Of a stretch of DNA of 64,000 nucleotides, positions 1 to 64,000 are shown piece after piece. The notes below the pieces were generated by a model. The model made no database searches and was not told the DNA's origin. It saw only the letters and a program-made list of their open reading frames with translations. Positions within the stretch are counted from its first letter, which is position 1. Each line of letters opens with the position of its first letter. The stretch is from positions 1-64,000 of IMG/VR virus record IMGVR_UViG_3300027754_000060. One strand, written 5' to 3'. This DNA comes from a virus. The position numbers and the translations under genes are program-made.

Positions 1-740
1 ATGGAACAAGTCCTCCATGCAAGTGTTTTGATGTATGTAGTGATAAAAATTGTCTCAAGTGTGATACTGCTTCTGGCAAATGCGTCAGCCTTCCTGATTG
101 CAAATGTTCAGATGGAACAAATCCCCCGTGTAAATGCCCAGATGGATCAAATGCGCCTTGCAAAGGAGATAAATGTCCAGATGGAACAAATCCCCCATGT
201 AAATGTTTAGACGGATCAAATCAACCCTGTAAGAAATGTCCAGACGGAACAGATCAACCATGTAAGAAATGTCCAGACGGAACAGATCAACCCTGTAAGA
301 AATGTCCAGACGGAACAGATCAGCCCTGCAAATGTCCAGACGGAACAGATCAGCCCTGCAAATGTCCAGACGGAACAAATCCTCCATGCAAGTGTCTTGA
401 TGTATGTGATGATAAGCTTTGTCTCAAGTGTGATCTTGACTCGGGCAAATGTGTCAGCCTTCCTGATTGCAAATGCTCAGACGGATCAAATCCCCCATGT
501 AAATGCCCAGATGGATCAAATGCGCCTTGCAAAGGAGATAAATGTCCAGATGGAACAAATCCCCCATGTAAATGTTTAGACGGATCAAATCAACCCTGTA
601 AGAAATGTACAGATGGAACAAGTCCTCCATGCAAGTGTTTTGATGTATGTAGTGATAAAAATTGTCTCAAGTGTGATACTGCTTCTGGCAAATGCGTCAG
701 CCTTCCTGATTGCAAATGTTCAGATGGAACAAATCCCCCA
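1..740 (+). repeat. Nested coding repeats: 1-127 matches 613-739, ~129-239 matches ~498-608, with 27-30 bp units at ~235-390
   Basis: Direct sequence comparison; the short units encode (K)KCPDGTDQPC. Confidence 0.9.
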
Positions 741-1415
741 TGCGAAGGTAATCCTCCGCCCACGATTCCATTTATTGAAACTCTTTGGACAACTGAGACT
801 GGAAATGTTATCTTTAAAAATAACACAGCTATCTCTAATAGTCTAGCAGCATCTGTTATTACCGCTAAAGATATTCTAGTAAAAGATGTTAGTATTTCTG
901 TATCTGTTAATATTGGAACAGGTTCTTCTGTTGGTATCATAGCGAGATATACTGGACCAGGTGATCAAAATATGTATTATGGAGGAATATCTCGTGATGT
1001 AAACGGATGTATTGCTAGCATATGGAAGAACATAAATGGTGTGTGGACCCAGCTTGCAAGTCGACATATAGACTCTTGTGTTGGAGTTCTCCGTTTTGAT
1101 GTTGTTGGATCAAATCTTTCTCTATATTTTAATAATGAGCTAGTGGTTTCGGTTGTTGACTTTTCAATTGCAGGACCAGGAAAAATAGGGCTAAGATTCT
1201 ATGGAATCGGAGCAACTGCTAATGCGTTTTCTTATCAAATAGCTTGTTCATCAAATAATTCTAGAGGAGCAACTACATTTTGCTCATCGGATACCATTAT
1301 TTGTAATGGAGTAGAAAGTCGCAGAGATCCAAAAAATAACTGCGGGTGCCCATGTATAGATATTCGTCCTTTTGTACCGAAACCCGCATATACTACCATA
1401 GTTAAGGAGCTTTAA
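3..1415 (+). CDS. Cys-rich repeat protein, 5'-truncated by the window edge, with a C-terminal beta-sandwich (ConA/LamG-like) region; probable virion or surface protein
   Basis: Frame +3 is open from position 3 (GTSPPCKCFDVCSDKNCLKC...KCPDGTDQPCK repeats...PPPTIPFIETLW) and runs in frame into the tracked 972..1415 ORF. The track missed it because there is no upstream in-frame ATG. Confidence 0.85.
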   Translation, partial: GTSPPCKCFDVCSDKNCLKCDTASGKCVSLPDCKCSDGTNPPCKCPDGSNAPCKGDKCPDGTNPPCKCLDGSNQPCKKCPDGTDQPCKKCPDGTDQPCKKCPDGTDQPCKCPDGTDQPCKCPDGTNPPCKCLDVCDDKLCLKCDLDSGKCVSLPDCKCSDGSNPPCKCPDGSNAPCKGDKCPDGTNPPCKCLDGSNQPCKKCTDGTSPPCKCFDVCSDKNCLKCDTASGKCVSLPDCKCSDGTNPPCEGNPPPTIPFIETLWTTETGNVIFKNNTAISNSLAASVITAKDILVKDVSISVSVNIGTGSSVGIIARYTGPGDQNMYYGGISRDVNGCIASIWKNINGVWTQLASRHIDSCVGVLRFDVVGSNLSLYFNNELVVSVVDFSIAGPGKIGLRFYGIGATANAFSYQIACSSNNSRGATTFCSSDTIICNGVESRRDPKNNCGCPCIDIRPFVPKPAYTTIVKEL

Positions 1416-1510
1416 GAGATAGTCGAACTCAAGGAATTTATTATTTTAGTTATAGATATAAGGAAAATACGGTATAGCTAATAGCTTTCTCATGCGCAAT
1501 CGACGATTCG

Positions 1511-1522
1511 GGTGTATAATAA
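1511..1522 (+). promoter_or_regulatory. GGTGTA + AT-rich motif, candidate phage promoter
   Basis: GGTGTATAATAA lies upstream of an AAGGAG RBS and the ATG at 1543; the motif recurs in other intergenic gaps. Confidence 0.55.
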
Positions 1523-1542
1523 TATGAAATAAAGGAGAATAT

Positions 1543-1782
1543 ATGGATCAAATATGCGAAGATAAAATTTTATATCATGCAAAAATCAATGTAGATAATA
1601 GGTGCTTAGATTTGCTTCTCACTCAAGAAGACATAGCTATTGCTTTTGAAAGATCTCTTAAAGAAGAAAATAGAAAATATATAGATGTGTCCCAATGTTG
1701 TTCTTGTTGGCCAACTCAAAAACCCCCAGCTTGTAAATTTTGGCAGAAAATTTTTGGAATGTGTTCAAGTTGTTCTTCCTAA
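1543..1782 (+). CDS. hypothetical protein with Cys-rich C-terminus
   Basis: 79-aa ORF with a strong RBS (aaggag). Confidence 0.75.
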   Translation: MDQICEDKILYHAKINVDNRCLDLLLTQEDIAIAFERSLKEENRKYIDVSQCCSCWPTQKPPACKFWQKIFGMCSSCSS

Positions 1783-1806
1783 AGCAATCTTTTGGATTTA
1801 TAAACA

Positions 1807-2145
1807 ATGGTAGCAGATCCAAATACATTAATAGATTTCTGGCAAAATATAGCTCTTGCTGTTACTAGTGTGATACTTACTATGGTTGGATTCTGGTTTA
1901 CTTTTGGTCGCCATATGATTTCAAAATTAGAAGTAGTAGAATTGATATCCCTACATAGCCCATATCTTCAAGATAGACAAACTATTATGAATAGGCTGGA
2001 AGACAACAAAGTTATGCAGCAGGCCTTCTCATCTGCTCTGCAAAAAAATACAGAAGTTATGGGTGAACTTAAAATTCAAATAGCTGTACTAGGTAAAACA
2101 CTAGACAACTTAGAGCGCAGGATAGAAGAAGATGAAGAAGAATAA
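1807..2145 (+). CDS. hypothetical membrane protein (single TM plus coiled coil)
   Basis: Hydrophobic segment [19 protein letters not shown] and a heptad-like C-terminus. Confidence 0.75.
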
Positions 2146-3217
2146 TGAAAATAAAATTAGAGGCTTTACTCTTGTTGAGTTATTGGTAGTAATTGCAATT
2201 ATAGGAACATTAGTAGGACTCCTATTACCAGCTGTACAAAGCGCTAGAGAAGCTGGACGAAGAAATTCTTGTCTTAATAATCAAAATCAGTTAGGAAAAT
2301 CAGTTATTGCTTTTGATGGACAAAAAAAATGTACTCCGGGGTGGCGAAATGATCATCCTAATAGACTTGTCCTATCAAATATATCTTCCTTATATAAAAC
2401 AGTATCTTGGCCCATAATGCTTTTGCCAAATCTAGAAAGAAGAGATGTTTATAGGTTGTGGGAATCTTCTGATATTAATGGTCTTCCGGGTGCTGTTAGT
2501 CCATTTATTAGTATATTTGTTTGTCCAACATCTCCACCTGACTCTCCTGGACAACCAACTCTAAGTTATGCAGCTAATATAGGATCTTGTAGTTATAATG
2601 GGTCAGGATCAGTATCAAGTCCATATACTCAATATAGGGGTGATGGGGTCATGTTAGATAGTGTTGGATTACCATCTAGTAATATAAGTCCATCTAGAAA
2701 TAATTTAGATATAATTAGTAGTGGAGATGGAACCTCTATGACCCTATTATTTTCTGAAAAAAGTGGCCCCTTATATTCCCCCCAAGCATCTTATGATGTT
2801 GTTCCACAAGCTATTAATTCTAATACTAGAATGATTAATTCAATGCTAACTGGTATTTCTTATCCCGTTGGAGGAACGAGCTTGCCCGTTATTCCAGTTC
2901 CAGGATTTGGGGTATTTGAACAACTTTCAGATGTAAAAATAATTAATAGTTTAGATAATAATAGGGCTGGATACTTAGGTCACCCATCTTCAAATCATTC
3001 TGGTGGAGTTGTTGTAACATATTGTGATGGTCATACTACCTTTTTAAAAGACACTATTAGTCCATTAGTTTATACCCATTTAATAACTTCTAGTACTATT
3101 TTTGACAATATTTCTAACTCATATTTATCCAATAGTCCTTGTATTAAAGGCAATTTAGTAGATTCTCCAGGATCATCAATTCCTAGCAGAAAGCCACTAT
3201 CTGAATCTGACCTATAG
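2132..3217 (+). CDS. DUF1559 / prepilin-type N-terminal cleavage-methylation protein with C-terminal H-X9-DG motif
   Basis: [45 protein letters not shown] and [16 protein letters not shown]. Confidence 0.95.
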
Positions 3218-3243
3218 TATTCCATACAAATAATTGTTTAAAT

Positions 3244-3255
3244 AGTGTATAATCT
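3244..3255 (+). promoter_or_regulatory. GTGTA motif variant (AGTGTATAATCT)
   Basis: Intergenic, upstream of an AAGGAG RBS and the ATG at 3288. Confidence 0.5.
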
Positions 3256-3287
3256 AGTATAATAATCTTTTAATTTAAGGAGAAAAC

Positions 3288-3497
3288 ATGGCTAGACCAT
3301 TTACAGATATTCAAGCAGCAGTTTCGGGCAATCCTGTTAAAAATGGAACCTTGATAACCTCTACGACTTTTACTGGAGAATATAGTCAATCAGATACTTA
3401 TGTTAAACAGTATCCTACTATTGCAACTATACATGATAAGTATGGATATAAATTTTCTAATGGAATTTCTGTAATCGTCTTACCTAGTGGAAGTTAA
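3288..3497 (+). CDS. hypothetical protein
   Basis: 69-aa ORF with a strong RBS. Confidence 0.75.
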   Translation: MARPFTDIQAAVSGNPVKNGTLITSTTFTGEYSQSDTYVKQYPTIATIHDKYGYKFSNGISVIVLPSGS

Positions 3498-3511
3498 TTT
3501 GGGGAATAAAT

Positions 3512-3829
3512 ATGAATATAATCAAGCCAGGATACAAAACAAGTGAATTTTGGTTCACCCTAGCTTCTTTCTTGTGTTCAGGTCTATATCTTCTTGGAGC
3601 ATTAGACAAGACCCAGCAAGATGATACAGCAGAAGTACTAACACATGCTATGGAGTCTATAGTATTAATTAGTGGTCAAACAGCTATTTTTTGGAAATAT
3701 ATAAAATCTCGTAGCGAAGTAAAACAAGCGTTCTGGAATAATTCAAAGGAGAAAAAAAATGTTAGTAAAAGAAGTAATAACAAAAGAAGTCCAAAAACTA
3801 ATAGACCAAACAAAACTATCTCTAAATGA
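3512..3829 (+). CDS. putative holin-like membrane protein
   Basis: KPGYKTSEFW N-terminus, as in small phage membrane proteins, two hydrophobic stretches and a highly basic tail. Confidence 0.5.
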   Translation: MNIIKPGYKTSEFWFTLASFLCSGLYLLGALDKTQQDDTAEVLTHAMESIVLISGQTAIFWKYIKSRSEVKQAFWNNSKEKKNVSKRSNNKRSPKTNRPNKTISK

Positions 3830-4151
3830 TGTTAAAAGAATAGCTCTTAGCGAAGCTTGGAAAATATTACAATTAGCAATTGCTACAGTTATTCAAATAA
3901 TAGAATCTTTAGCAGTGGAATATAGCGGGCCAGATAAAAAGGCTCTTGCTATGGAACTAATTTCTAAATTTTATGATAGTGTTTTTACTATAGTGGATAT
4001 CCCAGTGGTCCCCAATATTTTAGAACCTATTATACATAAGTACGTCAAAGCATTTTTGTTGGTTCTTGTTGGATCAACAATAGACGCAATGGTCACCACT
4101 TTCAGGAATACTGGAGTATTTTCTAGAAAAGTTAAAGTTTCAGAAAAATAA
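3759..4151 (+). CDS. hypothetical protein
   Basis: 130-aa ORF with RBS aaggag; contains a GPDKKALA motif and hydrophobic helices. Confidence 0.75.
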   Translation: MLVKEVITKEVQKLIDQTKLSLNDVKRIALSEAWKILQLAIATVIQIIESLAVEYSGPDKKALAMELISKFYDSVFTIVDIPVVPNILEPIIHKYVKAFLLVLVGSTIDAMVTTFRNTGVFSRKVKVSEK

Positions 4152-4160
4152 GAGGAATAT

Positions 4161-4568
4161 ATGAATTATGCTCAGTCTTTTGAGGAATTTGCAAAGTCAA
4201 CCACATCTTTAGATCTTACTTTATATGCGGGGGTTGGATTAGTTCTATTTGTATTATTTAAAGATAGATTATCCCCAGTCCAATCTTTTTTATTAAACCT
4301 ATTAGAAAAGGTCAAGGCCACCACTAATCAGAAAGTATCTACTAGTATGCCTGTAAAGAAAGAGGTTTTGAAAGAGACCTTATACATGTTTACCTCTCCC
4401 AAAACAAAAGATGAACTGTTTATGTCTCTAGTATCATCATGGAAAGAAACTAGGAATCTTGCTGAACAAAGTGGATGTTCTGAAGCTGTAAAAGTAGCAG
4501 ATCAGATGTTCCCATACTTATCTCCAAAGGGTTGTGAACAAGAATCCAATAAGGTGGTTGTATCATGA
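4161..4568 (+). CDS. hypothetical membrane-anchored protein
   Basis: TM segment LYAGVGLVLFVLF and RBS gagga. Confidence 0.75.
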   Translation: MNYAQSFEEFAKSTTSLDLTLYAGVGLVLFVLFKDRLSPVQSFLLNLLEKVKATTNQKVSTSMPVKKEVLKETLYMFTSPKTKDELFMSLVSSWKETRNLAEQSGCSEAVKVADQMFPYLSPKGCEQESNKVVVS

Positions 4569-5053
4569 ATAAAAATAATTTACTATTAATAGTTGCTGGG
4601 CTATTGATCCTTTTTGGGTTAGGGAATAAATTGGGGATTGTTAATAATACTCCAAATACTAATTCTAGTATTAATTTAAACCTTAGTCCTCCAACTGATC
4701 CAGAGCTTCAAAAACTAACAGATGTTATTGTTGCTTCTTTTAAAGCTGGTAGTAGCGATAGAAAGTCTGATGGTATATTTTTAGCTTGTTTATATAATGA
4801 TATGAGTAATCTTATAGAAGAAGATAGTTCTGTTATTAAAACTACCGAAGAATTAGTCCAGGCTAACTCATTAGCTGCTAAACTATTAAAGATTAATCTA
4901 AAGGGGAAATATCCTGGGTTTTCAGAAGCTGCTACATCTTTGATTATGAAAATAATTGGAGATGATAATGTTGCTCTTGATGAAAAGTCTAGAGAGCAAG
5001 CTGTAAATGCTTTTAGATATTTAGCATGGGCGTGTAAATCAGGAGCAGAATAA
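4565..5053 (+). CDS. hypothetical exported or membrane-anchored helical protein
   Basis: N-terminal signal-like segment LLLIVAGLLILFGLG; ATGA overlap with the upstream gene. Confidence 0.75.
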   Translation: MNKNNLLLIVAGLLILFGLGNKLGIVNNTPNTNSSINLNLSPPTDPELQKLTDVIVASFKAGSSDRKSDGIFLACLYNDMSNLIEEDSSVIKTTEELVQANSLAAKLLKINLKGKYPGFSEAATSLIMKIIGDDNVALDEKSREQAVNAFRYLAWACKSGAE

Positions 5054-5973
5054 TGTCTCATAGTCCTAAAAAACTTTATGAAATGTATAATGGTGGGTTT
5101 ACTGGCTGTTTGTGGGAGCCAGAACATTTTGAAGAATTAATGAAGTCTTTAAAATATCCATTATTCGGTAATGCAGATAAAGATGTTAAAGGTTCTGGAA
5201 AAGGTAAACTATCTACTCCTTTTAAGTCCGTATTACATTTTGATAAAAAGGCTTATGAAGAACGTCAGTCAACAGGTGACTGCACAAGTCATGGAACTCG
5301 TAATGCTTGCGATTTATCAAGGGCTGTAGAAATTCATGTTAATAATGAGAAAGAGTCTTGGATAGCTAGAGGGGCCACAGAAGGAATATATGGGTGTAGA
5401 GGACAAAGTGGACAAGGAATGAGTTGCAGTAGGGCTGCTCAATTTGTTAATGATATTGGAGGGATTTTATTAAGACAAAAATATGATGATATAGATTTGA
5501 CTAAATATAATGGTAATACTGGAGCTGGTTGGGGAGGAAGAGGAGTTCCAAAGGATTTAGTTAAGGTGGCCAGACAACATCAGATAAAAACCACAAGTTT
5601 AATCAAAACGGTAGAAGAAGCTAGGGATGCTTTATATAATGGTTATGGGATTAATGTTTGTAGTAATTATGGATTTAGTAATAATAGGAATGATAAGGGA
5701 ATAGCTAGAGCTCAGGGAAACTGGAGTCATAGTATGGCTTGGACTGCTTGTGACGATACCGGAACCCAACCATATTTTCTAGTTCAAAATTCTTGGGGAA
5801 AATGGAACTCCGGTGGTCATCCAGCATGGGGGCCAATCCCAGATGGTAGTTTTTTAATAGATTCAGATACAGCAGCAGGGATGCTAAATCAAAATGGGGC
5901 ATATGCCTTTTCAAACTTTGATGGGTTCCCGGTGCAAAAATTACCTTCCTATGGATTTGAGGAGTACATATGA
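5053..5973 (+). CDS. papain-like (C1) cysteine peptidase
   Basis: Oxyanion Gln and catalytic Cys in RQSTGDCTSHG, His in WSHSM, Asn in VQNSWG. Confidence 0.85.
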   Translation: MSHSPKKLYEMYNGGFTGCLWEPEHFEELMKSLKYPLFGNADKDVKGSGKGKLSTPFKSVLHFDKKAYEERQSTGDCTSHGTRNACDLSRAVEIHVNNEKESWIARGATEGIYGCRGQSGQGMSCSRAAQFVNDIGGILLRQKYDDIDLTKYNGNTGAGWGGRGVPKDLVKVARQHQIKTTSLIKTVEEARDALYNGYGINVCSNYGFSNNRNDKGIARAQGNWSHSMAWTACDDTGTQPYFLVQNSWGKWNSGGHPAWGPIPDGSFLIDSDTAAGMLNQNGAYAFSNFDGFPVQKLPSYGFEEYI

Positions 5974-6113
5974 GAATTATTAATTATATATTATTAACAA
6001 GATTATTTAAATTATTAACAGGCCTAATAGTCTCCATACTATCTTTATTAGGAGTCAAACAAACATCAGAGCCTAAAAAAAGAAGAAGACTCTTTAAAAG
6101 GAGAGAAGAGTGA
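5970..6113 (+). CDS. small membrane protein (47 aa), absent from the ORF track
   Basis: MRIINYILLTRLFKLLTGLIVSILSLLGVKQTSEPKKRRRLFKRREE; coupled by ATGA and GTGA overlaps on both sides. Confidence 0.7.
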   Translation: MRIINYILLTRLFKLLTGLIVSILSLLGVKQTSEPKKRRRLFKRREE

Positions 6114-6445
6114 AATCTATAATTTTTTTATTATTAACAATTTTTGTATTTAATATCCCACAGGATAGATATAGGCCAACAGCAGCTTTGTGTCTTGCTG
6201 GAGGAATTATAAAGTCTGCTCGTTTGTCTACTCCAATAGAAGCAAAATATAAGAGAAAAGATTGTCCTGTATGTAAGGGTAAAGGATGGTATTTAAGTGG
6301 GGACGGTTTAGCAAAAGTGGAATGTGGTTATTGTATAGCTGATACCGGAGAAGCATCCGCGACACCAGTTGCTCCGATTCCAGTAAAACCCCCAGTTTCT
6401 ACTAAGCCAAAAACTAAATATCCAATAAGGAATTATAGACAGTAA
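6110..6445 (+). CDS. exported protein with a CxxCxGxG...CxxC zinc-finger motif
   Basis: Signal-like N-terminus; CPVCKGKG...CGYC. Confidence 0.75.
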   Translation: MKSIIFLLLTIFVFNIPQDRYRPTAALCLAGGIIKSARLSTPIEAKYKRKDCPVCKGKGWYLSGDGLAKVECGYCIADTGEASATPVAPIPVKPPVSTKPKTKYPIRNYRQ

Positions 6446-6526
6446 GACAGGACCTATTTAGTGGTATTATGGGCAATTTTTATTAAGAATATAGTCCAAA
6501 TGGCCTACTTTCGCATGATAGACTTT

Positions 6527-6538
6527 GGTGTAAGATAG
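6527..6538 (+). promoter_or_regulatory. GGTGTA motif
   Basis: GGTGTAAGATAG in the 265-bp gap before the 1720-aa gene. Confidence 0.4.
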
Positions 6539-6710
6539 TGGAAAGACCTTTCTCGACAAAGGATTTGGACATTTTGTATATTTAAATTAATATTGTCCAT
6601 TTATATTATAACTAAAAGGATAGAAATGATTGAGAAATACTATATTATTGGGCTTAAAAAAAACTCAAACATAAAACCCTTATACCCAGAAGAATGAATA
6701 GGGTTTAATT

Positions 6711-9700
6711 ATGTCACACGATCCAAGCAATACGAACGATTCACACTGTAATAGTGCAAATTTTAATAGTGGAGCTGATTGGAACGGTCAAAATGGAAAC
6801 GTAACAACTGTTGGAACGAATGGAAGTCCAAGTTACTATCTAACATATGATCAAACTGGGAATATAAAGGAATGGAATAACAGCACAATTGACTCTATTA
6901 ACAAAGGATTAAGAGGAGGTAGCTGGGCGGATACAAGCGCCAACCTAACTTCTAGAGGCTCTCAGGATCCAAGAATATCTACGAATGTCAATGGTTTTCG
7001 CATAGCTACCATCAGTAATGAGTATGCCTTTAGCTCATTTGTAGACATAGCTAATAGTGGTAATACTGCTGACTCCACCACGTACGGCGCTGTCTCATAT
7101 AATTATAAAATACAAACATATCCAGTAACCAATACTGAGTATACAGCTTTTTTGAATGCTGTTGCTAGCACAGATACTAATGCTGTGTACTTACAATCCA
7201 TGGGATCCAACGTAGGAGGAATATCTCGCACTGGAAATCCTGGATCCTATGTGTATAGCGTAAGAACTAATATGGGAAACAAGCCCGTTTGCTTTATAAG
7301 CTGGTTCATGGCAGCAAGATTTGCTAATTGGCTCCATAATAATCGAATCAGTGGATTACAGGGTGATGCCACTACTGAAGATGGAGCATATAATCTTGAT
7401 GGAACTACTTTAGTGCCAAAGGATGGATCAGCAAAATACTGGATACCAACAGAAAACGAATGGTATAAAGCCGCGTATTATGATCCCGATAAAAGTGGTG
7501 GTGCAGGATATTGGGATTATGCTACCCAAAGCGATTCCGCTCCAACAGCAGTAACAGCGACTAGTACAGGGGACGGTAGCCTGCCTAGTGTGTGTGTTAC
7601 TCCAACTCCGACCCCAACAATAACTCTAACAAGAACTCCGACTATAACAATAACTCCAACAATAACTCTAACAAGAACTCCGACCATAACAATAACCCCT
7701 TCTGTTACTCCCACCATAACAGTAACTCCAACTATAACTGTCACAAAAACTCCCACTATGACAAAAACTGTGACAAAAACACCTACTATTACTCCCACAG
7801 TTACTAAAACCATAACCAGAACTCCAACTGTCACTAGAACTATAACTCCAACTATAACTATCACGAAAACCGTTACTCCTACAGTAACAAGAACCCCAAC
7901 AATAACCAATACTCCTTCCAAAACTTTTAATCCTCCTCATAAAATAGGACAGCTAATATTTGATCAAAAGATTTATGGCAAAAATGATCTTACTGTGATA
8001 TACAAAGGATTTAAATTAGTCGGAAGCATTAAAACTCCGATAATTGAGGTTAGAGAACCTTTTGACGTAACTCCAACCGTAACACCTAGTATTACTCCTA
8101 CTAACACCCCAACCAATACTATTACTCCTACAGTCACTCCAACAGTGACGATAACTCCAACTATAACTCCCACTAGGACTCTGACTCCAACAATAACTGT
8201 TACCTCTACTATTACTCCAACGGTTACTACAACAAAAACTCCAACAATAACTCCAACTATAAGTTTAACTCCAACTCGGACAATTACCCCAACGGTAACA
8301 AAAACTCCGACGGTAACAAAAACCCCAACTCGAACAATTACCCCAACGGCAACGGTAACTTCGACTATAACTCCAACTCGGACAATTACCCCAACGGTAA
8401 CAAAAACTCCGACGGTAACAAAAACCCCAACAAAAACTCCGACGGTAACAAAAACTCCAACTCGAACAATCACCCCAACCGTAACTGCAACTTCGACTAT
8501 AACTCCGACTCGGACAAAAACTCCAACAACAACAAAAACTCCAACGGTAACAAAAACTCCGACGGTAACAGCAACTCCAACAAAAACCCCAACAATCACC
8601 CCAACTCGGACAATTACCCCAACAATCACCCCAACAATCACTCCAACTCGGACAATTACCCCAACAATCACCCCAACAATCACCCCCACTAGCACCCTGA
8701 CTCCAACAATCACCCCAACAAAAACTCCAACAAGAACGTCAACAATCACCCCAACAATCACCCCAAGCATAACTCCTACGATTACTCCAACTTTAACTAT
8801 AACTCCAACTATTACTTCGACCCCATCAATAACTCCAACAATTACTCCAACGATATCTCTTACTCCAAGTATAACTCCGACAATAACTATTACTTCAACA
8901 ATAACTCCTACTATAACCCCTACCTCAACTCCTACTATAACTCCTACCCTAACTCCCACCCCCACTATAACTCCAACAGTTACTCCAACAATATCTCTGA
9001 CCCCATCTATAACTCCAACAAAATGTATTTCTGGATATGTTTCTAAAAATACTTTTACAGCATTGAGTCCTGGATATTCTTCTCCTGAAACTATAGTTTT
9101 GGATTCTAATAATGAGTATGGATATGTATTAGGATTAGGATCATCAGGATCAGCATCTCACTCTATTATTAATAGAATAAGACTATCAGATAATATTATT
9201 GTTCCTTTTTCAAATAACGCTTCTGAGATATTAATTTTTAATACTACTGGACTAGCCACAGATATTACACTGGGCCCAATGGTTATTGATTCAACAGATA
9301 CCTATCTTTATGTTTTAAGCCCATTTTCGATATATAAAATATCTATAGCTACTGGTATAACCACAAATGTTTTTTATCCACCATTTGGACAGTTTGCTGG
9401 AGACATAGCTATATCAAGTGATAATATTCCCTATATATATGCTTCATTTTTTGGTGGAGGCGTTAGCCCACCTGTAATAAGCACATCTTATCCTTATGTA
9501 GCAAAAATCAATACGTCTACTGGAGCGGTATTTAATATTCTAGTGTCAAAAGACGACTATTATGGCAGCATATCATCGGATCAAAAGAATAGACCAAATG
9601 GATTAGTGGTTAGCAAAGACAATACTCTAGTGTATTTTATACTTCCAAATGGTTATATTTATAAGATTGGAACGGGCTCTTTTGAGTATAGCGCTACTTT

Positions 9701-11873
9701 ATTATCGGGCATCAATACTGCAGGAATACTCCCCGGATTTTTAGCTATTTCGTCAGATAGTAAAAATATTTATATTGTCAATACATCGTCTAATAATGTT
9801 TGTATTTTAAATAGGACGCAAATAACTGGTAATCTACAATCTAATGGCACTATAGCTACTGGCAGTTCTCCTTTGGGAATAGCTATTTCTCCGGATGATA
9901 AGAATGTTTATGTGGTAAATAATGGAAGCGATACTGTTTCTATCTTTGATCGAGATATATCAACGGGAAATTTGAGTGCGTCTACTCCACCTACTTTTGC
10001 AGTGGGACAATCTCCTAAAAATATAGCTATCTCACCAGATGGAGAGAATGTTTATGTCACAAACAGTAATTCTAGCACTCTGTCAATATTAGACAGAAAC
10101 AAGGAAACCGGAGTCTTGACTAGTCTCGGAACTATTAGTACCGGATCGTCCCCAGTGTCTTATCCTGAAGATGTTGCTATTTCACCAGATGGCAAAAATG
10201 TATATGTCACAAGCTATAATACAGACAATATCTCTATATTTAGTAGAAATATCCAGGATGGAACCCTAACTGGAAGTACTAAAATTAGTGCCGCCTTGTC
10301 TCCTACGAGAATAGCTATTCCAGCAGATGGTAAGCAAGTTTATGTTACAAACTATAACTCTAATTATCAACAAAATACTATGTCTATTTTTAATAGAAAT
10401 TTGATAACTGGAGAATTAACTATTCCTTCTTCCTTATCAAAGCATCCTCTGACAGGAGCAGGAGCTCCATACGACATAGCTATTTCCCCTAATGGCAAAA
10501 ATATTTATGTTACAAATCCATCAAATAATAGTGTTTATGTTTTTAATAGAAGTGCTACTGGAGTATTAACCACAGTCTCAATAGCAACAATAGCAAAAGC
10601 TTACGCAATAGCTATTTCTCCTGATGGAGATAGTGTTTACGTTTCAATAAATAATTCTGGAACAGGCTCTATGGCCTCCTTCTCAGCTAGATCTTTGCCA
10701 AGAACTATAGGCACTCCATCTACTAATAGTGGGGTGGGCTTAGCCATATCTTCCGATGATCTATCTCTTTATGCTCAATATTATTCTAATGGTAAGATTA
10801 TAATTATCGACACTTTAGCAGAAACAAATTATGAGGGAAGCATATATGCTGGAGCTACTCCTCTAGGTATTGTAATTGGCAGGGATGATGGATTTTTATA
10901 TGTTTCTAATTATATGTCCAATCAAATCAGTAGAATAAATATATATACCAAAGAGAGAGATACTGTTCTAAATGTTGGAACAAAGCCAATAGGTATAGTT
11001 GTTAATAATAATAGTAGTTGTATTTTTACAGCAAACTCTGAGAGTAATAATATTACAAAATATTGCTTAGATAGACCATCTTGCTTTCCTACTCCTACTC
11101 CCACAAAAACATCAACGCTAACAACGACTCCTACTTTGACAATGTCTCCAACAGTAACTCCCACCTTGACTGTGTCTCCAACTACAACTTCCACTTTAAC
11201 AGTAACTCCTACATCTACGCAAACGCCAACAATTACTCCGACCATAAGCTTAACTCCATCAGAAACTCCTACGTCAACGCCAACGCCAACAATTACTCCA
11301 ACCATAAGTTTAACTCCATCTGTAACTCCTACGTCTACGCCAACGCCAACAATTACTCCAACCGTAAGCTTAACTCCATCAACAACTCCTGCCTCTACTC
11401 CGACCCCAACTATAACCCCAACTATAACTCCAACTATAAGTTTAACTCCATCAACAACTCCTACGTCTACTCCAACTCCAACAATTACTTTGACACCAAC
11501 GATTACTCCATCAGTAACAGTCACTCCAACTATCACTCCAACGATCACTCCAACAATAACTGCTACTTTTACTCCAACCCCAACAATAACGGCGACTATA
11601 ACTCCAACACCGTCGGTATCTCCAGCTGCTGTGGTACTGGGTATTACAGCAGTTCCAGCGTCTCCTAGGAATGGCTCTGGATATACGACATTCACAGCTC
11701 CGGCAGGCTCCTCCGCTCCCTATTCTTGGACAGTTGCTGGTGGTTCAATTTTCGTTAACTCCAGCCCTACAGCATCTTTTATCGATACTACGATCTATAT
11801 GACTGGGACTTATACTATAACCTGCGTTCATAGTGGGGGCACTACAACAACATTGACTTATTATGTCATCTAA
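6711..11873 (+). CDS. large multidomain protein: FGE/SUMF1-like domain (apparently permuted), Thr-Pro repeats, YVTN/lactonase-like beta-propeller, Thr-Pro repeats; probable virion adhesin or fiber
   Basis: [27 protein letters not shown] and [12 protein letters not shown] motifs; repeated [13 protein letters not shown] blades; long TPT tracts. Confidence 0.85.
7598..9020 (+). repeat. Thr/Pro (TPTITP-like) low-complexity coding repeats, interrupted at ~7925-8065
   Basis: actccaac/accccaac units translating to TPT repeats. Confidence 0.95.
11088..11622 (+). repeat. second Thr/Pro tract with ~60-bp higher-order units
   Basis: [19 protein letters not shown] repeated. Confidence 0.9.
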
Positions 11874-11895
11874 CTTTCTCAAACTGCGGCCACAG

Positions 11896-11910
11896 GGTGT
11901 ATTTTATAAT
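11896..11910 (+). promoter_or_regulatory. GGTGTA motif
   Basis: GGTGTATTTTATAAT in the gap upstream of 11949. Confidence 0.55.
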
Positions 11911-11948
11911 TAGAGTAACTTAAGACAATAAGATAAATAGGTGCTTAA

Positions 11949-12338
11949 ATGGACAAAGAAAAGCTTGAACAAATAGCTCAAAAGGTTATATCTAACATAA
12001 AAAATCAGAATAAAGATGATAATTTTGGTTTTATTATAACTGTCCTAATGATCATAAGTATTGTCTTAACATGTATAAGGATTATTCAAGAGTGTCATAA
12101 AAATAAAAGATTTGAAGAAGTGTCAGAAAAGGGACAGTTTTATTCAGAAAAAGTTCACACTTTAACAAGATTTCCTAACTGGTATGCTAGACATAAGGTT
12201 AAAAAAATAGTTAGAAAAGAACTGTCTCCAGAAGACTATAAGCGATATGGATTAGATCTCACAGATGCTCTATTCGTTACTGGAGCAGATCTCACGGAGG
12301 AAGAAACTCAAACCCTAGTGGAGGCTGCTAATGTTTAA
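11949..12338 (+). CDS. hypothetical membrane protein
   Basis: TM segment FGFIITVLMIISIVLTCI. Confidence 0.75.
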   Translation: MDKEKLEQIAQKVISNIKNQNKDDNFGFIITVLMIISIVLTCIRIIQECHKNKRFEEVSEKGQFYSEKVHTLTRFPNWYARHKVKKIVRKELSPEDYKRYGLDLTDALFVTGADLTEEETQTLVEAANV

Positions 12339-12576
12339 TTTAATAGTGTGGTGTGTTTATGGAATTTTTGTTGGAACAATTGCAAAGAGTATAGTGCCAG
12401 GAGAAGAAAATTTTGGATTTTGGAAAACTATAGCATTAGGGGTTGCAGGATCCTACGCAGGAGGTATAATAACCTATCTACTCGGGATTACTCCTCTTCA
12501 GCCAGCTGGAGTAATTATGGGTGTAGCAGGAGCGATTACATCCTTAGTTTTTTATAAACATTTATTGGAAAAGTAG
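12331..12576 (+). CDS. GlsB/YeaQ/YmgE (transglycosylase-associated) family membrane protein
   Basis: W.VYGIFVGTIAKSIVPG...TIALGVAGSYAGG pattern with three TM segments; RBS ggagg. Confidence 0.8.
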   Translation: MFNLIVWCVYGIFVGTIAKSIVPGEENFGFWKTIALGVAGSYAGGIITYLLGITPLQPAGVIMGVAGAITSLVFYKHLLEK

Positions 12577-12584
12577 ATTAGACA

Positions 12585-13376
12585 ATGTCAGAGAAAGAAT
12601 TATTGGATGAAGAATCTATTGCTACGGGTTTAAGAACTATTTTTACAAGAATACAAAGAAGAGATACTATAGATGCCCTACAGCTGCTGAGCGAAGAACT
12701 AAGCAGTATTGATCCTAAAGATTTAAAATTTAGTGAGATTGTAGAACAGCTCGGTGGATTTCGTCAAATTGGTAAAGTTATTGCTTTGATTCATGAATTT
12801 GCAACAGCCCAAGGGGGTCAGGGGTCATTAGCTAAAGATGCTATGATTGATGATTCTATAGTCTCTATTAATCAATATTATTCTAAACTATCTCGTCCAT
12901 CATGGGATGAATATTTTTTATCTTTAGCCTTTAATATATCGTTGAGATCAGAAGATCCAGATATAAAACATGGTTCAGTTATAGTGAATCAATATCATCA
13001 AATTATTGGAACAGGATATAACGGGCCCATTAAAGGATCGATTAATGCTTTGATACCTCTACATATTAGAGAAGAAAAAAGAAAATGGATGATACACGCA
13101 GAAGAAAACAGTATTCTGAATAGTACTCAGAATCCATCAGAAAGAGGAGATGGCTGTAAAATATATATTACTGGCCAACCCTGTAATCATTGTTTGCAGC
13201 GTATTATTAATTTTGGCATTAAAAAAATAATTATTGCTGACAGAATAGGCTCTATCACAGAAAATGATGAAATGAATATAATGAGAGATAAACTACTAGA
13301 AATGTCTGGTGCTAAAATAGAAAAATTTTCTACAAACAATATGTGGTTGAAAAGATTTTGCCAAGGTGTAATATGA
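12585..13376 (+). CDS. dCMP deaminase (ComEB-like) with a ~100-aa N-terminal extension
   Basis: RPSWDEYF, RSED, GTGYNG, HAEENS and PCNHC zinc motifs. Confidence 0.9.
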   Translation: MSEKELLDEESIATGLRTIFTRIQRRDTIDALQLLSEELSSIDPKDLKFSEIVEQLGGFRQIGKVIALIHEFATAQGGQGSLAKDAMIDDSIVSINQYYSKLSRPSWDEYFLSLAFNISLRSEDPDIKHGSVIVNQYHQIIGTGYNGPIKGSINALIPLHIREEKRKWMIHAEENSILNSTQNPSERGDGCKIYITGQPCNHCLQRIINFGIKKIIIADRIGSITENDEMNIMRDKLLEMSGAKIEKFSTNNMWLKRFCQGVI

Positions 13377-13525
13377 ACGTACTGTCTATTTGTTTTTACT
13401 TCTCTGTATGCTCTTTTTTTTATCTAGAAGCTTTCGGGGATCCAAACATCAACGAACAACATCAACTCGTTACTATTCTTGGGCTAATGGCTATTTTAAA
13501 TAGAGAAGAAAGAGATAAAAAATGA
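13373..13525 (+). CDS. small hydrophobic protein
   Basis: The ATG at 13373 gives ATGA overlaps at both ends. Confidence 0.6.
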   Translation: MNVLSICFYFSVCSFFYLEAFGDPNINEQHQLVTILGLMAILNREERDKK

Positions 13526-14493
13526 TATTCGACGAACAAATAACTAGAAAACCAGACAAATATCCTTGGACGCAAGATTTCATAGAAGCTATGCACAATG
13601 GCTTTTGGACAGTTAGGGAATTTAATTTTCAGAGTGATATTCAGGACTTTAGGGTTTCTCTTAGTGATCAAGAAAAAATAATTATAACCAGGGCCCTATC
13701 TACTATCGGTCAATTAGAAATTTCAGTTAAAAAGTTTTGGGCTAAAATTGGAGACAATCTACCCCACCCATCTATTAATGATATGGGATATGTAATGGCT
13801 AATGTAGAGGTTGTTCATGGAGACGCGTACGAAAGATTGTTAGAAGTTCTTGGGATAGAAGATTCGTTTGAAGAAATCTTAAAATTAGATATGATTAAGG
13901 GCCGGGTCAACTATCTTAGAAAACATCTTCATAAATTTCACTCTGATAATAAAAAACAGTTTATTTATTCCCTAATTCTATTTACCCTGTTTGTAGAAAA
14001 TATAGCCCTATTCTCTCAGTTCTATACCATAGGTTTTTTCTCAAGATATAAAAATGTTTTGAAGGACACCAATAAACAAGTAGAATATACTTCAAGAGAA
14101 GAAAATTTACATGCTATGATAGGGATCAAATTGATCAATACTATTAGAGAAGAATATCCAGAAATCTTTGATGAAGAACTAGAAGCTAAAATCTCTTATG
14201 AAGCTAAAGAAGCTGTTAAGTATGAGTGTCAAATAGCAGAATGGATTATAAATGGCTATGAGCACGACAAACTCAATGCTGCTCTGCTCAAAGAATTTAT
14301 TAAAAATAGAATGAATGAATCTTTAGTGAGTATTGGTTATGATAAAATTTTTGATACTAACAATGAACTATTAACTAAGACGATATGGTTTGATGAACAA
14401 GTTTTGGGTAATAATATGACAGATTTTTTTCATTCTCGTCCAGTAGAATATTCTAAAAAATCTCAGAGTTTTGCTGAGGAAGATTTGTTCTAA
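13522..14493 (+). CDS. nrdB: ribonucleotide reductase class I beta subunit
   Basis: FW..EF, EVVHGDAY (radical Tyr), VENIALFSQF, EENLH and DFF..RPVEY. Confidence 0.95.
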   Translation: MIFDEQITRKPDKYPWTQDFIEAMHNGFWTVREFNFQSDIQDFRVSLSDQEKIIITRALSTIGQLEISVKKFWAKIGDNLPHPSINDMGYVMANVEVVHGDAYERLLEVLGIEDSFEEILKLDMIKGRVNYLRKHLHKFHSDNKKQFIYSLILFTLFVENIALFSQFYTIGFFSRYKNVLKDTNKQVEYTSREENLHAMIGIKLINTIREEYPEIFDEELEAKISYEAKEAVKYECQIAEWIINGYEHDKLNAALLKEFIKNRMNESLVSIGYDKIFDTNNELLTKTIWFDEQVLGNNMTDFFHSRPVEYSKKSQSFAEEDLF

Positions 14494-14551
14494 TATAGAT
14501 AGATCACCAAAAGACACGCAGGAAAATCAATAGGATGGATTTTACGACATA

Positions 14552-16204
14552 ATGCAATATAAAGAATATTATTGGCTTAATTCTCACAGTCGCCTCTTTT
14601 TAGAAAGAGGATATTTATCCGATAATCAAACTCCAGAAGATAGATACAAACAAATATCTGATAATGCAGAAAAAATATTAAAGATCAAGGGTTTTTCTAA
14701 AAAGTTTAATGAGTATTTAGCAAAAGGCTTTTATAGCTTAGCCACTCCAATTATTACTAATTTTGGGAATACTCGGGGTTTGCCAGTATCTTGTTTTGGG
14801 TCATATGTCAAAGATACTATGGAGTCTATTCTTACAAAAACTGCTGAAGTTGGAATGATGAGTAAAATGGGTGGTGGAACTAGTGGGTATTTTGGAGATT
14901 TAAGAGCTAGGGGTTCCAAGATTAGTGTTGGGGGCGAATCTAGTGGTCCCATACATTTTATGGAACTTTTTGACAAGGTAGCAGAAGTTATTTCTCAGGG
15001 ATCAGCCAGAAGAGGATCTTTTGCAGCGTATCTACCAGTAGATCATCCAGATATAGAAGAATTTCTACAGATTAGATCAGAGGGTCATCCTATTCAGAAT
15101 ATGAGTATTGGAATAACTATTAGTGATAAATGGATGACAGACATGACCAATGGAGATAAGAGCAAAAGAGGAATATGGGCAAAGGTTATTCAAAAAAGAT
15201 TTGAGACCGGTTATCCATATATTATGTTTAGTGACACAACAAATAATAATTGTCCAAAAGTTTATAAAGATAAAAAAATCACAATCAAAGCCTCAAATTT
15301 GTGCAGTGAAATCCAATTACAATCTGATGAGAATAATTCTTTTGTTTGTGTTTTATCTTCCTTAAATCTATTACATTGGGATGAAATCAAAGATACTGAC
15401 GCAATAGAGACCCTTATATATTTCTTAGACTCTGTTAATGAAGAGTTTATATCTAAAACTAAAGATATGAAATTTATGGAATCGGCCAATAAGTTTGCTT
15501 CTTCACAAAGAGCTTTAGGTATGGGTGTTTTAGGATGGCACTCTTTCTTACAGTCCAAAATGATACCTTTTGAAAGTTTAGAAGCTAAGATGCTTAATTC
15601 TAGTATCTGGAAGGTTATTAGAGAAAAGGCCGATAAAGCATCTGTAGAACTAGCCTCCCTATTTGGGGAGCCAGAACTATTAAAGGGGTATGGCCGTAGG
15701 AATGTCACCACGCTCTCTATAGCGCCCACTACGTCGAGTTCTTTTATTTTAGGGCAAGTCAGCCCCAGTATAGAACCTTTAAATTCTAACTACTTTGTCA
15801 AGAATCTGGCCAAAGGTAAATTTACCTATAAAAATCCATATCTTAAAGAAGTCTTAAAGAATCATAAAAGACATGACGATGAAACCTGGAAGACCATTTT
15901 AGTTAAGGGTGGGTCCGTGCAACACCTAAAATTTTTATCAGATATAGAAAAATCTGTTTTTAAAACATTTGGGGAAATAAGCCAAAAAGAAATAGTTATA
16001 CAGGCATCACAAAGACAAAAATATATAGATCAATCTCAGTCTTTAAATATTATGATAGGCCCAGAGTGTTCTGCTAAAGAAGTTAGTAAATTATTAATAG
16101 AGGGATGGAAGATGGGTATAAAAACATTTTATTATCAAAGATCCGCAAACCCCGCACAAGAATTAGCCCGATCCATATTATCCTGTATCTCCTGTGAGTC
16201 ATAA
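14552..16204 (+). CDS. nrdA: ribonucleotide reductase class I alpha subunit (short, no ATP cone)
   Basis: ATP..N.G, SCF, GGG.S, SNLCSEI, IAPTTSSS, YYQR and C-terminal CISCES. Confidence 0.95.
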   Translation: MQYKEYYWLNSHSRLFLERGYLSDNQTPEDRYKQISDNAEKILKIKGFSKKFNEYLAKGFYSLATPIITNFGNTRGLPVSCFGSYVKDTMESILTKTAEVGMMSKMGGGTSGYFGDLRARGSKISVGGESSGPIHFMELFDKVAEVISQGSARRGSFAAYLPVDHPDIEEFLQIRSEGHPIQNMSIGITISDKWMTDMTNGDKSKRGIWAKVIQKRFETGYPYIMFSDTTNNNCPKVYKDKKITIKASNLCSEIQLQSDENNSFVCVLSSLNLLHWDEIKDTDAIETLIYFLDSVNEEFISKTKDMKFMESANKFASSQRALGMGVLGWHSFLQSKMIPFESLEAKMLNSSIWKVIREKADKASVELASLFGEPELLKGYGRRNVTTLSIAPTTSSSFILGQVSPSIEPLNSNYFVKNLAKGKFTYKNPYLKEVLKNHKRHDDETWKTILVKGGSVQHLKFLSDIEKSVFKTFGEISQKEIVIQASQRQKYIDQSQSLNIMIGPECSAKEVSKLLIEGWKMGIKTFYYQRSANPAQELARSILSCISCES

Positions 16205-16629
16205 TGATAAATATAAAAAAATTAGATGAAAAAGCAATAATCCCAACAAGATCTCATATTAATGATGCTGGAGCAGATCTTTATTCTATAGAAGATATTG
16301 TTATTCCACCATCTTCTAGAGCTACAATAAAAACTGGAATATCTATAGAAATACCCACTGGTTTTTATGGCAGAGTAGCTCCAAGATCCGGTCTAGCAGC
16401 AAAACATGGGATTGATATTTTAGCAGGAGTTGTGGATAGTTCATATCGTGGGGAAATACTTGTTGTTATGTTAAACACAGATACTTCAAATTCTTTTACG
16501 GTTAATTGTGGAGATAGAATAGCCCAGTTGATTGTGCAGGAGCATCAGAATTATTATTTTATTGAATCAGAAGAATTATCATCAACAGATAGGGGCTCTG
16601 GGGGTTTTGGGTCTAGTGGATCTAAATAA
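16204..16629 (+). CDS. dut: trimeric dUTPase
   Basis: AGADL, PRSGLA, GVVDSSYRGE, RIAQL and RGSGGFGSSG. Confidence 0.97.
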   Translation: MINIKKLDEKAIIPTRSHINDAGADLYSIEDIVIPPSSRATIKTGISIEIPTGFYGRVAPRSGLAAKHGIDILAGVVDSSYRGEILVVMLNTDTSNSFTVNCGDRIAQLIVQEHQNYYFIESEELSSTDRGSGGFGSSGSK

Positions 16630-16638
16630 TTATATAAT

Positions 16639-16650
16639 GGTGTATTTATA
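16639..16650 (+). promoter_or_regulatory. GGTGTA motif
   Basis: GGTGTATTTATA at the start of the 173-bp gap before phoH. Confidence 0.5.
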
Positions 16651-16802
16651 TTGTGTGATGATTATAAATAAACTATAATATGGGTCCCTCTTGAAAAATA
16701 CATTAAACTATTACCCAATTATAAAAGGAAGCATTGCCCTTAATCATATTCTAGCGACTATACCTAAGACCAATATCTATTTCAAGATCTACGAGGTGTT
16801 GT

Positions 16803-17537
16803 TTGAGAAAAAATAGCAATAAGAACTCTTCTATAAAAAAGCCTAAGCCTATAAATGCCACGAATAAAATCACATACCCAGAAGCTTACAGAAACAGATT
16901 AAAAGCAAGGTCAAATAATCAACAAAAATACATAGACGATATAATAGCTAATCATGTGACATTTGCACAGGGCCCAGCAGGATCTGGTAAAACATTAATA
17001 TCTGTTGGCATGGCAATTGAATATTTATTAGACGATAAGGTTAAAAAGATTATTTTCACAAGACCCGTTGTTGAGGTAGGAGCTAGTATAGGCTATCTTC
17101 CTGGCACTGCTGAAGAAAAACTCCACCCATACCTATTACCAATATTAGATGAAATCGCCTATTTTATTTCTCCTGCACAATATGCTTCTCTTAAATTGAG
17201 CAACAGAATAGAAGTTGTTCCATTGAATCTAATGAGAGGAAGAACCTTCAACAACTCTTTTATTGTTTGTGATGAATCTCAAAATGCTTCATACGATCAA
17301 TTAAAAATGCTCTTGACAAGAATAGGAAAAGACAGTAAAATGATTATCAATGGAGATAACATGCAGTCTGATCTTCCGAGACATGCTCAAGGGGGTCTTT
17401 TTACAATGACAGAACAGCTATGTGGTATTCCAGGCATCGGTGTCTCGGTACTGGAAATTTCAGACATTGTTAGAAATCCTATTATTTCTCAGATCATTAT
17501 AAAATTAGAAGAGTATGAAAAACAAAGAACACAATAA
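16803..17537 (+). CDS. phoH: PhoH-family ATPase
   Basis: GPAGSGKT, RP.VE, GYLPG, MRGRTF, DESQN, LTRIG, GD..QSD and VRNP; TTG start after gaggtg. Confidence 0.95.
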   Translation: MRKNSNKNSSIKKPKPINATNKITYPEAYRNRLKARSNNQQKYIDDIIANHVTFAQGPAGSGKTLISVGMAIEYLLDDKVKKIIFTRPVVEVGASIGYLPGTAEEKLHPYLLPILDEIAYFISPAQYASLKLSNRIEVVPLNLMRGRTFNNSFIVCDESQNASYDQLKMLLTRIGKDSKMIINGDNMQSDLPRHAQGGLFTMTEQLCGIPGIGVSVLEISDIVRNPIISQIIIKLEEYEKQRTQ

Positions 17538-18108
17538 GTGCTTAGTTCTTAATGTTGACTACGCTCCTCTTTATCTCATCTCTTGGAAAAGGGCTGTGAT
17601 CTTGAGCATGAAACATGTGGATAAAAAAAATAATGGGGTCGAGATTATAGAATTTTTTGATGATGATTATATTCAGGGAACTAATAATCAAAAATTTTTA
17701 ATACCAGCAGTTGCTAGGATTCTAAAATTTAGGAATAATGGAGAAGCTACGATAAAGTTCAATAGAAGCAACGTATTTATTAGAGATGGGCTTAAATGTC
17801 AATATTGTGGGAAATGCAAAACTGTAAAGGAATTGACTTATGATCATGTTATACCCAAGAGTCAGTGGGACTACTCAAAGTCTAATAATCCAACTAATTG
17901 GACAAATATAGTAACGTCGTGTATATCTTGTAATAGAAAAAAATCTAATAGAACACCAAAACAAGCTGGTATGACCATTATAACTACTCCAGAAAAACCT
18001 CATAAGAACATCAAATACTTGCCATTAGCCCACCATCTATCTAGAATAGGTTACGGGATTCCCAATGAATGGAAAATATTTTTAGGAAAGATATCTTTAA
18101 ATGACTAA
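17515..18108 (+). CDS. HNH endonuclease (McrA-like)
   Basis: LVLN..Y.PL, RD..KCQYCG, TYDHVIPKS and NIVTSCISCN. Confidence 0.92.
   Translation: MKNKEHNKCLVLNVDYAPLYLISWKRAVILSMKHVDKKNNGVEIIEFFDDDYIQGTNNQKFLIPAVARILKFRNNGEATIKFNRSNVFIRDGLKCQYCGKCKTVKELTYDHVIPKSQWDYSKSNNPTNWTNIVTSCISCNRKKSNRTPKQAGMTIITTPEKPHKNIKYLPLAHHLSRIGYGIPNEWKIFLGKISLND
18019..18047 (+). promoter_or_regulatory. putative sigma70-type promoter TTGCCA-N17-TAGAAT
   Basis: Near-consensus hexamers with a 17-nt spacer, just over 50 nt upstream of the 18101 gene. Confidence 0.45.
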
Positions 18109-18505
18109 AAAAGACTTTAGTATAGATACTAATGAGGCCCAAGAAGATTTTTATTGTTTGATTGGACAGGAAGATTTTTCAGATTCAGAACAACTCCCCA
18201 GATCCAAAGAGAACGATTCAAAAGTCTGTGCAAAACGCATACAAAATAAAAAATCTAAGCATTTTGAGGGTGGAACAATAGGATACAGATACTATATAAA
18301 GATTTCCCCAGAGCTTATACTTTTTAATCCTATTAAACTCAATTCCTCAGTTAAAGACAAGCCTAAATTCCATCATATTAATAAGATCTGTAAAAGCGAG
18401 TGGACATTTAAAGAAGTGGATTTCTCTATTTTTAATAAATACCTCAATTTTTTAAAAACTGGCGATATAAAATGGTTAAAGGATGCAGAAAGGCAGTTAC
18501 AATAA
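18101..18505 (+). CDS. hypothetical protein (paralog of 19222..19608)
   Basis: Shared motifs YC..G.ED, YI.IS...L.NPI and YLNFL....I.WL..AER. Confidence 0.8.
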   Translation: MTKKDFSIDTNEAQEDFYCLIGQEDFSDSEQLPRSKENDSKVCAKRIQNKKSKHFEGGTIGYRYYIKISPELILFNPIKLNSSVKDKPKFHHINKICKSEWTFKEVDFSIFNKYLNFLKTGDIKWLKDAERQLQ

Positions 18506-18507
18506 TT

Positions 18508-18852
18508 ATGCCCCAGTATACTTATTTTTGTAATTCTTGTGAAAAAAAGATCGAACTAGTTCTGTCTTATGCAGAATACGAGAAGAATAAAATAAGATGT
18601 AATAATTGTGGGTCCCTAAAAGTTACAAGATCTTTCTCAGATGATATGATTGGCATATCCTCCTGTGTTAAAAAACATGATAGCGAACTGAAAACTATTG
18701 GGGATCTAGCAAATAGAAATAACGACAAATTTAGCGAAGATAAGAAAGCATCTTTAAGAAACAAACATAATGAGTACAAAGAAGATACGTCTTATCAAAA
18801 AGAGCTTCCTTCTGGTATGAGTAGAATTAAAAAACCCAGGAAAAACACATGA
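18508..18852 (+). CDS. FmdB-like zinc-ribbon protein
   Basis: MPQYTYFCNSC...CNNCGS; start moved to the ATG at 18508. Confidence 0.8.
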   Translation: MPQYTYFCNSCEKKIELVLSYAEYEKNKIRCNNCGSLKVTRSFSDDMIGISSCVKKHDSELKTIGDLANRNNDKFSEDKKASLRNKHNEYKEDTSYQKELPSGMSRIKKPRKNT

Positions 18853-19232
18853 CAGAAGATAAACTGCCAGAAGAACTACCGGAAAATGTTTTGCGAGGTA
18901 TCAAAGATCTTTTAGAGTCTTCTAAAGACGATCAGCAAAAAGAAACAGAAAAAGTATATTCTGACTATGAGCAATTACCAAAACCAGACCAAGTAGAAAA
19001 ACTAATTGATTGTAAGACAGAGTTAGTTTTTACGATTGTTGGAGATGCTATAGAAGTATCTGGAGATTCCTACTTTTCAAAAAAAGTATTTGATAGGAGC
19101 TATCATATCGAAGTTCCAGAGAGTGAAGACTATGAATTATTTATGAGCGTCTTTTTTGATCATCTGGAAAAATGTTTAGAGCAATCTGTAAAACAAGTTA
19201 TGCCAAAAAAGGATTCCAGTAGTGATGGATAG
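18849..19232 (+). CDS. hypothetical acidic protein
   Basis: 127-aa ORF with ATGA coupling. Confidence 0.75.
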   Translation: MTEDKLPEELPENVLRGIKDLLESSKDDQQKETEKVYSDYEQLPKPDQVEKLIDCKTELVFTIVGDAIEVSGDSYFSKKVFDRSYHIEVPESEDYELFMSVFFDHLEKCLEQSVKQVMPKKDSSSDG

Positions 19233-19608
19233 TTTTATTTTCCAGCAAAAGCAACAAGACAATAATTCCAAAGAAATGGAAGAAAGATACTATTGTATTC
19301 TTGGTTCTGAAGACTATATGGATGATGAGGGCTTTCCAAGAAAAAAAAATATGGATAGCTCGGTAGTTGCTAGATCAATACAAGGAAGGGATTCCTGTCG
19401 TCATTATATAAGAATTTCTCAAAACAAAAAACTATATAATCCAATATCCGTTCTGGACGATGACCGATCTTCAGACTTTCTGGACAGTGTCTGTAGATCT
19501 TCCGATTCTTTTAAATCTGTCAACAATAAAATATTTAGTATGTATCTAAATTTTTTGATTTCCAAAAACATAGCATGGCTCCACAGAGCAGAAAGAGAGA
19601 TGGCATGA
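19222..19608 (+). CDS. hypothetical protein (paralog of 18101..18505)
   Basis: Shared motifs as listed for 18101..18505. Confidence 0.8.
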   Translation: MMDSFIFQQKQQDNNSKEMEERYYCILGSEDYMDDEGFPRKKNMDSSVVARSIQGRDSCRHYIRISQNKKLYNPISVLDDDRSSDFLDSVCRSSDSFKSVNNKIFSMYLNFLISKNIAWLHRAEREMA

Positions 19609-19943
19609 TGGCAAGATTAAGTAAATTGCAAATATATTCTATAAAGTGGTTGAATTCTCAGGGGAAAAATATTGATGAAATTGCAAATGAGTTAAATTTA
19701 AAACTAACTACTAAGCAAATGGAAAAGATTATTCCTCCAGCTATTATAAAAGAAGAGCCGGTAGCTGTTGTTCCAACCATCGGAGTAAAAGATCTTATGA
19801 TAACTAGCACATCTGGTAAGAACAACAATACTATTGCTATTATGACAAAAGATGCTTCTGCTGCTGCTGATCATGCTAGAACATCTTCCTCCCCAGACCC
19901 TCGATCCTTAAATAAAAATTCTATTTACAGACAGAAAAAATGA
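19605..19943 (+). CDS. hypothetical protein, possible N-terminal HTH
   Basis: QGKNIDEIANEL; ATGA-coupled start at 19605. Confidence 0.65.
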   Translation: MMARLSKLQIYSIKWLNSQGKNIDEIANELNLKLTTKQMEKIIPPAIIKEEPVAVVPTIGVKDLMITSTSGKNNNTIAIMTKDASAAADHARTSSSPDPRSLNKNSIYRQKK

Positions 19944-20362
19944 CCAATAAATATCCGTCTAGGTACTCGAATGGCAAACAGGTGTCTGCTGCTCAGTATA
20001 TTACAGAAGTTATCTGCGAACACAAAGCTAAAATAGATGGATTGGATCTAAATTATAAATTTTGGATAACCAAAGAATGGGATCTGCACTATAGGAGTCA
20101 AATTTCTTCAGCTAATAAGCTGTTGAAGAAGTATTCCGCATCGGCTATTATAAAGGCTTTGAACGATAAAAAGTCAGAAAAAATTTATTCTTTGCGGGCT
20201 CCTCATCTTCTTCCTATTATAGAGAAATACGAGAAAATACTAGCTAGCCAAAATCTAGATTTTACTAAAGAAATAGATCGACAAGATCACAAGACGCACA
20301 GGCGAGATAAACAGAAACAAAACATCATCTCTAAACTTAAGGAATTGGATAATGGGATTTAA
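19940..20362 (+). CDS. hypothetical protein
   Basis: 140-aa coupled ORF immediately before recA. Confidence 0.8.
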   Translation: MTNKYPSRYSNGKQVSAAQYITEVICEHKAKIDGLDLNYKFWITKEWDLHYRSQISSANKLLKKYSASAIIKALNDKKSEKIYSLRAPHLLPIIEKYEKILASQNLDFTKEIDRQDHKTHRRDKQKQNIISKLKELDNGI

Positions 20363-21368
20363 AGAAGATCTTACTAAGAATTTTGGTCAAGATATTATAA
20401 TGTCTGCTAATTCTATAATAGATAGAGAGTCTGTAGTAATACCAGTTAGCCCATCTTTAGATATTATCTTGGGTGGAGGAATACCAGAAGGAAGTTTTGT
20501 TGTATTAACAGGTCAACCAAAATGTGGCAAAACGACCACCTCACTGGACTTCGCAGCCACTGCACAAAAAGAAGAGTATCAAGGAAAACTTAAGACTGCT
20601 AGGCGAGTGTACTATCTAAACGTAGAAGGTAGACTAAAAAAAAGAGACCTAGAGGGAATTCCAGGACTAGATCTTGATAGATTTGATGTAATAGGATCTC
20701 AACAAGGAAAGATATTACATGCCGAAGAATATCTTCAAGTAGCAGAAAGAATTATTAACGAAGAGCCTGGATGTATAATGATAATCGACTCCTATTCTGC
20801 ATTATGCACAGAAGCAGAAATAACTTCAGATATGGATAAGATGCAAAGAGCCGATGGTGCTAAGTTATTAGCTAAATTCTGCAGAAAAGTAGCAAATGTG
20901 ATTCCTGTAAATAAAAATATAGTAATAGGTATTACTCATCTCATGGGTAATCCAACTGGATATGGAGCAGAATTCAAAGAAAAGTCTGGTCAGGCTATTG
21001 CTTATCAGACAGATGTTAAGCTAAGAGCTAAAACTTTTAAGCCATGGACTATAAGTGCAGATAGTACACAAATAGGACAAGAGGTTGATTGGCAGGTAAT
21101 ATGCTCAGCACTTGGACCTCCCGGAGCAACAATTACCAGTTATATCAGATATGGCCAAGGAATAGATGTTCACATGGAGTCTATTATGCTGGCTTGTGAT
21201 ATAGGATTAATAAATAAGGGTGGGGCCTGGTATACATTAGACTTTCTGGAAGAAGAGAAAAAACAAAAATTACAGGGTTCAGAAAAAATTAGACAATTCT
21301 TATTAGAGAATCCATTAGCTTATAAAAAATTAAATGAAGCTATTAAAAAAACTATGGGAATAAAATGA
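20352..21368 (+). CDS. recA: RecA/UvsX-like recombinase
   Basis: SLDIILGGGIPEG, Walker A GQPKCGKTT, IIDS and GAWY. Confidence 0.9.
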   Translation: MGFKEDLTKNFGQDIIMSANSIIDRESVVIPVSPSLDIILGGGIPEGSFVVLTGQPKCGKTTTSLDFAATAQKEEYQGKLKTARRVYYLNVEGRLKKRDLEGIPGLDLDRFDVIGSQQGKILHAEEYLQVAERIINEEPGCIMIIDSYSALCTEAEITSDMDKMQRADGAKLLAKFCRKVANVIPVNKNIVIGITHLMGNPTGYGAEFKEKSGQAIAYQTDVKLRAKTFKPWTISADSTQIGQEVDWQVICSALGPPGATITSYIRYGQGIDVHMESIMLACDIGLINKGGAWYTLDFLEEEKKQKLQGSEKIRQFLLENPLAYKKLNEAIKKTMGIK

Positions 21369-21775
21369 CCATAAAGGATCTGGATAATAATATCCATAAT
21401 TGGCACCTGACTGGAAATATGTCCCATGGAAATACTGCTAATAAGTCGTCATTACATCTTAGAGTTAGACAAATATTGACAACAAATTTCCCCACTTTAC
21501 AAATACTAGAAGAAGTTCCTATTCCATTAAGAAAATCTGAAACACTATATCTAGATTTTTATATGCCGCTAATTAAAACATGCGTCGAAGTTCATGGGGA
21601 ACAGCACTATAAGTTTGTTGCTTACTATCATAATAATCAATTTGGTTTTATAAAACAAAAAAAGAGAGATAAAGATAAAAAAGAGTGGTGCGAAACCAAT
21701 GGGATCAAATATATAGATCTTGCTTTCGATAAAACAGATGAAGAATGGGAGAAGCAGGTAAAGAATGAATACTAA
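21365..21775 (+). CDS. PD-(D/E)XK (Vsr/DUF559-like) endonuclease
   Basis: LDFY....CVEVHGEQHY...RDKDK..WC..NGI. Confidence 0.75.
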   Translation: MTIKDLDNNIHNWHLTGNMSHGNTANKSSLHLRVRQILTTNFPTLQILEEVPIPLRKSETLYLDFYMPLIKTCVEVHGEQHYKFVAYYHNNQFGFIKQKKRDKDKKEWCETNGIKYIDLAFDKTDEEWEKQVKNEY

Positions 21776-22247
21776 AGAGCAAGTGGAAAATTGGGACAAG
21801 GTATTAGATGAATATGAAAAGGGCGTTGGCTTTAGTTCGTATGGTCTAAATAAGTTTGATGATACGGAGTTTAGTGATTATTTTACTATGTCTAGGGACC
21901 AAATTGAAAAATTGACCCCAGAAGACTGCGCTCAGATCTCGTATCGGCTGGCACAATTCGCTTTTCATGTTCAAAGAACAGTTAACAGAGAATTAGCTAG
22001 ATATAATTGGTCAGACGAAACTATCAAGGAGACAATTGCTGATGAGCTAAATAGTTATCATGGATATGGATATGCGGAAAAATCTTTACAAGCAATAAAG
22101 CATAATAGTGGAGCCCAGTCTCTGAATAAGATTAAAAAGTATGCAAAACAAAGGGCTGATAGATTGCAGTATTTGTCAACAAACATAAAGAATCTCTCAG
22201 ATATTCTACTATCTGTACAAAAAACAAAGGTGAAACATGGATCTTAG
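21765..22247 (+). CDS. helical protein, possibly a UvsY-like recombination mediator
   Basis: Coiled-coil character and position after recA; function is inferred only. Confidence 0.45.
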   Translation: MNTKEQVENWDKVLDEYEKGVGFSSYGLNKFDDTEFSDYFTMSRDQIEKLTPEDCAQISYRLAQFAFHVQRTVNRELARYNWSDETIKETIADELNSYHGYGYAEKSLQAIKHNSGAQSLNKIKKYAKQRADRLQYLSTNIKNLSDILLSVQKTKVKHGS

Positions 22248-22647
22248 TCAGTTTTCCAAAAATCCCGAGCAAATCAGAGGATTAATAGCTCTGCTGGAAA
22301 GCATGTTGCCGAAAGAAAATGCTGAGGATGCTGTTGAAGATGAAGACAAGCAGGCTACTCCAATAGAGACTAAAGCAAAAAAAAGACCTGGTAAACAAAT
22401 TAAGAAAAAACCAGCAGAAAGCAAAAATAAATTTTCTTCAATGCCAGAGTTCAATATGCACAAAGATGATTCTGCCATAGATAAAAGGCTTGCAAAAATA
22501 CCTCCCACTGCTAGAATGAGAGAGTCCATTTCATATGTCGATGTGACATGTAGAATTTGTGGCAAGAGAGAGACGATAAGCTCTTCACTTGTCTTTGAGT
22601 CATTGTCTAGATATAAATGCAATAGTTGCGCAACACAAGCGGGATGA
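22237..22647 (+). CDS. hypothetical protein with C-terminal zinc ribbon
   Basis: CRICG...CNSC. Confidence 0.75.
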   Translation: MDLSQFSKNPEQIRGLIALLESMLPKENAEDAVEDEDKQATPIETKAKKRPGKQIKKKPAESKNKFSSMPEFNMHKDDSAIDKRLAKIPPTARMRESISYVDVTCRICGKRETISSSLVFESLSRYKCNSCATQAG

Positions 22648-24107
22648 ATATGATTTTATGCGATCCATCTGCTGAAAGAGCCGTATTGAGTTGTATTATT
22701 CAGTATGGCGAGGATGCTTTTTTGGATGTCTCTGACTTAATTACGGAGTCGACATTTACTGTTGATAGCAATCAGATTATTTTTAGGTGTCTGAAAAATA
22801 TATGTGAGAAGAACAATAAGCCTAAAATAGACATAGCCATGATATATTCTACTTCTCAAGAGCTAGAATTGTCACATATCTTATCGAAAAAAGAAGAAGC
22901 TCAACATTTAAAGGCCATAAATGATTTTCCTGCAAATCTAGAGAATGTTAGAAAATTTGCTGGAAAAATAAGAAAACTTGAAATAGCTAGACTCTTACAC
23001 AAAAGATTGAAGACTATTCAGGATCAGCTGTTAGAGGTAAATGGTACAGAAAGCATATCCTCAATTTTAGGAGTAGCAGAAGATTCTATTTTTAATTTTT
23101 CTTCAACTCTCACCAATGATGATTCTGGGCCAGCTGCTGTTGGAGATGGAATTGCACAATATGTAGATTTTCTTCAAAATAATAAAATTGATCAGGTAGG
23201 AATATCTACTGGCTTCCCAGTTTATGATAAAGCTATTGGTGGAGGACTAAGAAAAAGCACAGTAAATATAATAGCCGCTAGACCAAAAACCGGTAAAACA
23301 TTACTGGCTGATAATATGGGCCTATATATTGCTAACAAGCTAAAAATTCCAGTGCTAAATATGGATACAGAAATGACCAAAGAAGATCATATCCATAGAT
23401 TATTAGCTATGTCGACAGAAATAGAGATATCAAAAATTGAGACAGGTCAATTCTCAGAGTCTCCAAATCTTGTGAATAAAATTCAAGAGGCAACAGAACA
23501 ACTAAAAAATACTCCTCTGTATTACAAAATAATAGCGGGAAAACCATTTGATGAACAGCTATCGATAATGAGAAGATGGTTAGTAAAAGATGTTGGACTG
23601 AATGACGATGGAACAGCAAAAGATTGCGTCATATTCTATGATTATATTAAATTAATGGATACTGCAGGATTATCTCAAGATGTAAAAGAGTACCAGTTAC
23701 TGGGATTTATGATGACTAGTTTGCATAATTTTGCAGTAAAATATAAGGTTCCAATAGTTGCATTCATCCAATTGAACAGAGATGGTATAAATAAGGAAAG
23801 CACAGATACTGCTAGCGGATCAGATCGAATAGTTTGGTTATGTAGTAATTTTACTATCTTTAAGAAAAAATCAGACGAAGAAATTGCTGAGGACGGATCT
23901 GAAGCGGGCAATAGAAAACTGGTGCCAGTCATTAGCAGACACGGAGGAGGATTAGACGACAATGACTATATTAACTGCAATATGAAAGGCTGGTGTGCCA
24001 AAATAGTAGAAGGCAAGACAAAATTAGAAATAATGCATAATGTTCATACTCCTAAAGACGGATTTATAGTAAATGGAACAGGTGATGAAGAAATCTCGTT
24101 CGTATGA
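22644..24107 (+). CDS. dnaB: replicative DNA helicase (DnaB family)
   Basis: AERAVL, ISTGF...D...GG, ARPKTGKT, EM, DYIKL and QLNR. Confidence 0.95.
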   Translation: MNMILCDPSAERAVLSCIIQYGEDAFLDVSDLITESTFTVDSNQIIFRCLKNICEKNNKPKIDIAMIYSTSQELELSHILSKKEEAQHLKAINDFPANLENVRKFAGKIRKLEIARLLHKRLKTIQDQLLEVNGTESISSILGVAEDSIFNFSSTLTNDDSGPAAVGDGIAQYVDFLQNNKIDQVGISTGFPVYDKAIGGGLRKSTVNIIAARPKTGKTLLADNMGLYIANKLKIPVLNMDTEMTKEDHIHRLLAMSTEIEISKIETGQFSESPNLVNKIQEATEQLKNTPLYYKIIAGKPFDEQLSIMRRWLVKDVGLNDDGTAKDCVIFYDYIKLMDTAGLSQDVKEYQLLGFMMTSLHNFAVKYKVPIVAFIQLNRDGINKESTDTASGSDRIVWLCSNFTIFKKKSDEEIAEDGSEAGNRKLVPVISRHGGGLDDNDYINCNMKGWCAKIVEGKTKLEIMHNVHTPKDGFIVNGTGDEEISFV

Positions 24108-25164
24108 TCAGTATCAGTTAAAAGAGCTATCGTATTTGGTTTGTGACAATATTGAAGATCTTTTTTCTGTTCTGAATATTTCGTCCTATAAGATATCTGG
24201 AAATATGATATCTATGTCTTGTCCTATTCATGGCGGAGATAATGACTCTGCCCTAAATCTATATCATGAAGGAGACAGCTACAGAGGAAACTGGAAATGC
24301 AGAACTCACCAGTGTGAACAAGTTTTCAAGTCTTCTATAATAGGATTCATTAGAGGATGCTTGTCTAGAGAAAGATTAAGTTGGCAGAAAGTAGAAGACG
24401 ACACAGTATCATTTAAAGAAGCTATCGATTTTGCTATTGGTTTCGCGAAACATGATCCGAGTATATCAAAAGTTTCAAAAAAAGATAAAGAAAAAAATAA
24501 CTTTGTAAACATGGTAAAGCATACTGGGGTTGTGCCTGTAACTAAAGGTCCAACTGTCTCTAGAGAAATGGTGGTGAAAGGATTAACAATTCCTTCCAAG
24601 TACTTTTTAGATAGGGGCTTCACAAAAAATATTCTTGAAAAGTATGACATAGGGGACTGCATTAAAACAGATAGGGAGATGAGCAATAGAGCGGTTGTTC
24701 CTATATATGACATCTCTCGCTCAACAATGGTAGGATGTACAGGAAGAGCAACAGATGGACAACTTCCAAAATGGAGACATAGCAAGGGACTAAAAACTCA
24801 GGAGCATTTATATAATTTCTGGTTTGCTAGAGAACACATTAAGTCAAGTCGATGTGTGATCATAGTAGAGAGCCCAGGAAATGTTTGGAGACTAGAGGAG
24901 TCAGGTATTCATAATTCAGTAGCGATATTCGGAGCATCATTACAAGACAAGCAGAAATTATTGTTAGACATTTCGGGTGCCATGAATATAATAACGATTA
25001 TGGATAATGACAAAGCTGGAGTTGACGCTGCCAAGCAGATAAGGGATAAGTGTGAGAGAACATATAATATAAATAATATTTCATTAGAACACAACGATAT
25101 TGCTGATATGAGTATATCTGAAATAAAAGATACCATTAAACCTATGATAGAAAGAATCAAATGA
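24073..25164 (+). CDS. dnaG: DNA primase (CHC2 zinc finger plus TOPRIM)
   Basis: CPIHGGDN...WKCRTHQC, VGCTGR, LYN, IIVES and MDNDKAG. Confidence 0.88.
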   Translation: MEQVMKKSRSYDQYQLKELSYLVCDNIEDLFSVLNISSYKISGNMISMSCPIHGGDNDSALNLYHEGDSYRGNWKCRTHQCEQVFKSSIIGFIRGCLSRERLSWQKVEDDTVSFKEAIDFAIGFAKHDPSISKVSKKDKEKNNFVNMVKHTGVVPVTKGPTVSREMVVKGLTIPSKYFLDRGFTKNILEKYDIGDCIKTDREMSNRAVVPIYDISRSTMVGCTGRATDGQLPKWRHSKGLKTQEHLYNFWFAREHIKSSRCVIIVESPGNVWRLEESGIHNSVAIFGASLQDKQKLLLDISGAMNIITIMDNDKAGVDAAKQIRDKCERTYNINNISLEHNDIADMSISEIKDTIKPMIERIK

Positions 25165-25811
25165 CCTACATACTATCATTTTCTGGACGTAAGCAGTCGG
25201 GTAAAAGCACATCAGCAGATTATATAATATCTTTAATAAATGAGCATAAATTCAATATGTCTTATAAGATCTATAGTTTTGCAGACCCACTTAAACAGGA
25301 CATCTGCATCAACATATTAGGACTAACTTATGACCAGTGTTATGGGTCTGATGATAATAAGAACACTATGACTGATTTATGGTGGGATGGGGTTCAATTA
25401 ACAGCTAGAGAAGCTATGGAGATCATAGGGACTAAAATCTTTAGAGCATTAAAAACAAATGTATGGGTTGATGCTACTATAAATAAGATTAAAAAAGAAA
25501 ATGTGGATCTGGCTATTATCTCAGACTGTAGATTTCCAAATGAGGTAGAGGCAGTTAAAAATGGTGGGGGTCTTAATATAAGACTAGAGTCGGATCCATT
25601 CCATTCTAATAGTATCAGTGAAAACTCTCTAGATCAGGATGTTTATGATTGGTCTAATTTTGATCTTATTATTAAAAATTCTAAAATGACTATTGAGGAA
25701 AAAAATAAAGAGATATTAAGATTTTTATATGATTATAATATTATCTCTACTTGTGGGCTTTCTGATGATAAAATACGACAATACCAAAACAAAGGAATAC
25801 TGTCATTATAA
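25161..25811 (+). CDS. deoxynucleoside monophosphate kinase
   Basis: GRKQSGKST, SFADPLK, AREAM..IGT..FR and ISDCRFPNE. Confidence 0.88.
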   Translation: MTYILSFSGRKQSGKSTSADYIISLINEHKFNMSYKIYSFADPLKQDICINILGLTYDQCYGSDDNKNTMTDLWWDGVQLTAREAMEIIGTKIFRALKTNVWVDATINKIKKENVDLAIISDCRFPNEVEAVKNGGGLNIRLESDPFHSNSISENSLDQDVYDWSNFDLIIKNSKMTIEEKNKEILRFLYDYNIISTCGLSDDKIRQYQNKGILSL

Positions 25812-26842
25812 TAACATACTTCAGAAGTTCATCTTATAATACCCATTCTATGTGCGAGCAGCAGTACTTTGCTGAATACGTACTTGGTTGGCGAGGCCCA
25901 TCTGGACAAAAAGCAGACAAAGGAACAATAACTCACAAAATACTAGAAATTTTAGCAGTAATAAAAAAGGGTCTACAAGACAATGCTTCTAGTATTGATG
26001 ATAATATCTTGGGCAATATTAGTACCACTAATTATGATTTAGATGATATTATATCAAGAGTATATAAGCATTATTCTGAAAAAATTTCCCCTTACCATAA
26101 ATGGTCTGATAAAGATCTTAGAGACTGTAGAGACTGGACTAATAAAGCCATATCTTTTAATGGGGGGATGTTTGATCCAAGAAATAGAAATATTATATGT
26201 CCAGAACAACACTTTGATTTTGAAATAGATAAACCTTGGTCTAAGTATTCATATAATACTATGGACGGAAGACTGGAAGGGAATTTGGCTCTTAAGGGGA
26301 CAATTGATCTCATTACTCTTGTAGATGATGATACTATAGAAATTATTGACTGGAAAACCGGAAAGAGAAGAGATTGGGCAACAGGAAAAGAAAAGACTCA
26401 GGAGAATCTGGAAAAAGACCCTCAGCTTATGATCTATTATTATGCCATAAAGCACCTATATCCAGACATAAAGAATATAATTTTTTCTATATATTTTATC
26501 AATGATGGAGGACCATTTTCTGTGTGCTTTAGCAATAAGGATATTCTTAATACTGAAGATATTCTAAGGGCTAAGTTTGAAATAATTAAAAAAAGCAAAA
26601 AGCCGAGACTCAATAAAACCTGGATGTGCAGTAAATTATGTCATTTTGGAAAGACCACATTCGAGAACACCAATATAGAAGCAATGACGGAGTATAGAGA
26701 CAATCAAAGGTGTCCAAATGGATCGGTAATGACAAAATGTGAGCAATTAAAACACGAGGTTGACCTTTACGGAATAGACACTACAATGATCATGTACACT
26801 CACCCGAATCACTCATTAAGTTTCTACAAAGCTCCTGGTTAA
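25805..26842 (+). CDS. PD-(D/E)XK exonuclease (RecB/AddB/Cas4-like); probable non-canonical ATT start
   Basis: SSSYN...CEQQY, KGTITH..LE, EQHF, KGTIDL, IIDWKTG, QLMIY and C-terminal Cys residues; the frame is open upstream of ATG 25850. Confidence 0.85.
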   Translation: MIITYFRSSSYNTHSMCEQQYFAEYVLGWRGPSGQKADKGTITHKILEILAVIKKGLQDNASSIDDNILGNISTTNYDLDDIISRVYKHYSEKISPYHKWSDKDLRDCRDWTNKAISFNGGMFDPRNRNIICPEQHFDFEIDKPWSKYSYNTMDGRLEGNLALKGTIDLITLVDDDTIEIIDWKTGKRRDWATGKEKTQENLEKDPQLMIYYYAIKHLYPDIKNIIFSIYFINDGGPFSVCFSNKDILNTEDILRAKFEIIKKSKKPRLNKTWMCSKLCHFGKTTFENTNIEAMTEYRDNQRCPNGSVMTKCEQLKHEVDLYGIDTTMIMYTHPNHSLSFYKAPG

Positions 26843-26844
26843 GC

Positions 26845-28716
26845 ATGAAACCCTCTTACTCCGTACTTCACTGTCATTCTCACTACAGCCTATTGGATGG
26901 GATTAGTAAACCAAGCCAGATCGCCAAAAGATGCGAGGATATAGGAGTAAACTCATGTGCTATTACTGATCACGGATCTATCTCTGGGTGCGTCCAGTTC
27001 TATTCCGCTATGGCTGCTAAAAAGATCAAACCAATTCTTGGCTGCGAGATGTATCTTTGCAAAGAAGACTCAAAGATCAAAACAAAAGAAAACAGTCATC
27101 TTAGTCATTTTATTATTTTAGCAAAGAATCTCAAAGGATGGAAAACTCTTATAAAGATTATTTCTGAATCAAATCTAGAAGAAAATTTTTACCATAAGCC
27201 AAGACTAAGCCTTGACAGACTATCAGAAATGTTAGATGGTAACATTATAGGTTTTTGTGGACACATAGGGTCATATATCCACGACTTAATTAAGATCACA
27301 GAGAGAGAAAATATGATCAAGGAGAGTACTGAATTTGTCCACAAGATGAAAGATGTTTTTGGTAAAGATAATTTTTTCCTAGAGAGTCAGCTTATGGACG
27401 CTCAAAATAATAAAGAGCAAATATCTTTAACAGAATTTATTCGAGACATAGGACAAAAAACTGACACTCGGGTGGTATGTACTCCAGATGCTCATTATTG
27501 TGAAAAAAAAGATGCTGTGGATCAAAGGGTTCTTTTATGCAATAGTATGAAAACAACACTCTCAGATATAAGTTCTAAAATTTTAAACGACGAAGATATT
27601 CCTCTGGGCTGCTTTTTTAAATCTGATAATTATCATATTTTATCAAACGAAGAGATGTACGATATCCACACAGAAGAAGAAATAAACAATACCATATATC
27701 TTAGTTCTTTAATAGAGGACTACAACATATTACAGAAACCTTCTTTACCCCCATTCGATTGTCCAAATGGGCAAAATCCAGATGAATATCTAAGACAATT
27801 GTGTAGAAATGGTTGGAGAGAAAAGATTCTCAATATTATTCCTGTTGAACATCATGATGAATATACAAATAGGATCAAGTATGAACTAGAAATACTTCAA
27901 CAGGCTGGATTATCTAGCTATTTTCTTATAGTCGAAGATATTGTAAAATATATTAAAGGGGAAAAATGGCTACCCGGTCCAGGAAGAGGATCAGCAGCAG
28001 GATGTCTTGTTTCATATTTATTGGGAATAACATCAATAGATCCAATAAAATATAATCTGATCTTTGAAAGATTTTATAACTCTGGAAGAAACTCAGAAGG
28101 TAGTATTTCTATGCCAGATATTGATGTTGATGTTCCCATTAATAAAAGAGAGAACATTATTAATTATATTAGAAATAAATATGGGTCAGATAAAGTCTCT
28201 CAGATTATAACCTATAATACTATGAAGGGTAGAGGAGCTTTAAAAGAAGTTTTAAGAGTTTATGGAGATGTTTCATTCGAAGAGATGAATAGAATAACAA
28301 AAAATATACCCGATGAGGCTAAGATAGCGGATGAGTTGCAAGAGATGAAACAGGACACTGGAGAGGCATCTATTATTAGATGGGCATTAGAAAACAATGT
28401 TGAAAAACTCAAAGAATGGTGTAGTATATCTGAAGATGGCTCATTGGTCGGGCCACTGTGCAAAAGATTCGAGCAAGCAATTCGACTAGAGGGAATCAAG
28501 TCAAATCAATCCAAACATGCTGCTGGTGTCGTTATTAGCAGCACAGAACTCAGAGATATTTGTCCCATGATCTATGATGCAAAAAACAATCAGCACTTAG
28601 GAGGCATGGAAATGCAAGATCTTGAAAATCTAGGAATCATAAAGTTCGACATATTAGGCATAGCAATGTTAGACAAGGTTATGATTATTTCAGATATTCT
28701 TAAAAACGGAGAGTAG
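26845..28716 (+). CDS. dnaE: DNA polymerase III alpha, N-terminal part (PHP plus palm)
   Basis: LHCHSHYSLLDG, AITDHG, GRGSAAG, FERF, MPDIDVD, HAAGV and KFDILG. Confidence 0.95.
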   Translation: MKPSYSVLHCHSHYSLLDGISKPSQIAKRCEDIGVNSCAITDHGSISGCVQFYSAMAAKKIKPILGCEMYLCKEDSKIKTKENSHLSHFIILAKNLKGWKTLIKIISESNLEENFYHKPRLSLDRLSEMLDGNIIGFCGHIGSYIHDLIKITERENMIKESTEFVHKMKDVFGKDNFFLESQLMDAQNNKEQISLTEFIRDIGQKTDTRVVCTPDAHYCEKKDAVDQRVLLCNSMKTTLSDISSKILNDEDIPLGCFFKSDNYHILSNEEMYDIHTEEEINNTIYLSSLIEDYNILQKPSLPPFDCPNGQNPDEYLRQLCRNGWREKILNIIPVEHHDEYTNRIKYELEILQQAGLSSYFLIVEDIVKYIKGEKWLPGPGRGSAAGCLVSYLLGITSIDPIKYNLIFERFYNSGRNSEGSISMPDIDVDVPINKRENIINYIRNKYGSDKVSQIITYNTMKGRGALKEVLRVYGDVSFEEMNRITKNIPDEAKIADELQEMKQDTGEASIIRWALENNVEKLKEWCSISEDGSLVGPLCKRFEQAIRLEGIKSNQSKHAAGVVISSTELRDICPMIYDAKNNQHLGGMEMQDLENLGIIKFDILGIAMLDKVMIISDILKNGE

Positions 28717-28720
28717 TATC

Positions 28721-28900
28721 ATGCAAAAAACAATGGATGAATTAGCAGTTGGAGAAATGTTTACTGTTAATGATGTTAAATATGTTAAGATTTCAGATGT
28801 GAAAGTAAGTTGTTGTCGTAGCGTAAATTGTCAGGAACACGACAACTCTGGTTCTAGGCACTTTTTCCCAGGAAATACAATAGTAACAACCAATGGCTAA
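28721..28900 (+). CDS. small hypothetical protein (59 aa), absent from the ORF track
   Basis: MQKTMDELAVGEMFTVNDVKYVKISDVKVSCCRSVNCQEH...; fills the gap, has RBS ggag and overlaps the next gene. Confidence 0.75.
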   Translation: MQKTMDELAVGEMFTVNDVKYVKISDVKVSCCRSVNCQEHDNSGSRHFFPGNTIVTTNG

Positions 28901-29588
28901 TTCTCAGAAGATTTGTGTTTTTGATTTAGAAACAGATGGCGTAAATCCAGATGTTTGTAGTCCAGTTCAAATAGCTGCATTAATGATAGATCCTTATAAA
29001 TTAGAGATTATTAAAAACTCAGAGTTTAATATTAGTCTCAAGCCATCTGCTCTTGAAGATAAGCCAGATTATAGATATGAAGATAGTGATGTTTTAGATT
29101 TTCACGCAAAGGTTAGATCTTGCGATAAGTCTATCATATTAGAACAATGGCAAGGATATCAGAAACAAGAACATGGATGGAAAATGTTTATATCCTATTT
29201 AGACATATATCATACCAGAAGTAGTAAAAAATCTTGTTTCTCAGCTCCTATTGCTGCTGGATATAATATAAATAGGTTTGATATTAGGATAATAGACAGA
29301 ATGAGTAATAAGTATGGCAATACAAATAAAGAAGGCAGGAACAATCTTTTTTATCCAAGAGATGTAATAGATCTAATGAATATGGTTTTTTATTGGTTTG
29401 AGGCTAATACTGAACTTAAAAGTTATACTCTGGATAATGTAAGAGAATACTTTGGTTTATCCAAAGAGGGTGGTCATGATGCTCTCAAAGATGTTAAGGA
29501 TACAGCCGAACTACTAATTAGATTTATGAGACTGCATAGAAATACTGCCGCTAAAGTAAAGTTTAAAGGATCTTTTTTAAATGTCTAG
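28893..29588 (+). CDS. DEDDh 3'-5' exonuclease (DnaQ/epsilon-like)
   Basis: FDLETDG, AGYNINRFD and HDALKD. Confidence 0.9.
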   Translation: MANSQKICVFDLETDGVNPDVCSPVQIAALMIDPYKLEIIKNSEFNISLKPSALEDKPDYRYEDSDVLDFHAKVRSCDKSIILEQWQGYQKQEHGWKMFISYLDIYHTRSSKKSCFSAPIAAGYNINRFDIRIIDRMSNKYGNTNKEGRNNLFYPRDVIDLMNMVFYWFEANTELKSYTLDNVREYFGLSKEGGHDALKDVKDTAELLIRFMRLHRNTAAKVKFKGSFLNV

Positions 29589-39093: not shown

Positions 39094-39811
39094 AATGGTT
39101 AAAAAAGAGAAGGTCTGTGAAGAAAAAGAAAATGTTGATATAAAGCAGCCTAAAATCACAGATATAGAATGGACGGATTATGTTCTTGGCCTTTTATCAG
39201 ATGATGAAAAAATAGGTGGAAATCCAACTACTGATGGATTAAGAAGAATATTTGAGTTGGCCTTAAATTGTAGCGTAATATCGGCTATTAGTGATGTTGT
39301 TCAGGCTCCTAGCCCAGAAAATGAAAAAAGAGCCACTGTGGTTCACTCCATTTCCTATGTTTTAAAAGATACCGCTCCAGAGGACGAAGACTTTAAACAC
39401 AAGTCTGTAAGCGGCGCTGCGGACGTTTATTGGGGCAATTGTGATAAGGTGTACAGAAACCATCCGATAGCTGTGGCAGAGACCAGAGCTGAGGGAAGAG
39501 CCTTGAGAAGAGCTTTGAGACTAAGAAAGGTTGTTGCAGCAGAGGAGATATCTAAGGAGATAGATGATCATCCTGATGAGAATACTGTTTCTAAAATAAG
39601 TAATAATCAGATAAATTTTATTGACGTAATAGCAAAAAGACTTAATATAAATATATCGAAGCTGTTAAAGAGCAATGATTTGTCTTGTGAAAATATCTAC
39701 ACTCTTTCTCATGAGAATGCAGTTAACATTATAAGATTGTTGTCAAAGTATCAGCAAAATATGGCGGACATATCAGAAAGTATTATAGGTTATTCTAACG
39801 ATTGGAAATAA
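39086..39811 (+). CDS. putative Rad52/Sak-like ssDNA-annealing protein
   Basis: GLRR, ATVV, GAAD, AETRAEGRALRRAL and AEE. Confidence 0.5.
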   Translation: MTKMVKKEKVCEEKENVDIKQPKITDIEWTDYVLGLLSDDEKIGGNPTTDGLRRIFELALNCSVISAISDVVQAPSPENEKRATVVHSISYVLKDTAPEDEDFKHKSVSGAADVYWGNCDKVYRNHPIAVAETRAEGRALRRALRLRKVVAAEEISKEIDDHPDENTVSKISNNQINFIDVIAKRLNINISKLLKSNDLSCENIYTLSHENAVNIIRLLSKYQQNMADISESIIGYSNDWK

Positions 39812-39813
39812 AA

Positions 39814-40149
39814 ATGAAAGTAACATATAGGGCCACAGATAAACTTGTTTTTGAATTAGAGGGTTCTGGACAAAAGGAAATTTTTAAAGAGTTAGCTCTA
39901 ATCCAAGAAATTTTTAGTGAAGAAAAGTGTGGACTATGTGGTAGTACAAACTTGAAGTTTATTGTTAGAAATGTAGATAATAATGATTATTTTGAATTAA
40001 GGTGCAACGATTGTGGGGCAATCTTAGCATTCGGACAACATAAAAAGGGAGGCACATTGTTTCCAAAAAGAAAAGATGATAATGCAAACTATCTCCCCAA
40101 CAAGGGGTGGCATAAATGGACAAAAGACAAAGAATCTTTATCAAAATAA
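39814..40149 (+). CDS. hypothetical zinc-binding protein
   Basis: CGLCGS...CNDCGA. Confidence 0.8.
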   Translation: MKVTYRATDKLVFELEGSGQKEIFKELALIQEIFSEEKCGLCGSTNLKFIVRNVDNNDYFELRCNDCGAILAFGQHKKGGTLFPKRKDDNANYLPNKGWHKWTKDKESLSK

Positions 40150-40159
40150 TAAACTTTGA

Positions 40160-40555
40160 TTATATTTCTTTCTTCCATTTTCCAACAGGACACTCTTGAT
40201 CTGCCCAAGCCAATTTACTAATATATCTTTTATTCCTAATAAGTAGGCATCCACATTTAGAGCATGTGTCTTCTTTAAAAAACTCACAAGATCGACAGAT
40301 ATTATGTCTTTCGATAATCTTTTCTTCTGAACATAATTTCATCCCCGTAGATATATGTTCTATTGTAGCTTTGGCAAAATTTTTTAGTTTCTCGCTAAAA
40401 GTTTTATCGTCGCTTTGTCTATGTAGTGGTTTTTTACAGATGAAAACAGGAGGATCTCCATCAAAAGATCTAAGTTTTATGCCACAATTATTACATTCAT
40501 AGTTCATACCATCTTCGCTAGAAAACTCGCAAAAACTATTTTGTGAAATACTCAT
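40160..40555 (-). CDS. small Cys-rich phage protein
   Basis: R..IC..C.FF...C.KCGC...K.....ECPVGKW. Confidence 0.8.
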   Translation of the reverse strand: MSISQNSFCEFSSEDGMNYECNNCGIKLRSFDGDPPVFICKKPLHRQSDDKTFSEKLKNFAKATIEHISTGMKLCSEEKIIERHNICRSCEFFKEDTCSKCGCLLIRNKRYISKLAWADQECPVGKWKKEI

Positions 40556-43500
40556 AAGGTATCAACTCCCATGGAAAAAGGCTTCTCATATTTTCTGATT
40601 TATTTTCTATTCCATCTACACTTCCATAAAATGCCCTAAACATCATTTCGTTTTGCAGCTGCAGAAAATCTGTAATGGGTGCTTGTTCGAGTGCTTTTGC
40701 GGCATTTTTTTGCAAACATTGCCAAGCATAAAAATTATTAATCAGTAGATAACCAGAGGTTAGCTCTTCTGGACTAGGAGGATTGGCACTACTAATTTGT
40801 TGATAAGTACTATGTTTTCCATATCTAAATACGGACGTTAATAGATCTATGCCACGAACTTGTCTAGGTATTTTTCTAAATTGCACTCGCAAATTCGCCG
40901 TATCATCAAGATTAAAAATATTATATACTCTCGCAACAGCACTTACTCTCGATCCCTCAGAATCCTGTAAGCCAAGACCCCCATCGGATGGAGATGTTAC
41001 ACACTGGATATCATTTGTTGGGCCAATTCCTGGAACATACGCGACATCTGCTGAAAAATCATTTTTTATAATCCCCTGGTTTAATCTTTTTGCTAGATCT
41101 TTTTCATCATTTATTCTTTCGTGAGGAGCAAGAAGAATTTCATATGTTTCTTTTGCTCTTACCAGTATCTCTGAGCCAGGCAATATCCCGTCGGTATCGG
41201 AGTTATAGCTGAACGATCTTTCTATGGTCGTTAGTTCCCAATTTGGAGCACCTGGCAACTTATAAAGATCGACTATTTTCTCTTTATCCTGTTTTATTTT
41301 TTCATCTGGAATCTTATAAATGAAAACGTCTCCTCCTGAATAGAAATCCTCTATACCTCCGCTCTTTATGCCCTCACCAACACCAGCACTAACTGGACAA
41401 ATATTACTATTTCCAAGAAATACCGCTGTTCCTTTTAATGTATTAATAAGAGAGCAGGCGTATTCAGTTTTAACTAAAACTCTAGGCCTCATCTCTTCTG
41501 CTATGCTACAAGATTGTTTTGGGTCTATATTGATCCAATAGTAATCATTACTAACATCTTTATATGTTATCTGATACGCTCCAGCTGAATCTGTTTTAAG
41601 ATCGATATTTATATGTTGAAGCAGTTTAGTATCTCTTATAATTGCTGATTCTTTGTCCTGAATAAAAGACCTAATTATTCCAAGATCTTTATTATTAGAA
41701 TCTTTTAGAATCTTCGTTCCATGCTCCAAAGGTAATAATCGATCTGCCTCATTTCTTGTGGGAGACTCATCTCCAATTATGATGTGTCCATCTGTTTCAG
41801 CAAGGATTTTACCAAACTTAGAATCTGGAGACGAAATACTAGCTGCTACTTTTTCGCTATCTGGTGGTGGTGACTGAGTATAAAAAACTTTAGCAAAAGG
41901 AATTGCTTGATCTTCTAATACTTTAAGAATCTCGTTTCTTTCCAAATATTTGTCTTGTAGCGATCTATAAGTTCGTTTTTTATTGCATTGATTAATATCA
42001 GATCCTTTCCCATAACAAGATCCAGCATCGTCAGGTAGAGAGGCATAATGTTCTTGTAAGTATCTAATATTTGAGCTGTTGATTATTAAGGTTGTACTAG
42101 CTGCGTCTGTTTTTCCAACACTATTATCAAGATTTGTAACATCTTCTGCTGACTCCATCTTTTGCAATCTGGCTGATAACCCTGATATCTGTTCTGGGGT
42201 CAATCTTTGAATTGGAAATTTTTGGATATAATCGTCTTCAATTATTAATTCTCCAAAATCTTGAGAGATACTCTTAAATGAAGAACTTTTTAAATACATA
42301 ATATCATATTTATGGCTAGGGGAATTTAAAATAGCTCTAGATATTTCTTCTAGAGTAGCCTGTAACTCATCGACTAATGGAGTTTTTGTATTGGGGGACG
42401 CGATATCTGAGTTCTTTGTCTTTTCTGGAGCTGTTGGCCAGCCATATCCAGAGACTATTTGAAAATTGTCTCTCAATAATAGTCTTTTATATTCTTCAGA
42501 AGAGTAAGCATAACCAGCTATTTTTTCATCTTTAACAACCTTTATTGTTTTCTGTGTTCCGTCTGTGGAATAAAACAGAGTTACCTGATTATATTTTATC
42601 TTATCGTTTTCTATATTATTAAATATCTGATATATATTTTTTAAATTATTATGTTGTAATTGGCAAGTCAAGATATTTTTATTAACAGTAGGAGAACCAT
42701 CCCCATAGCTACCTAATCCTGACAAAGAAAAACTTGACTCTGGAGTTAAGGGCCTACTTTGATTTTTATCCAGACCCCAAAGACTTATGGGGCTATTGGT
42801 TGTTGAGGTTTTTTGATTTTTAAATACTAGTAGAGTCTCACCAAATCCACACAGAGTATCATTTTTACTCATGTCTATTGGGATTTCTAATAATGTGTAG
42901 TATTTGCCATCTTTCACAATAGAGGCTTTATTTAGTATCTTTGTATCAATAGTTTTGCTGTCATCTGTTTCCCCATTAGAATATACTCTAATGCCAAAGT
43001 TTGAAACAACCGGAGTATCAGATGACTGAGCATTTGGATTTGACGATCCATACATTGAGTCTGAACTAGCAGTAGCCTCATCAGCAGAAACGCCAAATAT
43101 ATTATACGGAATATTAGTTTCCAGCAGAACAATTTGTTTATTTCTTAATTTTGTTAAAAAGCTACTATCAAAAATGCTTTTTTTATAATTGGATATATGA
43201 TTATACTGTAAAAATTTATTAGCGGATAAAAGAGCTGATGGATCATCAGATAAATTAACTAAAGAATCATCTTTTATAACATACAAACCAGGCGATGGAG
43301 AATCATCAGCATCTGGGTCACATGGTTCTACAAAAGAAACATCAACTATGTCTCCTTCTTCATAAGAGACATCTGAGACAGTAGAAAATGATCCAGAGTT
43401 AGGAGAAAAGCTTTTACAATCAATAATACTTAATTTTTTAATAAAAATAGGATCTATTAAATCTTCCATGCTTTCTACTACTGAATACGAAAATTCTCCC

Positions 43501-46500
43501 AAAGATGGCAGGATTCCTTTTTTCAACCTTATAAACTTATATTTATTGTGCTCAAGTATTGGAGTATTAGCATATTTAAATATAGAAGCCTCTAACTTAT
43601 ACCAAAAACACCCATCTTTACTAGCATTTATTAATATTTTTTCTGGCGACCCAAAAGGATAAGAGTTATAATTTGGGGAATAGATATTTCTTACTGTTGC
43701 ATCCAAAGCTCTCCCATAAGCCATGTCTTTAAACATGTTAAATAAAGCCTGATATCCAGCATAATATCCTGCTGTTGGTCCCGTCATAGCTCCTACAAAC
43801 GTTCCTGTCATAGCTCCGCCTAGTACTCCGAGTAAAATTTGTTGCATCGCTTCGGATGGAAATCTTACCGGTCCTAAAAAAGAACCTTTTCCAACAAGTG
43901 ACGGATTAGCAGATTCGCATGAGCCAGCGTCGTTCATAAATATATTTGGGGCATTTAAATTAACCAGAGGCAATAGATGTTTTTTATCTGACATATTGGC
44001 TATGAAATTATATCCGGGGTATTGTGGATCTTTACCATACTCAATTAATGATAAGGCGTCAGCGTTTCCATATGTTGATAATCCACCACCCATAGAAGGC
44101 GTAGGCTTCCTTGTTTTTCCAGTGTGCAATACTAGCTCCCAGCTGCATAATGATCCGTATATATCGGAAGATTTAGGTTTTTTTTCTATGTTGTCAAAAT
44201 TAGTGTACGAATCATTCGAAGCAATCATGTCATAAGCAATCATATCATCTGGCTCATCTAGCACAGCTATGTTTAGGATAAAGGTTGTAGAAGAATCAAA
44301 GGCTGTTTGTTGTTGTTTTGATGAGCAGCCATCTGGTCCGCATCCATTACTTCTTGTAGCAGAAGAGAATAATTGTTTGTTTTTTAGTTTACTAAATTTA
44401 TTATTTGTTATATTAAATCTATTAGTGTTAATAATCCTATTTATTAAAGAATGATCCCTTGTAGAATATCCAAAAGTAGCAGTGGTTGGAGAGACCTCTC
44501 CGTTATTTTTTATGATATTCTGTTCACTATTCGCCCCCATTGGATTCGCAGTACTTTGATCATATAAACAGTTGTGGCTTGAAGCATGATCAGAGAACTT
44601 AATACTAAAATTATATTCCTTATTCTGTATTTGCTCTTGGTTCAATAAGTATATTTTAAAGTTTGAGGCTGGACCATCAGATGAGTTCATATCTGTTAAA
44701 GATTTTAGATATGATCCAACAAATTTATTTTTAATACCCTCTGGGATAAGATTTGATCCTGTTTCCGTTGGCCATTTATATCCAGTAGCATGGACTTGAG
44801 GAGGAAAGCTTTGATCTATAAATTCAACGTTTCCAGACACAACATCTGGATTGGGTGGATTGTAAGGGCCAGCATTTCCGCATGGGGCAGGAGGAAGAGG
44901 AAGCTGCCTATCTATCTCTGATAAGGATGGCTCTACTTCTAACCATATAACTAAATTTTTAGTATTAACATAATTTAAAAAGTTTAATTTTACCTCTATA
45001 TCCTCTATGGTAAAACTGTTAACTCTAGGATTCCTTAATCCTAATGCTGGTGGAGCCCTACCATTATGAGGTATTCTTCTTGATGGTCCAGAAACAGCAA
45101 AACTATATGAGAATTGATTATTATTTTTACCAAGTTTTGAATAACCTTTATATGCCCGGGTATTCTTACCGCCAAGTGCTCCAAGAGTAGAGCTAAAAAC
45201 AAATTCATCATTTACAGGATCAGACCCAGAAGCATTTAATTCAGAGGATCTTGGATTTCCTCCACCCAGAATCCTATATCCATGAGCATATCTAGCGCTG
45301 ATCAGTTGATCCAAATACTCTTTATGTAGCTGATTTTTTTGATTCATAGCGCCGAATTCTGCTTGAAATTGTTCTGCTGTTTGGTTTTCTGTAATTCCCG
45401 TTGTGTCTTTCTGGTCTGCGGGAGGACACTTACACAAAGGTGCCCACCTAACATGTGGGGCTATATCTATCTTAATGGCGCTCCTATAAATATTTGGCTC
45501 TATACCATTATTGTATCCATTTTTAAGACCAAACAATCCTGGACCAGTAAAGCTAAATGTATCTCTTGCTCCTGGATTAAATTTTAATACGCTACTACTA
45601 TTTTTAGTTCCACTAGCTACTCCAATAGCAGTATATCCTGTTCCATCATAAGGCAACCACCCCGATCCAGGATGAAAGACCCCTTTGGAAAACTCAATAT
45701 GTGCCGATGAAGGAGACAGACTTTTTTGATAACATAGTTTTAAACTTTTTTCTGATTCTAACATATTGGGGATATTGTTCTTATCATTTAATGGGAATCC
45801 TGTTATTGATGGTAAATATATCGGAGACACTGATACACCACTTGGAATACCTTGTGGAAGATCTAATGGATTATTTGGCGGTGGGATTTTATGATCTGGA
45901 ATATCTATGCCTATATCTTCTTTAATAATTTTACTACTATATCCACCATAACTAGCTATCTTTGGAGATAGGTTGGTGCTTATTAAAGGATAAACATATG
46001 TCTGTGGCTCTTCTGGCACGAACATCTTTTTTTCATTGCTATAAGAATATTTTTGAAGATTGAAAGAGTCGGGATGTTTTTGAGTTCTACGATACTTCAC
46101 AACAGTGTTTGTGATGCCATTGTCAAAATCTGTAGATGGCTGTCCTTCAAATTTTGGTTCGCACATACTCAAACACTGATAACAATCTCCAGAATTATTT
46201 CGTAAATTTTCTAGAGAGACTCTCTCCAGTTTAACAACCGTATTATTTAGAGCATAGTTTATCTGAAGATTAGAGTCTTTTTCATTTGGAACAAACAAGA
46301 TATTTGATAATGAACTATCAAAAAAATTAAATTTATAGTTGTGAGATTCTAAAGAATCAATTATTGTGTCTCTTTCTACCTTAAAATCAGTTTTAATAGG
46401 CCAGAACATTCCATGCCTATTAATAGCTATTTTATTCATGTTGCAGACTAACACTCTTAGATTATCCCTATTGGGTAAGACGGATGGGGATTCCTTAAGA

Positions 46501-48692
46501 GCGAGATTATTTAGATCTATAGGGTCTGGAAATTTCCAAAGATTAATATCTTCATTACCGTTGTAGATGGCTACTCCGTATGGTAATAGGCCGCTATTAG
46601 GATCGTCCCTGTATCTTCCAAAATATATATTATTTATAGGAGGACTATTATCTTTGTAAGGCACCTGTCTACCATCTACTACATAAAAAGTTTTTTGTTT
46701 AATAAAAGTTCCAAATGGCGTCAATACTGTACACTGTATCATTTGTCTGCCAGTCGCTCCTATACCAAAAGTAACATTTTGACTGGTGGAAGTGTCGAAT
46801 CTGGATAAATCTTTTGTTTGTTTGTTTTCATCTGAAAAAAATCCTCTTGGTCCGCTGACCTGTTCCCAAAAACAAGATATTTGACTTTTAGCTTCGTTCA
46901 GAGATGGAGCAAAGGGACTGTCAATTCTAGAATCTAAACAATCGTCAATATTTAACAGAACTTTAAATTTGATACCTCCGTCGCCCCCTGTGCCATCCCA
47001 TCTAAAAATATGAGTTAGTGGAGAATTTTTAAGCTTTTCAGGAGTAGAATCATCTGCCTCTCCTATCATATTACCCTTCTTAACGTTCGTAACTTCTTCC
47101 ATCACAATGTTTAATTCTAAATTATTCTTTATTTTTGTTTTTACTAAATCTCTGAGATAAACAGTATTTTTAGTTTCCCCCGCCACTGCAAGTTTTATTT
47201 CACTAGATTGATCATTTAGAATAGTTTTAATCGCAAGCTTGCCTATGGTTATCTCCTGATTATTAAAAACGGTAGTATCTTTTAAAGTCTTCTTACATAG
47301 TGTTGATCCTATCTGACTAATAACTATACTATCTCCATGGATTAATTTGTTCTTATAGCTAAGGTTGTCTTTTATGACTAATTTTGCTCCATATTTTTCT
47401 ATGAGCTTTTTAAATAAAGAGGATGATGTAGTAATAAGATTATTATTAAGAGTTGTTGTGGATAATCTAGTATCTAAATCAAAACTAGTTATCGGTGCTT
47501 GCTGAATATTTTCAATCTTATTTTGTAAAAGACTGCTAATTTTAATTAATACGTCTCTTAAATTAATCAATTCTGTCGCTACAGAGTTTGACTGATTATT
47601 TAGATAATCTTTAATAAGTTCTTTTATTTCCATAGAGTCCAATGAATTAATGGCGAATTCTGAAATCCAAGGACTCGTACTTAGGTAATGTGATAATTTT
47701 TTAAATAGTCTAGATCTTTTAATATCTCTAATACCGAATGTCTTTTTTTCATCAAGAGTTAATATATGATAAATTTGAGTATATGTGTTATGCAGAGAGG
47801 CGGAGATATATGATGATGAGGGCTTATCCGAAGTAGATCCTATATTTAGTTCAGATAGTGTTTTATAGTATGAAAAACAATCTCCGTTCGCTATCCACAG
47901 TTCGCATCTACCTATATCGGGTATGAACTCTTTGAGTCTATCTTCTTCGACAGAGGAATTATCTGTTCTGTTTTCTGTAGTAACTATTGGGGATAAAATA
48001 AATTTAATATTTGTTGCTGCTCCACCAAAAGATGAAATGGTTATAAAAGGATTTTCCTCAGAAAATTTTATCTTCTGAGTAGTGTCTGAGCTTGTTGAAA
48101 AAGTTGTTTCTTTTATCTTTGTTGAATATAATAAGTCGTCACTTAATTTAATATAAACATCTGTGGGGCTACCACCCACCCTAGAAATCCTGGAACCAAT
48201 AGGAAAATTAGAGATACTATCAGGGTCCCCTTTTATTAACTGGGAGTTATCAGACTGTAAAACTCTAACCCAACACATAATCCCATAAGTTAAAACATAA
48301 GGATTAGAAGATCTATTTAATATCCAATCTATTGACATTTTGCTATCACCAGCATTCCAATTATTAAATTCTGGCTTAAATTCTATAAAATCTTCTATTC
48401 CTAGTCTTCCACTACTAGTTTTTCCTGTTTGACCAGAAATGCCCCCGTCATTGGACAGTACTTTATTAACGATATTGTTATCATTGTCTATAAATATGGG
48501 ATACCAAATATTGGGAGGCATAGGATTAGCTGGAAGCATAAGAGATTTTAGAATAGATTTCTTATCGCTTATTGTATTAGAAACTCCATTTGAAAACTGA
48601 ATATTTTGATCCATCAACTTATAGGATAATAGATCATCAGCAAAAGATTTGTTAAAAATCTCGCAATTGTCTTTGGTATTATATATTGTCAT
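40536..48692 (-). CDS. 2718-aa putative virion structural protein with PKD-like and proprotein-convertase P-like segments
   Basis: Uninterrupted ORF; WEQVSGP; IEDIEVKL...NLVIWL and GSLCSWELVL. Confidence 0.7.
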   Translation of the reverse strand: MTIYNTKDNCEIFNKSFADDLLSYKLMDQNIQFSNGVSNTISDKKSILKSLMLPANPMPPNIWYPIFIDNDNNIVNKVLSNDGGISGQTGKTSSGRLGIEDFIEFKPEFNNWNAGDSKMSIDWILNRSSNPYVLTYGIMCWVRVLQSDNSQLIKGDPDSISNFPIGSRISRVGGSPTDVYIKLSDDLLYSTKIKETTFSTSSDTTQKIKFSEENPFITISSFGGAATNIKFILSPIVTTENRTDNSSVEEDRLKEFIPDIGRCELWIANGDCFSYYKTLSELNIGSTSDKPSSSYISASLHNTYTQIYHILTLDEKKTFGIRDIKRSRLFKKLSHYLSTSPWISEFAINSLDSMEIKELIKDYLNNQSNSVATELINLRDVLIKISSLLQNKIENIQQAPITSFDLDTRLSTTTLNNNLITTSSSLFKKLIEKYGAKLVIKDNLSYKNKLIHGDSIVISQIGSTLCKKTLKDTTVFNNQEITIGKLAIKTILNDQSSEIKLAVAGETKNTVYLRDLVKTKIKNNLELNIVMEEVTNVKKGNMIGEADDSTPEKLKNSPLTHIFRWDGTGGDGGIKFKVLLNIDDCLDSRIDSPFAPSLNEAKSQISCFWEQVSGPRGFFSDENKQTKDLSRFDTSTSQNVTFGIGATGRQMIQCTVLTPFGTFIKQKTFYVVDGRQVPYKDNSPPINNIYFGRYRDDPNSGLLPYGVAIYNGNEDINLWKFPDPIDLNNLALKESPSVLPNRDNLRVLVCNMNKIAINRHGMFWPIKTDFKVERDTIIDSLESHNYKFNFFDSSLSNILFVPNEKDSNLQINYALNNTVVKLERVSLENLRNNSGDCYQCLSMCEPKFEGQPSTDFDNGITNTVVKYRRTQKHPDSFNLQKYSYSNEKKMFVPEEPQTYVYPLISTNLSPKIASYGGYSSKIIKEDIGIDIPDHKIPPPNNPLDLPQGIPSGVSVSPIYLPSITGFPLNDKNNIPNMLESEKSLKLCYQKSLSPSSAHIEFSKGVFHPGSGWLPYDGTGYTAIGVASGTKNSSSVLKFNPGARDTFSFTGPGLFGLKNGYNNGIEPNIYRSAIKIDIAPHVRWAPLCKCPPADQKDTTGITENQTAEQFQAEFGAMNQKNQLHKEYLDQLISARYAHGYRILGGGNPRSSELNASGSDPVNDEFVFSSTLGALGGKNTRAYKGYSKLGKNNNQFSYSFAVSGPSRRIPHNGRAPPALGLRNPRVNSFTIEDIEVKLNFLNYVNTKNLVIWLEVEPSLSEIDRQLPLPPAPCGNAGPYNPPNPDVVSGNVEFIDQSFPPQVHATGYKWPTETGSNLIPEGIKNKFVGSYLKSLTDMNSSDGPASNFKIYLLNQEQIQNKEYNFSIKFSDHASSHNCLYDQSTANPMGANSEQNIIKNNGEVSPTTATFGYSTRDHSLINRIINTNRFNITNNKFSKLKNKQLFSSATRSNGCGPDGCSSKQQQTAFDSSTTFILNIAVLDEPDDMIAYDMIASNDSYTNFDNIEKKPKSSDIYGSLCSWELVLHTGKTRKPTPSMGGGLSTYGNADALSLIEYGKDPQYPGYNFIANMSDKKHLLPLVNLNAPNIFMNDAGSCESANPSLVGKGSFLGPVRFPSEAMQQILLGVLGGAMTGTFVGAMTGPTAGYYAGYQALFNMFKDMAYGRALDATVRNIYSPNYNSYPFGSPEKILINASKDGCFWYKLEASIFKYANTPILEHNKYKFIRLKKGILPSLGEFSYSVVESMEDLIDPIFIKKLSIIDCKSFSPNSGSFSTVSDVSYEEGDIVDVSFVEPCDPDADDSPSPGLYVIKDDSLVNLSDDPSALLSANKFLQYNHISNYKKSIFDSSFLTKLRNKQIVLLETNIPYNIFGVSADEATASSDSMYGSSNPNAQSSDTPVVSNFGIRVYSNGETDDSKTIDTKILNKASIVKDGKYYTLLEIPIDMSKNDTLCGFGETLLVFKNQKTSTTNSPISLWGLDKNQSRPLTPESSFSLSGLGSYGDGSPTVNKNILTCQLQHNNLKNIYQIFNNIENDKIKYNQVTLFYSTDGTQKTIKVVKDEKIAGYAYSSEEYKRLLLRDNFQIVSGYGWPTAPEKTKNSDIASPNTKTPLVDELQATLEEISRAILNSPSHKYDIMYLKSSSFKSISQDFGELIIEDDYIQKFPIQRLTPEQISGLSARLQKMESAEDVTNLDNSVGKTDAASTTLIINSSNIRYLQEHYASLPDDAGSCYGKGSDINQCNKKRTYRSLQDKYLERNEILKVLEDQAIPFAKVFYTQSPPPDSEKVAASISSPDSKFGKILAETDGHIIIGDESPTRNEADRLLPLEHGTKILKDSNNKDLGIIRSFIQDKESAIIRDTKLLQHINIDLKTDSAGAYQITYKDVSNDYYWINIDPKQSCSIAEEMRPRVLVKTEYACSLINTLKGTAVFLGNSNICPVSAGVGEGIKSGGIEDFYSGGDVFIYKIPDEKIKQDKEKIVDLYKLPGAPNWELTTIERSFSYNSDTDGILPGSEILVRAKETYEILLAPHERINDEKDLAKRLNQGIIKNDFSADVAYVPGIGPTNDIQCVTSPSDGGLGLQDSEGSRVSAVARVYNIFNLDDTANLRVQFRKIPRQVRGIDLLTSVFRYGKHSTYQQISSANPPSPEELTSGYLLINNFYAWQCLQKNAAKALEQAPITDFLQLQNEMMFRAFYGSVDGIENKSENMRSLFPWELIPYEYFTK

Positions 48693-48694
48693 GC

Positions 48695-51600
48695 TTAATT
48701 CTTAATTGATGTGAGAGTCCATTTTCCATTTATGTATACAAACATTCCATTTTTTCCACTAGTTGTCTGAAACTCCATCGGATTATCAAAAGGCACTACA
48801 AAACTAGGAACTATTCCAGCTCGTCTTCCTTGGATATAATGTTGTTCTATTTTTACATTAGTATTATTTACTATCTTACCCTTAGCCATAGTTACTGGCT
48901 TACTAATCGGCTCATAGAATCCAGAGTCTATACTATATTTACACAATAATTTAGTTCCTCTTGGGGCAGAATATCCCGCTTTATCTACAACATATACTAA
49001 TCTTCTATATCCTCTTGTCAAAGGCTCCTTACTATATTCTATATCATCTATGAATCCTCGGGTAGCATATGTTTCATCTGAATCATCTTCCTTAATAAGA
49101 TCTTCTTCTAATGTTATATTAACCATCTTATATGGACAAGTATTACTCTCTTTAGATGATAAAAATTCATTTAAAGTAGAAATATCTGTACTATTGGTTA
49201 TTATAGATGGGGGCAATAATTCTTCTGTGCAGCCACCACCACCAGCTGCCCAAAGTTTTCTACTATCATCCCATCTAAGATCTATTGGTCCAACAGGCCA
49301 TAATTCTGGATGCTCCGCCCAATTAAGATGAAAGTATTTACTCGGTTTAGCTTTGATTTTTTTATATTTTACAGCGGCCGCATCCCATTCATAGTTTCTT
49401 CCAACAACATCTCCCAATAGTTGCCCCTCACTATTAATAAAAACTCCTTGTTGTTTATAATCATTTAATCCTCCACTAGTCAATATAAATCTTCTAAATC
49501 TTCCATACTCATCCATATCTTTGGGTTCATCATTAAGATTTGGTACTGGATAACCAGCAGTATCATATCCCCAACTATGAAGCATTAGTGGTCCTCTTAG
49601 TCCAAAAAATCTTTGATTCTGAAGAGTTTTTGCTCCTCCTCCCATCTGATTGAAAATATCATGCTCATAATAGTCTGATGAAACTCCAGTACTAGATATG
49701 TGTCCACTTAGATCTACTAGTTTTTCGCCGTATAAATTATTACTAATACCAAGAGTTAATTCTCCATCTATTGGCATTTCGCCTCTTCCGACAATAGATA
49801 TACTGTGTCTACATTTATCCAATCCTAATCCTGAAGCACCAGTAACAGTTTGAGCATTTGGATTCCTAAATTCTCCATAAGGAACAACAATAGGATTATA
49901 AGCATAAATATTTATTTCTGGCTTGGTATCCTTTAAGGCTATAGCTATTTGTTGTGCAACCGTCTTATTTTTCATCGAGTCTAATATCTTTGCGTTTTTT
50001 ACCACCAGTTTAGATCTAGAGCATACTGGACACGGATACGAAATTTGCTGTGAAACACGAGGCACAGCTGTAGATTTATAGTCTATAAAGCTGATTGGCA
50101 AATTTCCTGCTCCGTGGCACCTTGGACATACTACTGCTCCTACTGGAACCCCGGTAATATGAGAGCTAATAGAATAAGTACCAACATATTGAGTTGGGTA
50201 AAAAGAAAGAGGAGAGAAAATTCCATCCAAACTCATGACTGATTTAGACTCATAACCATTTATTAATTCTGCTCCTACTTCATCTCCCATATACAAACCA
50301 GTCCAAGTTCTAGTTCTTCCTAGCTTATATAAACCAGAAGGACTATTATCTGGTATCGCCGCTCCAATATCGCTCCCAGCAGTATTCCCTAAACTAGGAT
50401 ACGGAATATGAAGTGTAGTTCTCCCTATTAGCGTTTCAACAGGACTGCTTCCATATAGCTTACTACCATATCCACTCATGGAGTCACTATTACTATCTGA
50501 CATTTTTTGTAATATTTTTTGACCATCTACTAAAAAATCATTTCCTATTTTTGATCTATTGCTGCTCATTGTTTTACGATCTTTGATTATTTCAGCAGTT
50601 CTTTTTTTTACTAAGTCCGCATACTCCTTGCTGTATAGTCCTGTTTTTTTGTCATAAGTCTTAAAGCTATAATTGGTGGTGCTTGATCCACCTCCTCCTA
50701 AACTCATGCTAATACTACTGATTATTGGAGCTGTTGCAAGATAATTATTTGGATTATATACCATAACAGTAGGATAGTTCAAAGGCGTTGCTATATAAGC
50801 ATTGTTTATAATTTTTGCATCTATATAACCAATAATGTTTGTAAATTTGGTATATACTTCATTACCATATTTTAGAGAGTTTGCTGGTAGAGCCTGCGTG
50901 AACAATGGTTCAAATCGGCCTCCAAGATTAAATATTGGAGCTCCCTCTACTGTCATGGATCCTTTCTCCATAACAAACTGATAATTCGCTTCCCTTTCCA
51001 TGTCGCTAATGACTTTAGCATCTAGGAAACTCATTCCTCCATAATTCCAAGGAACTAGATCATCGAGGATGTCTATTTTTGTATTGGCGATCATATTTTC
51101 TATAGCAGTATTAGGATTAGCAGCATTGGGATATACAAGGTCTGCCCTGACAGAAGGATAGTTTGTCCATGGTCCATAACAGTACTGGTTAGATATTAAT
51201 GGAACAGCAGCAAATAAAGGATGGGCCATTTTTGGTAGCATGGTAGCAAATTTATATGACTGATTAGCAGGAGATCCTTGATACCCAATTTGACCAAGAT
51301 CTACTTTTATTTGATTTGCAAAAGTACCTCCATATGTAAGACCTGTAAAAGTACTAAGAAATTGGAGTGACGCAAGTTCATCTACAGTGACTGATCTACC
51401 AGATAGCTTAAGCATATGATCATAATAAATAAGATCTTCCATAGCTATATTAGATATTATTGTTAGGTTCGGATCATGAGTATAAGCATAACTAGTATTC
51501 TCCAAAGGTATGGACAATCCAGCAATTATTGCTCGTGGATCACTAAGATTATGAGGATTTAGATAAGCTATCTCTGAAGTATTTACTGTTGTCGCAGAGT

Positions 51601-54600
51601 ACAACTTTTTTGATCCTGCCAAAATAATGTTTCCAAAAGCATCTGATCGACCATGTGTTGCAACCATAACAAATGAAGAATTAGTTCCTAGTTTTGTTAT
51701 ATCTAAAGACTGAGTTAGAAATTGCGAAGATCCTATAGCGGTATATTGTTGTTTTTTCTTGCCTGCTGCGTGATAAGTTCTTGTTATAGATGGATCGCAT
51801 CCCATGTATCCGCCAATAATTTTATTTTGTTCTTTTATCTTTTTCGCCTGTGCAGCAACAGCAGGAGCATTTCCCTGAACAACTAGCATAGCTGCCTCTA
51901 TTTTCTGTTGCCAGGCTTGATACTCCCCGAGGAGGCCAGGATTGGCGAATAAATCAGCATCTGGTTCCTCGTTAGCAATTGTATCAACTCTCAGTTGGTC
52001 CATAGCTATTTGCAGAGTTAGTTTGTCTAATACTGCTTGATGTTCTGCTAATATTTTTTGTTGAGCAGCTAAGTCTTTCATGCACCATGATTGTTTTAGA
52101 TAGTCAATATTGTCGGTAGCATTATATCCAATGATAGGTGGAATAAGACCGTTGTCTTCGCACAAAGTATAATAGTTTTCGTCTCCAATAATAATACAAT
52201 CGTCTAAATAATTACCTACCTCTTCCCAAGCTTTATCTGCAATTTTATAATTTTGATTAATCTTCCTATTTCCCTTAAATACTGGTAAAGATCTTCCTCC
52301 TACTACAATATCTAGTTGGGCATATGACGAATCCTGAGAAGAAGATAGATCCAGAAGCTTAACCATATATTGCTTCCCATAATACTTGTTACCTATATCT
52401 CTAACAAATTCAGCTAGAGTTTTAAGATCTTTTATAAAGTTATGATTCAAGTATATATTAAAATTTTGAAGATCCGATTTTGTAACTACTGGAGCTGCAG
52501 GAGCAGCTGGAGCGGGCATCCCTGGTTCATTCACTGCCGAGTTAAGAAGCGAAGTCCCCAGGCCAGGGCCTTGACCTATCGTTACGATAGCATCCGCTCC
52601 ACCACCTGATGGTGGAGGAGCAGTACCAAAAAAGAGACCCCTTGACATATAGTGACCTACTAATAAGTTATATAAATCAGGCTTGGTATCTTTTGATTTT
52701 CCTAAACAGTAAGTAATATAGGCATCCGTATCTTTCATGGCGCATCTAAGTTCTGTCTCCCTTATCATAAATCCTATGGGTGAAGGATTAGGAGTATATT
52801 GAGCAGCTAAAGACCCGCTGGGATTTGGTGTTGGTGGTGGTGTTGTTGGTGGTGGTGTTGTTGGTGGTGGTGATGGCGGTGTTACTCCTTGAGGAGCAGG
52901 GGATGCTGGAGCAGTCGCTGATCCTCCAGTTCCTCCAATAGGAGTGGAACCAGCCGTACCTGCTCCTCCAGCTGCTCCTGCAGCTCCAGGAAGATTAGCT
53001 ATCTGCTGAGTAGATCCCACATATGCTGGCATTGGTAATAATCCCAAATTTAATAAAGGTATTTCGCTTACGTAAAAAGCTATTGCCAACTGACCATCCC
53101 AAGTGTCTTGATATACTGGTCTAATATGTCTAGATATGTTATTGTCTTTGCTAAGATCAATAATATTATCTCCGTGATATCCAAAAAATGGAGATATCGT
53201 GTCATAATATAACGGATTATATCTTGGGGGCACACATCCAGGAGGCAGAATAGTTTCTTGAGAGGGGTCTGCACTAGAAGAAGAAGGTTGTGTAGTCGTT
53301 GCCGTATCCGGGTCTTGTAATAGCTGAAATTTATTCAAGCACGTATATTTCGCAGGTATTCCAAAAGAATATGGATAATTCCCCATTATAATATTTTCTG
53401 GATTAGGAGCTATTTCATGATCTTTCCATCTGTTGTCTAAAGAATAAAATTTGTTTCCAGTCATCAACTCTCTCATTGCTTCATCAGTATCGAATAAAGA
53501 ATGAATATCAGCTCCCAAAACAGCGGAAGATAAACTTGTATTTCTAGTGCTAAAATAAGATGGGACTCTTAATTTTCCTCTTCCATTAGCGCCGCCAAAT
53601 CTATTCAGATTTACAAACTTATCTATTGATGGATGATATATATAATTAGTCTGGTTGTATGCTAATCTATAATTTTTTGCTTGTAATAATCTTTGTTGTG
53701 GTCCTCCCACTTTCATTATTCTTGGAGCAACATTATTATTTTTTTCTTTTCCATAAGTTGTTGAAGATATTGAGAAGCCAGATTTTTCTAAAGAAAGAAT
53801 AGTCTTCTCTACTGTAGAATCATGGGTTTCCATTGTTCTTTCGATAGTTTTTATTTTAATGATATTATGCACATTACCGTTTACAGCAAAAGATAGAGCT
53901 GCTGTGGTTCTGTCTGATCCATTTGCTTCTATTATATTGTCGATAAATTGGGAGATAGTCATCTTGTCTTCTGACATTCTGTGAGTCAGAGGAGGTCTTT
54001 TAATAGCCGATAAATCAAGACCAAATACACATCGTGGTATTGGGGTCACACTATCGCTTATTACCAAAGCTGTATTGGTTGTTGGAGGAATAACTCCAAA
54101 AGCATAAGTTTTAAAGTTCGGAGTAATCCTGATAGAGTTTGTGGTCTCCATAGTTTTAGACATAATTCTACCAAATGGAGAAAAGGCTGTTTTATTTAAA
54201 TTCTTTAAAACGCTAGCATCTTCGCAACAGGTCAAGACAGCAAGAGCATCTAGAGCATAGGCAGAAGGAATTCCGTCCTCCGTTTTTTTTGCTCCACCAA
54301 AATTATTCATACCCATTGATTCTAAAAATCCGTAAACATTAAAAACATTAGGAATAGCTCCCTCTTTAATATTTCCCACATATTCAACTCCTGGCCCGAC
54401 ATAATTCTTAGGTCCCCCATAAGGTTTTCCTGCAATTTTTGAAAAAATAGACCCGGGATATTTATTAAGAATAACATAAGATTCATTAAGCAGTGTCTCT
54501 ACACTACTTATTTGAACACTATACGATACAGTACCAACCCTATTGTGTCTTTCCCAAGATTCTATCAATCCAGTAAATGTAAAATCAGCCATCTTAAATA

Positions 54601-55078
54601 CTACGGGAGTTCCGATTATATTATACTTATATATTCTCTTTTCATTTAGAGTTCCATCTGGAGCTACTCTGGTAGAAACCCCAAAGAATCCAGGATCTTC
54701 AAGGACCCAGTATCTTGAGACTAGACCAGAATCTGTCCAAGCATAATATAGTTTTCCAGGAATATTCTTAGTAGTATGAGCAGGTATAGCATTAGAATTG
54801 TAGACTTCGCCCTTTTCATTAACATAGCAATAATCGTTAAGCGGGGCCCCACAGGTATAATAATGATCGTCTGGATATGATAAAGTTGCGGGATATTGAG
54901 CTACTGGAGAAGACGAACCCTCTGGATAGCAAACCAATGGCTGATTATCCTCTACAAGATCAACAGTCAAACTAGATCCTGATCCACCCCAACCCATATT
55001 AGAGTTAAAACTAGATACGCTAGCTCCTAAGAATAAGGTTTGTCCTAATAATTTTACTGGAGATGCACAAACAGCCAT
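48695..55078 (-). CDS. 2127-aa putative tail or baseplate protein
   Basis: Uninterrupted ORF in the structural block with a Pro/Gly linker and CPRC...CPVC; function is inferred from size and context. Confidence 0.6.
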   Translation of the reverse strand: MAVCASPVKLLGQTLFLGASVSSFNSNMGWGGSGSSLTVDLVEDNQPLVCYPEGSSSPVAQYPATLSYPDDHYYTCGAPLNDYCYVNEKGEVYNSNAIPAHTTKNIPGKLYYAWTDSGLVSRYWVLEDPGFFGVSTRVAPDGTLNEKRIYKYNIIGTPVVFKMADFTFTGLIESWERHNRVGTVSYSVQISSVETLLNESYVILNKYPGSIFSKIAGKPYGGPKNYVGPGVEYVGNIKEGAIPNVFNVYGFLESMGMNNFGGAKKTEDGIPSAYALDALAVLTCCEDASVLKNLNKTAFSPFGRIMSKTMETTNSIRITPNFKTYAFGVIPPTTNTALVISDSVTPIPRCVFGLDLSAIKRPPLTHRMSEDKMTISQFIDNIIEANGSDRTTAALSFAVNGNVHNIIKIKTIERTMETHDSTVEKTILSLEKSGFSISSTTYGKEKNNNVAPRIMKVGGPQQRLLQAKNYRLAYNQTNYIYHPSIDKFVNLNRFGGANGRGKLRVPSYFSTRNTSLSSAVLGADIHSLFDTDEAMRELMTGNKFYSLDNRWKDHEIAPNPENIIMGNYPYSFGIPAKYTCLNKFQLLQDPDTATTTQPSSSSADPSQETILPPGCVPPRYNPLYYDTISPFFGYHGDNIIDLSKDNNISRHIRPVYQDTWDGQLAIAFYVSEIPLLNLGLLPMPAYVGSTQQIANLPGAAGAAGGAGTAGSTPIGGTGGSATAPASPAPQGVTPPSPPPTTPPPTTPPPTPNPSGSLAAQYTPNPSPIGFMIRETELRCAMKDTDAYITYCLGKSKDTKPDLYNLLVGHYMSRGLFFGTAPPPSGGGADAIVTIGQGPGLGTSLLNSAVNEPGMPAPAAPAAPVVTKSDLQNFNIYLNHNFIKDLKTLAEFVRDIGNKYYGKQYMVKLLDLSSSQDSSYAQLDIVVGGRSLPVFKGNRKINQNYKIADKAWEEVGNYLDDCIIIGDENYYTLCEDNGLIPPIIGYNATDNIDYLKQSWCMKDLAAQQKILAEHQAVLDKLTLQIAMDQLRVDTIANEEPDADLFANPGLLGEYQAWQQKIEAAMLVVQGNAPAVAAQAKKIKEQNKIIGGYMGCDPSITRTYHAAGKKKQQYTAIGSSQFLTQSLDITKLGTNSSFVMVATHGRSDAFGNIILAGSKKLYSATTVNTSEIAYLNPHNLSDPRAIIAGLSIPLENTSYAYTHDPNLTIISNIAMEDLIYYDHMLKLSGRSVTVDELASLQFLSTFTGLTYGGTFANQIKVDLGQIGYQGSPANQSYKFATMLPKMAHPLFAAVPLISNQYCYGPWTNYPSVRADLVYPNAANPNTAIENMIANTKIDILDDLVPWNYGGMSFLDAKVISDMEREANYQFVMEKGSMTVEGAPIFNLGGRFEPLFTQALPANSLKYGNEVYTKFTNIIGYIDAKIINNAYIATPLNYPTVMVYNPNNYLATAPIISSISMSLGGGGSSTTNYSFKTYDKKTGLYSKEYADLVKKRTAEIIKDRKTMSSNRSKIGNDFLVDGQKILQKMSDSNSDSMSGYGSKLYGSSPVETLIGRTTLHIPYPSLGNTAGSDIGAAIPDNSPSGLYKLGRTRTWTGLYMGDEVGAELINGYESKSVMSLDGIFSPLSFYPTQYVGTYSISSHITGVPVGAVVCPRCHGAGNLPISFIDYKSTAVPRVSQQISYPCPVCSRSKLVVKNAKILDSMKNKTVAQQIAIALKDTKPEINIYAYNPIVVPYGEFRNPNAQTVTGASGLGLDKCRHSISIVGRGEMPIDGELTLGISNNLYGEKLVDLSGHISSTGVSSDYYEHDIFNQMGGGAKTLQNQRFFGLRGPLMLHSWGYDTAGYPVPNLNDEPKDMDEYGRFRRFILTSGGLNDYKQQGVFINSEGQLLGDVVGRNYEWDAAAVKYKKIKAKPSKYFHLNWAEHPELWPVGPIDLRWDDSRKLWAAGGGGCTEELLPPSIITNSTDISTLNEFLSSKESNTCPYKMVNITLEEDLIKEDDSDETYATRGFIDDIEYSKEPLTRGYRRLVYVVDKAGYSAPRGTKLLCKYSIDSGFYEPISKPVTMAKGKIVNNTNVKIEQHYIQGRRAGIVPSFVVPFDNPMEFQTTSGKNGMFVYINGKWTLTSIKN

Positions 55079-55081
55079 GAT

Positions 55082-57022
55082 TTAATGGTTCCTATAATCT
55101 ATAGTTAAGCTACATGGCTGAAAAGTCCATGATACATTTCTTGAATATCTTCCTGTTGTTGGGCTCCAACTGTTTGTATCGCTGGTTACAAAAGCTATAC
55201 CCAGTCTATTTTTTGCTAGACCAGGGAATATAGTCTGATCGGCTATTCCAAAGGGTCTGTTTCCCTCTATAAGACTTTCTATCGTCCTATATATCTCTCC
55301 ACCGGTCCACACCGGACACAAAGGGTTCGTTTGAAAAAATCCATTTATTAGTATTGGAGGTCTAACCACGATATCAACATTGATTGTTTTTCTAGCAGAA
55401 GATCGTCCTGTTTTTGCTAATATTGGCCCAAGAGCCCGACCTATAACTTGTGTTTCGCTAATAGTATCTGTTGGAGCATCAACATTAATAGAAACATTTT
55501 GACTGATTACTCCATCTATAAGGTTGTGATTATTGTTAAATTCATGAGTATATGAGATAGTGCCTTTTCTTGGATCGTGACCCTCTGATGTTGATGTTGG
55601 AATAACATTTAGAAGCGCGTCTGTTGAGTATATAGGATTTTTTGGATGGCCGTTAGGAGTGGGGAAATTTTCTGTCTGTCTATCAAGATTATGCATTCCA
55701 TAACAAGCTCTTCTATATAAGAAGGGTTTTATATGATGCATCCACCCGCTTAAAGCATTTTCATATTTTGATGGTGCTATAGTAGCAGACTTTTTAGTAT
55801 CTAGAGAAGTATAAGATCCTGTTATCTCCCCTGGCTTTAGAGAATAGCCCAAATCTATGTTCTGTGTTGGAGCTGATGCTGCAAGAGGTTGGACTATAGC
55901 AGGTACCCCGGTAGGAAGTATTCCAGATGCTCCAGATCGTATACCTGGGTCTTCATAGACTAATCCAGCAATATTCCCTTGTACTCTAACTGTTTTTGTG
56001 TGACCCTCAGATGTTGATAGTTCTATGGAATATGTTTCTGTGTATGGAACACCTGTTGGAAGAGATATCCATGAATCGCTAACCTCATAAGAAGCATTGG
56101 CAACATCCATTGTTGTTGATCTGGTATGGTTAAAGAAATGAGTTGTCGAAAATGGTAAAGAGACTGTTGGAGAATAGCCAATCTGACTATTAACACCACC
56201 CGTACCACTAAATCCTCTGGCTATTCTATCGTGAACCCAGGTTTTAGCTTTATGAAAAGAATTTGTGCCTAAATCATATGTTTGAGCAGCAGTTCCAGTA
56301 GCCATTACCCGTAATCCTTTTGCTGATAACCTTCTAGTAATTCGAAACTGAGGAATTGTTATAATCGATAGAGCTTTAGATGTAGAAGTGCTGCCTACAT
56401 TAGTTCCGCCAGATTCACCAAAAGGATTGAGCTCCTCTCCTTTCACTGTAATATTAGCATTAAGATTTGTATATGAAGTATCGTCCATTTGCTCTACAGA
56501 CCAACTTTCGCCCCTTTCCTTTACTTGTTCATTTGGATCATCCGTTAAAGCTGTTTCGTGTTGCAAAGAAATTGAGTAGTCAGCTGTTCCTGTCCAATTG
56601 TTAGATGTTTCAGAAACACTAAAAGCTGTTACTACGACTCCGCTAGCTTCATACATGGGCAAGTCAGTACCGCATTTTATCTTAAAGGTTCCAGAGGTAT
56701 TGTTTCTGAATAATTTCTTAAGATCACTGATTCCTCCTAGTATACCAGATATATTAGCATAGGGGAAAGTTACTGACTGACCAGGGCCAGTTCTAACAAT
56801 TTTTCCCTTTAATTCGATACTGTGGGTCGTACTATCTGGTAATCCATTACCATTAAGATTTATTTGACTACTTAGACTAACTATCGGAACGGGGCCTGTT
56901 ATAGAATGGATACCTGTTCCGTTAAATTCGACGACAACTGCTGGTGTTGTGGCTGGTGCAGGAGCGGCCAAAATCTCAAAAGAGGTATCTATATTTGTTG
57001 ATTCAGGTGGGGTATAAACCAT
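55082..57022 (-). CDS. 646-aa putative tail structural protein
   Basis: Beta-rich ORF heading the three-gene coupled block. Confidence 0.6.
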   Translation of the reverse strand: MVYTPPESTNIDTSFEILAAPAPATTPAVVVEFNGTGIHSITGPVPIVSLSSQINLNGNGLPDSTTHSIELKGKIVRTGPGQSVTFPYANISGILGGISDLKKLFRNNTSGTFKIKCGTDLPMYEASGVVVTAFSVSETSNNWTGTADYSISLQHETALTDDPNEQVKERGESWSVEQMDDTSYTNLNANITVKGEELNPFGESGGTNVGSTSTSKALSIITIPQFRITRRLSAKGLRVMATGTAAQTYDLGTNSFHKAKTWVHDRIARGFSGTGGVNSQIGYSPTVSLPFSTTHFFNHTRSTTMDVANASYEVSDSWISLPTGVPYTETYSIELSTSEGHTKTVRVQGNIAGLVYEDPGIRSGASGILPTGVPAIVQPLAASAPTQNIDLGYSLKPGEITGSYTSLDTKKSATIAPSKYENALSGWMHHIKPFLYRRACYGMHNLDRQTENFPTPNGHPKNPIYSTDALLNVIPTSTSEGHDPRKGTISYTHEFNNNHNLIDGVISQNVSINVDAPTDTISETQVIGRALGPILAKTGRSSARKTINVDIVVRPPILINGFFQTNPLCPVWTGGEIYRTIESLIEGNRPFGIADQTIFPGLAKNRLGIAFVTSDTNSWSPTTGRYSRNVSWTFQPCSLTIDYRNH

Positions 57023-57063
57023 AAATGAGCAATATCCTTCCTATAATATAATATATCCTTTCT

Positions 57064-57075
57064 TATATTTACACC
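57064..57075 (-). promoter_or_regulatory. GGTGTA motif on the - strand
   Basis: Reads GGTGTAAATATA on the - strand, about 45 nt upstream of the ATG at 57022. Confidence 0.55.
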
Positions 57076-57113
57076 AAAAGAACTAATGGCCATTTCTAGT
57101 TATTATTATTAGC

Positions 57114-57422
57114 TTACAGCTTATTACAGGTAGTAGATGGACAAGTTAATAATTGACTTAGATATAAGAATCTATTAGGACTCATAATATCAACAGATAG
57201 ATTTTCTGTTACAACTTCTACAATCATAGCTGGTAATAATATATCTTTTGTTAAAGTAATAAATATCTTTTGTCTAGTAGCAAAAGCAGTAAAGCTAATC
57301 GTGGGTCGATCTATTGTTGCTGTTAAGTTTGTTGGATTATGCAAAGTTATCTTAGACACATAATCATGAGTTATTGTTAAATCTGGAATTATTATTTGTA
57401 CTATCTCTGTATAGTTTGCCAT
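57114..57422 (-). CDS. hypothetical protein
   Basis: 102-aa ORF co-oriented with its neighbours. Confidence 0.7.
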   Translation of the reverse strand: MANYTEIVQIIIPDLTITHDYVSKITLHNPTNLTATIDRPTISFTAFATRQKIFITLTKDILLPAMIVEVVTENLSVDIMSPNRFLYLSQLLTCPSTTCNKL

Positions 57423-57444
57423 ATGATTTTACTTTATTTTTAAA

Positions 57445-60400
57445 TTAATTACAAGTAGTAACTCTGAGACCAGAACCACAAGTGATTGCCATAAAGTCCA
57501 GAGAAGATACATTAGTGGCATTATGGGTTAATACACAACTAATCAAAGATTGTCCAGAAGGAGCTATATCTATAGTTCCGAGAGTATTTATGACTCCAAC
57601 CCCATTATTGAAATAAGCAGAGCCTGTTACTGGATAGAAGCTCCCAACATATGATCCAGAAAAAGCATAAGAATATTTCTCGCCAGGAATAGCATTAGTA
57701 ACATTGACAGATAGGGCTTTAACTCCAGAACAACAGCCAGTTGGCAGAACTATTTCATTTCCATTGCCACCCCCAAAAGCTATATTAGCATAACTAATTT
57801 TGGGCAGACAATTGGTGCAAGACAGTAATATTTCTTCGCTAGCAGTCTGAACAGTATCGCAAGATGAGTCAGTTATAATCAGTTTAACTTTAGTATACAG
57901 AAAATTATTTTGTATTTTTTGATCTAAATAGCTATCTAGATCATAATTAATTAAGCCCGGAGTTCCAGCTGGGCATAATCCTGTTGGTGAGCAAAAATAG
58001 TATCTGGACACTAGTGGAGAATTATATGGAAGCAGACCCAATTTAGTAGATGTAAAAGATCCAGTAGCTGGGCTAATAACGGTTGGCCAATTCGAATCTA
58101 TACCACTAAAAGCATAAGAATATGTTTCCAATGGCTTCAGACCAATCATGGACACGGGCAAAATTCCCGTATTGCGATCAGTAAGAGTTGTTATTTGTGA
58201 GGGGGCAACAGATATTAGTGGGTTTAAGCACTTGTCGCAATTTAATGTAAAGTCTTGACTACCAGAGACATCCCCTCCACAAGACTCTTGAACAATCTTT
58301 AAATTCAACTTAGCGAACGGATTACTGTCTGAGATTTGTCCGTATGGGCATGAAGAGGTTAGCTCATAGTCTAATACGTTTACGCCTGAAGACGGACAGC
58401 TTCCTGTAGTATGGCAAAACTTTAATGTGGAAACTATATTTTTAGTATTAGCCTTTGCTATAAAAGATCCTGATACAGGAAGGGCTACGACTGGCCAATT
58501 TGCCTCTGTCGAGCTAAATAAATAACTGTATTCTTGACCAATTATTAGCCCGCTAACAGAAGAAGCGAAAGAATGTGTGTTGGTCCCATTTGCGACAGTT
58601 ATAGAATTATTAATAATATTTGCAGCGGCATCCAAAGATATATTAATTTTGGGCAAGCAATCAACACATCTTACTTTGACCAAATCACTAAGTACAACAT
58701 CTCCGTTATAGCTCTGTGGAGTTATCTGTAATTTAAAAGATGATTGTTTAATAGGATTTTTTAAAGAACCATAATTACAACCAGAGGTATTACTAGGATT
58801 ATAATCTAAGATATTAGGGCTCCCAGAAGGACATAACCCAGTGCTATTACAAAATCTCACATCAAAATCCAGAACACTTGGCAAGACATTCGAAAGAGAT
58901 GTTATCTGTCCTGTCATTGGACTAAGATATGTTGGCCAATTAGAGTCTTGCTCTATAATCTCGTAACTGTATGTTTCCCCCATAGATAATCCATCAATAT
59001 ATACTGGTAGAATAAATTTATCATCTCTGATATCAGTGCTTATCCGAGATGTATCAATAACTATTTTTGGTAAGCAGTCATCGCAACTTATTTCTATATC
59101 CTCACTAATTACTTTTTCTTCAGGACAAGATGCTGGATATACCTCTAATCTCAGCTTTCCTCTTAACTTATCTAACTGTTTATAGACGTTGGTATCTTTT
59201 ATGTCTAAGTTATATGGGATTAAATTAGCATCGCCCGCTGAGCAGCTCCCTGTTGTTGCGCAAAAAATAAAACTCGTTGATATATTATGTCTTGCCTGAA
59301 GATTTCCATCCAGGGTTCCTGATTTTGGAAATACAATAATCGGCCAATTCGCTTCTGACCCAATAAATGAATATACATACTGCTTTTGTAGCTCTAATCC
59401 CTGAGCAATAATATTAACGTTTGCTATGTTACCAGCCAAAGATCCCCTTAAAGAGACGGTCTCTGGCGATGTTATTCTCACCCTTGGAATACAGTCGCGA
59501 CAGTTAAGACTAATTATTTCTGATTTAATAATCGGGTCATAACAAGATAATGGAGTTATTACTATTCGAATATTTGAAAATCTATCAACGGTATCTTTGT
59601 AAACACAGGAAGATCCAGTTTGAGACACATAGTCAATAACATTCTCTGAACCATTTGGACAATCGCCAGTTGATGGACAAAAAATATAGTTTGTAGCTAT
59701 GCGTCCAGTAGTCAGAGATGATGTGGTTAAAATTCCAGAAATTGGATAACACACAACGGGCCAATTTGCATCAATAGGTTCTATCTCATATGCATATGTT
59801 TGATATGGCCGTAAATTATAAATAGGAGCCGAAAGGCTACCTCTGTTATTCCCTATTCCTACGAGAGAAGGAACGCTCGGAATTTGTACAACTGTTTTAG
59901 GTAAACAATTATCACAAGATATTGTAAAATCCCTAGTTGTAATGCTTGGAGCATTGCCGTTCGCTGCAGACAGAGTTATGCTCATCTTAGAATACTTGTT
60001 TTTTTGCTCAAGACACTCATCGCCGGGTATTTCGTAATCCATAATTTTATCTGCTCCAACAGGACATTCCCCTGTTGATAAACAGAACGTGGCTTTGCTA
60101 TATATCGTTGCTTGTGACTGATTTCTAATATATCCAGATACTGGATTTACGGACACAGGCCAATTTGCCTCTGATGAATTTATAGTATAGATATATTCTA
60201 TATCGTCGTCAAGACCTTCTATGATGGAAGAGATAACTGCTACGTTTCCATTTGCCGAGTTTACATTGCTTGGAGCTAATATCAAATCCCTTGGCTCTAT
60301 AGAGACAGATAATTTGGGCAGGCAGTCATTGCAATACATAGACATAGGAGCGCTAGTTACAGGATTTCCGTTACAGCGATTTGGAGTAATAGTTAAGTCA

Positions 60401-61110
60401 AAAATATTTCTTAAAGATTGTTTTTCCACAAAGCTATCTTCAGTATAATTTAGAAGATTTTCATTACCAGAGCATTCTCCTGAAGATTGACAAAATTTCA
60501 TGCTGGCGAATATTGAGGCCTTACCTGTTGATGAAGTTATATACCCAGATATTGGAGTAATAGTAACTGGCCAGTTATTCATGTTTAGAGAACCAAATGA
60601 ATAGGCGTATTCTTCAAATCTTTGCAAACCAGATACAGGCACATAGAAATCAATACTATTATTAAGCTTAGTACTTAGTGTTCTTCTAAGTGGAGAGGAT
60701 CTTTGCAAAAGAACATTGTTTAAAGTCAGGGGTTCGCTGATACTGACTGGAGAAAAACAGTCTGTGCATAGAACCTGTACAGGATATCCAATTATTTCTA
60801 GATCAGTAGCTTCTTCTATGATCGATAGCTTGACACTTGTCTGCAATACCTGGGCATCTATACCACATTGAGTAATGTCGTAATCTAGAAGTCCTATTGA
60901 CTCACCAGTCTGGCAGTGTCCTGTTATTGCGCAAAAAGTAATGGTCGTATATATTACATTATCTCCTAATCGATTACCTATTATTATTCCAGAGTTTGGA
61001 GACACCTGAGCTGGCCAATTTCCTCCAGCTGATTTAATCTCATAAATATAGCTTTTATTTGACGCTAAGCCATTTAAATTAAATTTAATTTCTTTTGAAT
61101 TATTGATCAT
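57445..61110 (-). CDS. repeat protein with 8 full copies and 1 degenerate copy of the ~135-aa NWP/CxDC module
   Basis: Eight NWP.....P.SG...FC..TG.C...C.DC(L)P units. Confidence 0.85.
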   Translation of the reverse strand: MINNSKEIKFNLNGLASNKSYIYEIKSAGGNWPAQVSPNSGIIIGNRLGDNVIYTTITFCAITGHCQTGESIGLLDYDITQCGIDAQVLQTSVKLSIIEEATDLEIIGYPVQVLCTDCFSPVSISEPLTLNNVLLQRSSPLRRTLSTKLNNSIDFYVPVSGLQRFEEYAYSFGSLNMNNWPVTITPISGYITSSTGKASIFASMKFCQSSGECSGNENLLNYTEDSFVEKQSLRNIFDLTITPNRCNGNPVTSAPMSMYCNDCLPKLSVSIEPRDLILAPSNVNSANGNVAVISSIIEGLDDDIEYIYTINSSEANWPVSVNPVSGYIRNQSQATIYSKATFCLSTGECPVGADKIMDYEIPGDECLEQKNKYSKMSITLSAANGNAPSITTRDFTISCDNCLPKTVVQIPSVPSLVGIGNNRGSLSAPIYNLRPYQTYAYEIEPIDANWPVVCYPISGILTTSSLTTGRIATNYIFCPSTGDCPNGSENVIDYVSQTGSSCVYKDTVDRFSNIRIVITPLSCYDPIIKSEIISLNCRDCIPRVRITSPETVSLRGSLAGNIANVNIIAQGLELQKQYVYSFIGSEANWPIIVFPKSGTLDGNLQARHNISTSFIFCATTGSCSAGDANLIPYNLDIKDTNVYKQLDKLRGKLRLEVYPASCPEEKVISEDIEISCDDCLPKIVIDTSRISTDIRDDKFILPVYIDGLSMGETYSYEIIEQDSNWPTYLSPMTGQITSLSNVLPSVLDFDVRFCNSTGLCPSGSPNILDYNPSNTSGCNYGSLKNPIKQSSFKLQITPQSYNGDVVLSDLVKVRCVDCLPKINISLDAAANIINNSITVANGTNTHSFASSVSGLIIGQEYSYLFSSTEANWPVVALPVSGSFIAKANTKNIVSTLKFCHTTGSCPSSGVNVLDYELTSSCPYGQISDSNPFAKLNLKIVQESCGGDVSGSQDFTLNCDKCLNPLISVAPSQITTLTDRNTGILPVSMIGLKPLETYSYAFSGIDSNWPTVISPATGSFTSTKLGLLPYNSPLVSRYYFCSPTGLCPAGTPGLINYDLDSYLDQKIQNNFLYTKVKLIITDSSCDTVQTASEEILLSCTNCLPKISYANIAFGGGNGNEIVLPTGCCSGVKALSVNVTNAIPGEKYSYAFSGSYVGSFYPVTGSAYFNNGVGVINTLGTIDIAPSGQSLISCVLTHNATNVSSLDFMAITCGSGLRVTTCN

Positions 61111-61128
61111 AATTACTACCTACCCGTG

Positions 61129-62349
61129 TTAAATTGGTTGTGAAGAAATCTTTATGTCGGATGGACGCAAGCAGTCATTACAGTATATAGTAAAAGTATC
61201 ACTAGAATATTGGTCACCCGAACAAGCCTCTGAGTATATTAGCATCTGTAGAGTTACATATGGATCATATCTATATCTTTTTGATTGAGTATCTAAGTCC
61301 ATATCATATGATAATACACCCTTGGTCCCGTTGGGACACAGGCCAGAACTAGAGCAAAAGAATAACTGAGAAATTATTGATGAGCTACTAGAGCTAGACT
61401 GTAAAATTCCAGACATAGGACTTATAAATACTGGCCAATTTGAATCGACACTAATGAACTCATAGGCATAATTTTTATCTATAGTTAGACCAGATATCTT
61501 GGCTTGAAGTAAATAGGTGTCATCATTTTGTTCTTTAGAAAGAGAATAAACATTTGTGCCGCTATTGCTTATTTTTACTGAAACTTTTGGCAAACATTTT
61601 TCGCAATAAAAAGATAATTGATCACTTGTAATTTTCTCTCCTACGCATGATACTGGAGTAACAGAAAGCTGGACCGTAGAAAATAAATGACTATCTAAAG
61701 AACAGGTCTCTACTAAAGAATAATCTAGAACAGAAGATGAACCATTGGGGCAAATCCCAGTATTTAGGCAAAAGGTTAAACTGGAAGATAAATTAAATTC
61801 ATTTTTTGAAGGACTAATCAATCCAGATATCGGGGTAATTTTTACTGGCCAGTTTGAATCTACCCCTTTAAACTCATAAGCATATGTTTCATTAGGACTC
61901 AATCCCATGATACGAGAAGTAAACTTAATATGATTTGTAGTTGAGCTATCTAAAGTTGTAGAAGTTGGTGAAATAATCTGTATTTGGGGTAAACAATCCT
62001 TGCAATCTAAATGTATAACATCGCTATAGAATACCTCGTTAGTAGTTGTAGCAGAGAATCCAGCAACTATATTTGCAAAAAGATGATTATTATTAAGATT
62101 ACAAGATAGGATATCATTGTATTTTAATAGACCTTCAGTACCACTTGGACAAAGGCTTTTATTCTCACAGAAAGATAAGCTTGCTTTTACTGAGATATTA
62201 TCAGATAGAGGCTGAACAAAACCTGTTATCGGAGTTATAATACATGGCCAATTAGCTCCAGCTGTTGAAAAAGAATAGTCGTATCTTTCTTGAGGCTTTA
62301 GCCCAGAAAGCTTTACAGTTATGTCTATAATATTATTTTTTGACATCAT
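61129..62349 (-). CDS. repeat protein with 3 copies of the NWP/CxDC module
   Basis: NWPCIITP, NWPVKITP and NWPVFISP units. Confidence 0.85.
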   Translation of the reverse strand: MMSKNNIIDITVKLSGLKPQERYDYSFSTAGANWPCIITPITGFVQPLSDNISVKASLSFCENKSLCPSGTEGLLKYNDILSCNLNNNHLFANIVAGFSATTTNEVFYSDVIHLDCKDCLPQIQIISPTSTTLDSSTTNHIKFTSRIMGLSPNETYAYEFKGVDSNWPVKITPISGLISPSKNEFNLSSSLTFCLNTGICPNGSSSVLDYSLVETCSLDSHLFSTVQLSVTPVSCVGEKITSDQLSFYCEKCLPKVSVKISNSGTNVYSLSKEQNDDTYLLQAKISGLTIDKNYAYEFISVDSNWPVFISPMSGILQSSSSSSSIISQLFFCSSSGLCPNGTKGVLSYDMDLDTQSKRYRYDPYVTLQMLIYSEACSGDQYSSDTFTIYCNDCLRPSDIKISSQPI

Positions 62350-62358
62350 AATTATGCC

Positions 62359-63999
62359 TTATATAGTGGGTGGATAGTTGGAAGGATATGGATTCTGAGG
62401 CATAGGCATCGGCATCGATGGATTGGCTGGTACTGGGGCTGGTACTGGGGCTGGTACTGGGGCTGGTACTGGGGCTGGTACTGGGGCTGGTACTGGGGCT
62501 GGTACTGGGGCTGGTGGAACTGGTGGATTAGCACAAGGCACTTCTATTATTGGATCATTTTCCCTGATGTCTGCGTGTATCGTTATTTCCGGAACAGAAG
62601 ATATAAATCTAGATAAATTATTGACGCACGATGGACAAGATACTGATAATAGACTACTAGTCATTTCTGAAGCATTAGTATCTGTAGAAAGTAAGACTAT
62701 CTCCAAATCAACATAAGGAGCAGAAGCCCTAGTAAATAGTCCACTTTCAACAACATAATTTAAAAGCCCCGGTGTTCCACTAGGACATTTGATTAATGAG
62801 TCGCAAAATGTTAATTTTGTATTAACTCTTGCTCTATGAGCAGGAGTACTTTTTAGCAGTCCTGTTGCCTGTAATATTACTGCCGGATAATTTGATTGTT
62901 TACTTCTTATAGTGTAAGTATGGTCTTGATATATGTTCTCAATACCAATAAATATATCTGTGATACCTCCGGCTATAACGGTTTTATTTTTTTCTTGACG
63001 AATAATAGCTGTAGCTGTTGCTCCTGCTCCTCCTCCTCCATCTACAATGACTGTAGGAGCAAACAAATAATTTTTCCCACCATTGTCCACAGTTATATTA
63101 AAATCCTTATTTGCAGTATTGAATAATGCCTTAGCTATTGCTCCTTCTCCTGAGCTATCTTCAGAAACTGGAACTATAGTCACGTTTGGAGCTGATTTAT
63201 ATCCAATCCCTGGATTTGTTAAAGATATATTTGCGACATAACCAGGAACAACTACCTTTAATTTTGGCAAGCAGTCCTGGCAATATAGTGTAAATTGATC
63301 ACTAATGGTTTCTATTCCATTATATGATATCGGCTGTATTCCTATTTGAAAAACGCCATATAAGTCTCTCGTATCATTTTCTGATACTGGTGGATTTTGA
63401 GTATAATTAATAACATTAGCTGATCCAGAAGGACAAGCTCCTGTAGAAGAACAAAAAGCTGCTCTTATATCAAGCTTTAATTGTTGACTAGATGGCCGGA
63501 TTAATCCTGAGCCAGGAACCATTGTTATCGGCCAATTAGAATCTACCCCGTACACCTGATATTTATATGTCTCATATGCCTGTAAATTATTAATAATCGG
63601 GGAAAAATTATAAGTATTATTCCCAGCTTCTTTCAATGTTGTGGTTAAAATACTATCTTTTTGAACAAATGGCAGAAATATATTATCTGTGAATCCTATT
63701 ACTGGAAATCCTACTGTTGGTATTTTTAATGGAATATAAGATATATCTCTTAATATAATATAGTATGATTGTTTAGGTCTTAATTTTTCGAGAGTAGAAT
63801 CTGGGCTTGCTTTATAGGAATATCTATCATTTCCAGAAGAGTCTTTAGATAACGATCTTACTGTCCAAAATACCGGAATTTCACCAGCAATAGCACTACT
63901 AGCACCAAAAGACTGGGTAGCGTAAATAGATGATATTGCTTCTATAAATCTATTATAATCTGAAATTTTACCAATATCTCCAACAAAAGATGCTGGCAT
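62359..63999 (-). CDS. protein with 2 NWP/CxDC modules, G.GY..AP.V.I repeats and a Pro-rich tail; may extend beyond the window
   Basis: NWPITMVP and NYPAVILQ units; PGIGYKSAPNVTI and GGKNYLFAPTVIV; (PAPV)7. Confidence 0.8.
   Translation of the reverse strand: MPASFVGDIGKISDYNRFIEAISSIYATQSFGASSAIAGEIPVFWTVRSLSKDSSGNDRYSYKASPDSTLEKLRPKQSYYIILRDISYIPLKIPTVGFPVIGFTDNIFLPFVQKDSILTTTLKEAGNNTYNFSPIINNLQAYETYKYQVYGVDSNWPITMVPGSGLIRPSSQQLKLDIRAAFCSSTGACPSGSANVINYTQNPPVSENDTRDLYGVFQIGIQPISYNGIETISDQFTLYCQDCLPKLKVVVPGYVANISLTNPGIGYKSAPNVTIVPVSEDSSGEGAIAKALFNTANKDFNITVDNGGKNYLFAPTVIVDGGGGAGATATAIIRQEKNKTVIAGGITDIFIGIENIYQDHTYTIRSKQSNYPAVILQATGLLKSTPAHRARVNTKLTFCDSLIKCPSGTPGLLNYVVESGLFTRASAPYVDLEIVLLSTDTNASEMTSSLLSVSCPSCVNNLSRFISSVPEITIHADIRENDPIIEVPCANPPVPPAPVPAPVPAPVPAPVPAPVPAPVPAPVPANPSMPMPMPQNPYPSNYPPTI
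62425..62514 (-). repeat. perfect 12-bp tandem repeat, about 7.5 copies, encoding PAPV
   Basis: (ggctggtactgg)n on the + strand. Confidence 0.95.
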
Positions 64000-64000
64000 A

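Follow-up and report, generated by a model that had tools for sequence, protein, structure and literature searches.

A tape-measure-derived segment in frame with a predicted dCMP deaminase of a freshwater virus

A gene of the dCMP deaminase family, found in a virus from freshwater and lake metagenomes, carries ahead of its core an in-frame segment that derives from the tape measure protein (TMP) gene of the virus's own lineage. The stretch analysed (the window) comprises the first 64 kb of the 97,085-nt IMG/VR record IMGVR_UViG_3300027754_000060, which has a G+C content of 35% and is 67% complete by CheckV. The chimeric gene (12585..13376, plus strand) is an open reading frame (ORF) of 263 aa plus stop, in which a native leader, the TMP-derived insert, a linker and the dCMP deaminase core follow one another. 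We think it fairly probable (about 0.6) that the insert, though translated, is filler without a function that was captured in the course of microhomology-mediated repair. A literature search returned no described fusion between a TMP and a deaminase.

The deaminase core and the tape measure donor

The earlier note had placed about 100 extra residues before the motif RPSWDEYF, and the peptide that it quoted is found exactly there: the core begins at residue 104, behind 103 residues of which 79 are TMP-derived. In the 263-aa protein, PF00383 (dCMP_cyt_deam_1) matches residues 106–218 with 73.7 bits against a cut-off of 25, and phrog_174 ("dCMP deaminase") matches residues 103–248 (E = 9.4e-32), leaving some 100 residues ahead of the deaminase core (12894..13373, plus strand). 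The HAE (residues 171–173; 13095–13103) and PCNHC (residues 199–203; 13179–13193) motifs are intact and are invariant in a 17-sequence alignment. By these matches and motifs the window protein belongs to the dCMP deaminase family, and dCMP is its predicted substrate, judging from the source name "dCMP deaminase" of homologues and from the nucleotide-metabolism context. Genes for the small and large chains of ribonucleotide reductase, for dUTPase and for PhoH lie downstream, which places the deaminase gene in an ordinary nucleotide-metabolism module. Plain deaminases of phrog_174/PF00383 share the fold family, the HAE and PCxxC motifs and the nucleotide-gene neighbourhood with the window protein, but they start at or just before RPSWDEYF, whereas the window protein has its 103 additional residues. 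Cd of phage T4 is a plain dCMP deaminase of this kind.

Two small genes directly upstream (11949–12576) encode 129 and 81 aa, the shorter product with two hydrophobic stretches, and neither has a Pfam or PHROG match. Elsewhere in the window, nested direct repeats occupy positions 1–742 (130 nt at 99% with an offset of 612, and 264 nt at 91% with an offset of 369), and two further giant ORFs of 2718 and 2127 aa (40536–55078, minus strand) have no Pfam match at E ≤ 1e-4.

Searched by tblastn against the 64-kb window alone, the 102-aa extension gave no match, because the donor gene lies outside the window. Against the whole 97,085-nt record it gave two adjacent minus-strand matches, at 87706–87909 (84% identity, E = 3e-24) and at 87952–88035 (79% identity, E = 3e-9), both of which fall in a single ORF of 5768 aa (genome positions 71707–89013, minus strand). 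This ORF has a PF10145 (PhageMin_Tail) score of 82.8 bits, and of 75.6 bits at residues 191–384, against a cut-off of 33.2; the donor segment of the insert corresponds to genome positions 87712–88032 on the minus strand. Comparing the extension with this genome's TMP, as had been suggested, gave a BLASTP alignment of residues 10–88 of the chimeric protein with residues 328–434 of the TMP (counted from the Met of the TMP), in which 72 of 79 positions are identical (E = 3e-33) and gaps of 21 and 7 residues fall at microhomologies. The proposed likeness to TP901-type tape measures, and the view of the segment as a condensed one, are thus borne out. Its extent, given in the earlier note as 12585–12890, contains the homology but is slightly too wide, the homologous part (79 codons) covering 12612..12848. 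At the DNA level, identity to the lineage's own TMP gene is 95.8% over 12612–12683 and, including a 21-nt gap, 80.5% over 12679–12842.

The extension retrieved 469 proteins from a set of 5.8 billion, with E values down to 4e-22, in a search that took proteins of 180–2000 aa, the clade's own giant TMPs being longer. Deaminase fusions aside, the 120 matches listed all carry PF10145 or a tape measure name, frequently "TP901 family phage tail tape measure protein", except P0192, which has neither a Pfam entry nor a name, and P0124, whose source name is HflD-like regulator. The insert is 91% identical to the own-lineage TMP, against 44–60% to the best listed of the 469 other proteins, and 73% identical in this segment to a 7795-aa TMP homologue of two relatives of 122 and 161 kb (G001 and G002). 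These values place the donor in this phage lineage, the comparison with other proteins being confined to those of 180–2000 aa.

The copied part comprises the C-terminal third of the PhageMin_Tail domain and about 50 following residues, a stretch that is among the most conserved of the TP901-type family (107 TMPs). The extension alone (residues 1–102) has no PF10145 match even at E ≤ 10, nor any other Pfam or PHROG match. Judged by its sequence, the insert is homologous to the TP901-type tape measure core but is not a member of the family (PF10145), from whose members it differs in being only a fragment, with a hairpin deleted and a conserved Pro changed, and in being attached to an enzyme. Self-comparison of the genome by BLAST revealed the insert and its TMP counterpart as the sole repeat common to two different genes; the copies are inverted, both in frame, and match over 66 nt with two mismatches, including one identical run of 57 nt.

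The donor ORF also carries an ADP-ribosyltransferase exoenzyme domain (PF03496, residues 1142–1283, E = 2e-9), and its C-terminal 2768 residues have no Pfam match. Among the ten ORFs up- and downstream of it there is no annotated tail or chaperone PHROG, and one match to a PHROG of unknown function. The "tape measure" ORF may be a giant multi-domain ejection protein instead of a simple ruler.

Junctions, independent assemblies and length forms

Alignment of the DNA, which had been proposed as a way to map deletions and microhomologies, revealed two in-frame deletions and a microhomology at each junction. The native leader (MSEKELLDEESI; 12585..12620) was delimited from the codon table and the junction and spans 12 codons including the start codon. 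It ends in GAA TCT ATT (12612–12620), three codons that overlap the left microhomology GAA-NCT-ATT-G: the deaminase gene reads GAA TCT ATT / GCT ACG where the TMP gene reads GAA ACT ATT GCT ACG, with 9 of 10 nt in common. Deletion 1 removed 63 nt (TMP residues 350–370, the hairpin KEFGVVLTDNEGKFVGAYKAI) between GCT-CTA and GCT-ATA (GCTNTA), leaving a scar at 12675..12680 when the window is compared with the TMP gene. Deletion 2 removed 21 nt (AQDALRI/K) between the direct repeats GCT-CAA-G and GCC-CAA-G (GCYCAAG); its scar at 12807..12815 was located by comparing the window with the TMP gene and with L085, an independent JGI metagenome contig. At the right junction (12843..12851), which reads GCT ATG ATT / GAT GAT and is placed by the homology to relatives that begins at I88, the letters ATTG are common to the target site TCT ATT GAT. 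Microhomologies of 4–10 nt thus stand at every junction and deletion, and the insertion, like each deletion, has a length divisible by three.

The insert's second half points to a particular source. In run X6, a TMP contig agrees with the window as far as 12846, with two differences and 21 extra nt over 12753–12846, and then runs on as ...ACT GCA CAG TTA, reading KDAMTAQLS. This match indicates that the second half came from a TMP allele other than the present one of this genome, so that the earlier claim of an in-frame capture from the phage's own tape measure gene holds for the gene of the lineage (91% amino acid identity) but not for its present allele, to which the second half is less close than to the other allele, one that circulates in the same lakes. 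It also means that M87 was inherited from the donor allele (...KDAMTAQLS) and was not created at the junction. Over the 79 codons the insert and the own TMP differ by 9 synonymous and 8 non-synonymous changes, numbers that are uninformative on selection, since it was another TMP allele that served as donor. A pairing of the two copies by a diversity-generating retroelement was rejected, since the 17 differing codons show all kinds of substitution and are not adenine-specific. Read depth rises five-fold at 12623–12669, with many loose ends from TMP genes, so this first block is conserved at the nucleotide level in many TMP alleles, and its near-identity is for that reason not evidence for recent conversion.

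The record is metagenome-assembled, and short-read contigs break around the common block, both of which would suit a wrong joining of TMP reads into the deaminase locus. We consider this extremely improbable and reject it, since the junctions are bridged by L085 and by contigs from other lake samples. Seventeen codon differences and two in-frame deletions also separate the insert from the TMP, the flanks on both sides of it belong to the same deaminase locus, and the gene recurs in other samples and years and in 13 protein clusters. L085 (1.5 kb) has the same gene with the same neighbours, including a 100% conserved 81-aa upstream gene. The stretch is present in 20 public runs from 17 studies (2017–2025). 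In run X4, which is not flagged as a possible source sample, contigs covering 12208–12645, 12616–12836 and 12807–12933 show zero differences; run X13 has contigs over 12200–12737 and 12708–13305, the latter with 21 extra nt behind 12806, and a 3.8-kb contig of run X6 covers 12753–13600. Between them the contigs of these three runs supply the spanning sequence that had been called for, across both junctions and both deletion scars. The 13 clusters (P0001–P0013; ENA, Logan assemblies) span the whole protein at 85–100% identity. Searching with a degenerate DNA pattern of the conserved block yielded no additional occurrence in IMG/VR and a single contig from the JGI metagenomes. In RNA run X17 the deaminase gene has no cover, and the one contig on the common block is the TMP gene itself.

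The protein occurs in three length forms. The 263-aa form is that of the window and P0001; the 270-aa form (P0002, P0004 and L085, and the X13 contig with the extra 21 nt) keeps the 7 residues AQDAL(R/S)I; and the 274-aa form (P0003 and P0005–P0013), the commonest, keeps the 21-residue hairpin KEFGV.LTDSEGKFVG.YK.I. After ...GKVIALIH the 274-aa form reads AFLDEESIDDS in place of EFATAQ...GQGSLAKDAMIDDS, and its insert has a copy of LDEESI on each side. In their deaminase part the 274-aa forms do not differ from the window protein, and the rearrangements must accordingly have taken place within a very short evolutionary distance. No insert-free allele of the lineage (above 77% identity) was found among the 5.8 billion proteins, so the fused form appears fixed. 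Two contig joints, 12576 to 12846 in run X6 (side 30) and 12509 to 13521 in run X13, hint at insert-free but more distant relatives, both being below the reliability marks of the method.

The insertion site in related phages

The deaminases of relatives lack the extension, as the earlier note had suggested checking: this holds for P0014, for the HNH-fused P0017 and for the bare deaminase of the 161-kb relative. Homology to the closest insert-free protein, P0014 (186 aa, 77% identity), starts precisely at I88, the residue that directly follows the TMP-derived stretch, and homology to P0017 (424 aa, 72%) starts at the same residue. The N-terminal module of P0017 and P0039 is HNH or endonuclease VII-like (phrog_374, E = 8e-25; phrog_3322; phrog_1035; phrog_3118), and the nuclease profile extends into the linker IDDSIVSINQYYSKLS (12846..12893), which alignments show to be common to the relatives; in the HNH-fused proteins this linker is the tail of the endonuclease module, the phrog_3322 match reaching residue 109 of P0039. 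The TMP piece therefore sits where sister phages carry the body of a homing endonuclease.

Like the window protein, the sister fusions P0017, P0039 (271 aa) and P0028 have the linker IDxxIxxVNxxYxKL, and their extra module ends at the equivalent of I88; their cores are 65–72% identical to that of the window protein. They differ in what the module is, a homing-type nuclease in their case and a fragment of a virion structural gene of the same genome in the window. The window protein itself has no endonuclease match in PHROG or Pfam, and only the common linker remains. Another relative, P0024, looks like a truncated remnant of the HNH/endonuclease VII-like module. The deaminase of the complete 161.5-kb genome G002 (P0026) is bare, with 159 aa starting MRPSWDEYF; the plain 159-aa deaminase of G001 and G002 lies in a different gene neighbourhood. 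With an HNH module, a TMP piece or nothing at all ahead of the core, the 5' end of this gene is a site at which foreign modules are gained and lost.

Exchange has also affected the other side of the linker. The window and L085 are 99–100% identical from the upstream gene to about 12885, then 84% identical through the deaminase core and a 60-aa downstream ORF, and about 95% identical in the reductase gene. Such sharp steps in identity (12885–13530) indicate that the 5' module and the core recombine independently, and the deaminase core behaves, as far as this alignment goes, as an exchangeable cassette. On selection the comparison of the window with L085 is uninformative, the 5' module being 99–100% identical.

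Translation, constraint and possible roles of the insert

Translation could in principle begin at the internal Met (MIDDS) and leave the TMP stretch as an untranslated 5' relic that happens to be open. An in-frame ATG (M87, 12843) does stand at the right junction of the 263- and 270-aa forms, and the upstream ATG has no strong Shine-Dalgarno (SD) motif, a lack that it shares with about half of the genome's genes. The 274-aa form has Ser-Ile in place of Met-Ile at the junction, and no in-frame ATG, GTG or TTG occurs between 12846 and the core, with the window DNA standing in for that form; the upstream ATG must therefore serve at least there. M87 came with the donor allele, the insertion and both deletions keep the frame, and no SD motif or above-chance promoter precedes 12843 (the scan for promoters and terminators stayed at chance level). 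The internal start raised in the earlier note hence exists as a codon in two forms, but its sole use is most improbable.

The insert is under relaxed constraint. Its hairpin, conserved in 107 TMPs, its 7-residue segment and its last 25 residues are each absent from one form or another, and the Pro of KVIPLI (P406, Met numbering), present in at least 90% of the 107 TMPs, is Ala in every insert. Among ten 274-aa variants, 10 of 82 columns are polymorphic in the insert and 3 of 192 elsewhere (odds ratio 8.75, Fisher p = 5e-4), with the caveat that cluster representatives are not a random sample and that assembly cross-talk with TMP reads may add variants; most derived states are singletons differing from the TMP state. 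AlphaFold2 predicts five helices in residues 9–100, with pLDDT below 50 over residues 1–85, and a deaminase core of moderate to high confidence (pLDDT mostly 60–90).

We propose the following course of events. An ordinary phage dCMP deaminase gene would have taken up, in its 5' linker, about 320 nt of the lineage's own TMP gene by microhomology-mediated illegitimate recombination or template switching. The occasion was probably the repair of a break at the site that holds the HNH homing-endonuclease module in sister phages, or else the loss of such a module. Since the sole start codon that can be used stands upstream, versions out of frame would be lost, and the piece would consequently be translated, giving the protein a helical N-terminal appendage for which no fold is confidently predicted. 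The enzyme would tolerate this appendage, and the piece, presumably devoid of tape measure function, would be drifting and wearing away, through additional in-frame deletions at microhomologies (63 and 21 nt) and a rearranged right end. Illegitimate recombination with mosaic joints (the Hendrix/Hatfull model) and microhomology-mediated end joining (MMEJ) or template switching are well-known processes. Mosaic joints and the templated "filler" at repaired breaks have in common with the present case the junction microhomologies, the ectopic sequence from the same genome and the deletions between direct repeats; what sets this case apart is an in-frame chimera of a late structural and an early metabolic gene that appears fixed and exists in three allelic forms in natural populations.

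Some observations sit less easily with functionless filler. The fused form appears fixed and persists from 2017 to 2025 in many lakes, and all three forms retain a core of some 65 residues, free of stops and frameshifts. A 5' module that is 99–100% identical in two phages whose deaminase cores are 16% apart could reflect the spread of a useful module, and diversifying selection, or cross-talk with TMP reads during assembly, could account for part of the polymorphism excess. A decoy role also has a conceivable target in a family of Avs proteins (Avs18) that a 2026 preprint reports to be activated by tape measure proteins (bioRxiv 10.64898/2026.01.04.697583).

Such a role would make the insert a functional mimic of the TMP, its retained core (GLRTIFTRIQRRDTIDAL ... 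LSE.LSSIDP.DLKFSEIVEQLGGFRQIGKVIALI) binding a partner of the TMP—the TMP itself, a tail assembly chaperone or an Avs18-type host sensor—so that the deaminase would be recruited to the tail or virion, or would serve as a decoy or inhibitor that is expressed early. Among the motifs of TP901-type TMPs, the retained blocks are the best conserved, the fused form is widespread and seems fixed in the lineage, the frame has been kept through several rearrangements, and the reported TMP-sensing Avs proteins (bioRxiv 10.64898/2026.01.04.697583) speak for it too. The deaminase has to be translated, however, which is enough to account for upkeep of the frame, and a TMP epitope expressed early would be no less likely to set off a sensor than to block it. 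Three dispensable segments, a replaced near-invariant Pro, a roughly 9-fold rise in amino acid polymorphism and the lack of a confidently predicted fold also stand against it, and overall we judge a functional mimic unlikely. Against the same loss of the hairpin and of the Pro (to Ala), the three length forms, the polymorphism and the structure prediction, the tail-targeting or decoy role offered in the earlier note finds no support. The more specific version, in which TMP motifs borne early by the enzyme titrate an Avs18-like sensor or a tail chaperone, or carry the deaminase into the tail for injection, and in which the three forms record an arms race and not decay, seems to us distinctly improbable. 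Still more doubtful is a use of the DNA itself, the inverted in-frame copies at 12.6 and 87.9 kb serving gene conversion or inversion that would diversify or truncate the TMP. The orientation, shared frame and 66-nt match of the copies would allow it, and the insert variants resemble mixtures of TMP allele states; yet no stretch is better conserved among all TMP alleles of these lakes than the near-identical block, none of the contigs shows an inverted joint, and inversion would destroy the normal products of both genes.

Captured, functionless filler remains our preferred reading, and the locus would then be an unusually clean natural example of a new protein segment arising in a virus. Donor, recipient, microhomologies, three successive allelic forms and, from weak contig hints, an apparently insert-free relative are all visible in lake metagenomes of 2017–2025. 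The 5' end of the deaminase gene emerges as a recombination hot spot, which has received an HNH module in sister phages and a fragment of a structural gene here. The locus also offers a test of whether pieces of virion proteins that become fused to early genes serve as mimics or are junk, a question made sharper by the report of host sensors of tape measure proteins. If the segment is junk, as the evidence favours, it would warn against assuming that every in-frame fusion has a function.
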